From: Dehalococcoidia bacterium
Lineage (GTDB): Bacteria > Chloroflexota > Dehalococcoidia > Dehalococcoidales > Fen-1064
DNA: 64,000 nucleotides
Reading direction: 5' to 3'
Assembly (NCBI GenBank): GCA_011171075.1
Contig: DUFD01000044.1
Span: 49,494 to 113,493, forward strand
The notes beneath the pieces were generated by a model. That model did no database searches and had not been told where the DNA came from. It worked only from the letters and a program-made list of their open reading frames with translations. The position numbers were made by a program, and so were the translations under genes. The first letter of the stretch is position 1. The number at the start of each line of letters is the position of its first letter. This document shows positions 1 through 64,000 of the stretch, in pieces.

Positions 1-1
1 T

Positions 2-373
2 TCTGTGGCTGGCTCCAAAGGGGTGCTCTTCAATGTGGTTGGTGGTGATAGCCTGTCCTTGTTTGAGGTGAATGAGGCTGCCGATGTAATCAAGGCCTCG
101 GTAGACCCCGAAGCTAACATTATATTCGGCGTTGTCCATGACCCCGAAATGGAGAAAGAGATAAAGATAACGCTCATTGCCACCGGCTTTACCGCCAAAA
201 ACGACATAACCGGTGACAACAAAGAGGACGAAATCACGGAATTCCTAAAAGAGTGGAAGAGCGAAGACCAGCTTGATATTCCCGCTTTTCTACGCCGTCC
301 ACTTTATAACCAGCGACGTCTCTCCGTCCCCCCTAAGACCAGCAGCCCGTCGACACGTATGAAGATACGCTAA
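2..373 (+). CDS. ftsZ: Cell division protein FtsZ, C-terminal part (5' end outside window)
   Basis: ANIIFG..ITLIATGF core end and C-terminal peptide LDIPAFLRR. Confidence 0.96.
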   Translation, partial: SVAGSKGVLFNVVGGDSLSLFEVNEAADVIKASVDPEANIIFGVVHDPEMEKEIKITLIATGFTAKNDITGDNKEDEITEFLKEWKSEDQLDIPAFLRRPLYNQRRLSVPPKTSSPSTRMKIR

Positions 374-574
374 AGTCGACGGGTTGCTGGGCAGAATATC
401 AGTTCGGGCCGGGAGTGACCTAGCCCCCGGCCCGTTACTGAAAAACCGGAATATAACCGATGAACCGCCTTGATAAACAAGCGGTTCATCCGGCTTGTCT
501 TTATTTCTCCGCATTCCCTTTATCAGGCGTGAAAAATTAGTCATTTTTTGCCACATATTTTACCCTAAAAGTAC

Positions 575-603
575 TTGACACACACCATATATTGTGGTTT
601 AAT
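575..603 (+). promoter_or_regulatory. sigma70-type promoter of nrdR-nrdJ
   Basis: TTGACA (575-580), 17 bp, TTTAAT (598-603). Confidence 0.8.
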
Positions 604-628
604 GACAGTCTGCCCCCATATATGGGTA
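582..628 (+). promoter_or_regulatory. Tandem NrdR boxes
   Basis: ACACCATATATTGTGG (582-597) and CCCCCATATATGGGTA (613-628) fit acaCwAtATaTwGtg; starts 31 bp apart; directly upstream of nrdR-nrdJ. Confidence 0.9.
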
Positions 629-653
629 ATCGAAAAGGGTAAGCGCAGTTATT

Positions 654-1193
654 ATGGATTGTCCGTATTGTGGCTTTAATGACTCAAGGGTAATTGATTC
701 GCGGGACGTTGATGAAGGCATCCGCCGTCGTCGACAGTGCCTGAGGTGTGAATCGCGTTTCACCACCTATGAGCGTATTCAACCGGTTAATCTGTTTGTA
801 ATCAAGAAAGATAAACGTCGTGAGTTGTTTGACCGGCAGAAGGTATTAAACGGGATTCGTAAGGCCTGCGAAAAGAGGCCATTACCAGCTGATACGTTGG
901 ACAAAGTGACCGACGATATCGAGGCTGAGATTTATCATCTGGGGAAGGCAGAGGTTGACAGCAGGATGGTTGGCGATATGGTGATGAAACGCCTGAAAGA
1001 GCTGGACCACATTGCCTACATCCGTTTTGCCAGCGTGTATCGTGAGTTTGCTGATATCACAGCCTTGAAAGAAGAGGTGGATACCCTGCTCAGCAATAAA
1101 GAAATAGAGGGGCCGTCAATTGCCCAGCTACCTCTTCTGCCGGATGCCGAACCGGCACTGGTAACCGGCAGACGCCGGAGGAATCGGAAGTGA
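654..1193 (+). CDS. nrdR: Transcriptional repressor NrdR
   Basis: CPYC..SRVIDSR..IRRRRQC..C..RFTTYE Zn ribbon, ATP cone, AYIRFASVYREF. Confidence 0.98.
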   Translation: MDCPYCGFNDSRVIDSRDVDEGIRRRRQCLRCESRFTTYERIQPVNLFVIKKDKRRELFDRQKVLNGIRKACEKRPLPADTLDKVTDDIEAEIYHLGKAEVDSRMVGDMVMKRLKELDHIAYIRFASVYREFADITALKEEVDTLLSNKEIEGPSIAQLPLLPDAEPALVTGRRRRNRK

Positions 1194-3793
1194 GTACATC
1201 GGACGAGAAAGGGCGCCAGAAGATAAGCCAGCTGAGCAGTACTCAGATTGCACGGGCTACATTTGCCGCTGCCGAGAGCATGGGTATATCCGACAGGAAG
1301 CGGATTGAGCAACTGACACGGCAGGTAATCGAGCGACTGGAGCAAAAGAGGACAGTTATCAGTTCGGGGTATATGGGCCCGGCTCAACCGCTGCCCGGTA
1401 TGGAAGACCTGATGCCCAAGTATTACCGTCAGCGGAAGCACCTGACCAGTGAGTCCGAAATCCTGGCGCTGGTAAAGGAGTTTCTAGATGCCGGAGAACC
1501 GGCGCAGACGGAGGAGGTCAAGTCAACAGTGAAGGTTAGAAAAAACGTAAACGTCGAACGACCGCCGGTTTCTGGCATACAGCTTACAGAAAACGCGCTT
1601 CGTGTTTTAGAGAAGAGGTATCTTAGCAAAGACAGAACGGGGCAGGTCATCGAAAAACCCGAGGAACTGTTCCGACGGGTGGCACGGGCTATCGCAGGGG
1701 CTGAGGCTAATTATGGCAGCAATGTCGATGTCGAAAAATGGGAAGCCGAGTTTTATCGGATGATGACCAGCCTGGAATTTTTACCCAACTCACCGACACT
1801 GATGAACGCTGGTCGCGAGCTGGGGCAGCTGTCCGCCTGCTTCGTGCTGCCGGTAGAGGACTCGATGGAGTCCATCTTTGACGCCGTGAAGAATACTGCC
1901 CTTATTCACAAGAGCGGCGGCGGTACTGGTTTTTCCTTCTCCCGGCTCAGGCCGGCAACCGACCGCGTTGGCTCTACCGGCGGTGTCGCCAGTGGTCCGG
2001 TGTCCTTTATGAGGGCCTTCGACACAGCTACCGACGTCATCAAGCAGGGAGGAATGCGACGCGGGGCGAACATGGCCATCTTGAGGGTCGACCACCCCGA
2101 TATAGAGCTGTTTATCAGGGCCAAGGACAACCCCACGGCTTTCACAAATTTCAATCTCTCCGTGGCCGTTACCAATGAGTTCATGGATGCTGTCAAGAGC
2201 GGGAGCGATTATGACCTGATAAATCCCCGGACGGGCGAGGTTGCAGGAAAGCGTAATGCCAGGGAGATATTTGACATAATAGTGGCCAATGCCTGGAAGA
2301 CGGGCGACCCCGGTGTGGTCTTTATTGACCGGATAAACCAGTATAACCCGACGCCGCAGTTGGGAAAGATTGAAAGCACCAATCCCTGTGGCGAGCAGCC
2401 GTTGCTGCCTTACGAATCATGTAATCTAGGTTCCATCAACCTGGCGAAGATGATTAAGTTTATTGATGATAAGGCAGAGATTGACTATCCACGGCTGGCT
2501 GAGACTGTCAGGATGGCGGTTCGCTTCCTCGATGACGTTATTGATGTAAACCAGTTCCCGATACCGGAGATAGAAAAGATGACCAGGAGCTCCCGGAAGA
2601 TAGGACTGGGGGTGATGGGATTCGCCGATATGATGATTCAGCTTGGTCTGCCGTACGATTCCGAGGAAGCGTTGCAGGTTGCTTCGGAGGTGATGCGTTT
2701 TCTGAGTGAGGAGTCGGACCGGGCTTCAGTCGAGCTGGCAGAAGAGCGTGGGGTATTCCCTGCCTTCGAGGGCAGTATCTATGATGCCCCGGGTGCTCCC
2801 AGGGTAAGGAACGCATCACGCACTACCATTGCGCCAACCGGTACCCTGTCGATAATTGCCGGTTGTTCCAGCGGGATTGAGCCACTTTTTGCCCTGAGCT
2901 ATGTCCGCAATATCCTGGACGGTGCTCACATGGTGGAGGTGAACCCTTACTTTGAGGAGGCGGTTAAAGACGAGGGCTTCTATTCTGAGGAGCTTATGGA
3001 GAAATTGGCTACCGGCATACGGCTTCACACTATTGAGGGTATTCCTGATGACGTCAAGCGGCTGTTCGTGACGGCGCACGAGGTAAGCCCGGAGTGGCAC
3101 GTGCGGATGCAGGCTGCCTTCCAGGACTACACTGATAACGCCGTGTCGAAGACGGTCAACTTCCCTCGCGAGGCCACTAAAGAGGATATCGCCAATGTTT
3201 ATCTCATGGCCTATGAGAAAGGTCTGAAAGGGATAACCATTTACCGCGATGGCAGCCGTGAGGGGCAGCCGATGAGCACCGGTGCTTCGGAAAAGACAGA
3301 GGGCGTAACGATTGCTCCGCGTAAGCGGGTGAAAACGACCACCGGGGTTACAGAACGGGTGAATACAGGCTGTGGTTCGCTGTATGTGACGGTCAATTAC
3401 GATGACCACGGCATCTGCGAGGTCTTTGCCACCCTCGGTAAATCAGGCGGGTGTGCTTCTGCCCAGCTTGAGGCTATCTGTCGGCTTATTACATTAGCAT
3501 TCCGATCTGGGGTGGATGGCGGGGCGGTAATCAAGCATCTCCGTGGTATCCGCTGCCCATCTATTGCCTGGGAAGAGGGTAAATCGGTGCTTTCCTGCGC
3601 TGATGCCATTGCCGGCGTTCTCGAAAAGCACGTGGAACACGGGAAGGATGATGAGGACAGTGAGACCGAGGCGGTGGTACAGGACTACGGGTTGATACGG
3701 AACATTGCCGGACAGTGTCCCGACTGCGGTGGCCTGCTGGCCTATGAAGAGGGCTGCTTTAAATGCCCGGGGTGTGGATATACGAAGTGTTAG
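1190..3793 (+). CDS. nrdJ: Class II (adenosylcobalamin-dependent) ribonucleotide reductase with C-terminal TSCPD/Zn-ribbon domain
   Basis: PNSPTLMNAG, QLSACFV, TNPCGEQ, TIAPTGT, KGITIYRDGSR, terminal CPDC..CPGCGYTKC; no nrdB nearby. Confidence 0.95.
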   Translation: MSTSDEKGRQKISQLSSTQIARATFAAAESMGISDRKRIEQLTRQVIERLEQKRTVISSGYMGPAQPLPGMEDLMPKYYRQRKHLTSESEILALVKEFLDAGEPAQTEEVKSTVKVRKNVNVERPPVSGIQLTENALRVLEKRYLSKDRTGQVIEKPEELFRRVARAIAGAEANYGSNVDVEKWEAEFYRMMTSLEFLPNSPTLMNAGRELGQLSACFVLPVEDSMESIFDAVKNTALIHKSGGGTGFSFSRLRPATDRVGSTGGVASGPVSFMRAFDTATDVIKQGGMRRGANMAILRVDHPDIELFIRAKDNPTAFTNFNLSVAVTNEFMDAVKSGSDYDLINPRTGEVAGKRNAREIFDIIVANAWKTGDPGVVFIDRINQYNPTPQLGKIESTNPCGEQPLLPYESCNLGSINLAKMIKFIDDKAEIDYPRLAETVRMAVRFLDDVIDVNQFPIPEIEKMTRSSRKIGLGVMGFADMMIQLGLPYDSEEALQVASEVMRFLSEESDRASVELAEERGVFPAFEGSIYDAPGAPRVRNASRTTIAPTGTLSIIAGCSSGIEPLFALSYVRNILDGAHMVEVNPYFEEAVKDEGFYSEELMEKLATGIRLHTIEGIPDDVKRLFVTAHEVSPEWHVRMQAAFQDYTDNAVSKTVNFPREATKEDIANVYLMAYEKGLKGITIYRDGSREGQPMSTGASEKTEGVTIAPRKRVKTTTGVTERVNTGCGSLYVTVNYDDHGICEVFATLGKSGGCASAQLEAICRLITLAFRSGVDGGAVIKHLRGIRCPSIAWEEGKSVLSCADAIAGVLEKHVEHGKDDEDSETEAVVQDYGLIRNIAGQCPDCGGLLAYEEGCFKCPGCGYTKC

Positions 3794-3803
3794 CGGGAGT
3801 TCC

Positions 3804-4166
3804 TTACACCTCCTCACCCACCACAAAAGCAATCGCGTAATCTCTTGAGTGAGAAAGACTGATGGCCAGCCCTTTCAACCCCAAATCGCTGGCCTTTTCT
3901 TGCGCCCGGCCATAGAGATTGACCAGTGGTTTGCCACTCGGTTCGTGCAGTATCTCAATGTCCTTCCAGCCGATGCCACGCATGCCTGTCCCCAGGGCTT
4001 TCACCACCGCCTCCTTACCGGCAAAGCGAACGGCCAGTGATTCTGCCTTCCTGTAAAGCCCAACCTCGGTATCGGTATATACCCGGTACAGGAATCTCTC
4101 TCCCCACCTTGCGACGGCTCTCTGGATGCGGTCTATCTCTATGATATCTACACCGATATATTGCAT
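3804..4166 (-). CDS. acpS: Holo-[acyl-carrier-protein] synthase
   Basis: IGVDIIEI, RFAGKEAVVKALGTG, SGKP, ISLSH. Confidence 0.96.
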   Translation of the reverse strand: MQYIGVDIIEIDRIQRAVARWGERFLYRVYTDTEVGLYRKAESLAVRFAGKEAVVKALGTGMRGIGWKDIEILHEPSGKPLVNLYGRAQEKASDLGLKGLAISLSHSRDYAIAFVVGEEV

Positions 4167-4269
4167 CTTCTACACTTGCCAGCTGTCAGGTCGATTACTA
4201 TATTTTAGCATGCAGTGAAACCGATTGTTACCAGCGTGCTAATGGCATTCCTGATTTGCGGGGAACAGT

Positions 4270-4824
4270 TTATTCCTCTTCCTCAAGTAGGTAAGGTGGT
4301 ACCAGGACAAGGTTCTCGACTACGTTATGCCAGCTATAGTCGATGGTGTATACGTCGTTGGAATCTGCCAGACGGAGATAGTAGGCGCTGCCACCCGGGA
4401 CTGCATTACCAAGCTCAACTCTAATAATTTCTTCGTCTTCCTTGGTAAGAGTCAACCTTATTTTTGGCGGAATAAGGCCGAAGTTCTCAAGTTGTTCCTC
4501 GGTGGCGTCTTCGGCAATTTGTCTCTCCATGTATGGACCGCTGAGGATAAAAGGAACGCCTCCTCCCCACCTATCCGGGTCAACCTGAACGCCAGACTCG
4601 TTGTCGAAATACCATTGCCTGTCCTCGTGCTTGACGAACGACTCACTCATTTCCAGTTCGGGTAGTTCTATTGAGATGTGCTTCAACTCATTCATATTGA
4701 ACTCCCAGAGGCGTTCTCTCGGTTCTACAACCGGCGGGGACTCTTCGTCAGGTCGGGTGACGAAGTAAACGGCTGCCGCAACAGCCAGGACGGCAATCAG
4801 TAGCAGAATATTACTCAGTTTCAA
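4270..4824 (-). CDS. Membrane-anchored DUF4340-like protein
   Basis: N-terminal TM helix, LENFGL..P motif, position after GldG-like gene. Confidence 0.7.
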   Translation of the reverse strand: MKLSNILLLIAVLAVAAAVYFVTRPDEESPPVVEPRERLWEFNMNELKHISIELPELEMSESFVKHEDRQWYFDNESGVQVDPDRWGGGVPFILSGPYMERQIAEDATEEQLENFGLIPPKIRLTLTKEDEEIIRVELGNAVPGGSAYYLRLADSNDVYTIDYSWHNVVENLVLVPPYLLEEEE

Positions 4825-4858
4825 GCGCCTGCTCCGCTATAGAAGGTCTTGTTACAAA

Positions 4859-6454
4859 CTACCTTCGTCGCCACCAGACAATTACCCCGGCTACCAGCAG
4901 TAATAATGGCAACAGCCCGATGCTGGAGATGGTGATAAATCTGGATTCACCTGCACTGATGAGGAACCGGCGGGCTTGCAGTATCTTGCGGTCGATTGAA
5001 ATTAGCTCAGTTCCAAAAGTAAGCCATTCTATCGAATTGAGAAAAAGGTCGCTATTATTGCCGTTCAATAAGTGCTTGTTAGTGGCGAAGTCGGAATCAC
5101 CTATAACCAGCAAGCGGGGACCGTACGGTACGGGGGTGTGTGTCCCTTCGGAGGTGTCGATTCGAACGGCAGTGACGAAATAGCCAAGGTTGAGTGGTCC
5201 CTTGATATCGACATCCTCATCAAACTCCGGGTCAACGCTGGAACCGGAGTTCTCGAGCCAGCTTTCCTGGCTTGTTACGGCCAGTGAGACAAGCATTATG
5301 TTCTTATCCTCGCCTAACCATACATAGTGTGGTTCTTCCTCAGTTCCCAGGTTGGCGCGCACGTATCCCTCAAGGGGAGTGCTAATACAGGTGGCACCGG
5401 GGAAATAAATAGCCGTAAATTCGAAATAGTTACGGAGACTCGGCACAAGGGGGCTGTCTCTGCTTGGTGCGGCAAACGAGTTCCCGCTCTCCCAGATAAA
5501 TCCCTGTTCTACCTTCAGTCCCCAGGGTTGCAGCAGTCGGTCAAAGCCTTCCGGCGAATCAGGATTGACCAGAATTATGAGACGTCCGTCACGGTCCAGG
5601 TAGTCCTGAACGATGTCTATCTCGGCATCACTCAAGCGTTCCTGTGGTGCGGCTATTATCAGTACGGCTGCGTCATCGGGCACGGTACCACTGGCAAGGA
5701 GCTCAATTGTTGCAGTCTTATAGAGATTATCGCGCAGACCTTGGTTAGCGGTGCTGTAACCAGTGGCCGCTGTGCTGTATATATCAACCTCACCGTGGCC
5801 GGTAGTGAAATAGGCCACTTTCTGGACAGTTCCTGTGACCTCGAGGATGGCGCTGGTGAAGGCGTGCTCAGCCTCGAGTAGAATATAGATAGGGTATACC
5901 AGGCGTTCTCCGTACTCACCTACAAACACGACGGATTGGTACTGTTGGACGTTATATTTTCTTGCCTCCTCTGGATGCTCTTCGGGGTCTATTTCCCTCA
6001 CATTCAGCTTGTCAGTGTAGATTGCGTATTTGTCGAGCAGGCTGGTAGCGTAAGTGGCACAGCCATACGGGTCATCGGGCACGAAGAACTTGATAACCTC
6101 GACCTCCTGGTCGAGATTGGCAAGAGCCTCTTTTGTCTGGGATGTCAGGACATACTGCGATAGGCCGGTGACATCCCATTGCTGGTAGTTTGCGTAACTG
6201 ATGGCATTGACCAGGAGGATAATGCCGATAAATACAGAGACCATGACGGTGGCGCCTGTGCCGAACCTGCCCTGTCGGCTGATGATGACTTTACCGACTC
6301 GCCGGTAATCAACAATGAGGGCAAGTAATATTAATACTGCTCCCAGGGCGATGATACCCCACGAAACAGAACGGAGTTCAGGCAGGATAAAGGTTAGTAT
6401 CCAGCCGATAAACAGGCTGGCCAGTCCGAGTAGTGCGATTAGTCCGGTCTGCAT
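4859..6454 (-). CDS. GldG-like ABC transporter auxiliary component
   Basis: N-terminal TMs, DVT..Y.LT..T, YFTTGHGE, LLVIGDSDF..N..LFLN.IEWL, C-terminal TM ending WWRRR. Confidence 0.85.
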   Translation of the reverse strand: MQTGLIALLGLASLFIGWILTFILPELRSVSWGIIALGAVLILLALIVDYRRVGKVIISRQGRFGTGATVMVSVFIGIILLVNAISYANYQQWDVTGLSQYVLTSQTKEALANLDQEVEVIKFFVPDDPYGCATYATSLLDKYAIYTDKLNVREIDPEEHPEEARKYNVQQYQSVVFVGEYGERLVYPIYILLEAEHAFTSAILEVTGTVQKVAYFTTGHGEVDIYSTAATGYSTANQGLRDNLYKTATIELLASGTVPDDAAVLIIAAPQERLSDAEIDIVQDYLDRDGRLIILVNPDSPEGFDRLLQPWGLKVEQGFIWESGNSFAAPSRDSPLVPSLRNYFEFTAIYFPGATCISTPLEGYVRANLGTEEEPHYVWLGEDKNIMLVSLAVTSQESWLENSGSSVDPEFDEDVDIKGPLNLGYFVTAVRIDTSEGTHTPVPYGPRLLVIGDSDFATNKHLLNGNNSDLFLNSIEWLTFGTELISIDRKILQARRFLISAGESRFITISSIGLLPLLLLVAGVIVWWRRR

Positions 6455-7174
6455 TTAGCTCCACCTGCTGGTCTCGATAGACCTTATCGTCAGGAAAAGG
6501 AAGAGGGCGGTGACACTTAGATAGTAGATAATTACCCTGGTGTCAATTATGCCTGATATAAAAGCTGGAAAGTGAGAAGATAGGGAAATGTACGACAGGA
6601 TATCACCGACTGCGCTGCCCATAGCATCCCCGGCCATGCCGATGAAATAGAGGATGGCCAGCACCCCACCGGCAATAACGGCGGCCACTATCTGGTTGGA
6701 TGTAACCGATGAGGCGAATAGTCCGATAGATAGCGAGGTCGCGCCGAGAAGAAAAAGGCCAAGATAGCTGGTGAGAATAGGCCCGGTATCAGGGTCACCG
6801 AATATCCAGAGAAGTAGCGGAAAGTAAAGGGTTAGTGCCAGCATGGAGACGAGCATACCGAGGCTTCCGAGGAACTTTCCCAGGACTATCTCAGTATCCC
6901 TGACGGGGGCGGTAAGCAGCAACTCCCAGGTGCCAAGCTTTTTCTCCTCGGCAATAAGGCGCATTGCCAGTATTGCCGCAAACAGCATCAGTACAAGGTT
7001 GCCCCATATGTCCAGGTATCCGGCGATGGTTGTGTCCGAATAATCAATATCGTTGAGATACCAAATAAAAAGGGCTCCTATCAGTACTAGGAAGACACAG
7101 GCTACAATGTAGGCCATGGGAGATGTCAGGTATGCCCTGAATTCGCGGCGAGCGATGAGCATCGTGTTCTTCAC
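6455..7174 (-). CDS. ABC-2 type permease (GldF-like)
   Basis: AMRLIAEEKKLGTWELLLTAPV..IVLGKF; about 6 TMs. Confidence 0.9.
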   Translation of the reverse strand: MKNTMLIARREFRAYLTSPMAYIVACVFLVLIGALFIWYLNDIDYSDTTIAGYLDIWGNLVLMLFAAILAMRLIAEEKKLGTWELLLTAPVRDTEIVLGKFLGSLGMLVSMLALTLYFPLLLWIFGDPDTGPILTSYLGLFLLGATSLSIGLFASSVTSNQIVAAVIAGGVLAILYFIGMAGDAMGSAVGDILSYISLSSHFPAFISGIIDTRVIIYYLSVTALFLFLTIRSIETSRWS

Positions 7175-8115
7175 TCTTCAAGCTCCTCGTCATCGGATTC
7201 TTCTTCGGTTGTTAGTTCAAGGAAGATATCCTCCAGGCTCATGTCCACTGTAGCCATGGAAAGTATCGTCCATCCCCCCTGAACGATGGCAGTCATGAGG
7301 CTGCTGCGGAGATCCTGTTCTGCCGGGCATTCCACCAGATGGTACGGCTCCTGGTATTGTACCCTGAGGACTCCAGGTACCTGTTGGAGCTTTATTGTAA
7401 CGGCTTCATGAGGCCCCTGTACTTCCAGTCGAACGTTTTTGGAATTCCTTAAAATGGTGGAGAGGTTTTCAATCCTGTCCTCGGCGACAATCCTCCCTTC
7501 ATGGATGATAACTACCCGGTCGCAGACCATGCTGACTTCCGGCAGGATGTGGCTGGAGATGAGAATAGTATGCTCTTCACCCAGGTCCTTGATAAGCTGT
7601 CTGGTCTGAGCTACCTGAATGGGGTCAATACCAAGGGTCGGCTCATCCAGAATCATCACTTCCGGCTCATGGATGATTGCCTGAGCGACACCGACGCGTT
7701 GTCTGAAGCCCCTTGATAATTTGCCAATGAGCACATCTATGTAATCTTCGAGGTGGCAGAGTTCTACGACGTCGTCAATTCTATTTTTGATTTCGTACTT
7801 GTCCAGTCCCCTGAGCCTGCCGGCAAACTCCAGATACGAGCGGACGGTGACATCAGTGTAGAGCGGGATTGCCTCCGGAAGATATCCGATGTGCTGACGT
7901 CCCTCCAGGGAGTTGGTTACCATATTGCAGTCGGCCACCCAGGCATTACCATTGGTGGGCATCAAGAATCCCGTGAGGATGCGCATCGTAGTTGTTTTGC
8001 CAGCGCCGTTAGGTCCAAGGAGGCCAACAATCTCCCCCTTGGCCACATTGAAACTGATATCATCTACCGCGAGGCGTTCCCCGTAGTATTTGGTGAGGTT
8101 TTGAACCCTTATCAC
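7171..8115 (-). CDS. ABC transporter ATP-binding protein (GldA-like)
   Basis: GPNGAGKTT, LSRGFRQR, ILDEPT, SSHIL; start reset to GTG 8115 to avoid overlap with the upstream gene. Confidence 0.92.
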   Translation of the reverse strand: MIRVQNLTKYYGERLAVDDISFNVAKGEIVGLLGPNGAGKTTTMRILTGFLMPTNGNAWVADCNMVTNSLEGRQHIGYLPEAIPLYTDVTVRSYLEFAGRLRGLDKYEIKNRIDDVVELCHLEDYIDVLIGKLSRGFRQRVGVAQAIIHEPEVMILDEPTLGIDPIQVAQTRQLIKDLGEEHTILISSHILPEVSMVCDRVVIIHEGRIVAEDRIENLSTILRNSKNVRLEVQGPHEAVTIKLQQVPGVLRVQYQEPYHLVECPAEQDLRSSLMTAIVQGGWTILSMATVDMSLEDIFLELTTEEESDDEELEE

Positions 8116-8168
8116 TCCCTGCTGTCCACCTTGTTCACCAGAATTGGTAGTAATTAGACCGTTCTTGA

Positions 8169-9161
8169 TTATCGTTTTGATAGTTGCAGGTCTATCCACT
8201 TCAGGGTGTATGAATCAAGGACACCGCCGTCAAGACTGAGAAAATCATAGTCAACCGTAACCCATTCAACATCCAGCCAGGCATCGAATATTCCACCCTT
8301 AATTACTTCAAGTTTCTGTTCTTCTATTTCACGGGTCTGCTTTTCTGTGACCATACAAACGGCATAGATTTCATTCTCATCGTCTATGCCAATTATTGGA
8401 CTGACCTGGTCAATATCAAGGGTGAAAGCCCAGTATTCGACATTTAGGTGAAGGCCGCCGCCCCTGGGCCACCAGCCTGTATCGCCTCCCTGCTCTGCAG
8501 ACTCCTCGTCAATCGATAGCTCCCGGGCCAGCTCCGAGAAATCTTCGCCGTCTTCGAGTCTGGCTATGGCAGCCTCTGTCTCTTCAACCGAGGTCAAAAC
8601 GATAATATACAGGTGAACATGCTCGGTTACTGTCGGTAGCCTGTCAATCAAAAGCTCGTTCAATCTCTCTGCCAGCATGTGTGTACTTACCCACTCACGG
8701 TATTCAGCATCTGAAAGCATAGTTTCGTTCAGTGCATTTCGGTACCATACCTTGAATTCACTCTCAGAGATGGTCTCATTCTCACCGCGGGCAATGTCCC
8801 TGAGTACCTCATCGACTTCTTCTGGGGTGACCTCGATTCCGTAGCGGGCTGCGCCCTGCCGGGTGAATTCCTCTTCAGTAAGGGCCTCGAGCATGGCTTC
8901 GATATTATCAGTTCTATCGACATACTTCATCCTCCGGATAAAGTAGTCCATGCTGATAGTCTCGTCGTTTACCCTGATGATGGGACTCCATAGGTCCTGC
9001 CAGACGAAGAAGTAAATACCCAGAACGACAATGGTGGCGATAACGACCATAAAGACCACGGCTATGATAATCGCGTTTCTTATGCCTATTGGTCTTTTTC
9101 TCTCCGGTTTTGGCTCCGGAGTTCTCGTTATTGCCCGTCTGGAGGGTGGTCTTCTGGCCAA
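8169..9161 (-). CDS. Membrane-anchored SurA/PrsA-like parvulin PPIase
   Basis: Basic N-terminus + TM, SurA-N region, GEDFSELARELS.D..SAEQGGD.GW. Confidence 0.85.
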   Translation of the reverse strand: MARRPPSRRAITRTPEPKPERKRPIGIRNAIIIAVVFMVVIATIVVLGIYFFVWQDLWSPIIRVNDETISMDYFIRRMKYVDRTDNIEAMLEALTEEEFTRQGAARYGIEVTPEEVDEVLRDIARGENETISESEFKVWYRNALNETMLSDAEYREWVSTHMLAERLNELLIDRLPTVTEHVHLYIIVLTSVEETEAAIARLEDGEDFSELARELSIDEESAEQGGDTGWWPRGGGLHLNVEYWAFTLDIDQVSPIIGIDDENEIYAVCMVTEKQTREIEEQKLEVIKGGIFDAWLDVEWVTVDYDFLSLDGGVLDSYTLKWIDLQLSKR

Positions 9162-9363
9162 TTTAATATGCCTTATGATGGATTGATTCAGCAGGCTACG
9201 AGCTTGCCTGATGATGTGAGGTCCCTATCTATACTAGTGTGAAATGATGACCCTGAAGAAGCATCTATATTGTTGCATAAAGCTGTTAAGAAATTATTAA
9301 GATTACATTCAGCTGTCTTGGATATCTGGATGGCACTCGGCTGACAGTCCGGAATACCGGATT

Positions 9364-10344
9364 CTACTTGACCAGATGACATGCTACCCAGTGCTCCCCG
9401 CCCATGTTCCTCAGTTCTGGTAGCTCTGTCTTACAGATATCAATTGCCTGCTGGCATCTGGGGTGGAAGTTGCAGCCTGGGGGAGGCATAATTGGGCTGG
9501 GTACATCACCGGTCAGGATAATCCTTTCCCGCGTGCGGTCTACAACCGGGTCGGGTATTGGCACAGCTGAAAGCAGGGCTATTGTGTACGGATGTAATGG
9601 GTTGGCGTAAAGCTCATCACTGTCTGTGATTTCTACGATTTTGCCCAGGTACATCACGGCTACCCGGTCACTGATATTACGGACCACCGAGAGGTCATGA
9701 GCGATAAACAGGTAGGTGAGTGATAGCTCTTCGCGGAGCCTTTCTAAGAGTGTGATAATCTGTGCCTGAATGGAAACATCCAGTGCCGAGACAGGCTCGT
9801 CGCAGACAATAAAACTGGGTCTCACCGATAAGGCCCTGGCGATACCGATGCGTTGCCGCTGGCCACCGCTGAATTCATGAGGAAAACGGTCCATCATGAA
9901 CGGCTCCAGTTCCACCATCCGGAACAACTCGGCTACCTGGTCCCTGTATTCCTGGCCCTTGGCCAAATTATGGACCTTAATTGGCTCTCCGATGATATCG
10001 CCGGCGCTCATGCGCGGGTCTAACGATGCGAACGGGTCCTGAAATATCAGCTGCATGTTCCGTCGCATTCTTCTCATCTGTTCAGGTTTCAGCTGTGAAA
10101 GGTTCACGCCATCGAAGAAGATGTCACCTCGTATGCCGTCGTAGAGCTGGAGGATACATCGCCCCGTGGTGGTCTTGCCACAGCCACTTTCGCCTACCAG
10201 GCCGAGGGTTTCGCCTCTCTTTATGTAGAAGCTAATACCGTCAACCGCCTTTATATCGGCTATTTTTTTCTGCAATACACCAGCTGTAACCGGGAAGTGC
10301 ATGTACAGGTTTTCTACATCAATCAGGTGCTCACCATTGCTCAT
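9364..10344 (-). CDS. Oligo/dipeptide ABC transporter ATPase (OppF/DppF-like)
   Basis: [38 protein letters not shown]. Confidence 0.93.
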
Positions 10345-10369
10345 TGTTGGAAAACCCTCTCTTGTCCTT

Positions 10370-11368
10370 CTATTTCCTTAACTTATCTGCATCATAGAAG
10401 CAGGAGCGGAAGTGTCCAGGTGCTACTTCTTCGAGCTGTGGTACTTCTTCACGGCATCTATCAAAGGTGTATTCGCAGCGGGGGTGGAATGAACAGCCAC
10501 CGGGAAGGCGGGAAAGGTTCGGTGGAAGACCTTTGATGATGCGCAGGCTCTCTTTGCGTTCGCTGTCGAGCCGTGGGACTGATGCCAGTAGACCAATTGT
10601 GTAGGGGTGTTTCGGGTTGCCGTAGAGTTCGTCGGTTGGTGCCGTTTCTACCAGGCGGCCGGCATACATTACATTGACCCGGTCGACGTAGCGGGCGACC
10701 ACTCCAAGGTTATGCGTGATAAGGATTACGGCAGTACCCAGGCGCTCTCGTAGTTCGGCCATTATCTCGAGGAGCTGGGCCTGGACGGTTACATCAAGCG
10801 ATGTGGTTGGCTCGTCGGCAATCAGGAGTTCCGGGTCGCAGCTTAATGCCATGGCAATCATGATACGCTGCTGCATACCACCGCTGAACTGGAAGGGATA
10901 GGCTTCAGCCCGGCGCTCTGCATCCGATATCCCTACGAGCCTCAGCAGTCTCACTGTTTCCTGGTGTGATTGCTCTTTATCAAGGCCTCGGTGCAGTTCC
11001 AGAGATTCTGATATCTGACGCCTGATGGTAAGGACCGGATTTAGAGAAGTCGTGGGTTCCTGGAATATCATAGCAATACGATTACCTCTGATGCCACGCA
11101 TCTCTTCTTCGGAGAGCTGCAGCAAGTCCTGACCCCGGAATATAATCTGACCACCAACAATAATACCAGGAGGATACGGAATTAGCCGTAAAACAGAAAG
11201 AGCGCTTACGCTTTTTCCGCAAGCACTCTCACCAACCAGACCAACACTCTCTCCCCTCTTGACATGGTAACTGAGTCTGTCGACTGCTTTGACCTCTCCT
11301 TCCTGAGTGTAAAAATAGGTCTGCAAATCCTTTACTTCCAGGACTACCTCATCAGTTGTTGTTGCCAT
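10370..11368 (-). CDS. Oligo/dipeptide ABC transporter ATPase (OppD/DppD-like)
   Basis: [34 protein letters not shown]-terminal Cys cluster. Confidence 0.93.
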
Positions 11369-11482
11369 CTTCCTGAGAATAAACTAGGAATCCCGTTACT
11401 AAATAACTGGATTCCCACGCTTATACCCCCTTTTCTATATGAAACGTTTGGCTGCAAATCCAAGTATGCACGGGTCTGCGTG

Positions 11483-11511
11483 ATTCTAACACGGAGGCTT
11501 GGCTTTGTCAA
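11483..11511 (-). promoter_or_regulatory. sigma70-type promoter for oppD-oppF
   Basis: Minus strand TTGACA-17-TAGAAT with extended TG. Confidence 0.75.
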
Positions 11512-11590
11512 GCATGCTTTTGGGTAGATTTTAGTGTGACGCTAGCCGCACTCTTATGTGGAGTAGCGGATGGTATCATGATGTCTTCAT

Positions 11591-11619
11591 TTGACGTATC
11601 AGGGTGCGTTTGCTAGAAT
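11591..11619 (+). promoter_or_regulatory. sigma70-type promoter for enoyl-CoA hydratase
   Basis: TTGACG-17-TAGAAT with extended TG; AAGGAGG RBS downstream. Confidence 0.75.
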
Positions 11620-11681
11620 CAGTGACCAGACAGGGGTGAATTCCCCGGATTTGTAATAATAGGACAGTAAAGGAGGTCATC

Positions 11682-12446
11682 ATGGCGGTTGTTAACTACG
11701 AGAAAGAGGGCCGGATTGCTATTATGACGCTAAATCGCCCGGAGGCATTGAATGCCCTGAGTGCTGAGTTATCAGCAGAATTACGTGCGGCAATGATAGA
11801 CTTCCGGGACGACCCTGAACTGTGGGTTGCTATTGTGACTGGTGCCGGAGACAGGGCGTTTTCTGCAGGTGCAGACATCAAGGGTTTTCGTCCCGGCCCC
11901 AGAGAAGGGCAACCCGAGCTACCAACAGAGGTAGTGCGGGCTGACAAAATATGGAAACCGTTTATTGCGGCGATACATGGCTATTGTCTCGGTGGCGGTC
12001 TGGAACTGGCGATGACCTGTGATATCAGAATAGCCGCCGATGATTCCCAGTTTGGTCAGCCTGAGATAAACATCGGTTTTCTGCCTGGAGCTGGTGGTAC
12101 TCAGCGCCTGCCACGTTTTGTGCCCCGGGCTTGGGCTGCCGAGATATTACTCACCGGCGACCGGATAGACGCGCAGACAGCATTAAGTATTGGACTGGTG
12201 AGCCGTGTGGTTCCGCGTGACCAGCTAATGCCCACCGCTATGGAAATGGCGAAGACCATCTGTACCCGGGCGCCGCTGGGTGTCAGGGCGTGCAAGGAAG
12301 CCATGATTCGGGGGTACGAATTGTCTCTTGAGGAAGGCCTTACGCTCGAACGTGAAAAGGTTGCCGAATGCCGCGCTACCGAGGATTTTGCAGAGGGTGC
12401 CCGTGCATTTGTTGAGAAGAGGCCACCTAACTACAAGGCAAAATAG
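11682..12446 (+). CDS. Enoyl-CoA hydratase/isomerase (crotonase family)
   Basis: LNRPEALNAL, AFSAGADI, GGGLELA..CD, FGQPEI..G..PGAGGTQRL. Confidence 0.95.
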   Translation: MAVVNYEKEGRIAIMTLNRPEALNALSAELSAELRAAMIDFRDDPELWVAIVTGAGDRAFSAGADIKGFRPGPREGQPELPTEVVRADKIWKPFIAAIHGYCLGGGLELAMTCDIRIAADDSQFGQPEINIGFLPGAGGTQRLPRFVPRAWAAEILLTGDRIDAQTALSIGLVSRVVPRDQLMPTAMEMAKTICTRAPLGVRACKEAMIRGYELSLEEGLTLEREKVAECRATEDFAEGARAFVEKRPPNYKAK

Positions 12447-12544
12447 GTAACGAGCGAATAGAGTGCCAGCGGTTGTCTGGCTTAGTTAGCGGATGTATTC
12501 TAACTATCTGTTGACTATGCAAAACCCGATGGTTTCTATGAGAA

Positions 12545-13390
12545 TTAAGGTAGCGTGCCGCGGGGAGCTAGCGGGGAGACAACCCCGACAAACATAATCT
12601 CGAAGGTAAGGGCTTTACCGGCTAGCGGGTGGTTGGTATCCAGCGTAACCGTTGTTTCCGTTACCTCGACTATTGGTACGTTCTGACTCGTGCCGTTTGA
12701 GTAGGTGATAGTAACATAGGCACCGACCTCGAGTAATACCCCCGCTGGCAGGTCCTCGCGGTCTACTTCTCTCAGAAGCTCTTCGTCATGGAGGCCGTAG
12801 GCGTCTTCGGGTGGAATGGTCACCGTCTTGGTCTCTCCTGTTTTCATCCCGTAAACGGCGTTCTCAAAGCCGGTTATCATCTGACCGTCACCCAGCGTGA
12901 ACTCAAGAGGATCCCCGTCCCAGGAGGACTCCAATTCCGTTCCGTCTTCAAGGGTAAGAATATAATGGACACGTACAACATCGCCGTCTTCGGCAGGTCG
13001 GTCGCTGAGACCACCACCGGCCAGCTTCCAGTCGCCTTCTTCCTTGACAAGCGGAATCTCGATAGACTCCGACTCCTTATCCTGTGGGGATATCTCAGCC
13101 AGAATCGTGGCTGTTGCTTCGGTGATAACCGGCTCTGCCAGGTCTGAAACCGTGAGTTCTCCGATAACCTCTCTGAATGCACTCATATACTCAATGTTGC
13201 TCTCAGAGTAGCCTAAACTGCTCGAGAATAGCTCCAGGCAGCGCTCAAAATCCTCGTCATTCCAGGCATCGTAAAATGAGTTGACCACATCCTTAATAGC
13301 CTCACTGTCGTTACCCCCACACGCGCCAAGGGCTAAAAGGGGCAGGAGCATAAATGCCATCAGGACAGTTAGCCGGGTTATTCTGGCCAC
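12545..13390 (-). CDS. Lipoprotein with NTF2/DUF4878-like domain fused to SlyD-type FKBP PPIase
   Basis: Lipobox LGAC; VKEEGDWKL; V.VHY..TLEDG, GFE.A..GM, PPEDAYG, D.NHPLAGK.L.F. Confidence 0.85.
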   Translation of the reverse strand: MARITRLTVLMAFMLLPLLALGACGGNDSEAIKDVVNSFYDAWNDEDFERCLELFSSSLGYSESNIEYMSAFREVIGELTVSDLAEPVITEATATILAEISPQDKESESIEIPLVKEEGDWKLAGGGLSDRPAEDGDVVRVHYILTLEDGTELESSWDGDPLEFTLGDGQMITGFENAVYGMKTGETKTVTIPPEDAYGLHDEELLREVDREDLPAGVLLEVGAYVTITYSNGTSQNVPIVEVTETTVTLDTNHPLAGKALTFEIMFVGVVSPLAPRGTLP

Positions 13391-13458
13391 CTGATACCTC
13401 CTACGATTTTGCTCTGGTCTTGTTTGGAGTTATTCTGTTTATTACGTATTTTCGTTCT

Positions 13459-15900
13459 TCACTCGGAGTCGTTGTTTTTCTGCTTCCCGTTATGGCCTTC
13501 CTCTCCCTTGGAGAAGTCGCGGAGCTTTTCCGCCAGGTTTATCAGGCGTTTCTGCACCAGATCGTTGATAGAGCCCGCCTCGAAGTTTCCGTCATCGAGG
13601 CGTTTGCCTGCTTTCTCTCCCGTCAGGACCTCAATTCCCTCGTCGATGGTGCTGATCGGATAGATGTGAAACGTACCTTCCCTGATAGCCTCAGCGACTG
13701 CATCTTTGAGCATCAGGTTTCGGGTATTGCTGGCCGGAATCAGAACTCCCTGTTGGCCGTCCAACCCCCTGGCACGGCATATCTCAAAGAAGCCTTCAAT
13801 TTTCTCGTTGATTCCGCCGATTGCCTGTACCTCACCCTTCTGATTAACGGAGCCGGTGACGGCAATACCCTGTTTAACTGGCACACCGGACAACTGTGAG
13901 AGGAGGGCGTAGAGCTCGGTACTTGAGGCACTGTCCCCCTCAACCTCCTCATAGCTCTGCTCGAAAACAAGGCGGGCAGACAGCGACAGGGGGATGTCAC
14001 GTGCGTACTTTTCATTGATGTAGCCATTGAGAATCATTACCCCTTTTGTATGGAGGCGTCCCCCCAGCTTGGCTTCGCGCTCGATATCAATCAGTCCCTC
14101 CCTGCCAACGCTGACACTGGCCGTTATCCGGCTGGGCCGGCCAAAGGCGAAGTCTCCGAGGTCAATAACAGAAAGTCCGTTTACCTGCCCGACATTCTCG
14201 CCGTCAATCTCAATCTTAATCATGCCGGTCCCAATCATCTCGTTGATACGTTGCTGGATGAGATTGGAGCGGTAAACCCGCTGCTCTACTGCCTGTTCGA
14301 TATGTTCGGCTTCAATCAAATCCGCGCCGGCTTCTCCGGACCAGAAGTTGGCCTCGCGGATGATATCCGCAATATTGGCAAACAGGGTAGAGAGCTTATT
14401 ACGGTCGCCAGACAGGCGTGAGCTATGCTCTATAATTCTGGCCAGGGCATCGCTTCTCAGGTGTTTCATATTTTCTTCCTGGCAGAGGCGGCAGATGACG
14501 GTAGCGTATTCCTTGAGGCTGGCCTCGGTCTTGTCCATCTGGCTATCAAAGTCTGCCTTGACCTTGAAGAGTTCCTGAAACTGGAAATCAGCCCGCAGCA
14601 GCAGATAGTAAAAGAACGGCTCGCCAATAATCAGTACCTTTATATCCAGCGGTATCGGCTCCGGTCGCAGGGTCTTGGTAGCTACGAAACCAAGTCGTTC
14701 ACCGATTTCTTCGATGACGAGCTTTTCGTCACGCAGGGTCCTTTTCAGGCCTTCCCAGGACTGAAAATTAGTGAGCAGGTCTTCAATTCTGAGGGCCAGA
14801 TAACCGCCGTTGGCCTTATGCAGCGAACCGCCCCTTATCATGGTGAAATCAGTATAGAGAGCACCGAACTGTGCCTCTTTTTCAATGAGGCCAAAGAGAT
14901 TATTGAAGGTGGGATTCAGTTCCACGATGGCTGGTGCGCCTTCCAGGCGAGAGTTATCGACGACGACATTGACCTCGTAGTTCTGCAAAGTCCTTTTTCT
15001 GGCCTGCTCCTGAACAGCAGCGAGCATGGGGTCAGCACTCTGTGGTTTTTGGTCAGATTTGAATCGCTCATAGTTCTCGATGACATCCTGCTCGACCTCT
15101 TCGAGATAACTGATTACATGTTGCAGGCTAATGTACTTGTCTTTAATTTCCTGAAAAATGCGGTTTGTGGCGTAGCTGGCGACCTCACGGTCGGTTTCTT
15201 CCAGCTTCTGCTCAACGGCACTTTCCTCTACCTGCAACTCGGTGATTCGGTCCTTGAGTTCCTTGCTCAGTTCGTCTCTGGCACTGGTCAGTTTTTCTTT
15301 AGCTTCCTCAGTCAGGTTCTGGTAGTCTTCCTCACTCATTGGTTCGCCCTGCTGTGAAGCTGGAAGCAGTATCAGTCCAACCTGTGTTGCCTTCAGTAGT
15401 AGTCCCTTTCCTCTGGCCTTCTCACTGATGGCGTTCATCACGGCTTCCCTTTTGTGATTAAGTTCGGTGATTATCTCCGACCGCCGCTCTTCATATTCCT
15501 TGCTACTGAAAGCCTGTACCAGGCTCCGCCGTGCGCTCTCGATGGTATGCTTCATATCTTTTTGCAGGCCAATCCCTTCGCCAGCTGGCATTTGCAACGC
15601 CCTCGGACAGTACGGGTCACGGAAGTTGTGCACGTAACACCAGTCCGGGGGTGTCTCTTTCTGGGAGGCCAGTGTTTCCAGGAACGACTTAATAACCGTG
15701 GTCTTGCCGGTGCCGGCAGGCCCGGAAACATAGATATTGAACCCCGGCTTCTGGATATTGAGGCCGAATTTTAGGGCACTGAGTGCTCTCTCCTGGCCGA
15801 TTATGCTGTCCGTTGGCTTTAGCTCCGCAGTAGAATCACATTCGAACAGATTCGGGTCACATCTCTCCCTCACCTGTTCCGCGGTCAGTTCCACAGGCAT
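13459..15900 (-). CDS. Lon-like protease of LonC/AAA_32 type
   Basis: GPAGTGKT, coiled-coil insert, GSLHKANGGYL, catalytic GDSAS and GGINEKIEGF. Confidence 0.92.
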   Translation of the reverse strand: MPVELTAEQVRERCDPNLFECDSTAELKPTDSIIGQERALSALKFGLNIQKPGFNIYVSGPAGTGKTTVIKSFLETLASQKETPPDWCYVHNFRDPYCPRALQMPAGEGIGLQKDMKHTIESARRSLVQAFSSKEYEERRSEIITELNHKREAVMNAISEKARGKGLLLKATQVGLILLPASQQGEPMSEEDYQNLTEEAKEKLTSARDELSKELKDRITELQVEESAVEQKLEETDREVASYATNRIFQEIKDKYISLQHVISYLEEVEQDVIENYERFKSDQKPQSADPMLAAVQEQARKRTLQNYEVNVVVDNSRLEGAPAIVELNPTFNNLFGLIEKEAQFGALYTDFTMIRGGSLHKANGGYLALRIEDLLTNFQSWEGLKRTLRDEKLVIEEIGERLGFVATKTLRPEPIPLDIKVLIIGEPFFYYLLLRADFQFQELFKVKADFDSQMDKTEASLKEYATVICRLCQEENMKHLRSDALARIIEHSSRLSGDRNKLSTLFANIADIIREANFWSGEAGADLIEAEHIEQAVEQRVYRSNLIQQRINEMIGTGMIKIEIDGENVGQVNGLSVIDLGDFAFGRPSRITASVSVGREGLIDIEREAKLGGRLHTKGVMILNGYINEKYARDIPLSLSARLVFEQSYEEVEGDSASSTELYALLSQLSGVPVKQGIAVTGSVNQKGEVQAIGGINEKIEGFFEICRARGLDGQQGVLIPASNTRNLMLKDAVAEAIREGTFHIYPISTIDEGIEVLTGEKAGKRLDDGNFEAGSINDLVQKRLINLAEKLRDFSKGEEGHNGKQKNNDSE

Positions 15901-16008
15901 TTACTACCTCCTCGGTATTGCCTCACTGCGCCAGAGAGTATCTGGGCGGTGTATATTGATATCATATCATAGCAAAGTCCTGGTGCATATGATACAGGAC
16001 GAGTGAAG

Positions 16009-16767
16009 TTATTCCCAGCGGAAGAAGCGGGCGGATAATAATGCTGCTACCAGCATTATGCCAACAACCGTAAGCGATGCTGGTGTGTTCCAGCCGAAGC
16101 CGAGCCAGGGGTCCTGCAGCATTAAGATGACATAACGCAGAGGCGTGGCGTCGGAAATCCAGTGCATTGCCTCTGTCATTACTTCGCGCGGTGGTCCGGC
16201 GCCAGATAGTAGCATCATTACAAAGAAGAGTATCAGTCCCAGGCCCTGTGCAGCACGTGTGGTTGGCAGTATTGCCCCGAGGAGAACGCCAAGGGCGGAG
16301 AAGCTTAGTACGCTCAGGACGAAAGCGGCCAGAACAAGCCCGGGTGACCTGGGAAGGGCCGCGCCGTAGGCTGGTATTGCAGTAGCCACGAGCAGGATGG
16401 TGCCCAGCATTGCGATGGCGAAACTGACGACTACCTGTGAGCCAAAGACCGTCCAGACAGACATGGAAGAGGCGCGGAAACGGCGTAGCACACCCCGTTC
16501 ACGATAAGCCGTCAGGTGTACCGGCAGGGCTACCACGCCAATAGAGGCGATAACCAAACCGATGTATGCTGGTATGTAGTAGTCTGTAGCGCCGACACCC
16601 CGGAAGATTTCCATGCCAGTTTCGGGATCAATTTCGGGTGTGTTGCCAAATACACCAGCCATTACGAAGAGAAAAATGAGTGGCAGGACTAGAGTGAAGA
16701 CCACAGTGATCGGCTCACGGATGAAGAGTTTGATTTCCACCCAGGTTAGCTTTGCCAGTATGCGCAT
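16009..16767 (-). CDS. ABC-2 exporter permease
   Basis: YRERGVLRRF motif, about 6 TMs. Confidence 0.88.
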   Translation of the reverse strand: MRILAKLTWVEIKLFIREPITVVFTLVLPLIFLFVMAGVFGNTPEIDPETGMEIFRGVGATDYYIPAYIGLVIASIGVVALPVHLTAYRERGVLRRFRASSMSVWTVFGSQVVVSFAIAMLGTILLVATAIPAYGAALPRSPGLVLAAFVLSVLSFSALGVLLGAILPTTRAAQGLGLILFFVMMLLSGAGPPREVMTEAMHWISDATPLRYVILMLQDPWLGFGWNTPASLTVVGIMLVAALLSARFFRWE

Positions 16768-16776
16768 AGGTTCTCC

Positions 16777-17685
16777 CTAGTCATGGACACCGTGGCCGGT
16801 CAGCCTGAGGAACACATCCTCCAGCGTCGGTTGTTCAGTACGCAGGTCTGTCGGCGTGATACCGTGTTCCACGAGTGTGGCAGCCACCAGTGCCAGTACC
16901 GGCCCACTACCTTCCACTTCAATGCGTGGTCCGTGTCGGTCTACCCGGTGCACCTGTGGAATATCCTCCAGCCAGGAAAGGTCAGCGACATCAGTGCTGA
17001 AGATGACACGGATATCACTGGTGTGGGTGGCTATCAGTCCCCGGGGTGAATCGAGCGCAATGATTTTACCATTGTCCACCACGGCTACGCGGTCGCAGAG
17101 TTGCTCGGCTTCATCCATGAAGTGGGTCACCAGTAATACCGTGGTACCACGCTCACGGATGGCACGGACCAGTTCCCAGGCTACCCTCCGACCGGCCGGG
17201 TCCAGGCCGGTGGTCATTTCATCCAGGAAAACGACCTCGGGGTTATTCACCAGCGCCAGGGCAACGAACAGCCGTTGTCTCTGGCCTCCGGAAAGACTGG
17301 AGAATGATGCCCGGCGTTTATCGGTCAGGCCCCATTGCTCCATAAGTATCTGCCAGTCTGGTGAGTCAGGTACAATCGATGCGAACAGGTCGAGTGCTTC
17401 CCATACCCTGATGCGGTCGGGTAGAGCTGATTCCTGAAGCTGGCAGCCGATACGGCGCCGCAGCGTCACTGCCTCTGTTTGAGGGTCGAGGCCCAGCACC
17501 CTGAGATGTCCCGCATCGGGCTGACGCAGGTTTTGAAGACATTCAATCGTAGTTGTCTTACCGGCACCATTCGGGCCAAGCAGGCCAAAAATCTCTCCCT
17601 CTCTTACCTGGAAGGAAGCATCCGCTACGGCGACTGTAGTTCCGTATGTCTTTCTGAGGTGCTCGACCTCGATAACTGCTGTCAT
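16777..17685 (-). CDS. ABC exporter ATP-binding protein (DrrA-like)
   Basis: GPNGAGKTT, LSGGQRQR, FLDE, THFMDEAE. Confidence 0.92.
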   Translation of the reverse strand: MTAVIEVEHLRKTYGTTVAVADASFQVREGEIFGLLGPNGAGKTTTIECLQNLRQPDAGHLRVLGLDPQTEAVTLRRRIGCQLQESALPDRIRVWEALDLFASIVPDSPDWQILMEQWGLTDKRRASFSSLSGGQRQRLFVALALVNNPEVVFLDEMTTGLDPAGRRVAWELVRAIRERGTTVLLVTHFMDEAEQLCDRVAVVDNGKIIALDSPRGLIATHTSDIRVIFSTDVADLSWLEDIPQVHRVDRHGPRIEVEGSGPVLALVAATLVEHGITPTDLRTEQPTLEDVFLRLTGHGVHD

Positions 17686-17747
17686 TTCGCCAATGGTATC
17701 ATTGTTGTATTCAGTCCGTCAATCTGCCGTCGCCATGGTATGAATGG

Positions 17748-17776
17748 TTGACACAAAGATTTTGATGGTCTATCCT
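17748..17776 (+). promoter_or_regulatory. sigma70-type promoter for plsY
   Basis: TTGACA-17-TATCCT. Confidence 0.6.
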
Positions 17777-17810
17777 CATGGGGCAGAAATCAGGAGTTAG
17801 GGGTTGAAGC

Positions 17811-18434
17811 GTGGATGGTTTTTTAATTGCCCTGGCAATCATCATTGCCTATTTGCTTGGCTCAATCCCTACCGCTTATATTGTGGCCCGACTACGAAAG
17901 GGCACCGACATCCGGGAAATGGGCACCCGGAATATGGGAGCGATGAATGTCTTCTATACCGTCGGTTTCTGGTGGGGGTTACTTGTCCTGATAACAGATG
18001 TCGGTAAGGGTGCTGCTGCCGTAGGTATTGCCATAGCTTTCGACGTACCGGAGCTGGTTGTGTTCATCACCGGGGTAACGGTAGTACTCGGCCATGCCTT
18101 CCCGGTGTTTCTGAGATTCCGCGGTGGTAAGGGTGGCGCAACATGTATCGGTGTCCTCTGTGTCCTGATGCCCTGGGGACTTCCGATTGCGTTTGGTATT
18201 TTCTGTATCCTATTGCTTATTACTCGTTTCCCCACACTAAGCTATAGTCTGGCTCTGATTACCTTTCTCTTTGTGGGCTGGTTAATCTACGACAGGTGGG
18301 AACTGGTTGTCTACTCGGCGGTTCTGCTGTTGATTCCACTGGTCAGGTATATTCCCCGAATCAAAGAAATGCGTGATAAAGCAGGTACTTGGGGACGTTT
18401 CTTTCGCCGCAGAAGCCTGGAAGACAGGTTGTAG
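17811..18434 (+). CDS. plsY: Glycerol-3-phosphate acyltransferase PlsY
   Basis: YLLGSIP, DIR..G..N.GA.N, D..KG, GH.FPVFL.FRGGKG.AT. Confidence 0.93.
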   Translation: MDGFLIALAIIIAYLLGSIPTAYIVARLRKGTDIREMGTRNMGAMNVFYTVGFWWGLLVLITDVGKGAAAVGIAIAFDVPELVVFITGVTVVLGHAFPVFLRFRGGKGGATCIGVLCVLMPWGLPIAFGIFCILLLITRFPTLSYSLALITFLFVGWLIYDRWELVVYSAVLLLIPLVRYIPRIKEMRDKAGTWGRFFRRRSLEDRL

Positions 18435-18450
18435 CCTTCTACAAGAAGAA

Positions 18451-18474
18451 AGCCGGAGACCCTTGTCTCCGGCT
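18451..18474. terminator. Hairpin between convergent plsY and maoC genes
   Basis: AGCCGGAGAC-cctt-GTCTCCGGCT perfect 10-bp stem; U-rich tail on minus strand. Confidence 0.7.
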
Positions 18475-18545
18475 ATGTATTAAGTTCTCACCCCGAGTTG
18501 GATAGTCCGGGTTACTCAATTTACTGGATTCGGATACTGTAGTGA

Positions 18546-18977
18546 TTATCCCTTGGAGGGGAGAGCCACTGTTGCCGTACCCGGTGTCGTTTTCTCACCC
18601 TTGGAGTTCTCCAGCCAGATTTCACAGTCTACCAGGTGTTCGTCACCCTCGGTATATTTCTTGGTAACGGTGCCCTTGCAGGTGAGTGTATCGCCGGGAA
18701 CATCCATGCCACGGTAACTGATTCCGTAGGTCTTAATCATGCCTTTCTCACCAACCCAGTCGCTCAGCAATTGTCCTATCCAGGCACTCTTCAGAGCCCC
18801 GTGAACAATGATACCGGGTAGCTGATTTCCAAGGGCAAAGTCCTTGTCATAGTGTATCTGATAAAAGTCTCCGGAAGCTCCGGCCCAGCGTACAAGCTGC
18901 TGCGGAGTGGGATTCTTCTCCAGCGGTGTTACATCGGTTCCTACGTCTACATCTTCCCAGTATATTTGGTCTGCCAT
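18546..18977 (-). CDS. MaoC-family dehydratase (catalytic hot-dog subunit)
   Basis: AGASGDFYQIHYD..A..IIVHG hydratase-2 motif. Confidence 0.9.
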   Translation of the reverse strand: MADQIYWEDVDVGTDVTPLEKNPTPQQLVRWAGASGDFYQIHYDKDFALGNQLPGIIVHGALKSAWIGQLLSDWVGEKGMIKTYGISYRGMDVPGDTLTCKGTVTKKYTEGDEHLVDCEIWLENSKGEKTTPGTATVALPSKG

Positions 18978-19005
18978 TTATTCGCTCCTTTACGTTTCGT
19001 GAATG

Positions 19006-19473
19006 CTAGTAGCTGATGCCGGTACCGCGGGCCTTGGCAACAATCTCACCATCCTGGTTCTTATAAACAGTCTCGTTGATGATGAAGAGCATCTTGCCGA
19101 GCCGACCCTCGCGTTCGCGCAACTCGGCCAGCCGGCTGACGGCGGTTATGGTGTCACCGGCCTGGACAGGTTTGAAGAAATCGTACTCATTGCCGCCATT
19201 AAGCATTCGTGTAAATGGGCTGCTGAATCCGCGTCGTGGACCTGCACCGGCCTTAACAGGGAAGGCATAGTTGCCAAGAAAGCCCGGGGGAGCGATGATA
19301 CTCCGGTAACCCTTGCTCTTAGCGTATTCTTCGTCGCGGTAGAGAGGATTGAAGTCACCGATTGCCTCTGCCCACCTTCGGATTGGCTCTTTCTCAATTT
19401 CGTACACGGAGGGCTCCGATTCCACACCGATTGCGGCTTTCATTTCATCCGTGATTATTGAGTCTTCTGCCAT
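19006..19473 (-). CDS. MaoC-N/HadA-like hot-dog subunit
   Basis: IRRWAEAIGDFNPLY.D..A..IAPP; lacks catalytic His. Confidence 0.85.
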   Translation of the reverse strand: MAEDSIITDEMKAAIGVESEPSVYEIEKEPIRRWAEAIGDFNPLYRDEEYAKSKGYRSIIAPPGFLGNYAFPVKAGAGPRRGFSSPFTRMLNGGNEYDFFKPVQAGDTITAVSRLAELREREGRLGKMLFIINETVYKNQDGEIVAKARGTGISY

Positions 19474-19571
19474 AGATAAGCCTCCTTCCTTTCACTCTTG
19501 TAGCCAATGTTCGCCTGACATTATAGCACAAAACAAATCTTTTGTAGTAATAATATGTTCGGGTACTGTTT

Positions 19572-20222
19572 CTATTTAAGTTTACTGACCAGCCAGTCCT
19601 TGAGGAGGTCGTGGAGTTCGTTATGGCACTCGCGGAGGAAGTGGCCGTTGTCCTCATAAATCACCAGCTCTTTTGGCTCCCCGGCCCACTGGTATATCTG
19701 CCGCGAGCACTCAACAGACAGGTTCTGGTCGCGCTCACCGTGGACAAGCAGGAGTGGTTTCGGGGATAATCGGTCGACCGGGTGTGCCCCATAGGTCTGG
19801 CTGGAGAGTCCCACCACGGTCTTTACCTGTGGGCTGAGTACCCCGGCCTGAATAACTACCGCCCCGCCAAAAGAATGCCCCACAAGGCCGATGTTTTGTA
19901 TGCCCTCCTGACTGAGGAAGTGTATCCCTATCAGCACGTCAAGAGCACACTCCGGAACGTATCCGGGAACACGGTAATCGAGCCGGAGAGAGGTTATCCC
20001 TTCAGTAACGAGTTCCTCGCTCAACTCTTTGAATATACCGAAGGATGGACCGTCGAGGCCACCGAGGGCACCACATACCCAGATAACGGCGGCTTCACCA
20101 CTGGCGGGATGCAGGATGCAGCGGATGTCCCCTCGTGAAGTGCTGAGAACGACATCCGTTGTGGTGTCGTCCAGGGGCTTTGTCTTTACCTCAATTAGCC
20201 GTAAGGTTGGTTCGCCGGTCAT
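19572..20222 (-). CDS. Alpha/beta hydrolase
   Basis: GHSFGG nucleophile elbow, HGERD, NGHF. Confidence 0.85.
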   Translation of the reverse strand: MTGEPTLRLIEVKTKPLDDTTTDVVLSTSRGDIRCILHPASGEAAVIWVCGALGGLDGPSFGIFKELSEELVTEGITSLRLDYRVPGYVPECALDVLIGIHFLSQEGIQNIGLVGHSFGGAVVIQAGVLSPQVKTVVGLSSQTYGAHPVDRLSPKPLLLVHGERDQNLSVECSRQIYQWAGEPKELVIYEDNGHFLRECHNELHDLLKDWLVSKLK

Positions 20223-20231
20223 TTCTGTTAG

Positions 20232-20260
20232 ATTATGCCTGCGGGCTTGAAAGGTGTCAA
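20232..20260 (-). promoter_or_regulatory. sigma70-type promoter giving a near-leaderless hydrolase mRNA
   Basis: TTGACA-17-CATAAT; predicted +1 about 3 nt before ATG; no RBS. Confidence 0.6.
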
Positions 20261-20272
20261 CTGATGGCCAGA

Positions 20273-21718
20273 CTACACTTCGTCTGTTCCCGTTAATCTA
20301 CCACCGCGGACCCATGAGGCAATGATAGCAACACTGCAAACGATAGAAGCAATTAGAATGCTGTCCTGAAAGGCGTTAATCAGGGATAGTGTCTCCACCA
20401 TATCCGGCATAAATTCTCCGGCGAGACGGGTGCTGTAAACGAGCTGGCGGGTAGTAAAGATGGCCCCGGCAATAGCCATACCGCTGGACATTCCTACCTG
20501 CCTTATAGTAGCAATCATGGCCGATCCGGTGCTGAGATTTTCTCTGGGTACCGAGCCCATAATCGAGCTATTGTTCGGCGAGGAGAACATTCCCAGGCCA
20601 AAACCGAGGATAACGAAGCGGAATAGTACATCCAGTGTAGTTGAGTCGGTACCGAGTCTGCTGAGCAGGAACAGGGCGAGGGCGATAAAGGTCATACCGG
20701 CAGTACACAGTATCCTTGTGCCTGTCTTGTCCGAGAGCCAGCCGCTTATCGGACCTACAATCAGGGTAGTTGAGGAAGTGACTGCGAAGAGCAACCCGGC
20801 CTGTGCAGCCGAACGCCCTATTCCTTCAATCAGGTAAAAAGGGGCGAGGAATGTATTGGCGGATATAGCGAGGAACATGATACCCATGCTGATAATGCCG
20901 CTGGCAAAGACGCGGTTTTTAAAAAGCTCCAGGTTGAGGATTGGTTGCGGAGTTTTTCTTTCGATTAGTATAAATAAGACGAGCAATACCACCGTGCCAG
21001 CACACAGGGCGAGGGCGGGAACGGAGGTGAATCCCAGCCTGCCACCGAGGTTGAAGAATAGCAGCAGGCAGGAAAGCCCGCCGAAGAGGGTGCCGGAACC
21101 AGACCAGTCGAACTTCAACACAGTGCTGGTCTCCTTTTGCTCCCTGAGCAGTAGCAGGGCCATGATTACGCCGATGATACCGACAGGCACTCGAATATAG
21201 AAGATAGAGCGCCAGTCCAGTGCGTCCAGCAGGAAACCACCCAGCACCGGCCCGCTCAGTAGCCCTGCAGAAACCACTGCTCCCAGGATACCAAGTGCCT
21301 TACCCCGCTCTTGGTCAGGGAAAACGTCGGTGACGATAGCATTGCTCAGGGCACCGGTCATGGATGCGCCGACCGCCTGTAGAACCCGGGAAAGTATCAA
21401 TTGGACGATGCTCTGCGATATCCAGCATAGTGCCAGGCCGGCGGTGAACACTGTCAGGCCGATGATATAGACACGTTTCCTGCCAAACAGGTCCCCGAGC
21501 TTACCAACAGTAAGTACCAGGCCGACACTTACCAGGAGATAGGCAACCGTTACCCAGAGTACTACCGACGGTTCTGTATCAAAGACCTCGCTTAGTCTCG
21601 GCAGGGATATATTGACGATACTGGCGTCCAGGGTGGCCATGAACGTTCCGATGGACACCGTCAGTAGCGCCAGCCATTTGTACGAGCGTTCTGAAACCTG
21701 CATTAGTCTTAATATCAC
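20273..21718 (-). CDS. MFS efflux transporter, DHA2 (EmrB/QacA) family
   Basis: FMATLDASIVNISLP, GKLGDLFGRK, about 14 TMs; start may be ATG 21703. Confidence 0.92.
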   Translation of the reverse strand: MILRLMQVSERSYKWLALLTVSIGTFMATLDASIVNISLPRLSEVFDTEPSVVLWVTVAYLLVSVGLVLTVGKLGDLFGRKRVYIIGLTVFTAGLALCWISQSIVQLILSRVLQAVGASMTGALSNAIVTDVFPDQERGKALGILGAVVSAGLLSGPVLGGFLLDALDWRSIFYIRVPVGIIGVIMALLLLREQKETSTVLKFDWSGSGTLFGGLSCLLLFFNLGGRLGFTSVPALALCAGTVVLLVLFILIERKTPQPILNLELFKNRVFASGIISMGIMFLAISANTFLAPFYLIEGIGRSAAQAGLLFAVTSSTTLIVGPISGWLSDKTGTRILCTAGMTFIALALFLLSRLGTDSTTLDVLFRFVILGFGLGMFSSPNNSSIMGSVPRENLSTGSAMIATIRQVGMSSGMAIAGAIFTTRQLVYSTRLAGEFMPDMVETLSLINAFQDSILIASIVCSVAIIASWVRGGRLTGTDEV

Positions 21719-21951
21719 ACAATAAAGGCTTCAGTATTTAAAAAGCAAGTAGACCCTGCACCAGTTACCTTACTGTCCAAGTGTATTGTAATACTATAGC
21801 GTAGAGGAGCGTGGTTTTGACAGGTGATGCTCATCTTGAGGCAGCACCGAACTGTCATCGTGGTTGCCTTATTACGAATGGAAGACCATATGTGAGTGAA
21901 TCATGGATGCATGCGCTGAACTGCGTTAGGATGAGTTCGTTACTAACTGGT

Positions 21952-22638
21952 TCAGTTTATCAGGTCCATCTCCTTAAGCCTGAGCCACATGGTCGACGTG
22001 GGTACGTCGAAGGCTATCGCCATCCCGTCTACATCACTGAGCTCCAACCATTGCTCTCTCACGCGCTCCTGGGGCATGAGGACGCATATGGCAAAGTAAT
22101 CGGCCAGCAATTCGTTGAAGGAACCCTGGTTACCCCCTCTTTGTTTGAATTTAGGGGTCTGGCAACAGTTATGAGCGATAATGTGGAAGGCCTCATGGAA
22201 CAGAGTAAACCGTTTCCGAGATGGAGATATTGCGTCCGATACCTGTATTACCCAACCATCCGGCATATACCAGGTAGCCGCATAGCAAGCTCGGAGGTCA
22301 AGGGGACGTACTTCAATGGGATGCTCTTCGCTGGCCAGTTCGATGAGATTGGTCGGCACTGGTAGTTCATCGGCCCTGTTACGCCCGAACTTGTGTTCCG
22401 CCAGCCTCTCGACATGCTGCATTATCTCTCCACCGCATGGCTTCACCTGGTGAAAGTCATCCGGGAGGAAATGGTCATCACTGTTAATCAGCTGGTTGAA
22501 CCTGTCCTTATCTGTGTCAGGACAGTAGCCACCGCTCAGTCGGGCAGAGCAACTACTGAACTGAGGACAGTGCATCCCATTACCAGCGCTCAGATAAGAC
22601 CAGAGTTGAGTTTCCCAATTAGAGGCTTTGCTTGCCAA
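21952..22638 (-). CDS. ImmA/IrrE-family zinc metallopeptidase with N-terminal Cys-cluster domain
   Basis: RKRFTLFHEAFH and ELLADYFA..LMP; N-terminal C-x5-C-x8-C; TTG start at 22638 after purine-rich RBS, overlapping XRE gene. Confidence 0.88.
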   Translation of the reverse strand: MASKASNWETQLWSYLSAGNGMHCPQFSSCSARLSGGYCPDTDKDRFNQLINSDDHFLPDDFHQVKPCGGEIMQHVERLAEHKFGRNRADELPVPTNLIELASEEHPIEVRPLDLRACYAATWYMPDGWVIQVSDAISPSRKRFTLFHEAFHIIAHNCCQTPKFKQRGGNQGSFNELLADYFAICVLMPQERVREQWLELSDVDGMAIAFDVPTSTMWLRLKEMDLIN

Positions 22639-23005
22639 GCCTCTTCTCTCTCCGGCGCTCGATGAGATCTTCAATCATTATGATGATGTCCTCATCGAGT
22701 TCGTTGGGATACTTCAGCTGGGCATACTCTCTGAATTCCGGCCACTCAGAGGTCGGCGACTGCTTGATTTCTGGCAGGTGGCCGGACATGGAAAGTATCT
22801 TCTCCACGGAGACACCACTGTAGGCGGCCAGCTTGCGACAGGAGGCGGTGCTGGGGACGTCCTCACCAGAGAGCCAACGGCCAACCGTAGGGTGGCTAAC
22901 ACCCACGTCATGGGCTAGCTGGCTCGGGAGACGTCGACGGCGTTTCATCAGGTTTTCGAGGAATGTGACTAACTGGGGCGCTGCTTTGTTATTTAAAGTA
23001 CTCAT
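22619..23005 (-). CDS. XRE-family HTH transcriptional regulator
   Basis: SQLAHDVGVSHPTVGRWLSGEDVPS..C.KLA HTH plus acidic C-terminal domain; ATG at 23005. Confidence 0.9.
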   Translation of the reverse strand: MSTLNNKAAPQLVTFLENLMKRRRRLPSQLAHDVGVSHPTVGRWLSGEDVPSTASCRKLAAYSGVSVEKILSMSGHLPEIKQSPTSEWPEFREYAQLKYPNELDEDIIIMIEDLIERRREKRLGKQSL

Positions 23006-23011
23006 ATGTAT

Positions 23012-23057
23012 ATTATAAATGAAAGAATATATTTTTTGCAAAACCTAAGTTTTGCAA
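23012..23057 (-). promoter_or_regulatory. XRE promoter with overlapping perfect palindrome (putative operator)
   Basis: Minus-strand TATAAT 23017-23012, TTGCAA 23041-23036; TTGCAAAAC-N4-GTTTTGCAA at 23036-23057. Confidence 0.7.
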
Positions 23058-23123
23058 TAGTTTCTCTGTCGGTGTTGACTTGGTTTCTACCTATGTCTCC
23101 GAGTATTCTCCACCAAACAGCGA

Positions 23124-23303
23124 CTAATATGTCTCGTCTTCGAAATCTATAACTGCAGTTATTGGTTTCCTGACGACATTAAGCTCCTTCAGCTCAAGCC
23201 GATAACCGCACATAAGACATTGCTGGTACCAGCCGTCTACATCCTTGTCTATGTATGTATCTCCCCCGCAGCGGGGACAGTCCTTCAATCTCCAGGTTAC
23301 CAT
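23124..23303 (-). CDS. Small zinc-ribbon protein (59 aa)
   Basis: CPRCGG..CLMCG; RBS AAGGGGGTG before ATG 23303. Confidence 0.8.
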   Translation of the reverse strand: MVTWRLKDCPRCGGDTYIDKDVDGWYQQCLMCGYRLELKELNVVRKPITAVIDFEDETY

Positions 23304-23352
23304 CTGCTTCACCCCCTTCCACATGCACCCACACCCTTTTAGGAACTACTTA

Positions 23353-23395
23353 ATTATAAATGTGCCAGGAAGCATCGTATGTGACATAAGTCTCG
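23353..23395 (-). promoter_or_regulatory. Crp-type box with class II promoter for Zn-ribbon gene
   Basis: TGTGACataaGTCTCG (23380-23395), centred about -41.5 relative to minus-strand TATAAT (23358-23353). Confidence 0.7.
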
Positions 23396-23482
23396 TTCGG
23401 GGGGATAGTGTTACGTTTGAGGATAAATACAATCAGCAATCAGCGAATATAGTTAGAGGCTGGTCTGGCCGGAAAAAGTCTT

Positions 23483-23692
23483 CTAGACTTCGTTATCAAA
23501 AACTATTTCGTAGGCGCATATTATGGCATTGCTGGGGCAGACAAGCTCGCACATGGTGCACCAACCGCAATCATCGGTTTCGATAATAGTAATTCTGTTA
23601 CTGGTCATCACAATAGCCCCACATTGGCATACACTTACACACAGACCGCAGCAGTCGCACTTTGCCAGGTCAAGTTTAGGCATTTCAAGCAA
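23483..23692 (-). CDS. 2x[4Fe-4S] ferredoxin
   Basis: CxxCxxCxxxC twice (CDCCGLCVSVC; CGWCTMCELVCP). Confidence 0.92.
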   Translation of the reverse strand: MLEMPKLDLAKCDCCGLCVSVCQCGAIVMTSNRITIIETDDCGWCTMCELVCPSNAIICAYEIVFDNEV

Positions 23693-23711
23693 TTTACTCT
23701 CTCCAGGTTCA

Positions 23712-23755
23712 ACTTTATCCTCTGCGTCACTTATATGTCTGTGACATTTGTCTCA
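23712..23755 (-). promoter_or_regulatory. Crp-type box with class II promoter for ferredoxin
   Basis: TGTGACatttGTCTCA (23740-23755), about -42.5 relative to minus-strand TAAAGT (23717-23712). Confidence 0.7.
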
Positions 23756-23771
23756 CTGCAGACGTGCTAAA

Positions 23772-24443
23772 TCAAGCGGATGCCTCCACCATGTTCTCTA
23801 AGGCTTTTCTGTCTGTAATCCGAATGCGGTTCCGCTCGAGCTTGATAGCCCCTTCCGCTTCAAGGGCCTTGAGTGAGCGGGCAACGACCTCGCGGACAGA
23901 CCCTACCATCGCAGCCATCTCCTGTTGCGTAAGTCGTGTCCCGGGAGCAGTACCGTTACCAGCGTTCTCCAGCAGTACTCTTGCTACCCGGCCGATGACA
24001 TGCCGGAAAGACAGGTCCTCGATGAGTGACATCAGTTGTCGTGTCCGCTCGGCAAGGACCCTGGTAGTGTTCAGTGCCACTCTGGGATAATCGCGGAGAA
24101 GGGTGTGCAGTTCAATTCTGCTTATTCCGTATAGTGTCACCGGTGCCATCGCCTGTGCGCTAACGGGCGATATCGCGTCATCGAAGATAGCGATGTCGTT
24201 GAACGCTTCACCCGGACGGACGATGCTCAGGATTTGCTCCTTACCATCGGATGATGTCTTAAATACCTTGATGGCGCCGGATGCCACGAAGAAGAGCTCT
24301 CCAACCACCTCGCCCTCGAGCTGGATAATTTCACCACGCTCGACCTTACGTTCGGAGAAGGACTGGCCGATAGAGTCAAGCTCGTCATCGTCCAGCCCGC
24401 TGAAGTAGGGTATGGATGCCAGGAATTCTCGATTGGTTGCCAT
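23772..24443 (-). CDS. Crp/Fnr-family transcriptional regulator
   Basis: cNMP-binding-like domain, HTH LTQQEMAAMVGSVREVVARSLK; no Cys. Confidence 0.95.
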   Translation of the reverse strand: MATNREFLASIPYFSGLDDDELDSIGQSFSERKVERGEIIQLEGEVVGELFFVASGAIKVFKTSSDGKEQILSIVRPGEAFNDIAIFDDAISPVSAQAMAPVTLYGISRIELHTLLRDYPRVALNTTRVLAERTRQLMSLIEDLSFRHVIGRVARVLLENAGNGTAPGTRLTQQEMAAMVGSVREVVARSLKALEAEGAIKLERNRIRITDRKALENMVEASA

Positions 24444-24542
24444 TGCCTAACTAAAGATCCTGATTCGTTTCCGGATTCATAAGATTACACTAGCTAAGCA
24501 TGAAATTCAACTTTTACCTGCCGTAACATATGTCCGATGCCA

Positions 24543-24586
24543 TGTAACTTAGGTCACATACGAAGGTAGACCGTGGATTTTAAAAT
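24543..24586 (+). promoter_or_regulatory. Crp-type box with class II promoter for hsp20
   Basis: TGTAACttagGTCACA (24543-24558), about -42.5 relative to TAAAAT (24581-24586). Confidence 0.72.
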
Positions 24587-24643
24587 ATTACTTAGGTCCG
24601 GGAAGTGGGACTTGGCGGAAAAATATAGAAGGAGGTGTTTTAT

Positions 24644-25138
24644 ATGGTACTTGATAGATGGCAACCTACCAGAAGGTTACCGTGGAGGTTATTACGGGAG
24701 CTTGAGGAGACGGGACGGCAGTTCGACAGCCTGTTTGATACGCCATTCTGGCCTGCAATATGGCGCCGACTGCCAGCTCAGGAGCGTGAGTGGTCGCCGG
24801 CAATAGAGGTCTTTGAGAAGGAAGATAAATACGTTGTCAAGGCGGAACTCCCCGGGTTGAAGGAAGAGGACGTAGACATTTCGGTCAGCGATGATACTCT
24901 TTGTCTCAAGGGTGAGAAGAAGACTGAACACGAGGTCAAAGAGGACGAATACCACTGGAGTGAGCGGACCTATGGCAGCTTCCTCCGCACGATAAGGTTA
25001 CCCTCGAACGTGGACACCAAGAAGATTGATGCCGAATACGAGAATGGCATGCTTGAGATTACCCTTCCGAAGATGGCCGAAGTCAAACCAAAGAAGATAA
25101 CGGTTAAACCCAAGAAAAGCGAAGGGACTGGCAAGTAG
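24644..25138 (+). CDS. Small heat-shock protein Hsp20
   Basis: V.AELPG, SER.YGSF.R.I.LP, A.YENGML.I.LPK; GGAGGT RBS. Confidence 0.96.
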   Translation: MVLDRWQPTRRLPWRLLRELEETGRQFDSLFDTPFWPAIWRRLPAQEREWSPAIEVFEKEDKYVVKAELPGLKEEDVDISVSDDTLCLKGEKKTEHEVKEDEYHWSERTYGSFLRTIRLPSNVDTKKIDAEYENGMLEITLPKMAEVKPKKITVKPKKSEGTGK

Positions 25139-25194
25139 TCTGTTGAACACCGTCCCACTCCCCGAATACTGCCGGTTTGACTCGATGCGCAGCT

Positions 25195-26460
25195 TCAAGG
25201 CTGCGCATTTTCATTATCAGAGGCATTAAGACGCGGACTTCTGCCCCACCACAGGAGTCCTGCTGTGGCGACAAAGGCCACCATGCCGATTGTTCCCCAG
25301 ACAAACCAGGGGTCTTGTGGGAAGGCGTCAAGCAGGATACCACCTGCCAGCGGTGCCAGCGACATGCTCAGGCTCTGGCTTAGACCGAAGAATCCCATGT
25401 AGCGCCCCCGGTAGTCTCGCGGTGAAAGCTGCCCGACAACGGAGAGAGTTAACGGTGTGAATACTATCTCGCCGGCGGTAATGACTACCATTGCGGCCAT
25501 GGCCCAGCCGAAGTTGTGCACACCACCTAATGACAGGTATCCGAGGGCATAGAAGAGGCTTCCCAGTGCTAGGCCTCGTGCCCTGGTCAGTCTGCCTGCC
25601 CAGCGTGCTACAGGGTATTGAAAGAGCACCACCATGATTCCATTAGCGGTGAGTAGCAGGCCGTACTGTGCGGTGGAAAAACCGATGCGGTCTACCGTGA
25701 ATACGGACAGAGTGCTCCCCATCTGTCCCATGGTGACGAAGACCAGAAGGCATAATACAGTGAACACTAGGAACAGTTGGTCTCTGGCTACGGAGAACAT
25801 GCTGCCGAAGGGTACATGCTCTCTGGTTCCCTGGAAAGACTCTCCGAGAAAAAAGAATATAAAGGTGAAGGTAAAGACACTCGAAAAAGCAGCTATCGCA
25901 AAGAGCCATGAGTAGGGTATGAAGGTTATCAGGTAACCGCCCAGTGCCGGTCCGGCTGCCCATCCCACGTTTTGCCCCACCCGCAGGACGCCGTAGGTCT
26001 CGGTGAGGCGGTCGGGTGGCGACAGGTCGGTAATCATGGCCGCAATGGCAGGACGCATTGACATGCCCACAGCCTGTCCGCTGATATAAGTAATCACTAT
26101 TGCCCAGACCGGCGCGGAAGCGGCTACCAGGGCTGCCAGTCCTGAGTAGATAAAAAGCCGAACTATCGAAGCCCCAAGGATAAGACGTCTTCGCCCGAAT
26201 CGGTCGGCGAGTACCCCGCCTATCATCTGGGTGGCCGAAGAGCAGATACCGCTGATAAGGTATAGTGTTCCAATAAGTGTCATAGGTAAACCACGTTCCT
26301 GGTGCAGGTACAGGGCAAAAAAGGGAAGACAGATAGAGAAACCAGCCGAGGCGAAGAGTTGAGTACCGGCGATAATCCACACCCCGCGCGGGAACCGACC
26401 GAAGACATCGCGGCTCAGGCGTTGTTTTATCTCTGAATACGTATCCGGTACAAATGGCAA
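25195..26460 (-). CDS. MFS transporter (12 TM)
   Basis: GGVLADRFGRR motif A, RGRYMG; start reset to TTG 26460. Confidence 0.88.
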   Translation of the reverse strand: MPFVPDTYSEIKQRLSRDVFGRFPRGVWIIAGTQLFASAGFSICLPFFALYLHQERGLPMTLIGTLYLISGICSSATQMIGGVLADRFGRRRLILGASIVRLFIYSGLAALVAASAPVWAIVITYISGQAVGMSMRPAIAAMITDLSPPDRLTETYGVLRVGQNVGWAAGPALGGYLITFIPYSWLFAIAAFSSVFTFTFIFFFLGESFQGTREHVPFGSMFSVARDQLFLVFTVLCLLVFVTMGQMGSTLSVFTVDRIGFSTAQYGLLLTANGIMVVLFQYPVARWAGRLTRARGLALGSLFYALGYLSLGGVHNFGWAMAAMVVITAGEIVFTPLTLSVVGQLSPRDYRGRYMGFFGLSQSLSMSLAPLAGGILLDAFPQDPWFVWGTIGMVAFVATAGLLWWGRSPRLNASDNENAQP

Positions 26461-26647
26461 GAGTCCGGTTCCTTTAACTGATGCTGTGTCAGTAGTTTGC
26501 CTATAAGTATACACTTTCAGAGAGGTCGCCGACGAATGAGCGGTCGATACATCCTGGTAGTTACGTATTCTGTGTCCGGTAGCTTGTTGCGTTGCAGTGA
26601 GCAACGGCTTATTATATCGCTACCAAGACAGCTGAGGGGGTAGAGCC

Positions 26648-27826
26648 ATGTTGCCGTTCGATAGACTAGTGGTGCTCGATTTCGCCCGTGGTTATCCAGG
26701 GGCGTACACGACCATGTTCCTGGGCGATTTCGGCGCCGACGTAATTCGGATTGACCAGCCGGTACAACGACTAACTGGGCAGGATGCAGTTCTGGAGGAA
26801 ATGGCTGCCTATGAGACCGTTCAGCGTAATAAGCGGAGTATTGTCATTGACCTGAAGAGCGCCGATGGCCAGGAGGTACTCAGGAGACTGGTCAGAAAAG
26901 CGGACGTGTTACTTGAAGGATTTCGACCCGGTGTGATGGGCCGTCTCAACGCTGACTATGAGACCCTTAAAGAGTTGAACCCGCGGCTCATCTATTGTTC
27001 ACTGAGCGGGTTTGGTCCCGATGGCCCCTATGCGGCAATGCCAGCCCATGACATGAACTACATATCTCTTGGCGGTGTCCTGAGCCTCATCGGACAGCGT
27101 AACGGCGCTCCTTATCTACCGAGTAATTTTATTGCCGACCTCGGCGGTGCTGCCCTGCATGGTCTGGTCGGCATCTTAATTGCCCTTTTCGCCCGGGAGC
27201 AGACCGGTAAGGGGCAGTTTGTTGATATTGCCTATCTTGACAGTGTGATTTCACTGCTGGCACTAGAGGCTCCAAACTACTTTCGTACGGGCAGGGTCCC
27301 ACGTCGGGGAGAGACAGGTTTCACCGGGCGCGACCCCTGGACAAACGTCTACAGGTGTAAAGACGGGGAATATATTACTGTAGCCTGTATAGAACCACAG
27401 TTCTGGGAGAACCTGTGTCAGGCTATCGGTCGCGAGGAGCTGATAAAGTACCAGCGGGAGCCTTATCCGACTGAGGAACTGGACAGGGTGACCGAAGAGC
27501 TTGCCGATATCTTCATCACCAGGACCAGGGATGAATGGTGGCAGTTCTTTCAGGAAAAGGAAGTCTGCTTCGGGCCGGTACGGTATCTCAATGAGACCTT
27601 CTCCGACCCGCAGGTTTTGCACCGTGAGATGGTGGTGGAGGTTGGCCACCCTCGTGTGGGTAAGGTGAAGCAGCTGGGCTTGCCGCTTAAACTGTCCGAT
27701 ACGCCGGGGGTAATAAAGAGTCTGGGCGTTCCCAGTGGTGCTCATACCGACGAGATTCTACGGGAACTGGGATATGATAATGGCGAAATATCAGCACTGC
27801 TCAATTCGGGGTCGGTGACTGCATAG
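26648..27826 (+). CDS. Family III CoA-transferase / acyl-CoA racemase (CaiB/BaiF)
   Basis: RNKRSI..DLK, ADVLLEGFRPGV..RL, HDMNY, AD..G. Confidence 0.93.
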   Translation: MLPFDRLVVLDFARGYPGAYTTMFLGDFGADVIRIDQPVQRLTGQDAVLEEMAAYETVQRNKRSIVIDLKSADGQEVLRRLVRKADVLLEGFRPGVMGRLNADYETLKELNPRLIYCSLSGFGPDGPYAAMPAHDMNYISLGGVLSLIGQRNGAPYLPSNFIADLGGAALHGLVGILIALFAREQTGKGQFVDIAYLDSVISLLALEAPNYFRTGRVPRRGETGFTGRDPWTNVYRCKDGEYITVACIEPQFWENLCQAIGREELIKYQREPYPTEELDRVTEELADIFITRTRDEWWQFFQEKEVCFGPVRYLNETFSDPQVLHREMVVEVGHPRVGKVKQLGLPLKLSDTPGVIKSLGVPSGAHTDEILRELGYDNGEISALLNSGSVTA

Positions 27827-27979
27827 TCTCGCGCCGTTGGTTCCAGGCAATCTTCCGCGAAATTGCTCAGGCTGTCTGATATACTGCCTTTCTTTACCTG
27901 AGTTTGTCTTTTCTGTTACCATCTGATAAGGGTGGCTGTGTTTAGAGAGATTCAGTAGCATATTTAAAGGAGTGGGCGG

Positions 27980-29386
27980 GTGCAGATTAAGCTTACCTTC
28001 CTGGGTGCCAGTCAGGGCGTGACAGGCTCACGCTTCCGTATCGAGGCCAACGGCGTTCGTTTTCTGGTAGACTGCGGTCTTTATCAGGAAAGACAGTTTC
28101 AGTCGCGGAACTGGGACCCGTTTCCTGTGCCGCCGCAGAGTCTGGATGCCGTCCTCTTAACACATGCTCACCTCGACCATTGTGGACTGCTCCCCAAGTT
28201 GGTGCGTGAGGGATTTAACGGACCTATTTACTGTACATCGGCCACGGCTGACCTTGCCGAGATTATTCTGCTCGATTCGGCAAAGTTGCAGGAACAGGAT
28301 GCGGAGTACAAGAAGCGGCGGCACGAAAGAGAAGGTCGTAAAGGGCCTTATCCCGAAATCCCTCTGTATACAACGGAGGACGCCGAAGCTGTGAAGCCCC
28401 TGTTTTCACCTGTCAGCTACGATAACCCGGTAGAAATTGGTCCGGGGATTGAGGCCTCCTTCCACGATGCCGGTCATGTTCTTGGCTCAGCAATGATTCA
28501 GGTTAAGGTGCGCCAGGATGGGGAGGAACGGAAGATACTATTCTCCGGCGATATTGGCCGGTGGGGTAAGCCGATTCTGAGGGATCCTTCTACTTTTGAG
28601 GAAGCCGACTACGTTCTGGTGGAATCGACCTATGGCGACCGACTTTTTAATAAATCAATTAACATGGCCGATGAGTTAACCGATGTCGTTGTCAGTACTG
28701 TTGCCGCCGGGGGTAATATCGTCATACCCAGCTTTGCCCTCGAACGGGCTCAGGAAATACTCTATTACCTCAATGAAGCCCTGCAGGATAAAAGAATACC
28801 TCAACTGCTGGTTTTCGTTGATAGCCCTATGGCAGTGAATATAACCGATGTCTTTGAAGAGCATCCCTACCTGTTCGATAAGGAAATGGTACAGTTGCTG
28901 CATGAGAAGAGGTCACCCTTTGACTTTCCGGGTCTGACACTGGTACGGACCATAGACCAATCAAAGGCGATTAACTACATTAAAGGCAGCATTATTGTGA
29001 TTGCCGGGTCTGGTATGTGTACCGGTGGCAGGATTAAGTACCATCTGGTCACCAACATCACCCGTCCGGAGAGCACGATACTTTTCGTTGGTTATCAGGC
29101 AGAGGGAACACTGGGGAGGCGGATTGTTGAGGGCGAGAAAGAGGTCAGGATACTGGGGCAGCAATATCCAGTGAAGGCTAAAGTTGTGCAGCTACACGGT
29201 TTCTCGGGGCATGCCGATAGGGATATGCTTCTCCGGTGGCTATCTGCACTCAAGTCACCGCCACGGCGGGTATTTGTTGTCCACGGCGAGGAAAAGTCCG
29301 CCAGGAGTTTTGCCGACTTCGTTGCGGAGCAGACTGGCTGGCAGACTTCGGTGCCAGCTTACGGAGACGAGGTCATACTGGACTAG
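27980..29386 (+). CDS. MBL-fold beta-CASP ribonuclease (YSH1-like)
   Basis: THAHLDHCG, DAGHVLGS, FSGDIG, ESTYG, FSGHAD, VHGE. Confidence 0.93.
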   Translation: MQIKLTFLGASQGVTGSRFRIEANGVRFLVDCGLYQERQFQSRNWDPFPVPPQSLDAVLLTHAHLDHCGLLPKLVREGFNGPIYCTSATADLAEIILLDSAKLQEQDAEYKKRRHEREGRKGPYPEIPLYTTEDAEAVKPLFSPVSYDNPVEIGPGIEASFHDAGHVLGSAMIQVKVRQDGEERKILFSGDIGRWGKPILRDPSTFEEADYVLVESTYGDRLFNKSINMADELTDVVVSTVAAGGNIVIPSFALERAQEILYYLNEALQDKRIPQLLVFVDSPMAVNITDVFEEHPYLFDKEMVQLLHEKRSPFDFPGLTLVRTIDQSKAINYIKGSIIVIAGSGMCTGGRIKYHLVTNITRPESTILFVGYQAEGTLGRRIVEGEKEVRILGQQYPVKAKVVQLHGFSGHADRDMLLRWLSALKSPPRRVFVVHGEEKSARSFADFVAEQTGWQTSVPAYGDEVILD

Positions 29387-29396
29387 GTCATGGCTG

Positions 29397-30080
29397 CTAT
29401 GCTTGCAGGGCTTTCCTGCCGGTGACCTCCTGCTTGATGTACCACTCATGAACGGCTTCAATTACACGTTCGGGTTCGTCACATACCCTCAGTAGATGAA
29501 AGTCCTCTTCGGAAATATATTCGCGGACCAGTGAAACACTTCTTAGCCACTCAAGGAAACCGTTCCAGAACTGGCTGTCGTAAAGTATTACCGGGAAGGG
29601 CTTAATCTTGTAGGTCTGCATCAGGGTCAGTACTTCGCTTAATTCGTCAAGTGTTCCCATGCCACCGGGCATGATGACAAAAGCGGTGGCGTATTTGACC
29701 AGCATTACCTTGCGTACGAAGAAGTGATGGAAGGTTATTGCTTTTGTGGTGTAGGTATTAGGGACCTGCTCCTCGGGCAGTTCGATGTTGAGTCCTACGG
29801 AGGTCACACCGGCTTCCATCGCACCACGATTGGCTGCCTCCATTACGCCAGGACCACCGCCGGTGATGATGGAGAAGCCGTTCTCGCCGAGGCGGCGGGC
29901 TATCTCCTGTGTCTGTGAGTAAATCTCGTCACCGGGCCTGATTCGGGCTGAGCCGTAGATGGTAACCGCCGGCTCAATTCCACTTAACGAATCAAAACCC
30001 TCGACCAGCTCACCAATGATGCGGAACATTCGCCAGGACTCTTCCTTGGCCATCTCGTTAATTTCATATTCGTACGCCAT
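29397..30080 (-). CDS. LOG-family phosphoribohydrolase (TIGR00730)
   Basis: TGGGPGVMEAAN, RKVMLVK, PGGMGTLDEL. Confidence 0.92.
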   Translation of the reverse strand: MAYEYEINEMAKEESWRMFRIIGELVEGFDSLSGIEPAVTIYGSARIRPGDEIYSQTQEIARRLGENGFSIITGGGPGVMEAANRGAMEAGVTSVGLNIELPEEQVPNTYTTKAITFHHFFVRKVMLVKYATAFVIMPGGMGTLDELSEVLTLMQTYKIKPFPVILYDSQFWNGFLEWLRSVSLVREYISEEDFHLLRVCDEPERVIEAVHEWYIKQEVTGRKALQA

Positions 30081-30171
30081 AGCACCCTCCCTGTATGCCG
30101 ATATTACCATATTAGGTGCCAAGAGACATAATCGGGTACAAAATAATAGTCAAGGTATCTCTGTGTTTCAG

Positions 30172-30729
30172 CTATGGCTTTCGAACGGGTGCCTCGCCAG
30201 GCACGTGAGGGGTCTGATATTTCTCCGCTTCCCGGTTGATTAGCTTTCTGGCATGTTCCGGGTCGAGACTGCCCCTCCTGACGGCATTTACCCAGTGAGT
30301 GGTTGCTGCTACGAGTCCGGGGGCATGCTCTGCAAGGGGCGGGCTTTCAAACAACCTTACCTTTTTACTACCGGCTTGCTCAGCGGTTGACAGACTTTCA
30401 AAGAAGATGTCCCCAAGTTCCATGACTATAGAACGGCCTGCCGCGCTGAATCGATGGCAGAAATGCAGCCGGCACAGGACTGGTCGAAAGTCGTTGATAG
30501 GACACCAACCGAACTGAGGGGCATAGAGCTCGCAGCCGCATCCTAGGCAGCACCTGCTCTGGCAGTCCAAACAAATTTTTTCTTCCTGATTAACGCGGTC
30601 CATCCTGGCCACGGCCTCGGCGACCTCTTTGCCATAGAGCTCATACATCTCCGAATTGGTAATCAGGGGCAGGCGGGAGAGCTGTTCTACGTGCTCCATG
30701 AAACGGGCTACTGCCTTCTCTTTGTTCAT
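30172..30729 (-). CDS. YkgJ/CxxCxxCC-like Cys-cluster protein
   Basis: CLDCQSRCC..C..CPI..RPVLCRLHFC. Confidence 0.65.
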   Translation of the reverse strand: MNKEKAVARFMEHVEQLSRLPLITNSEMYELYGKEVAEAVARMDRVNQEEKICLDCQSRCCLGCGCELYAPQFGWCPINDFRPVLCRLHFCHRFSAAGRSIVMELGDIFFESLSTAEQAGSKKVRLFESPPLAEHAPGLVAATTHWVNAVRRGSLDPEHARKLINREAEKYQTPHVPGEAPVRKP

Positions 30730-30881
30730 CGTGTTTGTACTTCCGGATAATGTCTCTGCCGGTCTGTAAAAATCCGCACAGCCGACTCTAAAAATGGTAG
30801 CCGTATGGCTTTTACATGTCAACCGCGTTTCCTGCCGTCGTGTGCTGATAGATGGGGAGTCAGATACTAAACTGCCAGTTT

Positions 30882-33800
30882 TTAGACCAGGTCGGAGTGG
30901 TAATCCTGCAGGGATCTTACGCTGGACTCACCCTGCCGGTACGCAGCAATCCCCATGGCGGCGGCAGCAGCGGCCGGTAGTGTTGTGATATAGGGAATCT
31001 TATAAGTTATAGCTGCCTTGCGGATATATGAATCATCATACTGGCTGAGCTTACCGCTCGGGGTATTGATGACCAGGTGTATTTCGCTATTGGTGATACC
31101 GTCCACGATATTTGGTCGGCCTTCGTGCATTTTTAAAATTGGCTCAGAATCAATTCCGTGCTCCTTCAGGAATTGATGGGTACCCTGTGTCGCCTTGATT
31201 CTGAAACCGAGGTCAGCGAATCTCCTGGCCACATCAGCAACGTTGGGCCGGTCTCTCTCAGATACGGTTATCAGGACGGTGCCCTCTATTGGTAACTGTT
31301 GTTTAGCCGCCTCCTGGGCCTTGGCATAGGCACGACCGAAGGAATCAGCGATGCCGAGGACCTCGCCTGTTGACCGCATTTCCGGCCCCAGCAGGGGGTC
31401 TACCTCGGGGTACATATTGAAGGGAAAGACTGATTCCTTGACACCGAAATACGGTATCTTGTTAATCTTCAGGGCTGTTTCAGACAGTTTATGGCCAAGC
31501 ATGAGTTGGGTGGCAATGCGTGCCATCGACACGTTGCAGACCTTGGATACCAGCGGTACTGTTCTGGAGGCCCTTGGATTTGCCTCCAGGACGTAGACGG
31601 TGTCTTGGAATATGGCATATTGCATGTTCATCAGCCCGACGACATCGAGCTCCTGAGCGATTTTTCTGGTGTACTCAATAATGGTATTCACGTGTTTCTC
31701 CGGTATGCTGACCGATGGTATGACGCATGCCGAATCGCCGGAGTGTACACCGGCAAACTCGATATGTTCCATTACGGCGGGCACCAATACCTCGTTGCCG
31801 TCGGAGATGGCGTCGGCCTCGGCCTCAATCGCATTCTCGAGGAACTTGTCAATCAGTATGGGGCGGTCAGGCGTTACATCGACTGCAGCGGCAACGTACT
31901 CTTTAAGTGCCTCCTCGTCGTAAACGACCTCCATCCCTCGTCCGCCCAAGACATAAGACGGTCGTACCATAAGTGGATAGCCAATCCTCCCGGCTACGTC
32001 GAGGGCCTCCTCCAGGTTACTTGCCATCCCGGACTCAGGCATCGGGATATTCAGTTCCTGCATAATCCGGCGAAAGCGGTCGCGGTCCTCGGCCAGGTCA
32101 ATAGTATCCGGTGAGGTGCCCAGTATTTTGACGCCTGCTTCGGCAAGGTCCTGGGCGATATTTAATGGCGTCTGGCCACCGAATTGTACTATAACCCCCT
32201 CCGGCTTCTCCTTGTTGTAGATGCTCAGGACATCTTCCACGGTCAGGGGCTCAAAGTACAACTTGTCGGAGGTATCGTAATCAGTGGAGACGGTCTCAGG
32301 GTTGCAGTTCACCATAATTGTCTCGAATCCCATATCACGCAGGGCGAAGGCAGCATGGACACAGCAATAGTCGAACTCGATACCCTGACCGATCCGGTTC
32401 GGGCCTCCGCCGAGGACCATGACCTTCCGGTGGTCAGTGGTGGTATTCTTGTCCGGGGCGTTGTAGGTTGAGAAATAATAGGCTGCATTTTCAACGCCGC
32501 TTACCGGTACAGGTTCCCATGTTTCAACGACGTTAAGTGACGTACGCCTGGCCCGGATGTCTTTCTCAGCGATGCCCAACAACTGCGAAATATAGCGGTC
32601 TGCGAACCCGTCCTTCTTGGCCTTCACCAGTAGCTCATCCGGCAGCATCCTGCCGCGATACCCCAGAATCTTCTCCTCCAGTTCTACAAGTTCCTTCATC
32701 TGCTCGATGAACCATTGCTTTATATACGTCTTCCGGGAGAGTTCTCCGACATCCGCTCCTTTGCGTAGAGCCTCATACATGATGAACTGGCGCTCGCTGG
32801 TGGGTTCTCTGAGCATATCCATCAGGTCGGCCAGCGACTTCTGGTGGAAGTTTTTGGCAAAGCCCAGACCATAGCGCCCGTTCTCGAGTGAGCGTATTGA
32901 TTTCTGGAATGCTTCTTTGTAAGTCTTTCCAATGCTCATTACCTCGCCCACGGCGCGCATCTGAGTGCCCAGCTTGTCTACGGCATCTTTGAATTTCTCA
33001 AAGGCCCACCGGGCGAACTTCACCACTACGTAGTCGCCCGATGGCGTGTACTTGTCCAGAGTCCCATCCCGCCAGTAATAAATCTCGTCCAGGGTGAGTC
33101 CGCCGGCGAGCTTGGAGGAGACGAGGGCAATAGGGAACCCGGTTGCCTTGGATGCCAGGGCCGACGAGCGCGACGTACGGGGATTTATTTCGATGACAAC
33201 TACACGACCGGTCTCAGGGTCATGTGCAAACTGAATGTTGGTACCCCCAATGACCTGTATCGCCTCGACAATCCGGTATGAGTAGTCCTGGAGACGTTCT
33301 TGAAGCTCAGGGTCGATTGTTAGCATTGGGGCTGTGCAATAAGAGTCACCTGTGTGGACGCCCATAGCGTCTACGTTTTCGATAAAACAGACGGTAATCA
33401 TCTGGTTCTTGGAATCACGGACGACCTCCAGCTCCAGCTCTTCCCATCCCAGTACAGATTCTTCGATAAGTATCTGGCCGACAAGACTGGCAGATATACC
33501 ACGTTTGGCCACGGTACGCAGTTCCTCGACGTTGTAAACGAGCCCTCCTCCGGTCCCTCCCATTGTGTAGGCAGGACGCACCACTACCGGATAGCCAATG
33601 TCCGCAGCAATTTTTTCGGCGTCTTCCACGGAGTAGACGGCGGTGCTCTTTGGCATTTCGATGCCGAGGCGGTTCATCGTCTCCTTGAACGCTATTCTGT
33701 CCTCACCGCGTTCAATGGCATCAGCCTGGACACCGATAATCTGGACACCATACTTGTCAAGGACACCGGAGCGGTAGAGCTCGGCGCTGAGATTGAGGCC

Positions 33801-34082
33801 GGATTGCCCTCCCAGGTTCGGCAGTAGCGCATCGGGCTGTTCCTTCTCAACAATCTGTATCATTCTTTCCAGGTTGAGGGGCTCAATGTAAGTGACATCG
33901 GCCATGCCGGGGTCTGTCATAATCGTGGCGGGATTGGAGTTGACCAGGACAATCTCATAACCAAGTTCTCGCAAGGCTTTGCAGGCCTGGGTGCCGGAGT
34001 AGTCGAACTCGCAGGCCTGGCCAATAACTATTGGCCCGGAACCAATTATCATGACCTTTTTAATGTCTGTTCTTCGTGGCAT
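30882..34082 (-). CDS. carB: Carbamoyl-phosphate synthase large subunit
   Basis: GSGPIVIGQACEFDYSG, duplicated ATP-grasp, GPNRIGQGIEFDY, C-terminal MGS-like domain. Confidence 0.98.
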   Translation of the reverse strand: MPRRTDIKKVMIIGSGPIVIGQACEFDYSGTQACKALRELGYEIVLVNSNPATIMTDPGMADVTYIEPLNLERMIQIVEKEQPDALLPNLGGQSGLNLSAELYRSGVLDKYGVQIIGVQADAIERGEDRIAFKETMNRLGIEMPKSTAVYSVEDAEKIAADIGYPVVVRPAYTMGGTGGGLVYNVEELRTVAKRGISASLVGQILIEESVLGWEELELEVVRDSKNQMITVCFIENVDAMGVHTGDSYCTAPMLTIDPELQERLQDYSYRIVEAIQVIGGTNIQFAHDPETGRVVVIEINPRTSRSSALASKATGFPIALVSSKLAGGLTLDEIYYWRDGTLDKYTPSGDYVVVKFARWAFEKFKDAVDKLGTQMRAVGEVMSIGKTYKEAFQKSIRSLENGRYGLGFAKNFHQKSLADLMDMLREPTSERQFIMYEALRKGADVGELSRKTYIKQWFIEQMKELVELEEKILGYRGRMLPDELLVKAKKDGFADRYISQLLGIAEKDIRARRTSLNVVETWEPVPVSGVENAAYYFSTYNAPDKNTTTDHRKVMVLGGGPNRIGQGIEFDYCCVHAAFALRDMGFETIMVNCNPETVSTDYDTSDKLYFEPLTVEDVLSIYNKEKPEGVIVQFGGQTPLNIAQDLAEAGVKILGTSPDTIDLAEDRDRFRRIMQELNIPMPESGMASNLEEALDVAGRIGYPLMVRPSYVLGGRGMEVVYDEEALKEYVAAAVDVTPDRPILIDKFLENAIEAEADAISDGNEVLVPAVMEHIEFAGVHSGDSACVIPSVSIPEKHVNTIIEYTRKIAQELDVVGLMNMQYAIFQDTVYVLEANPRASRTVPLVSKVCNVSMARIATQLMLGHKLSETALKINKIPYFGVKESVFPFNMYPEVDPLLGPEMRSTGEVLGIADSFGRAYAKAQEAAKQQLPIEGTVLITVSERDRPNVADVARRFADLGFRIKATQGTHQFLKEHGIDSEPILKMHEGRPNIVDGITNSEIHLVINTPSGKLSQYDDSYIRKAAITYKIPYITTLPAAAAAAMGIAAYRQGESSVRSLQDYHSDLV

Positions 34083-34149
34083 GTGTTAATGCTCCTCTGC
34101 ATAAAAGGATGCCTGAGTGCCGCGATTGGTCGCCCCCGCCCAATGCGTA

Positions 34150-34226
34150 TGGCGTCCCTGGCAGGATTCGAACCTGCGACCCGCTGCTTAGAAGGCAGCC
34201 GCTCTATCCAGCTGAGCTACAGGGAC
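34150..34226 (-). tRNA. tRNA-Arg (anticodon TCT)
   Basis: GTCCCTG acceptor, D arm TAGCTCAGCTGGATAGAGC, loop CTTCTAA, GGTTCGAATCC, encoded CCA. Confidence 0.97.
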
Positions 34227-34238
34227 ATGGTCACAGTT

Positions 34239-34267
34239 ACTCTATCATTACGGGCATGACCCGTCAA
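34239..34267 (-). promoter_or_regulatory. sigma70-type promoter of tRNA-Arg
   Basis: TTGACG-17-TAGAGT with extended TG. Confidence 0.7.
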
Positions 34268-34361
34268 GAAAGGCAGTTACTCGTCCAAGACTGGGGCAAA
34301 CAACGGAATAGAAGAAGGAGAGCACCTGCTTCGTGAGAAAGTATCATTTGAGTTTTGAATG

Positions 34362-34781
34362 CTACTCAACGGTGACAATCAGGGTGTATGTCCATTCTGC
34401 TTCAATACCGCCCAACCATCCCTGGCTGTATTCCATAGTGACTTCAGTCGTTCCCTCGCCGGCTGCCTCAAAAGTCCATACATCCGTACCGGCAGCCCCT
34501 ACCAGTTCATCGTCTTCAGGTTCTACATAATCGTAGTCCTCAAACTTCAGTACACTCTCATTGTCTATTTCGTATGTCCACCGGAATCCAGTTGTTATAT
34601 TCGAGCATAGTTCTATCCTTATCTTGTCACCCACCTCAACTTCAAAATCGCCGCTCTGATTATGGTTACTGTCAAAATCGTCGCATGAAATCTCTTCTTT
34701 ATAGTCATGCGACGTAACACATGAAGTCAGCAAAAGTGCGGCTATAATTATTAATGCTATTGAGAAGAATCTGAGTCTCAT
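34362..34781 (-). CDS. Lipoprotein, chagasin/I42 protease-inhibitor family
   Basis: Lipobox LTSC; SN.TTGF.W, VGAAG..WTF.A..G, Y...W. Confidence 0.88.
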   Translation of the reverse strand: MRLRFFSIALIIIAALLLTSCVTSHDYKEEISCDDFDSNHNQSGDFEVEVGDKIRIELCSNITTGFRWTYEIDNESVLKFEDYDYVEPEDDELVGAAGTDVWTFEAAGEGTTEVTMEYSQGWLGGIEAEWTYTLIVTVE

Positions 34782-34921
34782 TGGTATTCCTCCTACGGTT
34801 GAATCACAAGATTAAGCCAGCAGGATTTTACTCGTTAATTATGGATGGTGTCAATCAGAGATACTGGTGCCTTGTTTGGGGGATGGAGCTGTTATCATGC
34901 TCTTATACCTTGTCCATCCTG

Positions 34922-35422
34922 CTACCCCTGCTGCCACATGCCAACGATGGATAGCCCGAAGCAGGTCAGGCAGGTAACGATTACACCGGCAATCAGCACA
35001 CCGGCGAGGATGGACAGAAAGGCATGCTTGAATTTAATTCCGAAGAGGACGGCCGCCAGGGAGCCGGTCCAGGCGCCGGTTACCGGCAGCGGGATGGCGA
35101 CAAACAGTATCAGCCCGACCCTTTTATACTTCTGGATTATTTTGCCTCTCCGGCGCGTCCGCTCGAAAAGCCAGTTAAGCATCCGGTCAAAGAACCTTAC
35201 TTTACTGAGGAGCCGGGCGGCTGCGTCGAGGAAGAGCAGGATAAACGGTACCGGCAGCATGTTTCCAATGACGGCCAGCAGAAAGGCGTAATACCAGGAG
35301 AAGTCGAACAGTGTCATGGCCACCGGAATGCCGCCGCGGAGCTCAAGGATTGGCAGGGCTGAGGTGATGATGACTACCAGTTCTTTAGCAAGGCCCAGAT
35401 TGATAAGGTCTTCAGGGGACAC
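34922..35422 (-). CDS. Small multi-drug export family membrane protein (COG2426)
   Basis: LPILELRGGIP, FVAIPLPVTGAWTG; GTG start after AAGGAG. Confidence 0.88.
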   Translation of the reverse strand: MSPEDLINLGLAKELVVIITSALPILELRGGIPVAMTLFDFSWYYAFLLAVIGNMLPVPFILLFLDAAARLLSKVRFFDRMLNWLFERTRRRGKIIQKYKRVGLILFVAIPLPVTGAWTGSLAAVLFGIKFKHAFLSILAGVLIAGVIVTCLTCFGLSIVGMWQQG

Positions 35423-35450
35423 GTTTCTCCTTATACCCCGGTCTTGGTGG

Positions 35451-35528
35451 AGTGTAGCAAATGCACATTGGGCAGTCAAGCTGACAGGCGTGCAGCGCCT
35501 TGACATGATTTCGGGACATTGCTAGTAT
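35451..35528. promoter_or_regulatory. Back-to-back sigma70-type promoters
   Basis: Plus: TTGACA(35500)-17-TAGTAT for dxs; minus: TTGACT(35479)-17-TACACT; both with extended TG. Confidence 0.7.
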
Positions 35529-35544
35529 TGAATCAGGTTGCGAG

Positions 35545-37431
35545 ATGGCGAGACTTTTAGACCGAATCGATAGTCCATCAGACCTGAAAGAACTGACACC
35601 GCTGGAGCTACAACAGCTAGCTTCTGAAATCAGGGAGGAACTCGTATCGGTCGTTTCTGTCAACGGAGGCCACCTGGCTTCCAATCTGGGCGTTGTCGAG
35701 CTCACCATTGCCCTGCACAGGGTCTTCGATAGTCCACGCGACAAGCTTGTCTGGGACGTAGGGCATCAGGCATATACCCACAAGCTCCTAACCGGTCGGA
35801 GGGACCGTTTTCCCACGCTACGGCAGGCTGGCGGACTGTCCGGTTTTACAGACCGCACGGAGAGCGAGCATGACCACTTTGGCGCCGGCCATGCCAGTAC
35901 CTCGATTTCGGCCGCCCTCGGGATGGCGGTGGCCCGTGACCTGTCCGGTGATAACTATAACGTGGTTGCTATCATCGGCGATGGGGCTGCTACCGGCGGG
36001 ATGGCACTTGAGGGGATGAACCAGGTGGGGCACCTTAGCTCCCGGTTGATTGTGGTGCTCAATGATAATGGGATGTCGATTTCACCGACCGTCGGTGCTC
36101 TGGCCAAGCTGCTTGGTAAGGTGCGGTTCGATGACCGTTACCGTCGTGCCCGTGAGAGAGGCAGGCGGATTTTAATCCGACTACCACTTGGCAATAAGGT
36201 CTGGCAGGCAGGTAAACAGGTAGAGACCGGGGTGAAGGGGATGTTCATGCCGACCACCTTCTGGGAGGAGCTTGGTTTTGCCTACATGGGACCGGTCGAC
36301 GGACACAATGTCCGTGAGCTTGAGATGGCCCTGGCCCAGGCGCGTGACTACCGCGAGCGGCCAATCCTGCTCCACGTTGTGACTACCAAGGGGAAAGGTT
36401 ACCTTCCGGCCGAAGGGGATGCCGTCTATTTCCACGGGATTCCGGCGCAGGGTGGAGACAACCGGGAAATACCCACCTATAGCGAGGTGTTTGCCCAGAC
36501 AGCGCTCCGGCTGGCCCGTGAGGAACCCCGAATTGTAGTAATAACGCCGGCTATGCCGGAGGGGAACTGCCTGAGCACTGTCGCCGCTGAGTTTCCGGAG
36601 CGCGTGTTTGACGTTGGTATCTGTGAGCAGCACGCGGTCACCTTTGCTGCCGGACTGGCTACCCAGGGCTATATTCCGATAGTAGCCATCTATTCCACCT
36701 TTTTACAGCGCTCCTACGACCAGATTATTCACGACGTCTGTCTGCAGGACCTGCCTGTGGTCTTTGCCATCGACCGTGGCGGGATTGTTGGTGATGATGG
36801 GAAGACTCACCAGGGTAGCTTTGATATCTCCTATCTGACAATGGTGCCCAATCTGATTGTGGCTGCACCGAAAGATGAAGACGAGCTTCAGCATCTTCTC
36901 TATTCAGCAACCAAGTCCGTACATCCCATGGCGGTACGTTATCCTCGTAGCGCCGGACTCGGCGTGGATATGGTACCCGAATTGCACTTGATACCTGCAG
37001 GAGAAGGGGAACTGTTAAGGGACGGCATAGATGTTGCTATTATTGCCATCGGGTCGATGGTAGCTCCGGCCGTGGAGGCTGCTGAGGAACTGGCTGCCTC
37101 TGGTATCGAGGCGGCCGTTGTCAATGCCCGCTTTGCCAAACCTCTTGACCGCAAGCTTATTCTGGAGGTTGCCAAGCGTATAGGACGTGTAGTCACGGTG
37201 GAGGAGAACACGCTTAGCGGTGGCTTTGGTAGCGCTATCACTGAGTTGCTTCAGACGTCACAGGTGGGCGATATAAAAATAGTAAGTATGGGCCTTCCTG
37301 ATGAATTCATAGAGCACGGTTCTCAGATGAGCCTTCGCTCCAGATACGGTCTCGATGCTGCCGGGATAGTCCGGCAAGTAAATGCTCTGGTTTCGGCTAT
37401 GGACAGTGCGAGAACCGCCGTCGATTATTAG
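35545..37431 (+). CDS. dxs: 1-deoxy-D-xylulose-5-phosphate synthase
   Basis: GGHLASNLG, WDVGHQAY.HK, GDGA..GG, IYSTFLQR, DG.THQG. Confidence 0.98.
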   Translation: MARLLDRIDSPSDLKELTPLELQQLASEIREELVSVVSVNGGHLASNLGVVELTIALHRVFDSPRDKLVWDVGHQAYTHKLLTGRRDRFPTLRQAGGLSGFTDRTESEHDHFGAGHASTSISAALGMAVARDLSGDNYNVVAIIGDGAATGGMALEGMNQVGHLSSRLIVVLNDNGMSISPTVGALAKLLGKVRFDDRYRRARERGRRILIRLPLGNKVWQAGKQVETGVKGMFMPTTFWEELGFAYMGPVDGHNVRELEMALAQARDYRERPILLHVVTTKGKGYLPAEGDAVYFHGIPAQGGDNREIPTYSEVFAQTALRLAREEPRIVVITPAMPEGNCLSTVAAEFPERVFDVGICEQHAVTFAAGLATQGYIPIVAIYSTFLQRSYDQIIHDVCLQDLPVVFAIDRGGIVGDDGKTHQGSFDISYLTMVPNLIVAAPKDEDELQHLLYSATKSVHPMAVRYPRSAGLGVDMVPELHLIPAGEGELLRDGIDVAIIAIGSMVAPAVEAAEELAASGIEAAVVNARFAKPLDRKLILEVAKRIGRVVTVEENTLSGGFGSAITELLQTSQVGDIKIVSMGLPDEFIEHGSQMSLRSRYGLDAAGIVRQVNALVSAMDSARTAVDY

Positions 37432-37508
37432 AATATATTTGGCAAATCACTGACTCTTGGCGGTATAAGAAAATGTGGCGAGTTCGATAGGAGATACTCC
37501 GAGGACAA

Positions 37509-38702
37509 ATGGCAGAAAAACTGACAATTAGAGATGTGGACGTCGGTGGTAAGCGTGTCTTTGTTCGGGTGGATTTCAACGTTCCCATTGATGAGGGCAC
37601 GGGGGAAATAACCGATGTCAGCCGTATTCAGGCGGTATTGCCCACAATCGAATACCTCATTGGCCAAGGAGCGAGGATTATCCTGGCCTCTCACCTGGGA
37701 CGTCCCCAGGGTAAAGTGGAAGAGAGTATGCGTCTGGCGGTGGTTTCCCGACGACTGTCGCAGATACTGGACAAGCACGTAGCGGCTACCAGAGATTGCA
37801 CCGGTGCTGAGGTGGAGGAAGCAGTAGCCACTCTCAAAAACGGGGATGTGCTGCTGCTGGAGAACCTGCGGTTTTATCCTGGTGAGGAAAAGAACGACCC
37901 GACTTTTGCTGAGTCGCTGGCAAGACTGGCTGATATCTATGTCGATGATGCCTTCGGTACGGCCCACCGGAGCCACGCCTCAATAGTCGGCGTGGCAAAG
38001 CTCCTTCCGGCGGTCGCCGGACTCCTGCTGGAGAAAGAGCTTCGTAACCTGGGTGGTCTTCTGAAAAATCCGGCGCATCCCTTCGCTGCTCTGCTCGGTG
38101 GAGCAAAGGTAAGCGATAAAGTGGCTATGGTGGAGAATATCATGGGTAAGGTGGACTGCCTGCTTATCGGTGGCGGGATGGCAGCCACTTTCCTACAAGT
38201 TCTTAAGTATGAGGTCGGTCTGTCCCTGGTAGAGAAGGACCTGCTGGATACTGCTGCCCGTTTGATTGCACAGGCAAAAGAGAAAAACATACGTTTGCTG
38301 CTGCCCGTAGATGTAGTGGTCGCCGACGAGATTAAAGCCGGCACTAAGGTCGATGTGGTATCTGTCGAGGACATACCGCCCGATATGAGAATTGCCGATA
38401 TCGGCCCGCAGACAATAAAAATCTTCGAGGAAGAACTGCTGAGGTGTAAGACTATCTTCTGGAACGGCCCGATGGGTGTCTACGAGATACCCCGGTTTGC
38501 CGAAGGAACGCAGGCGATAGTCAGGTTGCTGGCTGGTAGCCAGGCAAAAACTATCATCGGTGGAGGGTCTACTGCCGAAGCGGTAGCTGGCATGGGGCTA
38601 TCTGAAAAAATGACCTTCGTGTCTACCGGCGGCGGGGCCTCGCTACGATTCCTCAGCGGTGAAACACTGCCCGGCGTGGCTGTTCTGCTTGATAAAGCAT
38701 AA
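37509..38702 (+). CDS. pgk: Phosphoglycerate kinase
   Basis: RVDFNVP, SHLGRP, LLENLRF, GGAKVSDK, STGGGASL. Confidence 0.98.
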   Translation: MAEKLTIRDVDVGGKRVFVRVDFNVPIDEGTGEITDVSRIQAVLPTIEYLIGQGARIILASHLGRPQGKVEESMRLAVVSRRLSQILDKHVAATRDCTGAEVEEAVATLKNGDVLLLENLRFYPGEEKNDPTFAESLARLADIYVDDAFGTAHRSHASIVGVAKLLPAVAGLLLEKELRNLGGLLKNPAHPFAALLGGAKVSDKVAMVENIMGKVDCLLIGGGMAATFLQVLKYEVGLSLVEKDLLDTAARLIAQAKEKNIRLLLPVDVVVADEIKAGTKVDVVSVEDIPPDMRIADIGPQTIKIFEEELLRCKTIFWNGPMGVYEIPRFAEGTQAIVRLLAGSQAKTIIGGGSTAEAVAGMGLSEKMTFVSTGGGASLRFLSGETLPGVAVLLDKA

Positions 38703-38806
38703 CCCTGCAGGGGCTGACGATAATACCTGCCATATCCTGCCGTTGGTGATATAATAAACCATTGCCTTTCACGTCGGGGTCAGGTTTTCGGAGGTAATAG
38801 TCAGCA

Positions 38807-40012
38807 ATGGCTGATATAGAATTGATGAAACTGCTCTCCATGTCTTCACCGAGCAAGATAGTCTTGCTGATACTGGATGGTCTGGGCGGGCTACCCCGAC
38901 CGGAGACGGGTAAGACGGAGCTGGAGACAGCCCGTACGCCGAATCTGGATTCGCTGGCAGTGAAGGGCATATGTGGCCTTGTCGACCCCGTAGGACAGGG
39001 GATTACGCCTGGCAGTGCTCCCGGTCATGCGGCGTTGTTCGGCTATGACCCGCTGCATTCCGAAATCGGGCGTGGCGTCCTCGAAGCCGTCGGGATAGAC
39101 TTTGATTTGCAGTCGGGTGATATTGCTGCCCGCGGAAACTTCTGCACCGTGGATGGCGAAGGTAAAATCACTAACCGCCGGGCTGGCCGGATTTCCACGA
39201 AAAGGTGTACTGAACTCTGCCGGTTACTCGACGGCATGATAATAAATAATGTCACCATTCTGGTGAGACCCGTGCGAGAACACCGGTTCGTGGCAGTATT
39301 CCGTGGCGCTGGTCTGGTTGAGCGTGTCTCCGAATCCGACCCGCAACAACTGGGAGTGACTCCTCTGGCGATTGAGGCTCTATCACCGGCGGCAGCCAAG
39401 ATGGCGTCAGTGGCTAACTGGTTTGTTGACCGGGCGAGGAAAGCCCTCGAAACCCATTATCCGGCCAATATGATTCTCCTTCGGGGATTCTCGAAGCGAC
39501 CCCAGTTCCAGACAATGAACGAGATATACAAACTGACGCCGGCTTCTATCACTGTATACCCTATGTACCGGGGTCTGGCCCGGCTGGTCGGCATGGAAGC
39601 CCTGGAGACAGGAATTACCTTCGAGGATGAACTTAAGACACTTCGTGAGAACTACGACAGGTTCGACTTCTTTTTCGTGCATGTCAAGGCAATCGATTCT
39701 GCCGGTGAGGACGGCGATTTCGACCGCAAAGTGGGTGTAATTGAGGAGGTTGATAGGGCACTGCCAGCGCTGATTGATCTGAATCCCGATGTGGTTGTAG
39801 TTACCGGGGACCACTCGACACCAGCACTGTTGAAGGGGCACAGCTGGCACCCGGTGCCACTTTTGATATCCTCTCCCTGGTGCCGCCCCGATGGTGTTAC
39901 CGGGTTCTCTGAATCTGCCTGCATCCACGGGGGTCTGGGTAGGTTCCCGGCGACCGAGATTATGCCGCTGGCGATGGCCCACGCCCTTAAGCTGAACAAG
40001 TTCGGTGCGTAG
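38807..40012 (+). CDS. apgM: Cofactor-independent phosphoglycerate mutase, archaeal-type
   Basis: ILDGLGG, TPNLD, PGS..H..LFGY, TGDHSTP..HSWHPVP. Confidence 0.93.
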   Translation: MADIELMKLLSMSSPSKIVLLILDGLGGLPRPETGKTELETARTPNLDSLAVKGICGLVDPVGQGITPGSAPGHAALFGYDPLHSEIGRGVLEAVGIDFDLQSGDIAARGNFCTVDGEGKITNRRAGRISTKRCTELCRLLDGMIINNVTILVRPVREHRFVAVFRGAGLVERVSESDPQQLGVTPLAIEALSPAAAKMASVANWFVDRARKALETHYPANMILLRGFSKRPQFQTMNEIYKLTPASITVYPMYRGLARLVGMEALETGITFEDELKTLRENYDRFDFFFVHVKAIDSAGEDGDFDRKVGVIEEVDRALPALIDLNPDVVVVTGDHSTPALLKGHSWHPVPLLISSPWCRPDGVTGFSESACIHGGLGRFPATEIMPLAMAHALKLNKFGA

Positions 40013-40056
40013 TTACTCATAATATGATTGCTTAATAGCATAGCGGGGGAAATAAA

Positions 40057-40869
40057 ATGCGTTTGCCTTTGATTGCCGGTAACTGGAAGATGAATACCAC
40101 GGTGAATGAAGCCGTTGAGCTGGTAAGCCAGATCCGTAAGGGTATCGGAGGCGCCTTCGATGTTGAGATTCTGGTCTGTCCGCCTTTCGTTTCTCTGACC
40201 GCAGTAAAAGAGGCGCTACAGGGTTCTGCCATAAAGCTGGGTGCGCAGAACCTGCACTATGAGGAAAAGGGGGCGTTCACTGGAGAGGTATCACCGCTGA
40301 TGCTTGCCGGCCTGTGCGAATATGTCATAATCGGTCACTCCGAGCGGCGACATATATTTGGTGAAACGAGCGAGATTGTTAATAAAAAGATGGGTGCCGC
40401 ATTGAAAGCCGGGCTCAAACCTGTCCTGTGCATCGGTGAGAAGCTGGAGGACAATGAGGCAGGCCGGACGGCCGAGGTGGTCACCGAGCAGTTGCAGACC
40501 TCCCTGGCGGGGATTAATGTGTCCGCTGAGCTCGTGGTTGCCTACGAGCCGGTCTGGGCGATTGGAACGGGCAGGGCAGCCCATGGCAAGCAGGTGAACG
40601 AGACGGCTGCTCTTGTTCGGGACGTACTCGCCAAGCTGTCCAGTAAAGAGATAGCCGGGGAGATTCGTGTTCTCTACGGTGGCAGCGTTACCGCCGAGAA
40701 CGTCGCCGAGTTCCTGGAACAGTCCGAGATAGATGGTGCTCTTGTCGGCGGGGCCAGCCTGAAATCGGGACAGTTCATTACCATGATACAGGAAGCGGAG
40801 TACATCTACTTCCCGAACAACCTGCAGAGCAAAGACCAGATGACCTGGTGGAATGCCCACGAAGAGTAA
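40057..40869 (+). CDS. tpiA: Triosephosphate isomerase
   Basis: AGNWKM, IGHSERR, AYEPVWAIGTG, YGGSV, LVGGASL. Confidence 0.98.
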   Translation: MRLPLIAGNWKMNTTVNEAVELVSQIRKGIGGAFDVEILVCPPFVSLTAVKEALQGSAIKLGAQNLHYEEKGAFTGEVSPLMLAGLCEYVIIGHSERRHIFGETSEIVNKKMGAALKAGLKPVLCIGEKLEDNEAGRTAEVVTEQLQTSLAGINVSAELVVAYEPVWAIGTGRAAHGKQVNETAALVRDVLAKLSSKEIAGEIRVLYGGSVTAENVAEFLEQSEIDGALVGGASLKSGQFITMIQEAEYIYFPNNLQSKDQMTWWNAHEE

Positions 40870-40914
40870 TACTGCTGCATTTACAGCGGGGTCTTTCTCG
40901 TTATCAATGATAGA

Positions 40915-41826
40915 ATGAAGAGCTTGGTGGCCATAGTCGGGCCTACCGGAACAGGCAAGAGTCGCCTGGCCCTTCATCTTGCCCGCAACCTCAATGCCGA
41001 GATTGTCAGTGCTGACAGCCGGCAGGTGTACCGCTACCTGGACATCGGTACTGCCAAGCCTACTCGAGAAGAACTTTCTGCGGTACCGCATCATCTTATT
41101 GACATAATCGACCCCGACGAGGATTTCAGCCTGGCCCAATATCAACAGCTTGCCGGTGAAGCTATTGCCGTTATTCAACAGCGTGGCAAACTTCCGTTAC
41201 TGGTTGGCGGTAGCGGTCTGTACGTATGGGCGGTCCTCGAAGGTTGGCAGATTCCCAGGGTCCCACCTGATACAGAATTCAGGAACCGATTGGAGAAGCA
41301 GGCCGCCGAGGTTGGCGGTGAGCAACTTTATCAGGAGCTTCTGAAAGCTGACCCGGTGGCGGCACAGAGGATTGACCCGCATAACGTCCGGCGTGTTATC
41401 AGGGCGCTCGAGGTGAGCCAGCGTGGCTCTCCTGTTTCGAAGCTTAGCAGCAAGGGGGCTGCCCCGTATGATTATCTGATTATCGGTCTCACAACGGACA
41501 GGGCGGAGTTGTACCGACGCATCGATGCTAGGGTAGACGATATGATTGAGCGAGGTCTTGTGGATGAAGTGAAGCGTTTGGTGGAGATGGGCTACGGGTT
41601 CGACCTGCCGGCGATGTCCGGTATCGGCTACCGGCAGGTCGGCATGTACCTGCGGGGAGAGCTCGACCTGGCTCAGGCGATAGAAAAGATAAAGGTGGAG
41701 ACCCACCGCCTGGTGCGGCAGCAGTACAATTGGTTTCGTCTGAAGGACGAGCGGATACGCTGGCTTGACATAAGATATGACATCGAGGGGGAAGCGGAGA
41801 GGCTGATTAGGGAGTTTGTGAGATAA
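40915..41826 (+). CDS. miaA: tRNA dimethylallyltransferase
   Basis: GPTGTGKS, SADSRQVY..LDIGTAKP, PHHLID, VGGSGLY. Confidence 0.97.
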   Translation: MKSLVAIVGPTGTGKSRLALHLARNLNAEIVSADSRQVYRYLDIGTAKPTREELSAVPHHLIDIIDPDEDFSLAQYQQLAGEAIAVIQQRGKLPLLVGGSGLYVWAVLEGWQIPRVPPDTEFRNRLEKQAAEVGGEQLYQELLKADPVAAQRIDPHNVRRVIRALEVSQRGSPVSKLSSKGAAPYDYLIIGLTTDRAELYRRIDARVDDMIERGLVDEVKRLVEMGYGFDLPAMSGIGYRQVGMYLRGELDLAQAIEKIKVETHRLVRQQYNWFRLKDERIRWLDIRYDIEGEAERLIREFVR

Positions 41827-41835
41827 CCGGTGGTT

Positions 41836-42669
41836 CTATTGAAGTATCGTGTTGTCCAGCAGCCTCGTCTTACCGAACCTGACCACCAGTGACAACAGTG
41901 CAGAATCGGTAATGGTTTCCAGTTCTTCCAGTGTCCTGATATCGGCGATGCTGACGTACTCTATCTCGGCCAGGGGCTGCTGCCGGATGTGGTCGGTTAC
42001 TACCTGCCGCAGGTGTTCAGCATTTCTTTCGCCCTGTGACCACAACTCTTCGGCAAATTTTATTGCCTCGTAGAGAGACACTGCTGCCTGACGCTGCTCG
42101 GGACGGAGGTAGACATGGCGACTGCTCATGGCCAAGCCGTCGGGCTCACGCACTGTGGGGCAGACGACTATCTCCAGGTTCATGTTGAGGTCGGCCACCA
42201 TCTTCTTTATGACCAGTGCCTGCTGGGCGTCCTTCTGTCCGAAGTAGGCACGGGTCGGCTTGACGATGTTGAACAGCTTGGTGCAGACGGTGGTGACGCC
42301 GCGGAAATGGGTCGGGCGGGAAGCCCCCTCAAGTCGTTCCGTGAGCTTGCCTACCTCCACCCAGCTGCTGAATCCTTGCGGGTACATATCGGCGACTGTC
42401 GGCATGAAGACTACGTCCGTACCGGCCTCCTCAAGCATGGCCAGGTCACTCTTGGTATCACGGGGGTAGTCCTCGAAGTCCTCGGCAGGCCCGAACTGGG
42501 TAGGGTTGACGAAAATACTGGCGGCCACTGAAGCATTTTCTTCGTGGGCGCGCCTCACCAGTGCGATGTGGCCTTCGTGGAGATAGCCCATGGTGGGGAC
42601 AAAACCCAACGGCTCGGCCAACTCAGACCGCAGCCGTTTCATCTGGGCTATTGATTCAGCAACCTGCAT
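41836..42669 (-). CDS. panC: Pantoate-beta-alanine ligase
   Basis: VPTMGYLHEGH, FVNPTQF, FGQKDAQQ, GLAMSSR. Confidence 0.97.
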   Translation of the reverse strand: MQVAESIAQMKRLRSELAEPLGFVPTMGYLHEGHIALVRRAHEENASVAASIFVNPTQFGPAEDFEDYPRDTKSDLAMLEEAGTDVVFMPTVADMYPQGFSSWVEVGKLTERLEGASRPTHFRGVTTVCTKLFNIVKPTRAYFGQKDAQQALVIKKMVADLNMNLEIVVCPTVREPDGLAMSSRHVYLRPEQRQAAVSLYEAIKFAEELWSQGERNAEHLRQVVTDHIRQQPLAEIEYVSIADIRTLEELETITDSALLSLVVRFGKTRLLDNTILQ

Positions 42670-42676
42670 TGCCGCC

Positions 42677-43510
42677 TTACTTCGTGGCCAGTCCGGCCAG
42701 TATGCTTTCGTCCATGGCGATGCTTTGTTTCTTGGTGGGGAAGTCGCCGGCACGGACCTCGTTGTAGTACTCCGTAACGGCGCCGGTTATGATATCGGCC
42801 AGCCTGGCGTACTGCTTGGCATGCCGCGGTACGAAATCGGTGAAAGAGCCGAGCAGGTCGTTGATTACCTGGACCTGACCGTCGCATTGAGGACCGGCAC
42901 CAATACCAATGGTAGGGACACTGACCTTTTGTGTTATCAGGCCTGCCAACGGGGCAGGTACTGTCTCCAGGACAATGGAAAATACACCTGCCTGCTCCAG
43001 GGCTTTAGCGTCTTCGAGTATTCTGACGGCCGCCTCAGGGGTCTTCCCCTGGGCACGGTGCCCGCCGAACTGGTTGATTGACTGGGGTGTTAGTCCAATG
43101 TGTCCCATCACCGGGATTCCGCACTCGACGATTCTCCTTGCTTTTTCGGCGACGGTAACGCCACCCTCCAGCTTGACGGCCTGGCAACCACCTTCCTGTA
43201 TAAAGCGGGCTGCGTTGCGCAGGGCGTCCTCAACGGTGACGTGGTAGGTCATGAAAGGCATATCGCCGACGACCAGCGCCTGCTCTGTGCCTCTGACGAC
43301 TGCCCTGGTGTGGTGCAGCATTACTTCCATAGTTACCGGGATGGTGTTCTCGTAGCCCAGGACAACCATACCCAGGCTATCGCCGACGAGAATCAGTGGT
43401 ACGCCTACCCGGTCAACGAGCTTGGCGGTCGTGTAGTCGTAAGCGGTGAGCATGACGATTTTCTCACCGTTTTGCTTCATCTCTCTTATCTGGTTAATAG
43501 TGGTGCGCAT
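42677..43510 (-). CDS. panB: 3-methyl-2-oxobutanoate hydroxymethyltransferase
   Basis: MLTAYD, LVGDSLG, VKLEGG, GHIGLTPQ, CDGQVQV. Confidence 0.98.
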   Translation of the reverse strand: MRTTINQIREMKQNGEKIVMLTAYDYTTAKLVDRVGVPLILVGDSLGMVVLGYENTIPVTMEVMLHHTRAVVRGTEQALVVGDMPFMTYHVTVEDALRNAARFIQEGGCQAVKLEGGVTVAEKARRIVECGIPVMGHIGLTPQSINQFGGHRAQGKTPEAAVRILEDAKALEQAGVFSIVLETVPAPLAGLITQKVSVPTIGIGAGPQCDGQVQVINDLLGSFTDFVPRHAKQYARLADIITGAVTEYYNEVRAGDFPTKKQSIAMDESILAGLATK

Positions 43511-43521
43511 GGTTCCCCTCC

Positions 43522-43893
43522 TTAAACTGGAGCGGTTTCGGTGATTCGTCGGACTGAGGTGCTGACATTGTTGGTATTCACGTGGACGATTGTGGGCCGG
43601 AAGGTGCGGGCTTCTTCCTCGTTAACATGGCAGTAGGAGAGGATAATAACCAGGTCGCCGCGCGAGACCAGCCTGGCAGCCGCCCCGTTGACGCAAATCT
43701 CGCCCGGGCCACCTTCAATGGCGTAGGTGGTGAAGCGGGAGCCGTTGTTGATATCCAGCACCTGTACCTGCTCGAAGGGCAGGATATCGGCTTCCTCCAT
43801 GAGCTTGCGGTCGATGGTGATACTGCCTTCGTAGTTAATATTGCAGTCCGTGATGGTTGCCCGGTGAATTTTACTCTTCAGCATGATTCTCAT
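43522..43893 (-). CDS. panD: Aspartate 1-decarboxylase
   Basis: [16 protein letters not shown] autocleavage site, NGAAAR. Confidence 0.97.
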
Positions 43894-43985
43894 AGTACTT
43901 CCCTCATATCAGGTTCATTCCGGTATTCTCCGGCATTCCTGCTTGTCTATTACCTCCGTGTTTAGATGGTGATTGAGTTCCCCCT

Positions 43986-44861
43986 TTATCTTACTTCTAC
44001 TCTAGAATCCTCAAGCAGCCTCTGTAGTTCACCAGCCTGCTGCTGATTTATTCGCCCCTTGGCCAACGCAATCGGAATGGTCTGCCGGCCGAGGTCGAGG
44101 TACGTGGGGAGCACTGCAGGGGCTGCCTTTTCCAGGGCATTAATGTGTTTCGTGATGGTGCCGGTATCACCACGGGCAATCGGTCCGGTGAGGCATTGCG
44201 GGATACCGACCCTTTCGATATTGGCAATCGTGCCGCGTAATAGCGGAAGCAGTGCATTAGTAGCCTGTTCAGGCGGGACATTGAAGGTCTGCCAAAGGTC
44301 GGTGGCCAGCTTGACTAGGGTAACGAGGTAGTTGCAGGCAATGACGGCGGCGGCGTGATAGAGTACTTTGTCTTCAGATTTCAGCTCTATCCAGGTGCCA
44401 TCAAGAGTGGTGGCAATTTCTTTGAGCGTGCTCAGCAGGGGCTCATCAGCTTCGAGGGCAAAGGTCGAGCCAGCGATGTTGTTTATAGCCTGTTCAACAC
44501 TGGCGAAGGTCTGCAGGGGATGAATAGCACCGACACTGGCTCCCTGCGTTCTGGCTGGCTCAAGCGAATTGACGGAATCGGCACCGCTGCAATGAGCGAC
44601 GCTCTGGCCAGGGTGCCATTTAATTGAGGATACTACGGTGGAGATAGCGTCGTCCGGGGTGGTGATGAAGACAAGCTCAGCGGAATCGGCGACAGCCTGG
44701 CTGCTTGTTACGGCACTACAGCCATTGATGGCCTGCGCCAGCCTGTCGGCTGATGCCTGACTTCGACTGGCAACGGCGACCACTTGATACCCGCGCTCGC
44801 TTAGCCTGATTGCAAGCGCCGTGCCTACCGTTCCAGCCCCTATAAATCCCAGCTTTGGCAT
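43986..44861 (-). CDS. Rossmann-like/DUF2520 protein, probable PanG-type ketopantoate reductase
   Basis: GAGTVG, HCSG, HPLQTF, YHAAAV..N, LTGPIARGD; first gene of pan operon, no panE in window. Confidence 0.85.
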   Translation of the reverse strand: MPKLGFIGAGTVGTALAIRLSERGYQVVAVASRSQASADRLAQAINGCSAVTSSQAVADSAELVFITTPDDAISTVVSSIKWHPGQSVAHCSGADSVNSLEPARTQGASVGAIHPLQTFASVEQAINNIAGSTFALEADEPLLSTLKEIATTLDGTWIELKSEDKVLYHAAAVIACNYLVTLVKLATDLWQTFNVPPEQATNALLPLLRGTIANIERVGIPQCLTGPIARGDTGTITKHINALEKAAPAVLPTYLDLGRQTIPIALAKGRINQQQAGELQRLLEDSRVEVR

Positions 44862-44885
44862 TTCGCACCTCACTCCAAAGCCCGG

Positions 44886-45035
44886 AATAAAAATACCCTC
44901 TCAGGCACCACCCGAGAGGGCATCTCAGCATCAATATTGTGCCGTCTCGGTCGTATCCGATCCAAGCGACCATCTATTGTTAAAAATCCCCGGTAGCTCA
45001 CCACCTGCCCGGTTGGTGGCCGTTTTCTTACCGGT
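44886..45035 (-). ncRNA. pan-motif-like cis-regulatory leader with intrinsic terminator
   Basis: Two stem-loops (CCGGTA/TACCGG with CCACC/GGTGG; GGTCG/CGACC), then a 13-bp terminator stem (44893-44923) plus U tract before panG. Confidence 0.72.
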
Positions 45036-45041
45036 ACTTGG

Positions 45042-45070
45042 ATACTAACAGTTTCAGGCGTATTTGTCAA
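45042..45070 (-). promoter_or_regulatory. sigma70-type promoter of pan operon
   Basis: TTGACA-17-TAGTAT with extended TG. Confidence 0.8.
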
Positions 45071-45212
45071 TAGCGGGGCTTCTATTTCGGGGTACGTAAT
45101 TACGCCTATTGGTGAAATAATGCTGTATTCTTGAGGCTGATTCGGGTATCATGGGGAAACAACTAGTACTTTAGAAAGGGTGGAAGACTCATAGTAGTAT
45201 TTTTGTCCCTGC

Positions 45213-45956
45213 TCAGCCTCTCTTCCGTCCATATATCAGTGTACCCCGCCAGGTTGCGTATTCGGGCTGGCTCAGGGTCCTGATATAGGTTTCCAGTTTA
45301 TTAACACCACGCTCGAATTCTGTCTGAGGTAAAAGGCGATAGGTGGAGACATATTTGCCTTTTACCTTGCGAAGGTATTCTTCGTCTATTGAGATGCGTT
45401 CACCGAGCACCGCTTCGTGTTTGATATCATGGAAGCCGGCAGTGACCAGCAGGTCACATATTACGGGTACATCAGGGAATCTGGCTTTGTCAATATCAAT
45501 AGCACCGGGGAAAAACCGTTTAAAGACGGGATGCTCGTTTTCGATTTGCTCGTGACTGGATGTCAGAAGGACCAGTGCCCCGTCCCTCAAAACTCGATGG
45601 CATTCTGAAAACAGGTGCTCCAGGTTGCTTATCTGATGGATAACATAGGTCGCCGTGATGATATCGAAGCAGCTGTCACGGAAAGGCAGCCTGTTATTTG
45701 CTGCGTTAGTGCATATTACTTCCAGTGATTTCTCTCTGGCTGCCCTCAGCATAGGTAAAGAGATATCAACACCGACTATGTCCAGATTTAATAGGTCGAG
45801 TAGCTGGCTGGCCAGGCTTCCGGTACCACAGCCCACATCGAGGACCTTCATTCCTTCTCGAATCCCACCAAACTCGGCCAGTTTTTGGGTACGGTGTTTT
45901 GAGAATGAACGATACTCGTCGTACGTCTGGGAGATATCTGTATAATCGATGCTCAT
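45213..45956 (-). CDS. Class I SAM-dependent methyltransferase
   Basis: VLDVGCGTG, GVDIS..ML, LPF.D..FD, E..RVL. Confidence 0.9.
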   Translation of the reverse strand: MSIDYTDISQTYDEYRSFSKHRTQKLAEFGGIREGMKVLDVGCGTGSLASQLLDLLNLDIVGVDISLPMLRAAREKSLEVICTNAANNRLPFRDSCFDIITATYVIHQISNLEHLFSECHRVLRDGALVLLTSSHEQIENEHPVFKRFFPGAIDIDKARFPDVPVICDLLVTAGFHDIKHEAVLGERISIDEEYLRKVKGKYVSTYRLLPQTEFERGVNKLETYIRTLSQPEYATWRGTLIYGRKRG

Positions 45957-46088
45957 CTTTTGCCCTGGATTATACCATCTCTATCTTGCCGAAGCATCCC
46001 GTTGTTTCTGGTTCACCCCTGTTAGGGGTATAATAGGGCAGAACCTGAGTGATATAATTGGGTCGTGGAGTAACCCGCAGGGGTGGAG

Positions 46089-47111
46089 ATGCACGAGGCA
46101 CTGCTCTTTGAGAAACTACCATCCTCTTTCGTCCGATGTGGCACCTGTCAATGGCGCTGCACCATTGCTCCGGGTGAATCCGGCTACTGCCGCATATACC
46201 AGAACCGGGATGGGAGTCTGTACAATCTCAACTATGCTCAGGTCTCCTCAATGGCCGCCGACCCGATTGAGAAGAAACCGCTATTTCACTTCTATCCCGG
46301 GAGTCTGTGCTTTTCACTTGGTGGCTGGGGGTGTAACTTCCACTGCGAAGGCTGCCAGAACTGGCAGATTTCAGCGGTCCGTGATAGAGAACGGTGGTAC
46401 GGCTCCCGTGAGGTGCTGCCGGAGGTGGCGGTGCAACTGGCGCAAAATTATGACTGCCAGGGCATCTCCTGGACATACAACGAGCCGAGTATCTGGTTTG
46501 AATACACCCTGGATTCGGCCCGTCTGGCCAAGGAGAGGGGTCTGTACACTGTTTACGTGACCAACGGATATCTGACCCCCGATGCGCTGGACACAATCGG
46601 GCCGTATCTGGATGCCTGGCGGGTAGATGTCAAGGGCTTTTCCGATATCCTGTACCGCAAGTTGACGAAGATTATGCACTGGCGGGGAGTCCTTGAAGTG
46701 GCCGAGCGGGCAAAGCACAAGTGGAACATGCATGTCGAGGTGGTCACCAACGTCATCCCTACCATGAATGACGATGACGAACAGCTCAAGGGTATTGCCG
46801 CCTGGATATATGAAAAACTGGGTGAACTGACACCTTGGCATGTGACCAGGTTCCATCCACAGTACCAGATGATGGACCTGCCGATGACCCCCCTCGCTAC
46901 CCTGGAACATGCCTATGATATCGGGCGGGCTGCCGGTCTCAAGTTTGTTTACTTGGGAAACGTACCGGGACATGAATCGGAAAACACGGTCTGTTACTCC
47001 TGCGGTAAGCTCGATGTCGCCAGGTCTGGCTATGAGACCCGGATAACAGGGCTGGCGGGGTCAAAGTGTCAGTTCTGTGGTGCGGAGCTTAATATCAGGA
47101 CAAACGGTTGA
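46089..47111 (+). CDS. amrS: AmmeMemoRadiSam system radical SAM enzyme
   Basis: DPIEKKPL.HF.PG, CNFHCEGCQNW, TYNEP, VTNGY, terminal Zn ribbons. Confidence 0.92.
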   Translation: MHEALLFEKLPSSFVRCGTCQWRCTIAPGESGYCRIYQNRDGSLYNLNYAQVSSMAADPIEKKPLFHFYPGSLCFSLGGWGCNFHCEGCQNWQISAVRDRERWYGSREVLPEVAVQLAQNYDCQGISWTYNEPSIWFEYTLDSARLAKERGLYTVYVTNGYLTPDALDTIGPYLDAWRVDVKGFSDILYRKLTKIMHWRGVLEVAERAKHKWNMHVEVVTNVIPTMNDDDEQLKGIAAWIYEKLGELTPWHVTRFHPQYQMMDLPMTPLATLEHAYDIGRAAGLKFVYLGNVPGHESENTVCYSCGKLDVARSGYETRITGLAGSKCQFCGAELNIRTNG

Positions 47112-47124
47112 GGAGGTGGGCGTG

Positions 47125-48438
47125 ATGATTAGAGAGCCTGTTGTCGCAGGGTCATTTTACCCGGGAAAGGCTGACCAGCTCCGGTCAATGCTGGAACAAC
47201 TGGTCGATGTGGCGGTAGCCAAAGAAGATGTGGTCGGAGCACTGATGCCGCATGCCGGTTACCAGTACTCTGGAGTGGTGGCCGGGGCGGTTATATCACG
47301 GGTCAGGTTTACGGATACGTTTGTTATCATGGGACCGAGTCACACCGGACTGGGAGAGCCCTTCAGCATCATGACTGAAGGTGTTTGGAGAACCCCGTTG
47401 GGTGAAGTGGCGATTGATGATGAGCTTGGTAAAAAGATTCTGTCCTTATCACGCTTCCTAAAGGAAGACCACGTAGCCCATCTTCAGGAGCACTCCGTCG
47501 AGGTCCAGCTGCCCTTTTTGCAGTTTTTTAAGCCGGACGTGGAAATAGTGCCCATCGTTCTCATGCCTGCCGATGTCGCTGCCTACCAGGAGATTGGACA
47601 GGCGATAGCCGGGGCAATCGGCGAGCTTGGCAGAGAGGCGGTAATAATTGCTTCCGGGGACATGACGCACTACGAGCCGCAAAAGGTTGCCAACGAAAAG
47701 GACCGGCAGGGGATAGAGGCAATGCTTGGTCTGGATGAGGTGGAACTATTAATAAGGGTTCGCAGGCAAGGCATATCGATGTGTGCCTATGCCCCGGCAG
47801 CTGTTATGATTGCTGCTGCCAAAGAACTCGGTGCTGGGGGGGCGGAACTCGTCAGGTACCAGACAAGCGGTGATACCACGGGCGACTATTCGGCGGTGGT
47901 GGGATATGCGGGTATCATTATCAAGAAGGGTGGTATGTCTCCCATTGCTAAGCTGGCCAAGGAGGCTGTCGAGAACTACGTCCGCGACGGCAAGCGGTTC
48001 AAGCCGAAGAATCTTGTGCCTGAGATGAAGACTAGGGCCGGCGTCTTTGTCTCCCTCCACAAGCACCACGAGCTACGTGGCTGCATCGGGACTTTTGAGC
48101 CGGTGGAGAGCAACGTTGCTGAGGAAATTGTGACCAACGCCATCAGTTCGGCGACCCGTGACCCGCGTTTTCTGCCCGTGAGTAGTGACGAACTGGCCGA
48201 CCTCGAGTATAGCGTCGATGTACTGACAACCGCCGAGCCTGTCGAAAGTGAAGACCAGCTCGACGCTAAGAAATACGGCGTCATCGTGGAAGCTGGATGG
48301 CGAAAGGGCCTCCTTCTTCCTGACCTCGAAGGTGTTGATAACGTTGATGAGCAGATTGATATTTGCCGTATGAAAGCAGGCATTGCTCCCGGCGAGAATG
48401 TCAACCTTTACCGATTCGAGGTGAAGAGATATAAGTAA
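47125..48438 (+). CDS. Fused AmmeMemoRadiSam protein B (MEMO1) and protein A (AMMECR1)
   Basis: PVVAGSFYP, PHAGYQYSG, EHSVEVQLPF, D.THY, VVGYA; then GVFVSL..LRGCIG, A..DPRF, GLLLP. Confidence 0.92.
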   Translation: MIREPVVAGSFYPGKADQLRSMLEQLVDVAVAKEDVVGALMPHAGYQYSGVVAGAVISRVRFTDTFVIMGPSHTGLGEPFSIMTEGVWRTPLGEVAIDDELGKKILSLSRFLKEDHVAHLQEHSVEVQLPFLQFFKPDVEIVPIVLMPADVAAYQEIGQAIAGAIGELGREAVIIASGDMTHYEPQKVANEKDRQGIEAMLGLDEVELLIRVRRQGISMCAYAPAAVMIAAAKELGAGGAELVRYQTSGDTTGDYSAVVGYAGIIIKKGGMSPIAKLAKEAVENYVRDGKRFKPKNLVPEMKTRAGVFVSLHKHHELRGCIGTFEPVESNVAEEIVTNAISSATRDPRFLPVSSDELADLEYSVDVLTTAEPVESEDQLDAKKYGVIVEAGWRKGLLLPDLEGVDNVDEQIDICRMKAGIAPGENVNLYRFEVKRYK

Positions 48439-48462
48439 TAAGGGAGGATCGAAGGGGTAAGG

Positions 48463-49032
48463 ATGATTAAAGACCTGATATTGAAGAACCGCAGCTATCG
48501 CCGTTTCAACGAAGATGTCACTATTGAAATGGAGACCCTGCGGGAACTGGTTGACCTGGCAAGGTGCTCGGCCTCGGCGTCGAACCGCCAGCCGCTGAAA
48601 TATTACCTTGCCTGCGCTCCGGAAACGAATGCCAGAATATTCCCTACATTAAGGTGGGCAGCTGCTCTCACTGACTGGTCCGGTCCGTCCGAGGGCGAGC
48701 GCCCTTCTGCCTATATCATTATCCTCGGCGATACGGCAATAAGCAAGACCTTCGGGGTCGACCACGGTATCGCTGCTCAGAGTATCATGCTTGGTGCCGT
48801 TGATAAGGGACTTGGTGGCTGCATGCTCGCCTCGGTCGACAGGGAAGAACTGCGCAGGCTGCTTGATATCCCGGAGCAGTATGAGATACTACTGGTGCTG
48901 GCACTGGGCAGCCCCAAAGAGAAGGTGGTGCTCGAAGAACTTGAACCGGGTGCCGACTTCCGCTACTGGCGTGATGCCGACAGCGTCCACCACGTGCCCA
49001 AGCGGCGTTTAGATGACATAATCATTGGTTAG
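48463..49032 (+). CDS. Nitroreductase-family flavoprotein
   Basis: RSYRRF, SASNRQP, D.GIAAQ.I.L.A..GLG.C, HVPKR. Confidence 0.9.
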   Translation: MIKDLILKNRSYRRFNEDVTIEMETLRELVDLARCSASASNRQPLKYYLACAPETNARIFPTLRWAAALTDWSGPSEGERPSAYIIILGDTAISKTFGVDHGIAAQSIMLGAVDKGLGGCMLASVDREELRRLLDIPEQYEILLVLALGSPKEKVVLEELEPGADFRYWRDADSVHHVPKRRLDDIIIG

Positions 49033-49078
49033 ATGAAGTTAATGTGAGTCCAAGCCTTCTATCAAGGTACCTAGATTT

Positions 49079-49600
49079 ATGAGTGACATAATCCAAGTTT
49101 TCATCGAAAATCCTGCGGGATCGAGGACTAAAAACATACATAATGAGAAAACATTGGAATTAAAGGGGAGTATACCAGTTACTCGGGCTTACCCCTTCCC
49201 GTATGGGTTTATTCTCGGCACAACCAATGAAGATGGAGGCAATCTGGACTGCTTTGTGTTAACCAATCGCGTCCTTCGTAGAGGTGACGTTGTCGCTTGT
49301 TCCGTTGTGGGTTTAATGGAGCAATTTGAAGATGGTGAGCCAGATCATAACATACTGGCAACGCTAGTGGACGAGTCGGTAGCGTTAACGGAGTCCATGA
49401 AATCTAAACTTAAGAAATTCGTGACCGAGGTATTCAGCGAGTTGGGTGAAGATGTAGATGTGCGACCCTCCGGCAGCGAGGTTCCGGACTACCTGGACGG
49501 AATGGTTCAACGGTTGAAGAGCAAGAAGATAACCCCAGGAGAATTCCTAGACGTTGCTCCAGCGCTAAGTCTAATCAAACAGTGCAGCGACCAAACTTAG
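49079..49600 (+). CDS. Family I inorganic pyrophosphatase-like protein (divergent)
   Basis: V.IE.P.GS..K, YP..YGFI..T..DG..LD; DGDP motif reads DGGN. Confidence 0.7.
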   Translation: MSDIIQVFIENPAGSRTKNIHNEKTLELKGSIPVTRAYPFPYGFILGTTNEDGGNLDCFVLTNRVLRRGDVVACSVVGLMEQFEDGEPDHNILATLVDESVALTESMKSKLKKFVTEVFSELGEDVDVRPSGSEVPDYLDGMVQRLKSKKITPGEFLDVAPALSLIKQCSDQT

Positions 49601-49609
49601 TTACCGTGA

Positions 49610-51115
49610 ATGGAAACAATTAAAAAATCAAATAGCAATGACGCGCTGAACACTGAGCCTATGAAGAACGTGTCGAAGCAGATATTCCTCAATGCTCTGG
49701 CCTGTCCCACGATGGGATGGGTATCTCGGTGTGATGAGGACTTTGGGGCTGAGTTGACACTGGGCGAGAGGTTTCGGATGGACCAGGGTACCGAGGTTGG
49801 TCGGCGGGCCAGGAGCCTTTATCCTGGTGGAAAGCTGACCTCTCTTAATTTTGGAGTGGCTCTTAGAGAGACTAAAGAAGCACTGGCTGATGAAGCTACA
49901 TCGTCAATCTTTGAGGGTGCTTTTCTTATCGATAATTTTGCGGCCAGAGCGGACGTGCTCGCACGGGCAGATGGGGGCTGGCACCTGGTCGAGGTGAAGT
50001 CGGCTGCAAATGACAGGGACGAGTTCATCGATGACATGGCCTATACGGCGATGGTCGCCGGGCGCTGTGGGCTTGATATTAACTGTGTCTCGCTGCTGCT
50101 GGTGTCACGCGACTATCGACTGGGCATGCCGGACGAGAAGCTGTTCGTTGAGATTGACCACACCGACGAGGTACTGACAAGGGTCGAGGAGTTGAAGCCA
50201 CTCTGGCAGGAAATCGAGGAGATAACCAGGGCGCCAGAGAAGCCTGCTCCCCGCCTTATCTACGAGTGCCGCCAGTGCGAGCTTTTCGGGGAGTGTATGG
50301 GGCAAGATATTGACAATCACATCTTTAGTCTCCCGCGACTGAATCAGGCCAAGTTTTCTGAGCTGGCGGCGCTGGGAATCGACCGTATCGAGGATATACC
50401 GGAGGGATTCTCTCTGACAGAATACCAGGTCAGGGTGGTGGACTGCGTGCACAGGAACGAGACCTTCGTCGGTGAGGGTTTGAGCGATGAGCTATCGAAG
50501 GTGACATGGCCGGCGTACTACCTCGATTTTGAGACGGTGATGACGGCGATATCGCTGTATCCTGATGTTGCCCCGTATACCCAGGTCCCGACCCAGTACT
50601 CGGTACACAGGTGTCCTGAGGTCGGTCTCATTGATGGGCACTTCGAATACCTGGCTGACCCGGCCAGGGACTGCCGGGAAGAGCTTGCCCGGAACCTCAT
50701 CAACGACCTCGGAGAAGAGGGAAGTATTATTGCCTACTCCAATTTTGAGAGGGCTATTATCAACGGTCTGGCAGGGCTGCTCCCCGACCTTGCTGACAGA
50801 TTGCTGGCACTGACCGACCGCATCGTAGACCTGGAGGTTATTGTCAGGCGCAACTACTACCACCGTGGCTTCTGCGGGAGCACTTCGATAAAGCGGGTGC
50901 AGCCTGTGCTCATTCCAGAGGTAAAGTATCAGGAGATTGGAATTAGAGAGGGAGACTCTGCATCGGCAGCCTTTGCCTATATGGCACTCGGTAAAGACCC
51001 TGACCCTGAAACCACGAGGAAAAATCTGCTTGAATACTGTAAACTGGACACGTTGACAATGGTCAAGCTCCACCAGTATCTGATGGGACTGATAAAGAAC
51101 CATGGACATGTTTGA
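49610..51115 (+). CDS. DUF2779-type protein: PD-(D/E)XK nuclease domain plus RNase H-like/DEDD domain
   Basis: RADVL..LVEVKS; ACP and CRQC.....C; YLDFET, P.QYS.H, SIK.V.P, EYCKLDT. Confidence 0.8.
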   Translation: METIKKSNSNDALNTEPMKNVSKQIFLNALACPTMGWVSRCDEDFGAELTLGERFRMDQGTEVGRRARSLYPGGKLTSLNFGVALRETKEALADEATSSIFEGAFLIDNFAARADVLARADGGWHLVEVKSAANDRDEFIDDMAYTAMVAGRCGLDINCVSLLLVSRDYRLGMPDEKLFVEIDHTDEVLTRVEELKPLWQEIEEITRAPEKPAPRLIYECRQCELFGECMGQDIDNHIFSLPRLNQAKFSELAALGIDRIEDIPEGFSLTEYQVRVVDCVHRNETFVGEGLSDELSKVTWPAYYLDFETVMTAISLYPDVAPYTQVPTQYSVHRCPEVGLIDGHFEYLADPARDCREELARNLINDLGEEGSIIAYSNFERAIINGLAGLLPDLADRLLALTDRIVDLEVIVRRNYYHRGFCGSTSIKRVQPVLIPEVKYQEIGIREGDSASAAFAYMALGKDPDPETTRKNLLEYCKLDTLTMVKLHQYLMGLIKNHGHV

Positions 51116-53102
51116 GCGGCAACGTTCTGAACAAATGAGTAGAGAGGCCCCGCTGGCTGCCCGGATGAGACCGGATACCCTTGATGCATTTGTCGGGCAG
51201 GAGCACCTTGTCGGAGAGGGACACGTTATCCGGCAGGCCATCGAGACCGGACAGATTCCGTCGATTATCCTCTGGGGTCCGCCTGGCAGTGGTAAGACCA
51301 CGCTGGCCTCGGTAATCGCCAACACCACCGAATCGCATTTCAGCTCGGTGAGCGCCGTCAGTGCCGGTGTTGCCGACCTTCGCCGTATAATACAGGAAGC
51401 TAGGGAGCGCCGGAGGTTGCACCAGCAGAAGACCATCCTGTTTATCGACGAGATTCACCGTTTCAACAAGGCGCAGCAGGATGCCGTATTGCCGTATGTC
51501 GAGGACGGCACCGTTACCCTCATCGGCGCTACGACTGAGAACCCCTCCTTCGAGGTAAATGCCCCGCTGCTTTCGCGCTGTCGTGTGCTGATGCTGAACC
51601 CCCTTACCGATGACGAAATCCGTACCATCATTCACAGGGCACTGGAGGATGGTGATAGTGGACTCGGACAGCTGAATGCTGAGCTTGACGATGACGCAAT
51701 GGCGCATTTAATTGTGATGTCAAGCCATGATGCCCGAATTGCGCTCAACACGCTGGAACTGGCAGTCTTGACGACTCCACCCGACCACGCTGGTAAACGC
51801 CATGTTACTCTGCCGACTGTTGAAGACGCTGCCCAGAAGCGTATGCTCCGATACGACAAGGCCGGCGAAGAGCACTTCGACCTGATATCGGCGCTGCACA
51901 AATCGATGCGCGGCTCCGACCCGGATGCCGCCCTTTACTGGTTAGGGAGGATGCTGGAGGCGGGTGAAGACCCACTGTACGTTGCCCGGCGTCTGGTGCG
52001 TTTTGCTTCGGAGGATGTCGGTATGGCCGACCCGCAGGCGCTGGTGGTGGCCATGGCTGCCCAGCAGGCGGTACACTTTATCGGGTTGCCCGAAGGAAAC
52101 CTGGCACTGGCCGAAGCAGCTGTGTATTTGGCAACTGCCCCTAAGAGCAACTCCCTGTATAAGGCCTACTCCGATGTGCAGACCGAGATAAAAGAGGGCT
52201 CCAACGACCCCGTGCCACTACACCTGCGTAACCCGGTAACCCCGTTGATGAGGCAGGTCGGCTATGGCAAGGGGTACAAGTATGCCCACGACTATGAAGG
52301 GCACTTCGTTGAGCAGCGGAACCTGCCTGATTCACTTCAGGGGAAAAAGTTCTATCAGCCCGGCGACCAGGGATACGAAAAAGAGGTGACGGCCCGACTT
52401 AAAACATGGCGACCGGAGAAAAAGCAGAGGATTCGGAAAGCGAGCAAGAAAATGAGTAACGGTATGGTCAGGTTTCCGTGTGGTGATATGACTCTGGAGG
52501 GAATGTGGCACCTGCCTCAGGGAGATGGGCCTTTTCCGGTGGTCGTTGTCTGCCACCCGCACTCTCTCTACGGTGGGAATATGTTTAATAACGTCGTGGC
52601 GGCAATCTGCGGAGCGGTCAGCCAGCAGGGAATAGCTGCCTTCCGTTTCAATTTCCGTGGTGTGGATGAGAGTGAGGGGCAGTTCGGCGGGGGAATCGCC
52701 GAGAGGGACGATGTTAAAGCGGCGCTGGAGTTTGTGACAGCGGCGGAGAAGATAGACACCGAAAAGGTCGGGCTGGTCGGCTATTCCTTCGGTGGTAGCG
52801 TGGTCTTGCCGGTTGCCCTTGAAGAAGAACGTGTCCACCAACTGGCACTGATATCGCCGGCCTTGACAGAGTCGGGATGGCAGCAGCTTGAGAACTACCC
52901 CCGACCAAAGCTCGTTATCGTGGGTGGCAATGACTCCGTGATTCGTTTAGAGCAGTTTCAGAAGCTTGCCGGGGTAGCTCGAAATCCAGCAGAGTACCAG
53001 ATAATTGCTGGGGCCGACCACTTCTGGGGAGGACATGAAGTGGAAATATCACGTAAGGTGGTTGATTTCTTCGCTGGTGGTTTCGGGTCAAGCGATAGTT
53101 AA
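51102..53102 (+). CDS. rarA: Replication-associated recombination protein RarA/MgsA in frame with a C-terminal alpha/beta hydrolase
   Basis: [44 protein letters not shown]; from ATG 52452 HPH..GG.M, GYSFG, D, ADHF. Confidence 0.9.
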
Positions 53103-53113
53103 ATTCGTGTTTG

Positions 53114-53800
53114 TTAGTCTTTAGCCAGGTGAACAAACTCTTCGTGGACCTCGTCCGGGAAATCGGTAATAACGCCGTCGATATCCATTGTCAGGGCACT
53201 CCTTACCTCTGCCATATTCACACAACCCCAGACGAATATCATCAGGTTTGCGTCGCGGACCTGCCTGACCAGTTCGTTACTGACAGAGGGAAACCTGGCA
53301 ACTACCATCCCGGAACTGGCTGACTTTGCCAGCCTGACCGGGTCCTTAATTTCGTAGGCGCTGAGGATTCCCCTCTGAATCTCGGGGGCGAGTCGGGCGA
53401 GCTCGATAATGATGTCGCGGTTGAACGAGCTGAAAACGACCTCCTCCGGTTGGAGCCGCTCTCTAACCAGTTCTAAAAACCTGTCCAGCGATGATACCCT
53501 TTTAATCTCTATGTTCAGCAGCGTCTTGCCCCGGCACAGCTCCAGGGTCTGCTCCAGGGTCGGTACTCGGTACTTCCCTCGCAACTTTACCTGGCCTATC
53601 TCCTCCAGTGTCATCTGGCCGATGTCGCGACCATCTATTTCGTCGTCGTGAAATATGACGAAGCGGTGGTCGGCTGTTTCATGGACGTCACACTCGATGC
53701 CGTCGACCGGTATCCTGATAGCCGCTTCAAAGGCTTCCAGAGTGTTGTCCGGGAACTGCCGGGTAAAGCCACGGTGAGCGATATTCAGGACACGTTTCAT
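53114..53800 (-). CDS. Glycerophosphodiester phosphodiesterase
   Basis: IAHRG..P.NT..AF, IECDV, HD, NIEIK, SSF, GVITDFP. Confidence 0.92.
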   Translation of the reverse strand: MKRVLNIAHRGFTRQFPDNTLEAFEAAIRIPVDGIECDVHETADHRFVIFHDDEIDGRDIGQMTLEEIGQVKLRGKYRVPTLEQTLELCRGKTLLNIEIKRVSSLDRFLELVRERLQPEEVVFSSFNRDIIIELARLAPEIQRGILSAYEIKDPVRLAKSASSGMVVARFPSVSNELVRQVRDANLMIFVWGCVNMAEVRSALTMDIDGVITDFPDEVHEEFVHLAKD

Positions 53801-53816
53801 GGCAGGCAAACTTTCT

Positions 53817-54218
53817 TCAAGTGATTTCCCAGTCCCGGTAACCCTGCTGTATTGTCGCCAGGTAGTCGCGTGACGGCTGAGTCTCTTCGGACTGCTCCCG
53901 CCTGACATAGGTGATTGCTTTGAAAGCCTCACCGTCTTCGTTGATTACAAGCACGTTGGTCCGGTTGTGGCTCGCGGGATAACCCTCGTACCTGTCGAGT
54001 CGGTTACGACATAACTCTGAAATTTCATAGACCGCCCCGACGACCTTATCTCCCTGGAAAGGCTTGATACTGGCGGTACCGCCACGCCACTGTCTTGACC
54101 AGCCGGCGAATATCAGCTTGTAGTTGGGTAGCACCGCCCGGAATACCGGCTTGCTGTCGGGGCAGCGCTCCTTCATCTGTTTCCGGCTCAGGTTGCTGGC
54201 ATAGGCAAAATAATACAT
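53817..54218 (-). CDS. Gamma-glutamylcyclotransferase-family protein
   Basis: YFAY.SNL...M..RCP, LDRYEG.P, PS..Y. Confidence 0.85.
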   Translation of the reverse strand: MYYFAYASNLSRKQMKERCPDSKPVFRAVLPNYKLIFAGWSRQWRGGTASIKPFQGDKVVGAVYEISELCRNRLDRYEGYPASHNRTNVLVINEDGEAFKAITYVRREQSEETQPSRDYLATIQQGYRDWEIT

Positions 54219-54374
54219 TCTTCAGTACCTGAACGTATTATACACCAATCTGTGATAGAAAATGGTCTGAGCAAAATATAGGCTTGAGAAAAGGGAGACA
54301 GTCTGTCATAATTTTGATAGTGGTTTCTGTGGTTACCAGTTTCCCAGTGTGTTTGTGATGTTAGGTAGAGCGCC

Positions 54375-55391
54375 ATGATTGTCGAGATGAAAACAGGTGC
54401 CAGCAAAGATGCGGTGGATACCGTTGTCCAGAGAGCAAAGTCTCTGGGATTCAACATCCAGTTGAACCGGGGTACCGATAAGGTAGTGGTGGCTATTCTG
54501 GGGAGTAATACCGGCCAGGTCGCAACCGACATATTCGCCGTGCTTCCGGAGGTAGAGAGCGTTACCCGAATCATGAAGCCCTACAAACTGGCCTCCCGTG
54601 AATTCATGGGTAGGGATAGTATTGTATCCGTCAACGGGATAGAAATCGGTGGCAAGTGCGTGGTCATTATGGCCGGTCCATGTGCTGTGGAGAGTGAAAA
54701 ACAGCTCATGGAGGCGGCCAGAGCAGTGAAAAAGGCCGGGGCAAGCGTTCTGCGCGGAGGGGCTTTCAAGCCACGGACCTCACCATTCAGTTTTCAGGGG
54801 CTGGAGGAGGCAGGACTGAAACTTCTGGAGAAAGCCAGGAAGCAAATAGGAATGCCGGTGATCACTGAAGTGGTCGACCCGCACGAAGTCGATTTAGTTG
54901 CCGGCTCGTCAGATATTCTTCAAATTGGTTCCCGTAACATGCAGAACTATGCACTATTGACGGAGGTCGGCAAGAGCCGGCGTCCCACTGTGCTGAAACG
55001 GGGGTTCTCCTGCACGATTACCGAGTGGCTCACGGCAGCCGACTATATACTGGCTGAGGGCAACGACCAGGTTATTCTCTGCGAGAGGGGAATCCGGACA
55101 TTCGAAGACAGTACGCGCTTTTCGCTGGATATCTCGGCCATACCGGTATTAAAGAGGTCCAGCCATTTACCGGTAATAGTTGACCCGAGCCATGCTGCCG
55201 GTCATTTTGCACTGGTACCGGCGATGGCCCGCGCGGCGATTGCTGCCGGTGCCGATGGGTTGCTGATAGAGGTTCATCCCAATCCCAAGGAGGCCCTGGT
55301 AGACGGCCTACAGTCATTGACACCGTCCGATTTCTCCAGATTAATGGTCGAACTGCGGGCGATTGCCAGTTCAATAGGCAGGTATATTTAG
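54375..55391 (+). CDS. aroF: DAHP synthase type I-beta with N-terminal ACT-like domain
   Basis: AGPCAVE, GGAFKPRTSP, QIG.RNMQN, LCERGIRTF, VDPSH. Confidence 0.95.
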   Translation: MIVEMKTGASKDAVDTVVQRAKSLGFNIQLNRGTDKVVVAILGSNTGQVATDIFAVLPEVESVTRIMKPYKLASREFMGRDSIVSVNGIEIGGKCVVIMAGPCAVESEKQLMEAARAVKKAGASVLRGGAFKPRTSPFSFQGLEEAGLKLLEKARKQIGMPVITEVVDPHEVDLVAGSSDILQIGSRNMQNYALLTEVGKSRRPTVLKRGFSCTITEWLTAADYILAEGNDQVILCERGIRTFEDSTRFSLDISAIPVLKRSSHLPVIVDPSHAAGHFALVPAMARAAIAAGADGLLIEVHPNPKEALVDGLQSLTPSDFSRLMVELRAIASSIGRYI

Positions 55392-55427
55392 CATTGGAAT
55401 TATAGAGACCGGTTTCATGATTTGAGC

Positions 55428-55450
55428 GCAGCCGACCACGCAGGTCGGCT
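55428..55450 (+). terminator. Hairpin after aroF
   Basis: CAGCCGACC-acgca-GGTCGGCTG 9-bp stem; weak U tract. Confidence 0.5.
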
Positions 55451-55547
55451 GTACTGGTAGTATCGTGGCAGTCAGATTCGGGTTGAAGCGTAGCTGTCCC
55501 CTAAGCTATACTTAACTTGATTTGTTTGGTAGCCGGGAGGAGATATA

Positions 55548-57341
55548 TTGCTAAAGAGCCATAGTTGTGGTGAGCTCCGTAAAGGCAACGTCGGTGAGAA
55601 AGTGACATTGGCCGGTTGGGTAGACCGGCGCCGTGACCACGGCGGGCTGATATTCATTGACCTCCGTGACCGCGAGGGGACAGTGCAGGTTGTATTCAAT
55701 CCCGAGGTATCCCCGTCATGCCACGGCACGGCTAACGATATGAGGAGTGAATATGTAATCAATGTCAGCGGTGAGGTTGCGCTACGCCCGCCGGGGACGG
55801 AGAACTCTCAGTTATCTACCGGCGACGTCGAGGTCATTGCCAGCGACTGTACAATACTGAGTGTATCGGAAACACCGCCCTTCTACATCAACCAGGAGAT
55901 AGAGGTAGAGGAGAGCCTGCGTCTCAGGTACCGCTACCTTGACCTGCGCCGTTCGAGAATGCTGAGGAATTTGACCCTCCGCCACCAGGTAGTGAAGTTC
56001 ATCCGCGACTTCCTCGATGCACGTGGCTTCCTTGAGATAGAGACCCCGATAATGATAAAGAGTACACCGGAGGGTGCCCGCGATTATCTGGTGCCCAGTC
56101 GGGTTCATCCTGGCAAGTTCTATGCCCTGCCACAGTCGCCGCAGCAGTTGAAGCAGCTCCTGATGGTAGCCGGGGTCGAGAAGTATTTTCAGATAGCCCA
56201 TTGTTTCCGTGACGAGGACACCAGGGCGGACCGCCAGCCGGAGCATACCCAGCTTGACCTTGAGATGAGCTTTGTCACCGAGGACGATATTCTCAATCTG
56301 ATGGAGGAACTTTTAACCGCGCTGGTACTTGCTGTTAAACCTGAAATAAAAGTGATAAAGCCTTTTCCGCGTCTGGCATACGATGATACTATGGAGCGTT
56401 TTGGCACGGACAAACCTGACCTGCGTTTTGGTCTGGAGCTTGGTGACCTGTCTGATATCGTTGCCGGTTCTGAGTTTGCCGTTTTCCGTGATACTGTTGC
56501 CTCGGGTGGCAGGGTAAAAGGTATCTGTGCTCCCGGCTGCGGTGGTTACAGCCGAAATCAGCTTGAGGAATTGAACAAAATAGCTCAGGGTCTTGGTGCC
56601 CGTGGGCTACTCACGGTTGCGCTTGGTGATGCACCGGGTAGCTTGAACGATCTTACTCTTGATATGGTGAAGTCGGTAGCTGCCAGGTATCTGACTCTGG
56701 AACAGGTGAAAGAGATTGCGGGTCGTCTCGGTGGCGATATGGGAGACCTGTTGCTGATTGTTGCCGGAGAACCGAAAATGGTAAACAAGGTGCTCAGTGA
56801 ATTGCGGACAGAGATGGGACGCCGACTCGAACTGGCTGATCCGAATACGCTTGCTTTTGCTTTTATACAGGATTTTCCGTTGCTGAGGTGGGATGAGGAA
56901 CTGGGCAGGTGGGACTCGGAGCACCATCCCTTTACAGCGCCGAAGGATGAGCATATCCCGCTGCTGGATACCGAGCCTGGAAAGGTACACTCGAAACACT
57001 ACGATATCGTCTGTAATAACTACGAACTGGCCAGCGGCAGCATCAGGATTCACGATAGCGAGCTTCAGCACAAGATATTCAGTCTGCTTGGCTACAGTGA
57101 TGAGGAGATACAGCAACGCTTTGGTACGATACTTGAGGCATTCCATTACGGACCACCGCCCCATGGTGGTATTGCTCCAGGCATCGACCGTATTGTGATG
57201 CTGCTTGCCGGAGAGGAGACCATCCGGGAGGTCATTGCCTTTCCCAAGAACCAGAGTGCGGTTGATTTAATGCTGGATGCACCCTCGCCTGTCACTGAGG
57301 AGCAGCTGACAGAACTGCATCTGAGATTGCGTAACGAGTAA
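55548..57341 (+). CDS. aspS: Aspartyl-tRNA synthetase, probably non-discriminating
   Basis: RRDHGG, RYRYLDLR, LPQSPQ, FRDED.RADRQPE, PPHGGIA.G.DR. Confidence 0.97.
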   Translation: MLKSHSCGELRKGNVGEKVTLAGWVDRRRDHGGLIFIDLRDREGTVQVVFNPEVSPSCHGTANDMRSEYVINVSGEVALRPPGTENSQLSTGDVEVIASDCTILSVSETPPFYINQEIEVEESLRLRYRYLDLRRSRMLRNLTLRHQVVKFIRDFLDARGFLEIETPIMIKSTPEGARDYLVPSRVHPGKFYALPQSPQQLKQLLMVAGVEKYFQIAHCFRDEDTRADRQPEHTQLDLEMSFVTEDDILNLMEELLTALVLAVKPEIKVIKPFPRLAYDDTMERFGTDKPDLRFGLELGDLSDIVAGSEFAVFRDTVASGGRVKGICAPGCGGYSRNQLEELNKIAQGLGARGLLTVALGDAPGSLNDLTLDMVKSVAARYLTLEQVKEIAGRLGGDMGDLLLIVAGEPKMVNKVLSELRTEMGRRLELADPNTLAFAFIQDFPLLRWDEELGRWDSEHHPFTAPKDEHIPLLDTEPGKVHSKHYDIVCNNYELASGSIRIHDSELQHKIFSLLGYSDEEIQQRFGTILEAFHYGPPPHGGIAPGIDRIVMLLAGEETIREVIAFPKNQSAVDLMLDAPSPVTEEQLTELHLRLRNE

Positions 57342-57360
57342 GATAGTGGCTGGTTGAATA

Positions 57361-58680
57361 GTGAAAGTTACTAACGAGAAGACCGAAAACAGTCAGACCT
57401 ACCTGATGATTGAGATGGACGAGGCCGAGGTTGAGGAGTCCACGGAGAAGGCCTATCGGAAACTGGTGCAGCGGGTAAATGTTCCCGGCTTCCGCAAGGG
57501 GAAAGCCCCGCGGGAGGTGCTGGAGCGCCATGTTGGTAAGGAGACGTTACTTAACGATATGCTCGATGAGCTGGTTCCCCAGGCCTACGAAAAGGCTCTG
57601 GAAGAGCAGGAAATAGAGGCGATTGCCCGCCCTCAGATAGAGATTGTCCAGACCGACCCGGTGATTTTCAAGGCGGTGGTGCCACTGAGACCGGTGGTCA
57701 CGCTGGGGGATTACCATAGTATACGTCTTGAACAGGAGCTGGTTGAGGTCACCGAGGAGATGGTCGATGCCGTTATAGAGCAGCTCCGTCACCAGCATGC
57801 CACCTGGGAGCCTGTTGAGCGTCCGCTGGCGCTCGGAGACCTGGCAACCCTCGATGTTGAGAGCACGGCTGAAGGCGAGCCGTTTATCAACCAGAAGGGG
57901 GCGCAGTATCAACTAATGGCTGAATCTATTACCCCGGCACCAGGTTTTGCCGAGCAGCTGGTGGGGATGAACAAGAACGAGGAGAAAGAGTTCGAAATCC
58001 AGCTTCCAGACGACTATACAAGGGAAGAGTTTGCCGGTAAAAAGGCTTCATTTAAGGTAACTATCATCGAGATAAAGCAGGAGTATCTTCCCGAGGTTAC
58101 GGATGACTTTGCCGCTCAGGTAGAGTCCGAGACTAAGACTGTTGAGGCCCTTCGTGAGCGAATCGAGGCCGACCTCAGAACCAGGACCGAAGCAAGGTCG
58201 AAGCAGGACTTTGAGGAGCGGGTGATTGAGGCTGTTACCGACATCAGCGAGGTAAAGTACCCGCCGGTTATGGTAGAGGTGGAGATACACGAATTACTCG
58301 ATGACCAGGCGCGGCGCTTGCAGATGCAGGGACTGACTATGGAGCAGTACCTCAGGGCCATGAACAAGACGGATGAGGAAATGCACGAGGAAATGCGCCC
58401 GATAGCTGAGAAACGGGTCACCAGAGGTCTGGTGCTCGGTAAGGTTGCTGAGGAGGAGAAGATTGAGGTCAGTGATGATGATATCGATGCGGAGATTGCC
58501 GTGATGGTTGAGAGTGCCGCTGAGGACAGGAGGCAGGAGTTTAAGGAAATCCTGGATACACCGCAAACCCGCGATTCACTCAGACAGACGCTGCTTACCC
58601 GAAATACCGTGCAGCGTCTTGCCGAAATAGCCAAAGGTTTAAAAGAAATCGACACGTCTCTTAAGGAGGAAGAAAAATGA
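57361..58680 (+). CDS. tig: Trigger factor
   Basis: PGFRKGKAP ribosome-binding signature; FKBP-like middle domain. Confidence 0.95.
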
Positions 58681-59294
58681 ACGAGCATCCGATGAATGTT
58701 ATCCCCATGGTGATTGAGACTGGCACCAGGGGGGAGCGTGCCTTTGATATATACTCCCTCTTGCTGCGGGAGCGTATCGTTATACTGGGTATGCCGATTA
58801 ATGACCAGGTAGCTAATGTAATCATTGCCCAGCTGCTTTATCTCGATAGGGAAGACCCCGACAAGGATATCAACCTCTATATCCACTGCCCTGGGGGGAT
58901 CATCAGTGCCGGACTGGCAATCTATGACACCATGCAGGTTATCCGCCCCCAGGTGTCCACGGTGTGTGTCGGGCTGGCGGCCAGCATGGGGACGGTGTTG
59001 CTCTGCGCCGGAGCCAAGGGTAAGCGCTACGCTTTGCCCAACTCAACAATCCACATGCACCAGGCAGCCGGCGGTGCTCAGGGACAGGCGGCTGATATCG
59101 AAATAGCTGCTCGGGAAATTATGCGGATTCAGGATATCATCCGTAACATCCTCGTCGAGCATACCGGTCAGCCACTGGAGAAGATAATCCATGACACCGA
59201 CCGCGATTTCTACCTCGACCCAAAACAGGCGGTAGAGTACGGTCTCGTGGATGAGATACTCACCAAGCCGAGTGAGGAGAAGGGCAAGAAGTAG
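58677..59294 (+). CDS. clpP: Clp protease proteolytic subunit
   Basis: DIYS.LL.ERI, AQLLYL, GLAASMG, MHQ, DTDRD. Confidence 0.97.
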
Positions 59295-59303
59295 CCCGAC
59301 TGA

Positions 59304-60128
59304 TTACGCGCCCTTCTTTCGCAGGTACTCTTCAATATCGGTGGTGAGGTCGTAGCCACTGATAGGTTTTCCATCGTCGTCCGTGATTTGCTTGTTCGGG
59401 CTGACCTTTACCCGGCCCTCGCTGAAGGCGCGGATGGTGGTGATTATCAACGGGATTTCCCGGATAAAGCCGTGCTGCCGGATGGTCTTGAACAGGGGGT
59501 TGTCCTCGCTGTGTTTCTCCGGGCTGTCCACCGGTATCTTTGCCCATTCTTCCCATAGATGGTCGAAAGGCTCTCCCCGTATCGGGTAGGTGCAGTAGGT
59601 CACCACCGGCCCCCTGTCCAGTTCCGGGATAACCAGGTGCATCATAACGCCGCTCTCACGGGCACCGCTCTCAATCAACTCCCAGATAACGTTTTGCCAG
59701 ATTCCGGTCGGGCCGTGGGGTGATGCCGGGTGAAGGTTAATGATGTTGTATTTCTGGCACATCTCCTCGCCGAAAATCAGCATGAATCCTGCCAGAATAC
59801 AGAGGTCAGGTTGAAAGTCCTTGATACGGGACATCACCTCTCTATCGTAGTCGATACGCCACTGTGGCATTGGTGTTCCCGGTGGCGGTGTGCGCTCTCC
59901 CCTCGCCCGCCGGTAGTTCTGATAGGAAAAATAGACCAGGGGGATGCCATAGTCCTCTACCAGTTTAAGGTATACGTCGGTGAGTTCCGCCTCTCCCGGT
60001 TCGCGACTGCAGAAGACAAACTCGATTTCCGCGCTGATTTCACCCGCCTCGATGCAGTCGTGAATCGACCTGAGAAGTCTCTGTGAGCCCTCGCTCCTGC
60101 CCGTGGAGAACCAGCCGAGTTTGTACAT
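59304..60128 (-). CDS. Formyltransferase, PurN-like
   Basis: LAGFM.I, INLHPA, SGVMMH..ELDRGP catalytic N-H-D. Confidence 0.8.
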   Translation of the reverse strand: MYKLGWFSTGRSEGSQRLLRSIHDCIEAGEISAEIEFVFCSREPGEAELTDVYLKLVEDYGIPLVYFSYQNYRRARGERTPPPGTPMPQWRIDYDREVMSRIKDFQPDLCILAGFMLIFGEEMCQKYNIINLHPASPHGPTGIWQNVIWELIESGARESGVMMHLVIPELDRGPVVTYCTYPIRGEPFDHLWEEWAKIPVDSPEKHSEDNPLFKTIRQHGFIREIPLIITTIRAFSEGRVKVSPNKQITDDDGKPISGYDLTTDIEEYLRKKGA

Positions 60129-60140
60129 ACCTGCACTCCT

Positions 60141-60785
60141 TCAGAAGGCCTTCTTTATCCGTGCCCAGACACTGAGGAAGTGAATGAATAGACTGCTTTT
60201 TCTGCCCGTAATCGTGCCCGCTCTCAACGCCTGCAGATAGCTGTCCTTGTCTTTGAATTCCGGCATTTCGACGTATGCCCGGCCAATCTCGAGTGTCGAG
60301 TGGGCATCGCTCCCAGCACACTTGGCGAGGCCATGCTTGTCGGCGAATGCCTGTGCCTTGAGTGCAGGCAATTGAAGTGGGCTTCTGGAGTTGAACACTT
60401 CAACGATGTCTATATCGGCGGCTAGTGCATCCAGTTCCAGCTCGCTCAGCCGGAGTCTCCTCAGGGTGTCGAAGGGATGGGGGAGGCAGACAAGGGCGTC
60501 CTGCTCTTTGATTCGTTCAATCGTCTCCCTGACGGATGAACCACTGGATATGCCTTCTTTAAGAAAGACGCCCATAATTTCTCCGACAGGAGTCAGGACT
60601 TCTTCGGCGATAATTACTGGAAAGGGTGCGATTTCCTGCATCCGTAGCGCCCCTTCAATCGTGCCGTGGTCGGCGATGGCAATGCAGTTGATACCGAGTT
60701 TATTGCAGCGGGCAACTATCTTCTCCAGCGGTGTATCGCAGTCCATGGAGTATTTCGTGTGGATGTGAAGGTCTGCCTTGAGCAA
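60141..60785 (-). CDS. PHP-domain phosphoesterase
   Basis: DLHIHT..S.D, IADH, PHPF, EVFNSR, GSDAH. Confidence 0.9.
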   Translation of the reverse strand: MLKADLHIHTKYSMDCDTPLEKIVARCNKLGINCIAIADHGTIEGALRMQEIAPFPVIIAEEVLTPVGEIMGVFLKEGISSGSSVRETIERIKEQDALVCLPHPFDTLRRLRLSELELDALAADIDIVEVFNSRSPLQLPALKAQAFADKHGLAKCAGSDAHSTLEIGRAYVEMPEFKDKDSYLQALRAGTITGRKSSLFIHFLSVWARIKKAF

Positions 60786-60786
60786 T

Positions 60787-61344
60787 TTAGCCAGCCCTCT
60801 CCAGGTAGGTGCCCGTACGGGTATCAACCTTGATGATATCCCCCTCGTTAACGAACAAAGGTACCTGCACCGTGATGCCGGTCTCCAGGGTTGCCGGTTT
60901 CGTGCCGGCAGTAACGGTATCTCCCTTTACGCCAGGTTCGGCAGAAGCTACCAGGAGCTCGACCGATATCGGTAACTCAACGCCAACCACCTCTCCCTTG
61001 TAGCTTGATATCTGCAGGGACATGCCTTCCTTCATATAGTTGATGGTGTCGCCGAGCTGGTCGAGATTGAGTGAAATCTGCTCGAAGGTCTTTTCATCCA
61101 TGAAATAATAAAGATTGCCATCGTTATACAGGTACTGCATATCACGGAACTCAAGCCGCGCCCGGACAAACTTTTCGCTCGATTGAAAGGTACGCTCGAA
61201 GGCATGGCCAGCCTGGATATCACGTAGCTTTACCCTGGCAAGGGCGGTCCGCTTTTGCTTGATGTGCTGATAGTCAAGGACCTGGTACAGCTTACCGTCC
61301 ATCTCAATGACCACTCCTCTTCTCAACTCGGTGGCGTTTATCAT
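60787..61344 (-). CDS. efp: Elongation factor P
   Basis: QYLY.DG..Y.FMD..TFEQ, PGVKGDT, KPATLETG..VQVPLF, DTRTG.Y. Confidence 0.96.
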   Translation of the reverse strand: MINATELRRGVVIEMDGKLYQVLDYQHIKQKRTALARVKLRDIQAGHAFERTFQSSEKFVRARLEFRDMQYLYNDGNLYYFMDEKTFEQISLNLDQLGDTINYMKEGMSLQISSYKGEVVGVELPISVELLVASAEPGVKGDTVTAGTKPATLETGITVQVPLFVNEGDIIKVDTRTGTYLERAG

Positions 61345-62435
61345 GGTGAAATTAAACCTCCGGTATCCATTTTTTTTGCATTTGACAGGAGCCTGGGTTT
61401 ATTGCCGTCCATTACAGCCAGGTCCTCGATTCTCACTCCTCCCCAGCCGGTAAGGTAAATGCCGGGCTCTATGGAAAACACCATGTTGGCATTCAACAGG
61501 TCTTCTGAATTGGGGCCGAGGCGTGGTTCTTCATGCTCTGCTAGCCCGACACCGTGACCGAGCGAATGTCCGAAGGCCTGGCCGTGGCCTGCTTCCTCGA
61601 TTACCGCCCGGGCAAGAGCATCTGCATCATGCCCGCTCATGCCTTCTCTAATACCACTTATCGCGGCTGATTGCGCCTTGAGGACAGTGTTGTATACCTG
61701 CTTGAAGGTGTCATCCGGCTTACCGAGGCAGATGGTACGGGTGAGGTCGCTGCAGTAGCCTTCAAAACGGGCACCCATGTCGATTACAATCGGCTCGCCG
61801 GGTTGTATCCTGCGCTCCGAAGGCTTAGCGTGAGGCATGGCGGCGTTAAGTCCTGATGCGAAAATCACATCAAAGGCTATTGTCTGGCTGCCGAGCTCAC
61901 GCAGGCGGCTTTCCAGCATCCAGGCGACCTCTCTTTCGGTCATGCCCACCTTCAGGGTATCGGTAACCTGCTCAAAGGCTTTGTCGGTGATTTCCGAAGC
62001 CCTGGTGATAAACTCGATTTCCCCTGGCTCTTTCACAGCGCGGAGTTTCTCCACCAGTCCTTCTACAGGGGCGAGTTCCAGTCTGGGTCGGGTATCCTTT
62101 ATTATATCGTACAGCTGCTGGTAAAAAGAGAAGGTAACGTGCCTGTCCTCGAACCCGAGCCGCTCGTTATTAAGGTCGGCTATCAGTTCTGGCAACCAGT
62201 TGGAGATAGCACCGGTTATTTGAAAGATAACATAGTCCGGGGCCTGGATAGTGGCCTGCTCCGTATAGCGGAAGTCGGTAGCCAGGGTGGCGTCATGCAC
62301 GGTTATCAGCAGGAAACCGGCCGAGCCGGTAAAACCGGACAGGTAGCGACGGTTCTGCGGCTGAGAGACAAGGACGGCATCAAGCCCCAGCCGGGACATT
62401 TCCTGACGCAGGTTACTGAGTCGGTTATTCACCAT
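61341..62435 (-). CDS. Xaa-Pro aminopeptidase (M24)
   Basis: YLSGF.GS, TDFRY, D.G....GY.SD.TRT, HSLGHGVG, IEPGIY, GVRIED. Confidence 0.93.
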   Translation of the reverse strand: MVNNRLSNLRQEMSRLGLDAVLVSQPQNRRYLSGFTGSAGFLLITVHDATLATDFRYTEQATIQAPDYVIFQITGAISNWLPELIADLNNERLGFEDRHVTFSFYQQLYDIIKDTRPRLELAPVEGLVEKLRAVKEPGEIEFITRASEITDKAFEQVTDTLKVGMTEREVAWMLESRLRELGSQTIAFDVIFASGLNAAMPHAKPSERRIQPGEPIVIDMGARFEGYCSDLTRTICLGKPDDTFKQVYNTVLKAQSAAISGIREGMSGHDADALARAVIEEAGHGQAFGHSLGHGVGLAEHEEPRLGPNSEDLLNANMVFSIEPGIYLTGWGGVRIEDLAVMDGNKPRLLSNAKKMDTGGLISP

Positions 62436-63369
62436 CGCTGTTGTCTTTCTTCCTTTGTGCCAGGGGATGTGCTGACAGGTAGACCTTTCTTGCCTGGCTC
62501 TTGCTAACATGGGTATAGACCTGTGTCGACGACAGGTCGGCGTGTCCCAGTAGCTCCTGGACCACCCTCAGGTCGGCCCCACCGTCGAGCATATGGGTGG
62601 CGAAAGTGTGCCGCAGCATGTGCGGGTGGACCCTCCGCTCGATACCGGCAATGCGGGCGTACTTCTCCAGTATCTTCTGTATTCGACGTTCAATCAGGCG
62701 CTCACCCTGACGGCTGATGAATATGGCATTGCTCTTTTTTTCACCAAGGAGGTGAGGACGACCTTCCTTGAGATATGAAGTAAGTGCCCTGGCTGCCGGT
62801 TCGCCCATCAGCACCACCCGTTCCTTGGAGCCCTTTCCGACGACCCTTATCTCTTTTGAATCAACGTCTACCTGTCCCAGATTCAGGCTCACCAGCTCGC
62901 TGACCCTGAGGCCGGAAGCGTAAAGCAGTTCTAGCAGGGCGCGGTCACGCATACCTACCGGCGTGGTTGAGTCGGGTGTTTCCAGGAGACTGGTTACCTC
63001 GGTGGTGCTCAACAAAGAGGGGAGGCGCTGCTCCCGCTTGGGAGACGTCACCTCTTCCATGGGATTGTGGGATAATAGCCCTTCCCTGACCAGGAAGTTA
63101 AAGAATGAGCGAATGGCCGACTGCCTGCGGGCGATACTGCTCTTGGCGATACCGCTCTCCATCAGCCAGGCGTTGTAGTCGCGAATGACCTGTCTGTCCA
63201 CATCTTCCAGCGTCATTATCTTTCTCATGCTGAGGAACTGAAGGAAGCCGTTCTCGGCACCGGATTTCCTGCCCCCGAGCAGGTCGTGCAGGTAGTTCCG
63301 CACCGTGTAGTCGGAGGCGTTCTTCTCGGCCCTCAGGTAGTTTGCGTATCTATCCAGGGCTTGTTGCAT
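62425..63369 (-). CDS. xerC: Tyrosine recombinase XerC
   Basis: LYASGLRVSEL, GKGSKER, HMLRHTFATH, LGH..STQVYTH; follows topA. Confidence 0.88.
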   Translation of the reverse strand: MQQALDRYANYLRAEKNASDYTVRNYLHDLLGGRKSGAENGFLQFLSMRKIMTLEDVDRQVIRDYNAWLMESGIAKSSIARRQSAIRSFFNFLVREGLLSHNPMEEVTSPKREQRLPSLLSTTEVTSLLETPDSTTPVGMRDRALLELLYASGLRVSELVSLNLGQVDVDSKEIRVVGKGSKERVVLMGEPAARALTSYLKEGRPHLLGEKKSNAIFISRQGERLIERRIQKILEKYARIAGIERRVHPHMLRHTFATHMLDGGADLRVVQELLGHADLSSTQVYTHVSKSQARKVYLSAHPLAQRKKDNSDGE

Positions 63370-64000
63370 GGACTGTATCCTGGGGAATTCTTCCCCGGTA
63401 GCTGCACTTGGTACATCTTGCTTGATTACCACGGTACTCGGTCATAAGGGCGCCGCACCTGGGGCAGGGCTCCGGCAGCGGTCGTGAAAATACGGCGAAG
63501 TTACAGGCGGGATAGTTGCTGCAGCCGTAGAAGGTACGGCCCTTCTTGCTACGTCTCTCTACCAGGTCGCCGCCGCACTGCGGGCAGATGGCGCCAGTCT
63601 TTAGCTGGTACGACCTGGTATACTTGCAGTCGGGGTAGCCGGTACAGGCCAGGAACTTGCCGAAACGACCGGTCTTGATGGCCAGCTGTCGGCCGCAGTT
63701 CGGGCAGGTCTCATCGGTCAGCTCATCGGCCAGTTTCACCTTCTCGATTTGCTCGGTAGCGGCGGTAAGGCTCTTTTCCAGAGGGGTGTAGAAGGTCTGC
63801 ACGACCTCTACCCAGTCGCCCTTGTCATTAGCGATTTCGTCCAGCTCGTCCTCGAGGCGGGCGGTAAATGCAATATCGACGATGTCGGGGAAGTGCTCAC
63901 TCATCAGGTCGCTGACAACCATGCCAAGTTCGGTGGGCTGGAGGATACTCCTGTCCCTGGAGACGTACTCTCGCTGCTGGATGGTCGATAAAATCGGGGC
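63350..64000 (-). CDS. topA: DNA topoisomerase I, C-terminal part (5' end outside window)
   Basis: FTA.LE.ELD.IA, repeated Zn ribbons GRFG.FL.C..YP.C and FYGCSNYP.C. Confidence 0.95.
   Translation of the reverse strand, partial: APILSTIQQREYVSRDRSILQPTELGMVVSDLMSEHFPDIVDIAFTARLEDELDEIANDKGDWVEVVQTFYTPLEKSLTAATEQIEKVKLADELTDETCPNCGRQLAIKTGRFGKFLACTGYPDCKYTRSYQLKTGAICPQCGGDLVERRSKKGRTFYGCSNYPACNFAVFSRPLPEPCPRCGALMTEYRGNQARCTKCSYRGRIPQDTVHATSPG

What the first reader, a model, noticed from the sequence alone, without database searches (positions are those of the whole stretch)
21952..25138. Candidate two-tier stress-response island: Crp/Fnr activator regulon next to an XRE repressor and IrrE-type protease switch
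Seen: six contiguous genes (IrrE-like protease, XRE, Zn-ribbon microprotein, ferredoxin, Crp/Fnr, Hsp20), three matched Crp-type boxes and one palindrome. No integrase, phage or defence gene lies next to them. Known: ImmA/ImmR, IrrE/DdrO and CapP/CapH are protease-repressor switches, usually tied to mobile elements, DNA damage or defence operons. Inference: the switch is a resident chromosomal circuit linked to a redox, nitrosative or heat stress regulon. The Crp-activated Zn-ribbon gene is co-directional with xre-irrE and I see no U-tailed terminator between them. I do not know this combination from the literature.
Basis: partly seen in the sequence, partly recalled or inferred. Interest (0 to 1): 0.75.

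Follow-up and report, generated by a model that had tools for sequence, protein, structure and literature searches.

The report
Two unrelated regulators sitting side by side
The six genes and their DNA motifs are real, but they form two separate regulatory modules (a Crp-type activator with its small local regulon, and a repressor plus protease pair) that are direct neighbours only in this one genus, so the proposed integrated stress island is not supported.

Summary
Observation confirmed. All six genes, the three Crp-type boxes and the palindrome are present, and no integrase, phage or defence gene lies within about 15 kb.

Interpretation only partly supported.

Module A is a cysteine-free Crp-family activator. 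Its three TGTGAC-N4-GTCACA boxes are centred at -41.5/-42.5 of the hsp20, ferredoxin and Zn-ribbon promoters. The core crp-fdx-znr triad with its boxes is conserved across Dehalococcoidales: fdx in 28 of 29 crp loci, znr in 19 of 29, at least one box in 28 of 29. None of the 29 had xre or irrE beside it.

Module B is an overlapping xre plus M78 (ImmA/IrrE-like) peptidase pair with a leaderless xre. It occurs in 22 of 27 related loci, among varied, mostly housekeeping neighbours. The two proteins are predicted to bind: ipSAE 0.74, best control 0.00. The peptidase has an unannotated N-terminal domain with three conserved cysteines in place of the IrrE/CapP GAF-like domain.

The modules touch only in this genus. 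Sister genera have a ~7 kb acyl-CoA operon between them, and another family has them on separate contigs. Both are resident chromosomal genes. I found no evidence that they are functionally coupled.

The parts
21745..21759 (-). Terminator-like hairpin plus T-run downstream of the peptidase gene. Likely end of the xre-peptidase transcript.
   Evidence: Consensus scan. Not tested further.
21952..22638 (-). M78 (ImmA/IrrE-like) metallopeptidase. N-terminal domain with three conserved cysteines (C36, C42, C51) followed by the peptidase domain (H160-E161-x-x-H164, E188). The ORF is open up to TTG 22674. The likely start is TTG 22638, overlapping the xre stop by 20 nt.
   Evidence: Pfam PF06114 41.4 bits. 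Homologues are mostly 228 aa. Atlas record starts at residue 13. Invariant residues. Fold matches PprI Z 9.8 and CapP Z 9.7 over residues 81-240.
22619..23005 (-). XRE-family regulator, 128 aa. Five-helix HTH (11-73), flexible linker (74-90), two C-terminal helices (91-98, 105-126).
   Evidence: HTH_3 28.4 bits. Family alignment with invariant WPEFR.Y...Y...L..D....IE.LI. Model pLDDT 81.
23012..23041 (-). xre promoter: TTGCAA (23041-23036), 18 nt spacer, TATAAT (23017-23012). The A of the ATG at 23005 lies 7 nt after the -10, so the mRNA is predicted to be leaderless.
   Evidence: The same -10-to-start spacing is seen in most related loci. No experimental start site.
23036..23057 (.). Perfect palindrome TTGCAAAAC-N4-GTTTTGCAA centred at 23046.5, which is -41.5 from the predicted xre start. 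Candidate XRE operator.
   Evidence: Unique in the genome. A related palindrome, AAACCCTAGGGT(TT), lies in the promoter spacer of G001 and G002 but not G003.
23124..23324 (-). Zn-ribbon microprotein (CPRCGG...CLMCG). Start at ATG 23324 or, as in its relatives, ATG 23303. Member of a multi-copy family.
   Evidence: Paralogues: 3 in G000, 5-6 matches in G003 and G006.
23353..23395 (-). znr promoter: Crp box 23380-23395 (centre 23387.5) and TATAAT 23358-23353. Box centred at -41.5.
   Evidence: Box conserved in G001, G002, G003, G006, G008, G030.
23483..23692 (-). Small ferredoxin with two CxxCxxCxxxC motifs (2x[4Fe-4S] type).
   Evidence: Pfam Fer4 and Fer4_7. Directly downstream of crp in 28 of 29 order-wide loci.
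23712..23755 (-). fdx promoter: Crp box 23740-23755 (centre 23747.5) and TAAAGT 23717-23712. Box centred at about -42.5.
   Evidence: The most conserved box order-wide.
23772..24443 (-). Crp-family transcription factor, 223 aa, with no cysteine. Recognition helix starts GSVREVVAR.
   Evidence: cNMP_binding 72 bits and HTH_Crp_2 61.3 bits. Closest solved relative is a Thermus Crp-family protein, 4ev0, E 2e-28. 21 of 30 orthologues have no Cys and none has a conserved Cys. It is the only full-length Crp homologue found in G000.
24543..24586 (+). hsp20 promoter: Crp box 24543-24558 (centre 24550.5) and TAAAAT 24581-24586. Box centred at about -42.5. It lies about 107 bp upstream of the divergent crp start codon.
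   Evidence: Conserved in G001-G003 and G008.
24595..24611 (+). Conserved 17-nt element GGTCCGGGAAGTGGGAC in the predicted hsp20 5' leader. Role unknown.
   Evidence: Conserved in 5 of 5 genomes compared, including another genus. No Rfam family.
24644..25138 (+). Hsp20/alpha-crystallin small heat-shock protein. AGGAGG 24630-24635 precedes the ATG.
   Evidence: Pfam HSP20 97.5 bits. Terminator-like hairpin at 25184-25209.

Best explanation
The locus holds two independent regulatory modules. A lineage-specific gene order has placed them next to each other.

Module A.
- A cysteine-free Crp-family dimer binds three TGTGAC-N4-GTCACA boxes centred at -41.5/-42.5. This is class II geometry, with the proximal half-site taking the place of a -35 element.
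- In response to an unknown small-molecule or protein signal (not cAMP, not an Fe-S cluster of its own) it activates hsp20, a 2x[4Fe-4S] ferredoxin and a Zn-ribbon microprotein.
- The crp-fdx-znr core is ancient in Dehalococcoidales. hsp20 is a family-level addition.

Module B.
- An XRE repressor is translated from a leaderless mRNA and autoregulates at a palindrome overlapping its -35.
- The overlapping downstream gene encodes an M78 Zn-peptidase. It docks on the repressor's last helix through its beta-hairpin.
- When activated, the peptidase cleaves or otherwise inactivates the repressor, as in ImmA/ImmR, IrrE/DdrO and CapP/CapH.
- Its conserved three-cysteine N-terminal domain is the likely input domain.

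Coupling. The two modules could only be coupled by unterminated read-through from the znr promoter.

Shown here: gene identities, motif positions and their conservation, synteny, the predicted fold and the predicted binding.

Inferred: activation rather than repression by Crp, proteolysis, the signals, and the operator assignment.
For: Module A.
- Box geometry.
- Boxes survive in otherwise diverged intergenic DNA of G001 and G002. They sit at orthologous sites in G003, G006, G008 and G030.
- A crp orthologue was found in 57 of 121 genomes of the order at E<=1e-45.
- In 29 crp loci: fdx 28, znr 19, hsp20 2, at least one box 28, at least two boxes 21. The matrix came from this genus only.
- Genome scan: the three local boxes score 21.7-22.6 bits and the next best 17.8.
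- Only one full-length Crp homologue in G000.
- The recognition helix GT(A/V)REV is conserved. The cAMP-phosphate Arg-Ser position reads N/S-P-x-S-A-Q in 30 of 30 orthologues. Equating this with CRP R82/S83 is from my recall.

Module B.
- xre lies immediately upstream of the peptidase gene in 22 of 27 loci. The other 5 are cut by a contig end or are fragments.
- H160, E161, H164 and E188 are invariant in 104 sequences.
- Fold matches PprI (Z 9.8), CapP (Z 9.7) and Mtb PrpR (Z 9.1), then drops to Z 3.4.
- PADLOC capP E 9.7e-17.
- Predicted complex: ipSAE 0.74 against a best control of 0.00. This mark was reached by 116 of 157 solved complexes and 2 of 215 mismatched pairs. The three runs agree in at least 96% of contacts, and partner pLDDT is at least 79. 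The interface is peptidase 123-144 with XRE 104-121. Since complexes of this family are known, the pass may reflect likeness to them.

Separation of the modules.
Against: - No expression data. No RNA run was listed, so co-transcription of znr-xre-irrE is untested. The simple scan finds no terminator in the 118-nt gap.
- In three genera of one family the two modules stay within about 7 kb of each other. This could be ordinary inherited synteny or a loose functional link.
- The palindrome is not conserved as such. G001 and G002 have a related one at a different position in the promoter, and G003 has none that I could recognise.
- No further operator copy was found in G000 or G002, so the XRE regulon is unknown.
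- The predicted interface is a helix on a beta-hairpin, not an extended strand in the active-site cleft. It does not show cleavage.
- In G006 the xre (81% identical) is followed only by a 32-residue peptidase remnant, so the repressor can persist without its partner.
Confidence: 0.7

Rival explanations
1. One reading: an integrated two-tier circuit. Crp-activated transcription from the znr promoter reads through into xre-irrE. The stress that turns on the Crp regulon would then also raise the switch proteins, and the Zn-ribbon protein might modulate the protease.
For: - znr, xre and the peptidase gene are co-directional, with a 118-nt gap and no terminator-like site.
- This arrangement is kept in all four genomes of the genus.
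- The modules are within about 7 kb in two sister genera.
Against: - xre has its own strong promoter right at its start codon, in this genome and in most relatives.
- None of 29 order-wide crp loci had xre or irrE beside it.
- Of the 25 related xre-irrE loci outside the window's genus, none had znr, crp or hsp20 on the DNA held.
- Every gene around the block is syntenic within the genus, so adjacency there carries no functional weight.
Confidence: 0.12
2. The xre/M78 pair is a toxin-antitoxin-like or addiction cassette, or a domesticated remnant of a mobile-element immunity module. It would have no host stress regulon and would only regulate itself.
For: - Two overlapping genes, regulator first, with a palindrome at their own promoter and no second operator copy in the genome.
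- Patchy distribution: 12 of 41 related genomes at E<=1e-3.
- Variable neighbours.
- Decay of the peptidase gene in G006.
- The peptidase is the fastest-evolving gene of the block: 59-61% identity within the genus against 74-93% for the other ten genes.
- Xre/COG2856 pairs have been proposed as TA systems (title and abstract start of PMC10538038 in the listing; passages of PMC6868357).
Against: - Single copy of the peptidase in G000.
- Native GC content.
- Same chromosomal position next to the abh and mfs genes in another genus, G008.
- Only 1 of 18 loci had a recombinase.
- The XRE is unusually conserved: mean column identity 68% across the order. That points to a conserved DNA target or partner.
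- An orphan paralogue with the same C-terminal domain sits at a divergent promoter elsewhere in G000.
Confidence: 0.13
3. The M78 protein acts as a non-proteolytic anti-repressor. It would bind the XRE's C-terminal helix and block oligomerisation, as reported for Rir/Crh of phage TP-J34.
For: - The predicted interface covers the XRE's last helix and an exosite hairpin, not the active-site cleft.
- PMC6868357 (passages) describes this second mechanism for COG2856/XRE pairs.
Against: HExxH and the downstream Glu are invariant in 104 family members. That argues for retained catalysis.
Confidence: 0.15

Closest known systems
IrrE(PprI)/DdrO of Deinococcus
   Same: - A chromosomal, non-mobile M78 metallopeptidase plus an XRE repressor that autoregulates.
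- The peptidase domain fold matches PprI (Z 9.8).
- The repressor has an HTH, a flexible linker and C-terminal helices, as described for DdrO (abstract and passages of PMC6868357).
   Different: - No C-terminal GAF-like domain. Instead there is a roughly 100-residue N-terminal domain with three conserved cysteines.
- The genes here are adjacent and overlapping.
- No sequence match of the XRE to DdrO at E<=1.
- No regulon motif was found elsewhere in the genome.
CapP/CapH regulators of CBASS and other defence operons
   Same: Best profile match of the peptidase (PADLOC capP E 9.7e-17; PDB 7t5t E 0.005; fold Z 9.7). Partnered with an XRE protein.
   Different: - Only positions 3-153 of the 242-position capP profile are matched.
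- No defence operon is nearby.
- The XRE has no capH hit.
ImmA/ImmR of ICEBs1 and phage Rir/Crh
   Same: A compact peptidase without a GAF domain, encoded next to its XRE repressor, with autoregulation at the repressor's own promoter.
   Different: - Not in a mobile element.
- Gene order here is xre first.
- The extra N-terminal cysteine domain.
CRP/GlxR-type Crp regulators (closest solved: Thermus 4ev0, actinobacterial CRP/GlxR)
   Same: - Domain architecture.
- CRP-like TGTGA-N6-TCACA sites at class II positions.
- R-E-x-x-x-R recognition helix. Its significance is from my recall.
   Different: - The cAMP phosphate-binding Arg-Ser is replaced by a conserved N/S-P-x-S-A-Q motif.
- A very small, local regulon.
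- Always followed by a ferredoxin gene.
FNR / HcpR-type redox or nitrosative-stress Crp regulators
   Same: Crp-family activator with a ferredoxin-like gene in its regulon. The resemblance to the HcpR hcp-frdX regulon is from my recall and was not tested.
   Different: - No N-terminal Cys cluster and no conserved Cys at all.
- The box is CRP-type, not TTGAT-N4-ATCAA.
- No strong box elsewhere in the genome.

Membership tests
M78 / ImmA-IrrE (COG2856) metallopeptidases | Pfam Peptidase_M78 domain above the gathering score | tested here: met
   41.4 bits against a cut-off of 22, residues 117-231
M78 / ImmA-IrrE (COG2856) metallopeptidases | HExxH plus a downstream Glu as the third zinc ligand | tested here: met
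   H160, E161, H164 and E188 are invariant in 104 sequences. E188 aligns with the CapP motif. Its role as a ligand is inferred.
M78 / ImmA-IrrE (COG2856) metallopeptidases | Adjacent XRE-family partner gene | tested here: met
   Overlapping xre in the window. Present in 22 of 27 related loci; the other 5 are truncated.
M78 / ImmA-IrrE (COG2856) metallopeptidases | Binds and cleaves its XRE partner | not testable with these tools
   Binding is only predicted: ipSAE 0.74 vs best control 0.00, a mark reached by 116 of 157 solved complexes and 2 of 215 mismatched pairs. Cleavage needs biochemistry.
IrrE/PprI and CapP subfamily (peptidase plus C-terminal GAF-like sensor) | C-terminal GAF-like domain after the peptidase domain | tested here: not met
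   The protein ends with the peptidase domain (Pfam match to residue 231 of 240). Only positions 3-153 of 242 of the capP profile are matched. Fold matches cover model residues 81-240 only.
CapH/CapP defence-operon regulators | Located beside, and controlling, an anti-phage defence operon | tested here: not met
   The PADLOC scan covered the six genes of the block: a defence-family hit only for the peptidase itself, weak RmrA and PDC hits (E>1e-3) for xre and znr, none for fdx, crp, hsp20. The flanking ORFs were scanned with Pfam only and are housekeeping.
XRE repressors targeted by M78 peptidases (ImmR, DdrO, CapH) | N-terminal HTH_3 plus a C-terminal helical domain joined by a flexible linker | tested here: met
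   HTH_3 28.4 bits. Model: helices 11-73, low-confidence linker 74-90, helices 91-98 and 105-126.
XRE repressors targeted by M78 peptidases (ImmR, DdrO, CapH) | Operator palindrome at its own promoter | tested here: inconclusive
   Perfect 9+9 palindrome over the -35 in G000. A related one in the spacer in G001 and G002, none recognised in G003. Binding not tested.
Crp/Fnr transcription factors | cNMP-binding-like domain plus C-terminal Crp-type HTH | tested here: met
   PF00027 72 bits and PF13545 61.3 bits
FNR-type oxygen sensors | Cysteine cluster that ligates a [4Fe-4S] cluster | tested here: not met
   No Cys in the 223-aa protein. 21 of 30 orthologues have none, and no Cys column is conserved.
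cAMP-dependent CRP | Arg-Ser pair that binds the cyclic phosphate | tested here: not met
   Aligned to 4ev0, the position reads S-P. It reads N/S-P-x-S-A-Q in 30 of 30 orthologues. Which residues bind cAMP is from my recall.
Type II toxin-antitoxin (Xre/COG2856 type) | Growth-inhibiting toxin neutralised by the Xre partner; usually multi-copy or mobile | not testable with these tools
   The operon layout fits. Single copy and native context do not. Toxicity is untested.
Small heat-shock proteins | Alpha-crystallin (HSP20) domain | tested here: met
   PF00011 97.5 bits

The most novel reading that the evidence does not exclude
Both modules could be unrecognised redox sensors of strict anaerobes.

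(a) The M78 peptidase family carries C36, C42, C51 and H168 (C36 and C51 invariant like the catalytic residues, C42 and H168 in at least 90% of 104 sequences). It may hold a second metal site or a thiol switch next to the active-site helix. Oxidants or oxygen would then directly license cleavage of a highly conserved leaderless repressor. This would be a one-protein version of the zinc/redox signalling proposed for IrrE.

(b) The order-wide crp-fdx-znr triad may be a split FNR. A cysteine-free Crp would rely on its always-adjacent, self-induced 2x[4Fe-4S] ferredoxin, and perhaps the Zn-ribbon protein, as a detachable Fe-S sensor.

In this genus, read-through would then wire the two sensors in series.
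Probability: 0.12. Interest if true: 0.7.

Novelty: new variant of a known kind. Interest (0 to 1): 0.4.

Why it matters
- Dehalococcoidales are hard to cultivate, and their regulation is known mostly from annotation.
- This analysis gives two testable regulatory units. The first is a compact Crp regulon (ferredoxin, Zn-ribbon protein, sometimes Hsp20) conserved across the order, with clear binding sites. The second is a lineage-specific version of the protease/repressor switch with a new cysteine-bearing input domain and no link to mobile or defence genes.
- It adds an example alongside Deinococcus of such a switch serving the host chromosome.
- It also shows that the attractive two-tier island is a product of local gene order. 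That matters before anyone designs experiments on the six genes as a unit.

Tried and rejected
- RNA evidence: no RNA holder was listed for 21900-25200.
- Rfam: nothing at gathering score in the locus or in 8 related loci apart from unrelated PYLIS and cobalamin hits.
- Earlier findings: three look-ups by place, sequence and words returned nothing.
- Divergent small ORFs upstream of xre in other loci are not conserved.
- The recurring TTGTCAATA(G/C) motif upstream of xre is a generic -35 context. It has 36 copies in G000, so I dropped it as a specific element.
- ACGGNCA/TGNCCGT repeats near many xre promoters are a possible operator for the common SHATVSRW-type XREs. In G000 they appear only at the orphan paralogue. 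The single perfect inverted repeat, inside dxs, is at chance level.
- PrpR as a precedent for an Fe-S cluster in an IrrE-like scaffold: its ligands lie in the GAF-like and C-terminal parts, which are not equivalent to the N-domain here.
- Foldseek against PDB gave no hit at E<=1e-3.
- The Atlas search with the N-terminal domain found only the family's own cluster and sub-threshold rows.
- Searches for further copies of the palindrome or its core found none. One search covered one strand only.
- Literature: searches listed no paper on a Dehalococcoidia Crp-ferredoxin-Zn-ribbon regulon or on this xre/M78 family. The library is partial, so this is not proof that none is in print.

Full report
**What is there**

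The minus strand carries five genes in a row, and one gene is divergent.
- M78 peptidase: ORF 21952-22674, likely start TTG 22638.
- xre: 22619-23005.
- Zn-ribbon gene: 23124-23324.
- Ferredoxin with two 4-Cys motifs: 23483-23692.
- Crp-family regulator: 23772-24443.
- hsp20, divergent on the plus strand: 24644-25138.

The 22 flanking ORFs between 4.9 and 40 kb are ordinary housekeeping genes. The GC content of xre and the peptidase gene (52-55%) equals the genome's 52.6%.

**The Crp boxes**

- The consensus with up to 2 mismatches matches five times in the window. That count alone is not significant: 5 of 100 shuffles reached it.
- Three of the five lie in the three intergenic regions of this block.
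- Reading the minus strand places each box centre 41.5-42.5 bp upstream of the start site implied by a -10 hexamer. The hexamers are TATAAT for znr, TAAAGT for fdx and TAAAAT for hsp20. This is the class II activator position; that rule is established knowledge from CRP and FNR.
- The boxes are islands of identity in diverged intergenic DNA of two congeners.
- They recur at orthologous positions in G003, G006, G008 and G030.
- A genome-wide scan ranks them first to third (21.7-22.6 bits), with the next site at 17.8. That matrix included them.

**The Crp module across the order**

- A crp orthologue (E<=1e-45) is present in 57 of 121 sampled genomes of the order.
- I examined 29 loci with 1.5 kb flanks, using a matrix built only from 9 sites of this genus:
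  - ferredoxin gene after crp in 28;
  - Zn-ribbon gene after that in 19;
  - hsp20 nearby in 2;
  - xre in 0 and the peptidase gene in 0;
  - at least one box in 28, and two or more in 21.
- The conserved unit is therefore crp-fdx-znr with a box before fdx and a box before znr.
- The regulator has no cysteine. 21 of 30 orthologues have none and no Cys column is conserved.
- The position that binds the cAMP phosphate in CRP reads N/S-P-x-S-A-Q in all 30. The residue equivalence is from my recall.
- It is therefore neither FNR-like nor likely cAMP-dependent. Its signal is unknown.
- It is the only full-length Crp homologue detected in G000.

**The repressor/protease pair**

- The peptidase belongs to a family of more than 300 proteins, mostly about 228 aa, annotated where named as ImmA/IrrE metallo-endopeptidases of Dehalococcoidia.
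- In 104 aligned members H160, E161, H164, E188, C36 and C51 are invariant. C42 and H168 are at least 90% conserved.
- The predicted structure (pLDDT 79.5) matches PprI (Z 9.8), CapP (Z 9.7) and M. tuberculosis PrpR (Z 9.1) over the C-terminal 160 residues, then nothing above Z 3.4.
- There is no GAF-like domain.
- Apart from the PrpR alignment, which starts at model residue 31, the N-terminal cysteine-bearing ~80-100 residues match nothing outside the family.
- xre lies directly upstream in 22 of 27 related loci. The remaining 5 are truncated.
- The XRE is strikingly conserved (mean column identity 68%). It has an invariant C-terminal signature WPEFR.Y...Y...L..D....IE.LI.
- Its model shows an HTH, a floppy linker and two C-terminal helices.
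- The pair is predicted to bind: ipSAE 0.74 against a best control of 0.00. This mark was reached by 116 of 157 solved complexes and 2 of 215 mismatched pairs. The runs agree in at least 96% of contacts, and partner pLDDT is at least 79. The XRE's last helix sits on the peptidase beta-hairpin 123-144.
- Related complexes are known, so this shows likeness and does not prove binding.
- By analogy with DdrO and ImmR (abstract and passages of PMC6868357), I infer cleavage in the loop 99-104 or the linker 74-90.

**The xre promoter**

- TTGCAA, an 18-nt spacer and TATAAT end 6 nt before the ATG. The mRNA is therefore predicted to be leaderless.
- The same spacing holds in most relatives.
- The perfect palindrome is centred at -41.5 and covers the -35. 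It is unique in the genome.
- G001 and G002 carry a related palindrome inside the spacer, and in G002 it is again unique. G003 has none that I recognise.
- I treat it as the probable XRE operator, with moderate confidence.

**Are the two modules one system?**

- Within the genus the whole 11-gene neighbourhood is syntenic, so adjacency there is uninformative.
- In G008 and G006 a ~7 kb acyl-CoA operon separates znr from xre.
- In G006 the peptidase gene has decayed to a 32-residue remnant.
- In G030 the modules lie on different contigs among unrelated genes.
- Neighbours of the pair in 18 further loci are heterogeneous (139 ORFs scanned). They include methyltransferase, heterodisulfide-reductase-like, PFOR, GatB/SecG, two-component and large surface-protein genes. 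There was one serine recombinase, two HTH_17 genes and two extra XRE genes.
It is not tied to the Crp regulon either.

**Loose ends**

- G000 has an orphan XRE paralogue (60% identical, same C-terminal domain) at a divergent promoter. It faces another HTH gene, membrane proteins and a 649-aa surface protein. It may be a second substrate of the single peptidase.
- The peptidase is the fastest-evolving gene of the block: 59-61% identity within the genus against 74-93% for the other ten genes.

**Verdict**

- The 'resident switch' and 'Crp regulon' readings are supported.
- The 'two-tier island' reading is not supported.
- Both modules are variants of known kinds. The new features are a Cys3 N-domain on an M78 peptidase and an order-wide crp-fdx-znr triad.

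**What I saw of each paper**

- PMC6868357: abstract and nine passages.
- PMC6765138: two passages.
- PMC10538038, PMC7907104, PMC10904395, PMC13228613 and PMC12828697: search listings with abstract starts only.
- The lambda cI/PRM comparison, the Makarova TA prediction and the HcpR regulon are from my recall. I did not consult them here.

Noticed in passing
window 23483-24443 and loci L075-L101, L032, L033: An order-wide conserved triad: a Cys-free crp, then a small 2x[4Fe-4S] ferredoxin, then a Zn-ribbon microprotein, with Crp boxes before fdx and znr. Counts in 29 loci: fdx 28, znr 19, at least one box 28. The limited searches listed no paper on it.
   Followed up: partly
window 24595-24611: A 17-nt element GGTCCGGGAAGTGGGAC sits just downstream of the hsp20 -10. 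It is conserved in 5 of 5 genomes, including another genus (G008). It could be an operator for a second regulator or an RNA element. No Rfam match.
   Followed up: partly
G000 contig C19:17174-17536 (locus L070 5160-5573, minus strand): An orphan paralogue of the XRE (60% identical) with no peptidase beside it. Its leaderless-type promoter carries a TGTCCGT half-site and a GTACTC-AA-GAGTAC palindrome. It is divergent to another HTH_3 gene, membrane proteins and a 649-aa surface protein.
   Followed up: partly
G003 C23 end / C73 start; G000 C8:51062-51226 at a contig end: The Zn-ribbon gene belongs to a multi-copy family (5 matches in G003, 6 in G006, 3 in G000). Assemblies break inside or next to copies.
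   Followed up: partly
locus L042 (G006 C58:55000-56399): An xre 81% identical to the window's is followed only by a 32-residue remnant of the peptidase gene. The protease has been lost while the repressor persists.
   Followed up: yes
loci L037 8700-11935 and L038 8800-15500: In two sister genera a ~7 kb operon lies between znr and xre. It encodes an FmdB-like Zn-ribbon protein (seen in L038 only), CoA-transferase subunits, enoyl-CoA hydratase, 3-hydroxyacyl-CoA dehydrogenase, a glyoxalase-fold protein and an old-yellow-enzyme-type reductase. It is missing at this site in the window's genus.
   Followed up: partly
loci L045-L067, upstream of xre: Repeated ACGGNCA/TGNCCGT half-sites lie between xre and a divergent strong promoter in many loci. 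Several of those divergent genes encode very large surface proteins (beta-helix/NosD, DUF11/CARDB, Ig-like) or a serpin.
   Followed up: partly
L057 18995-19094; crp-like hits in G028, G048, G129, G070: A PYLIS_3 (mttB pyrrolysine insertion) Rfam hit at 53.4 bits in a Dehalococcoidales MAG. Single in-frame TAG codons also appear in some crp paralogue matches, a possible hint of TAG read-through in parts of the order.
   Followed up: no
window 36299-36315: A perfect palindrome ACGGACA-CAA-TGTCCGT inside the dxs coding region. By my rough estimate about one such match is expected by chance in the genome.
   Followed up: no
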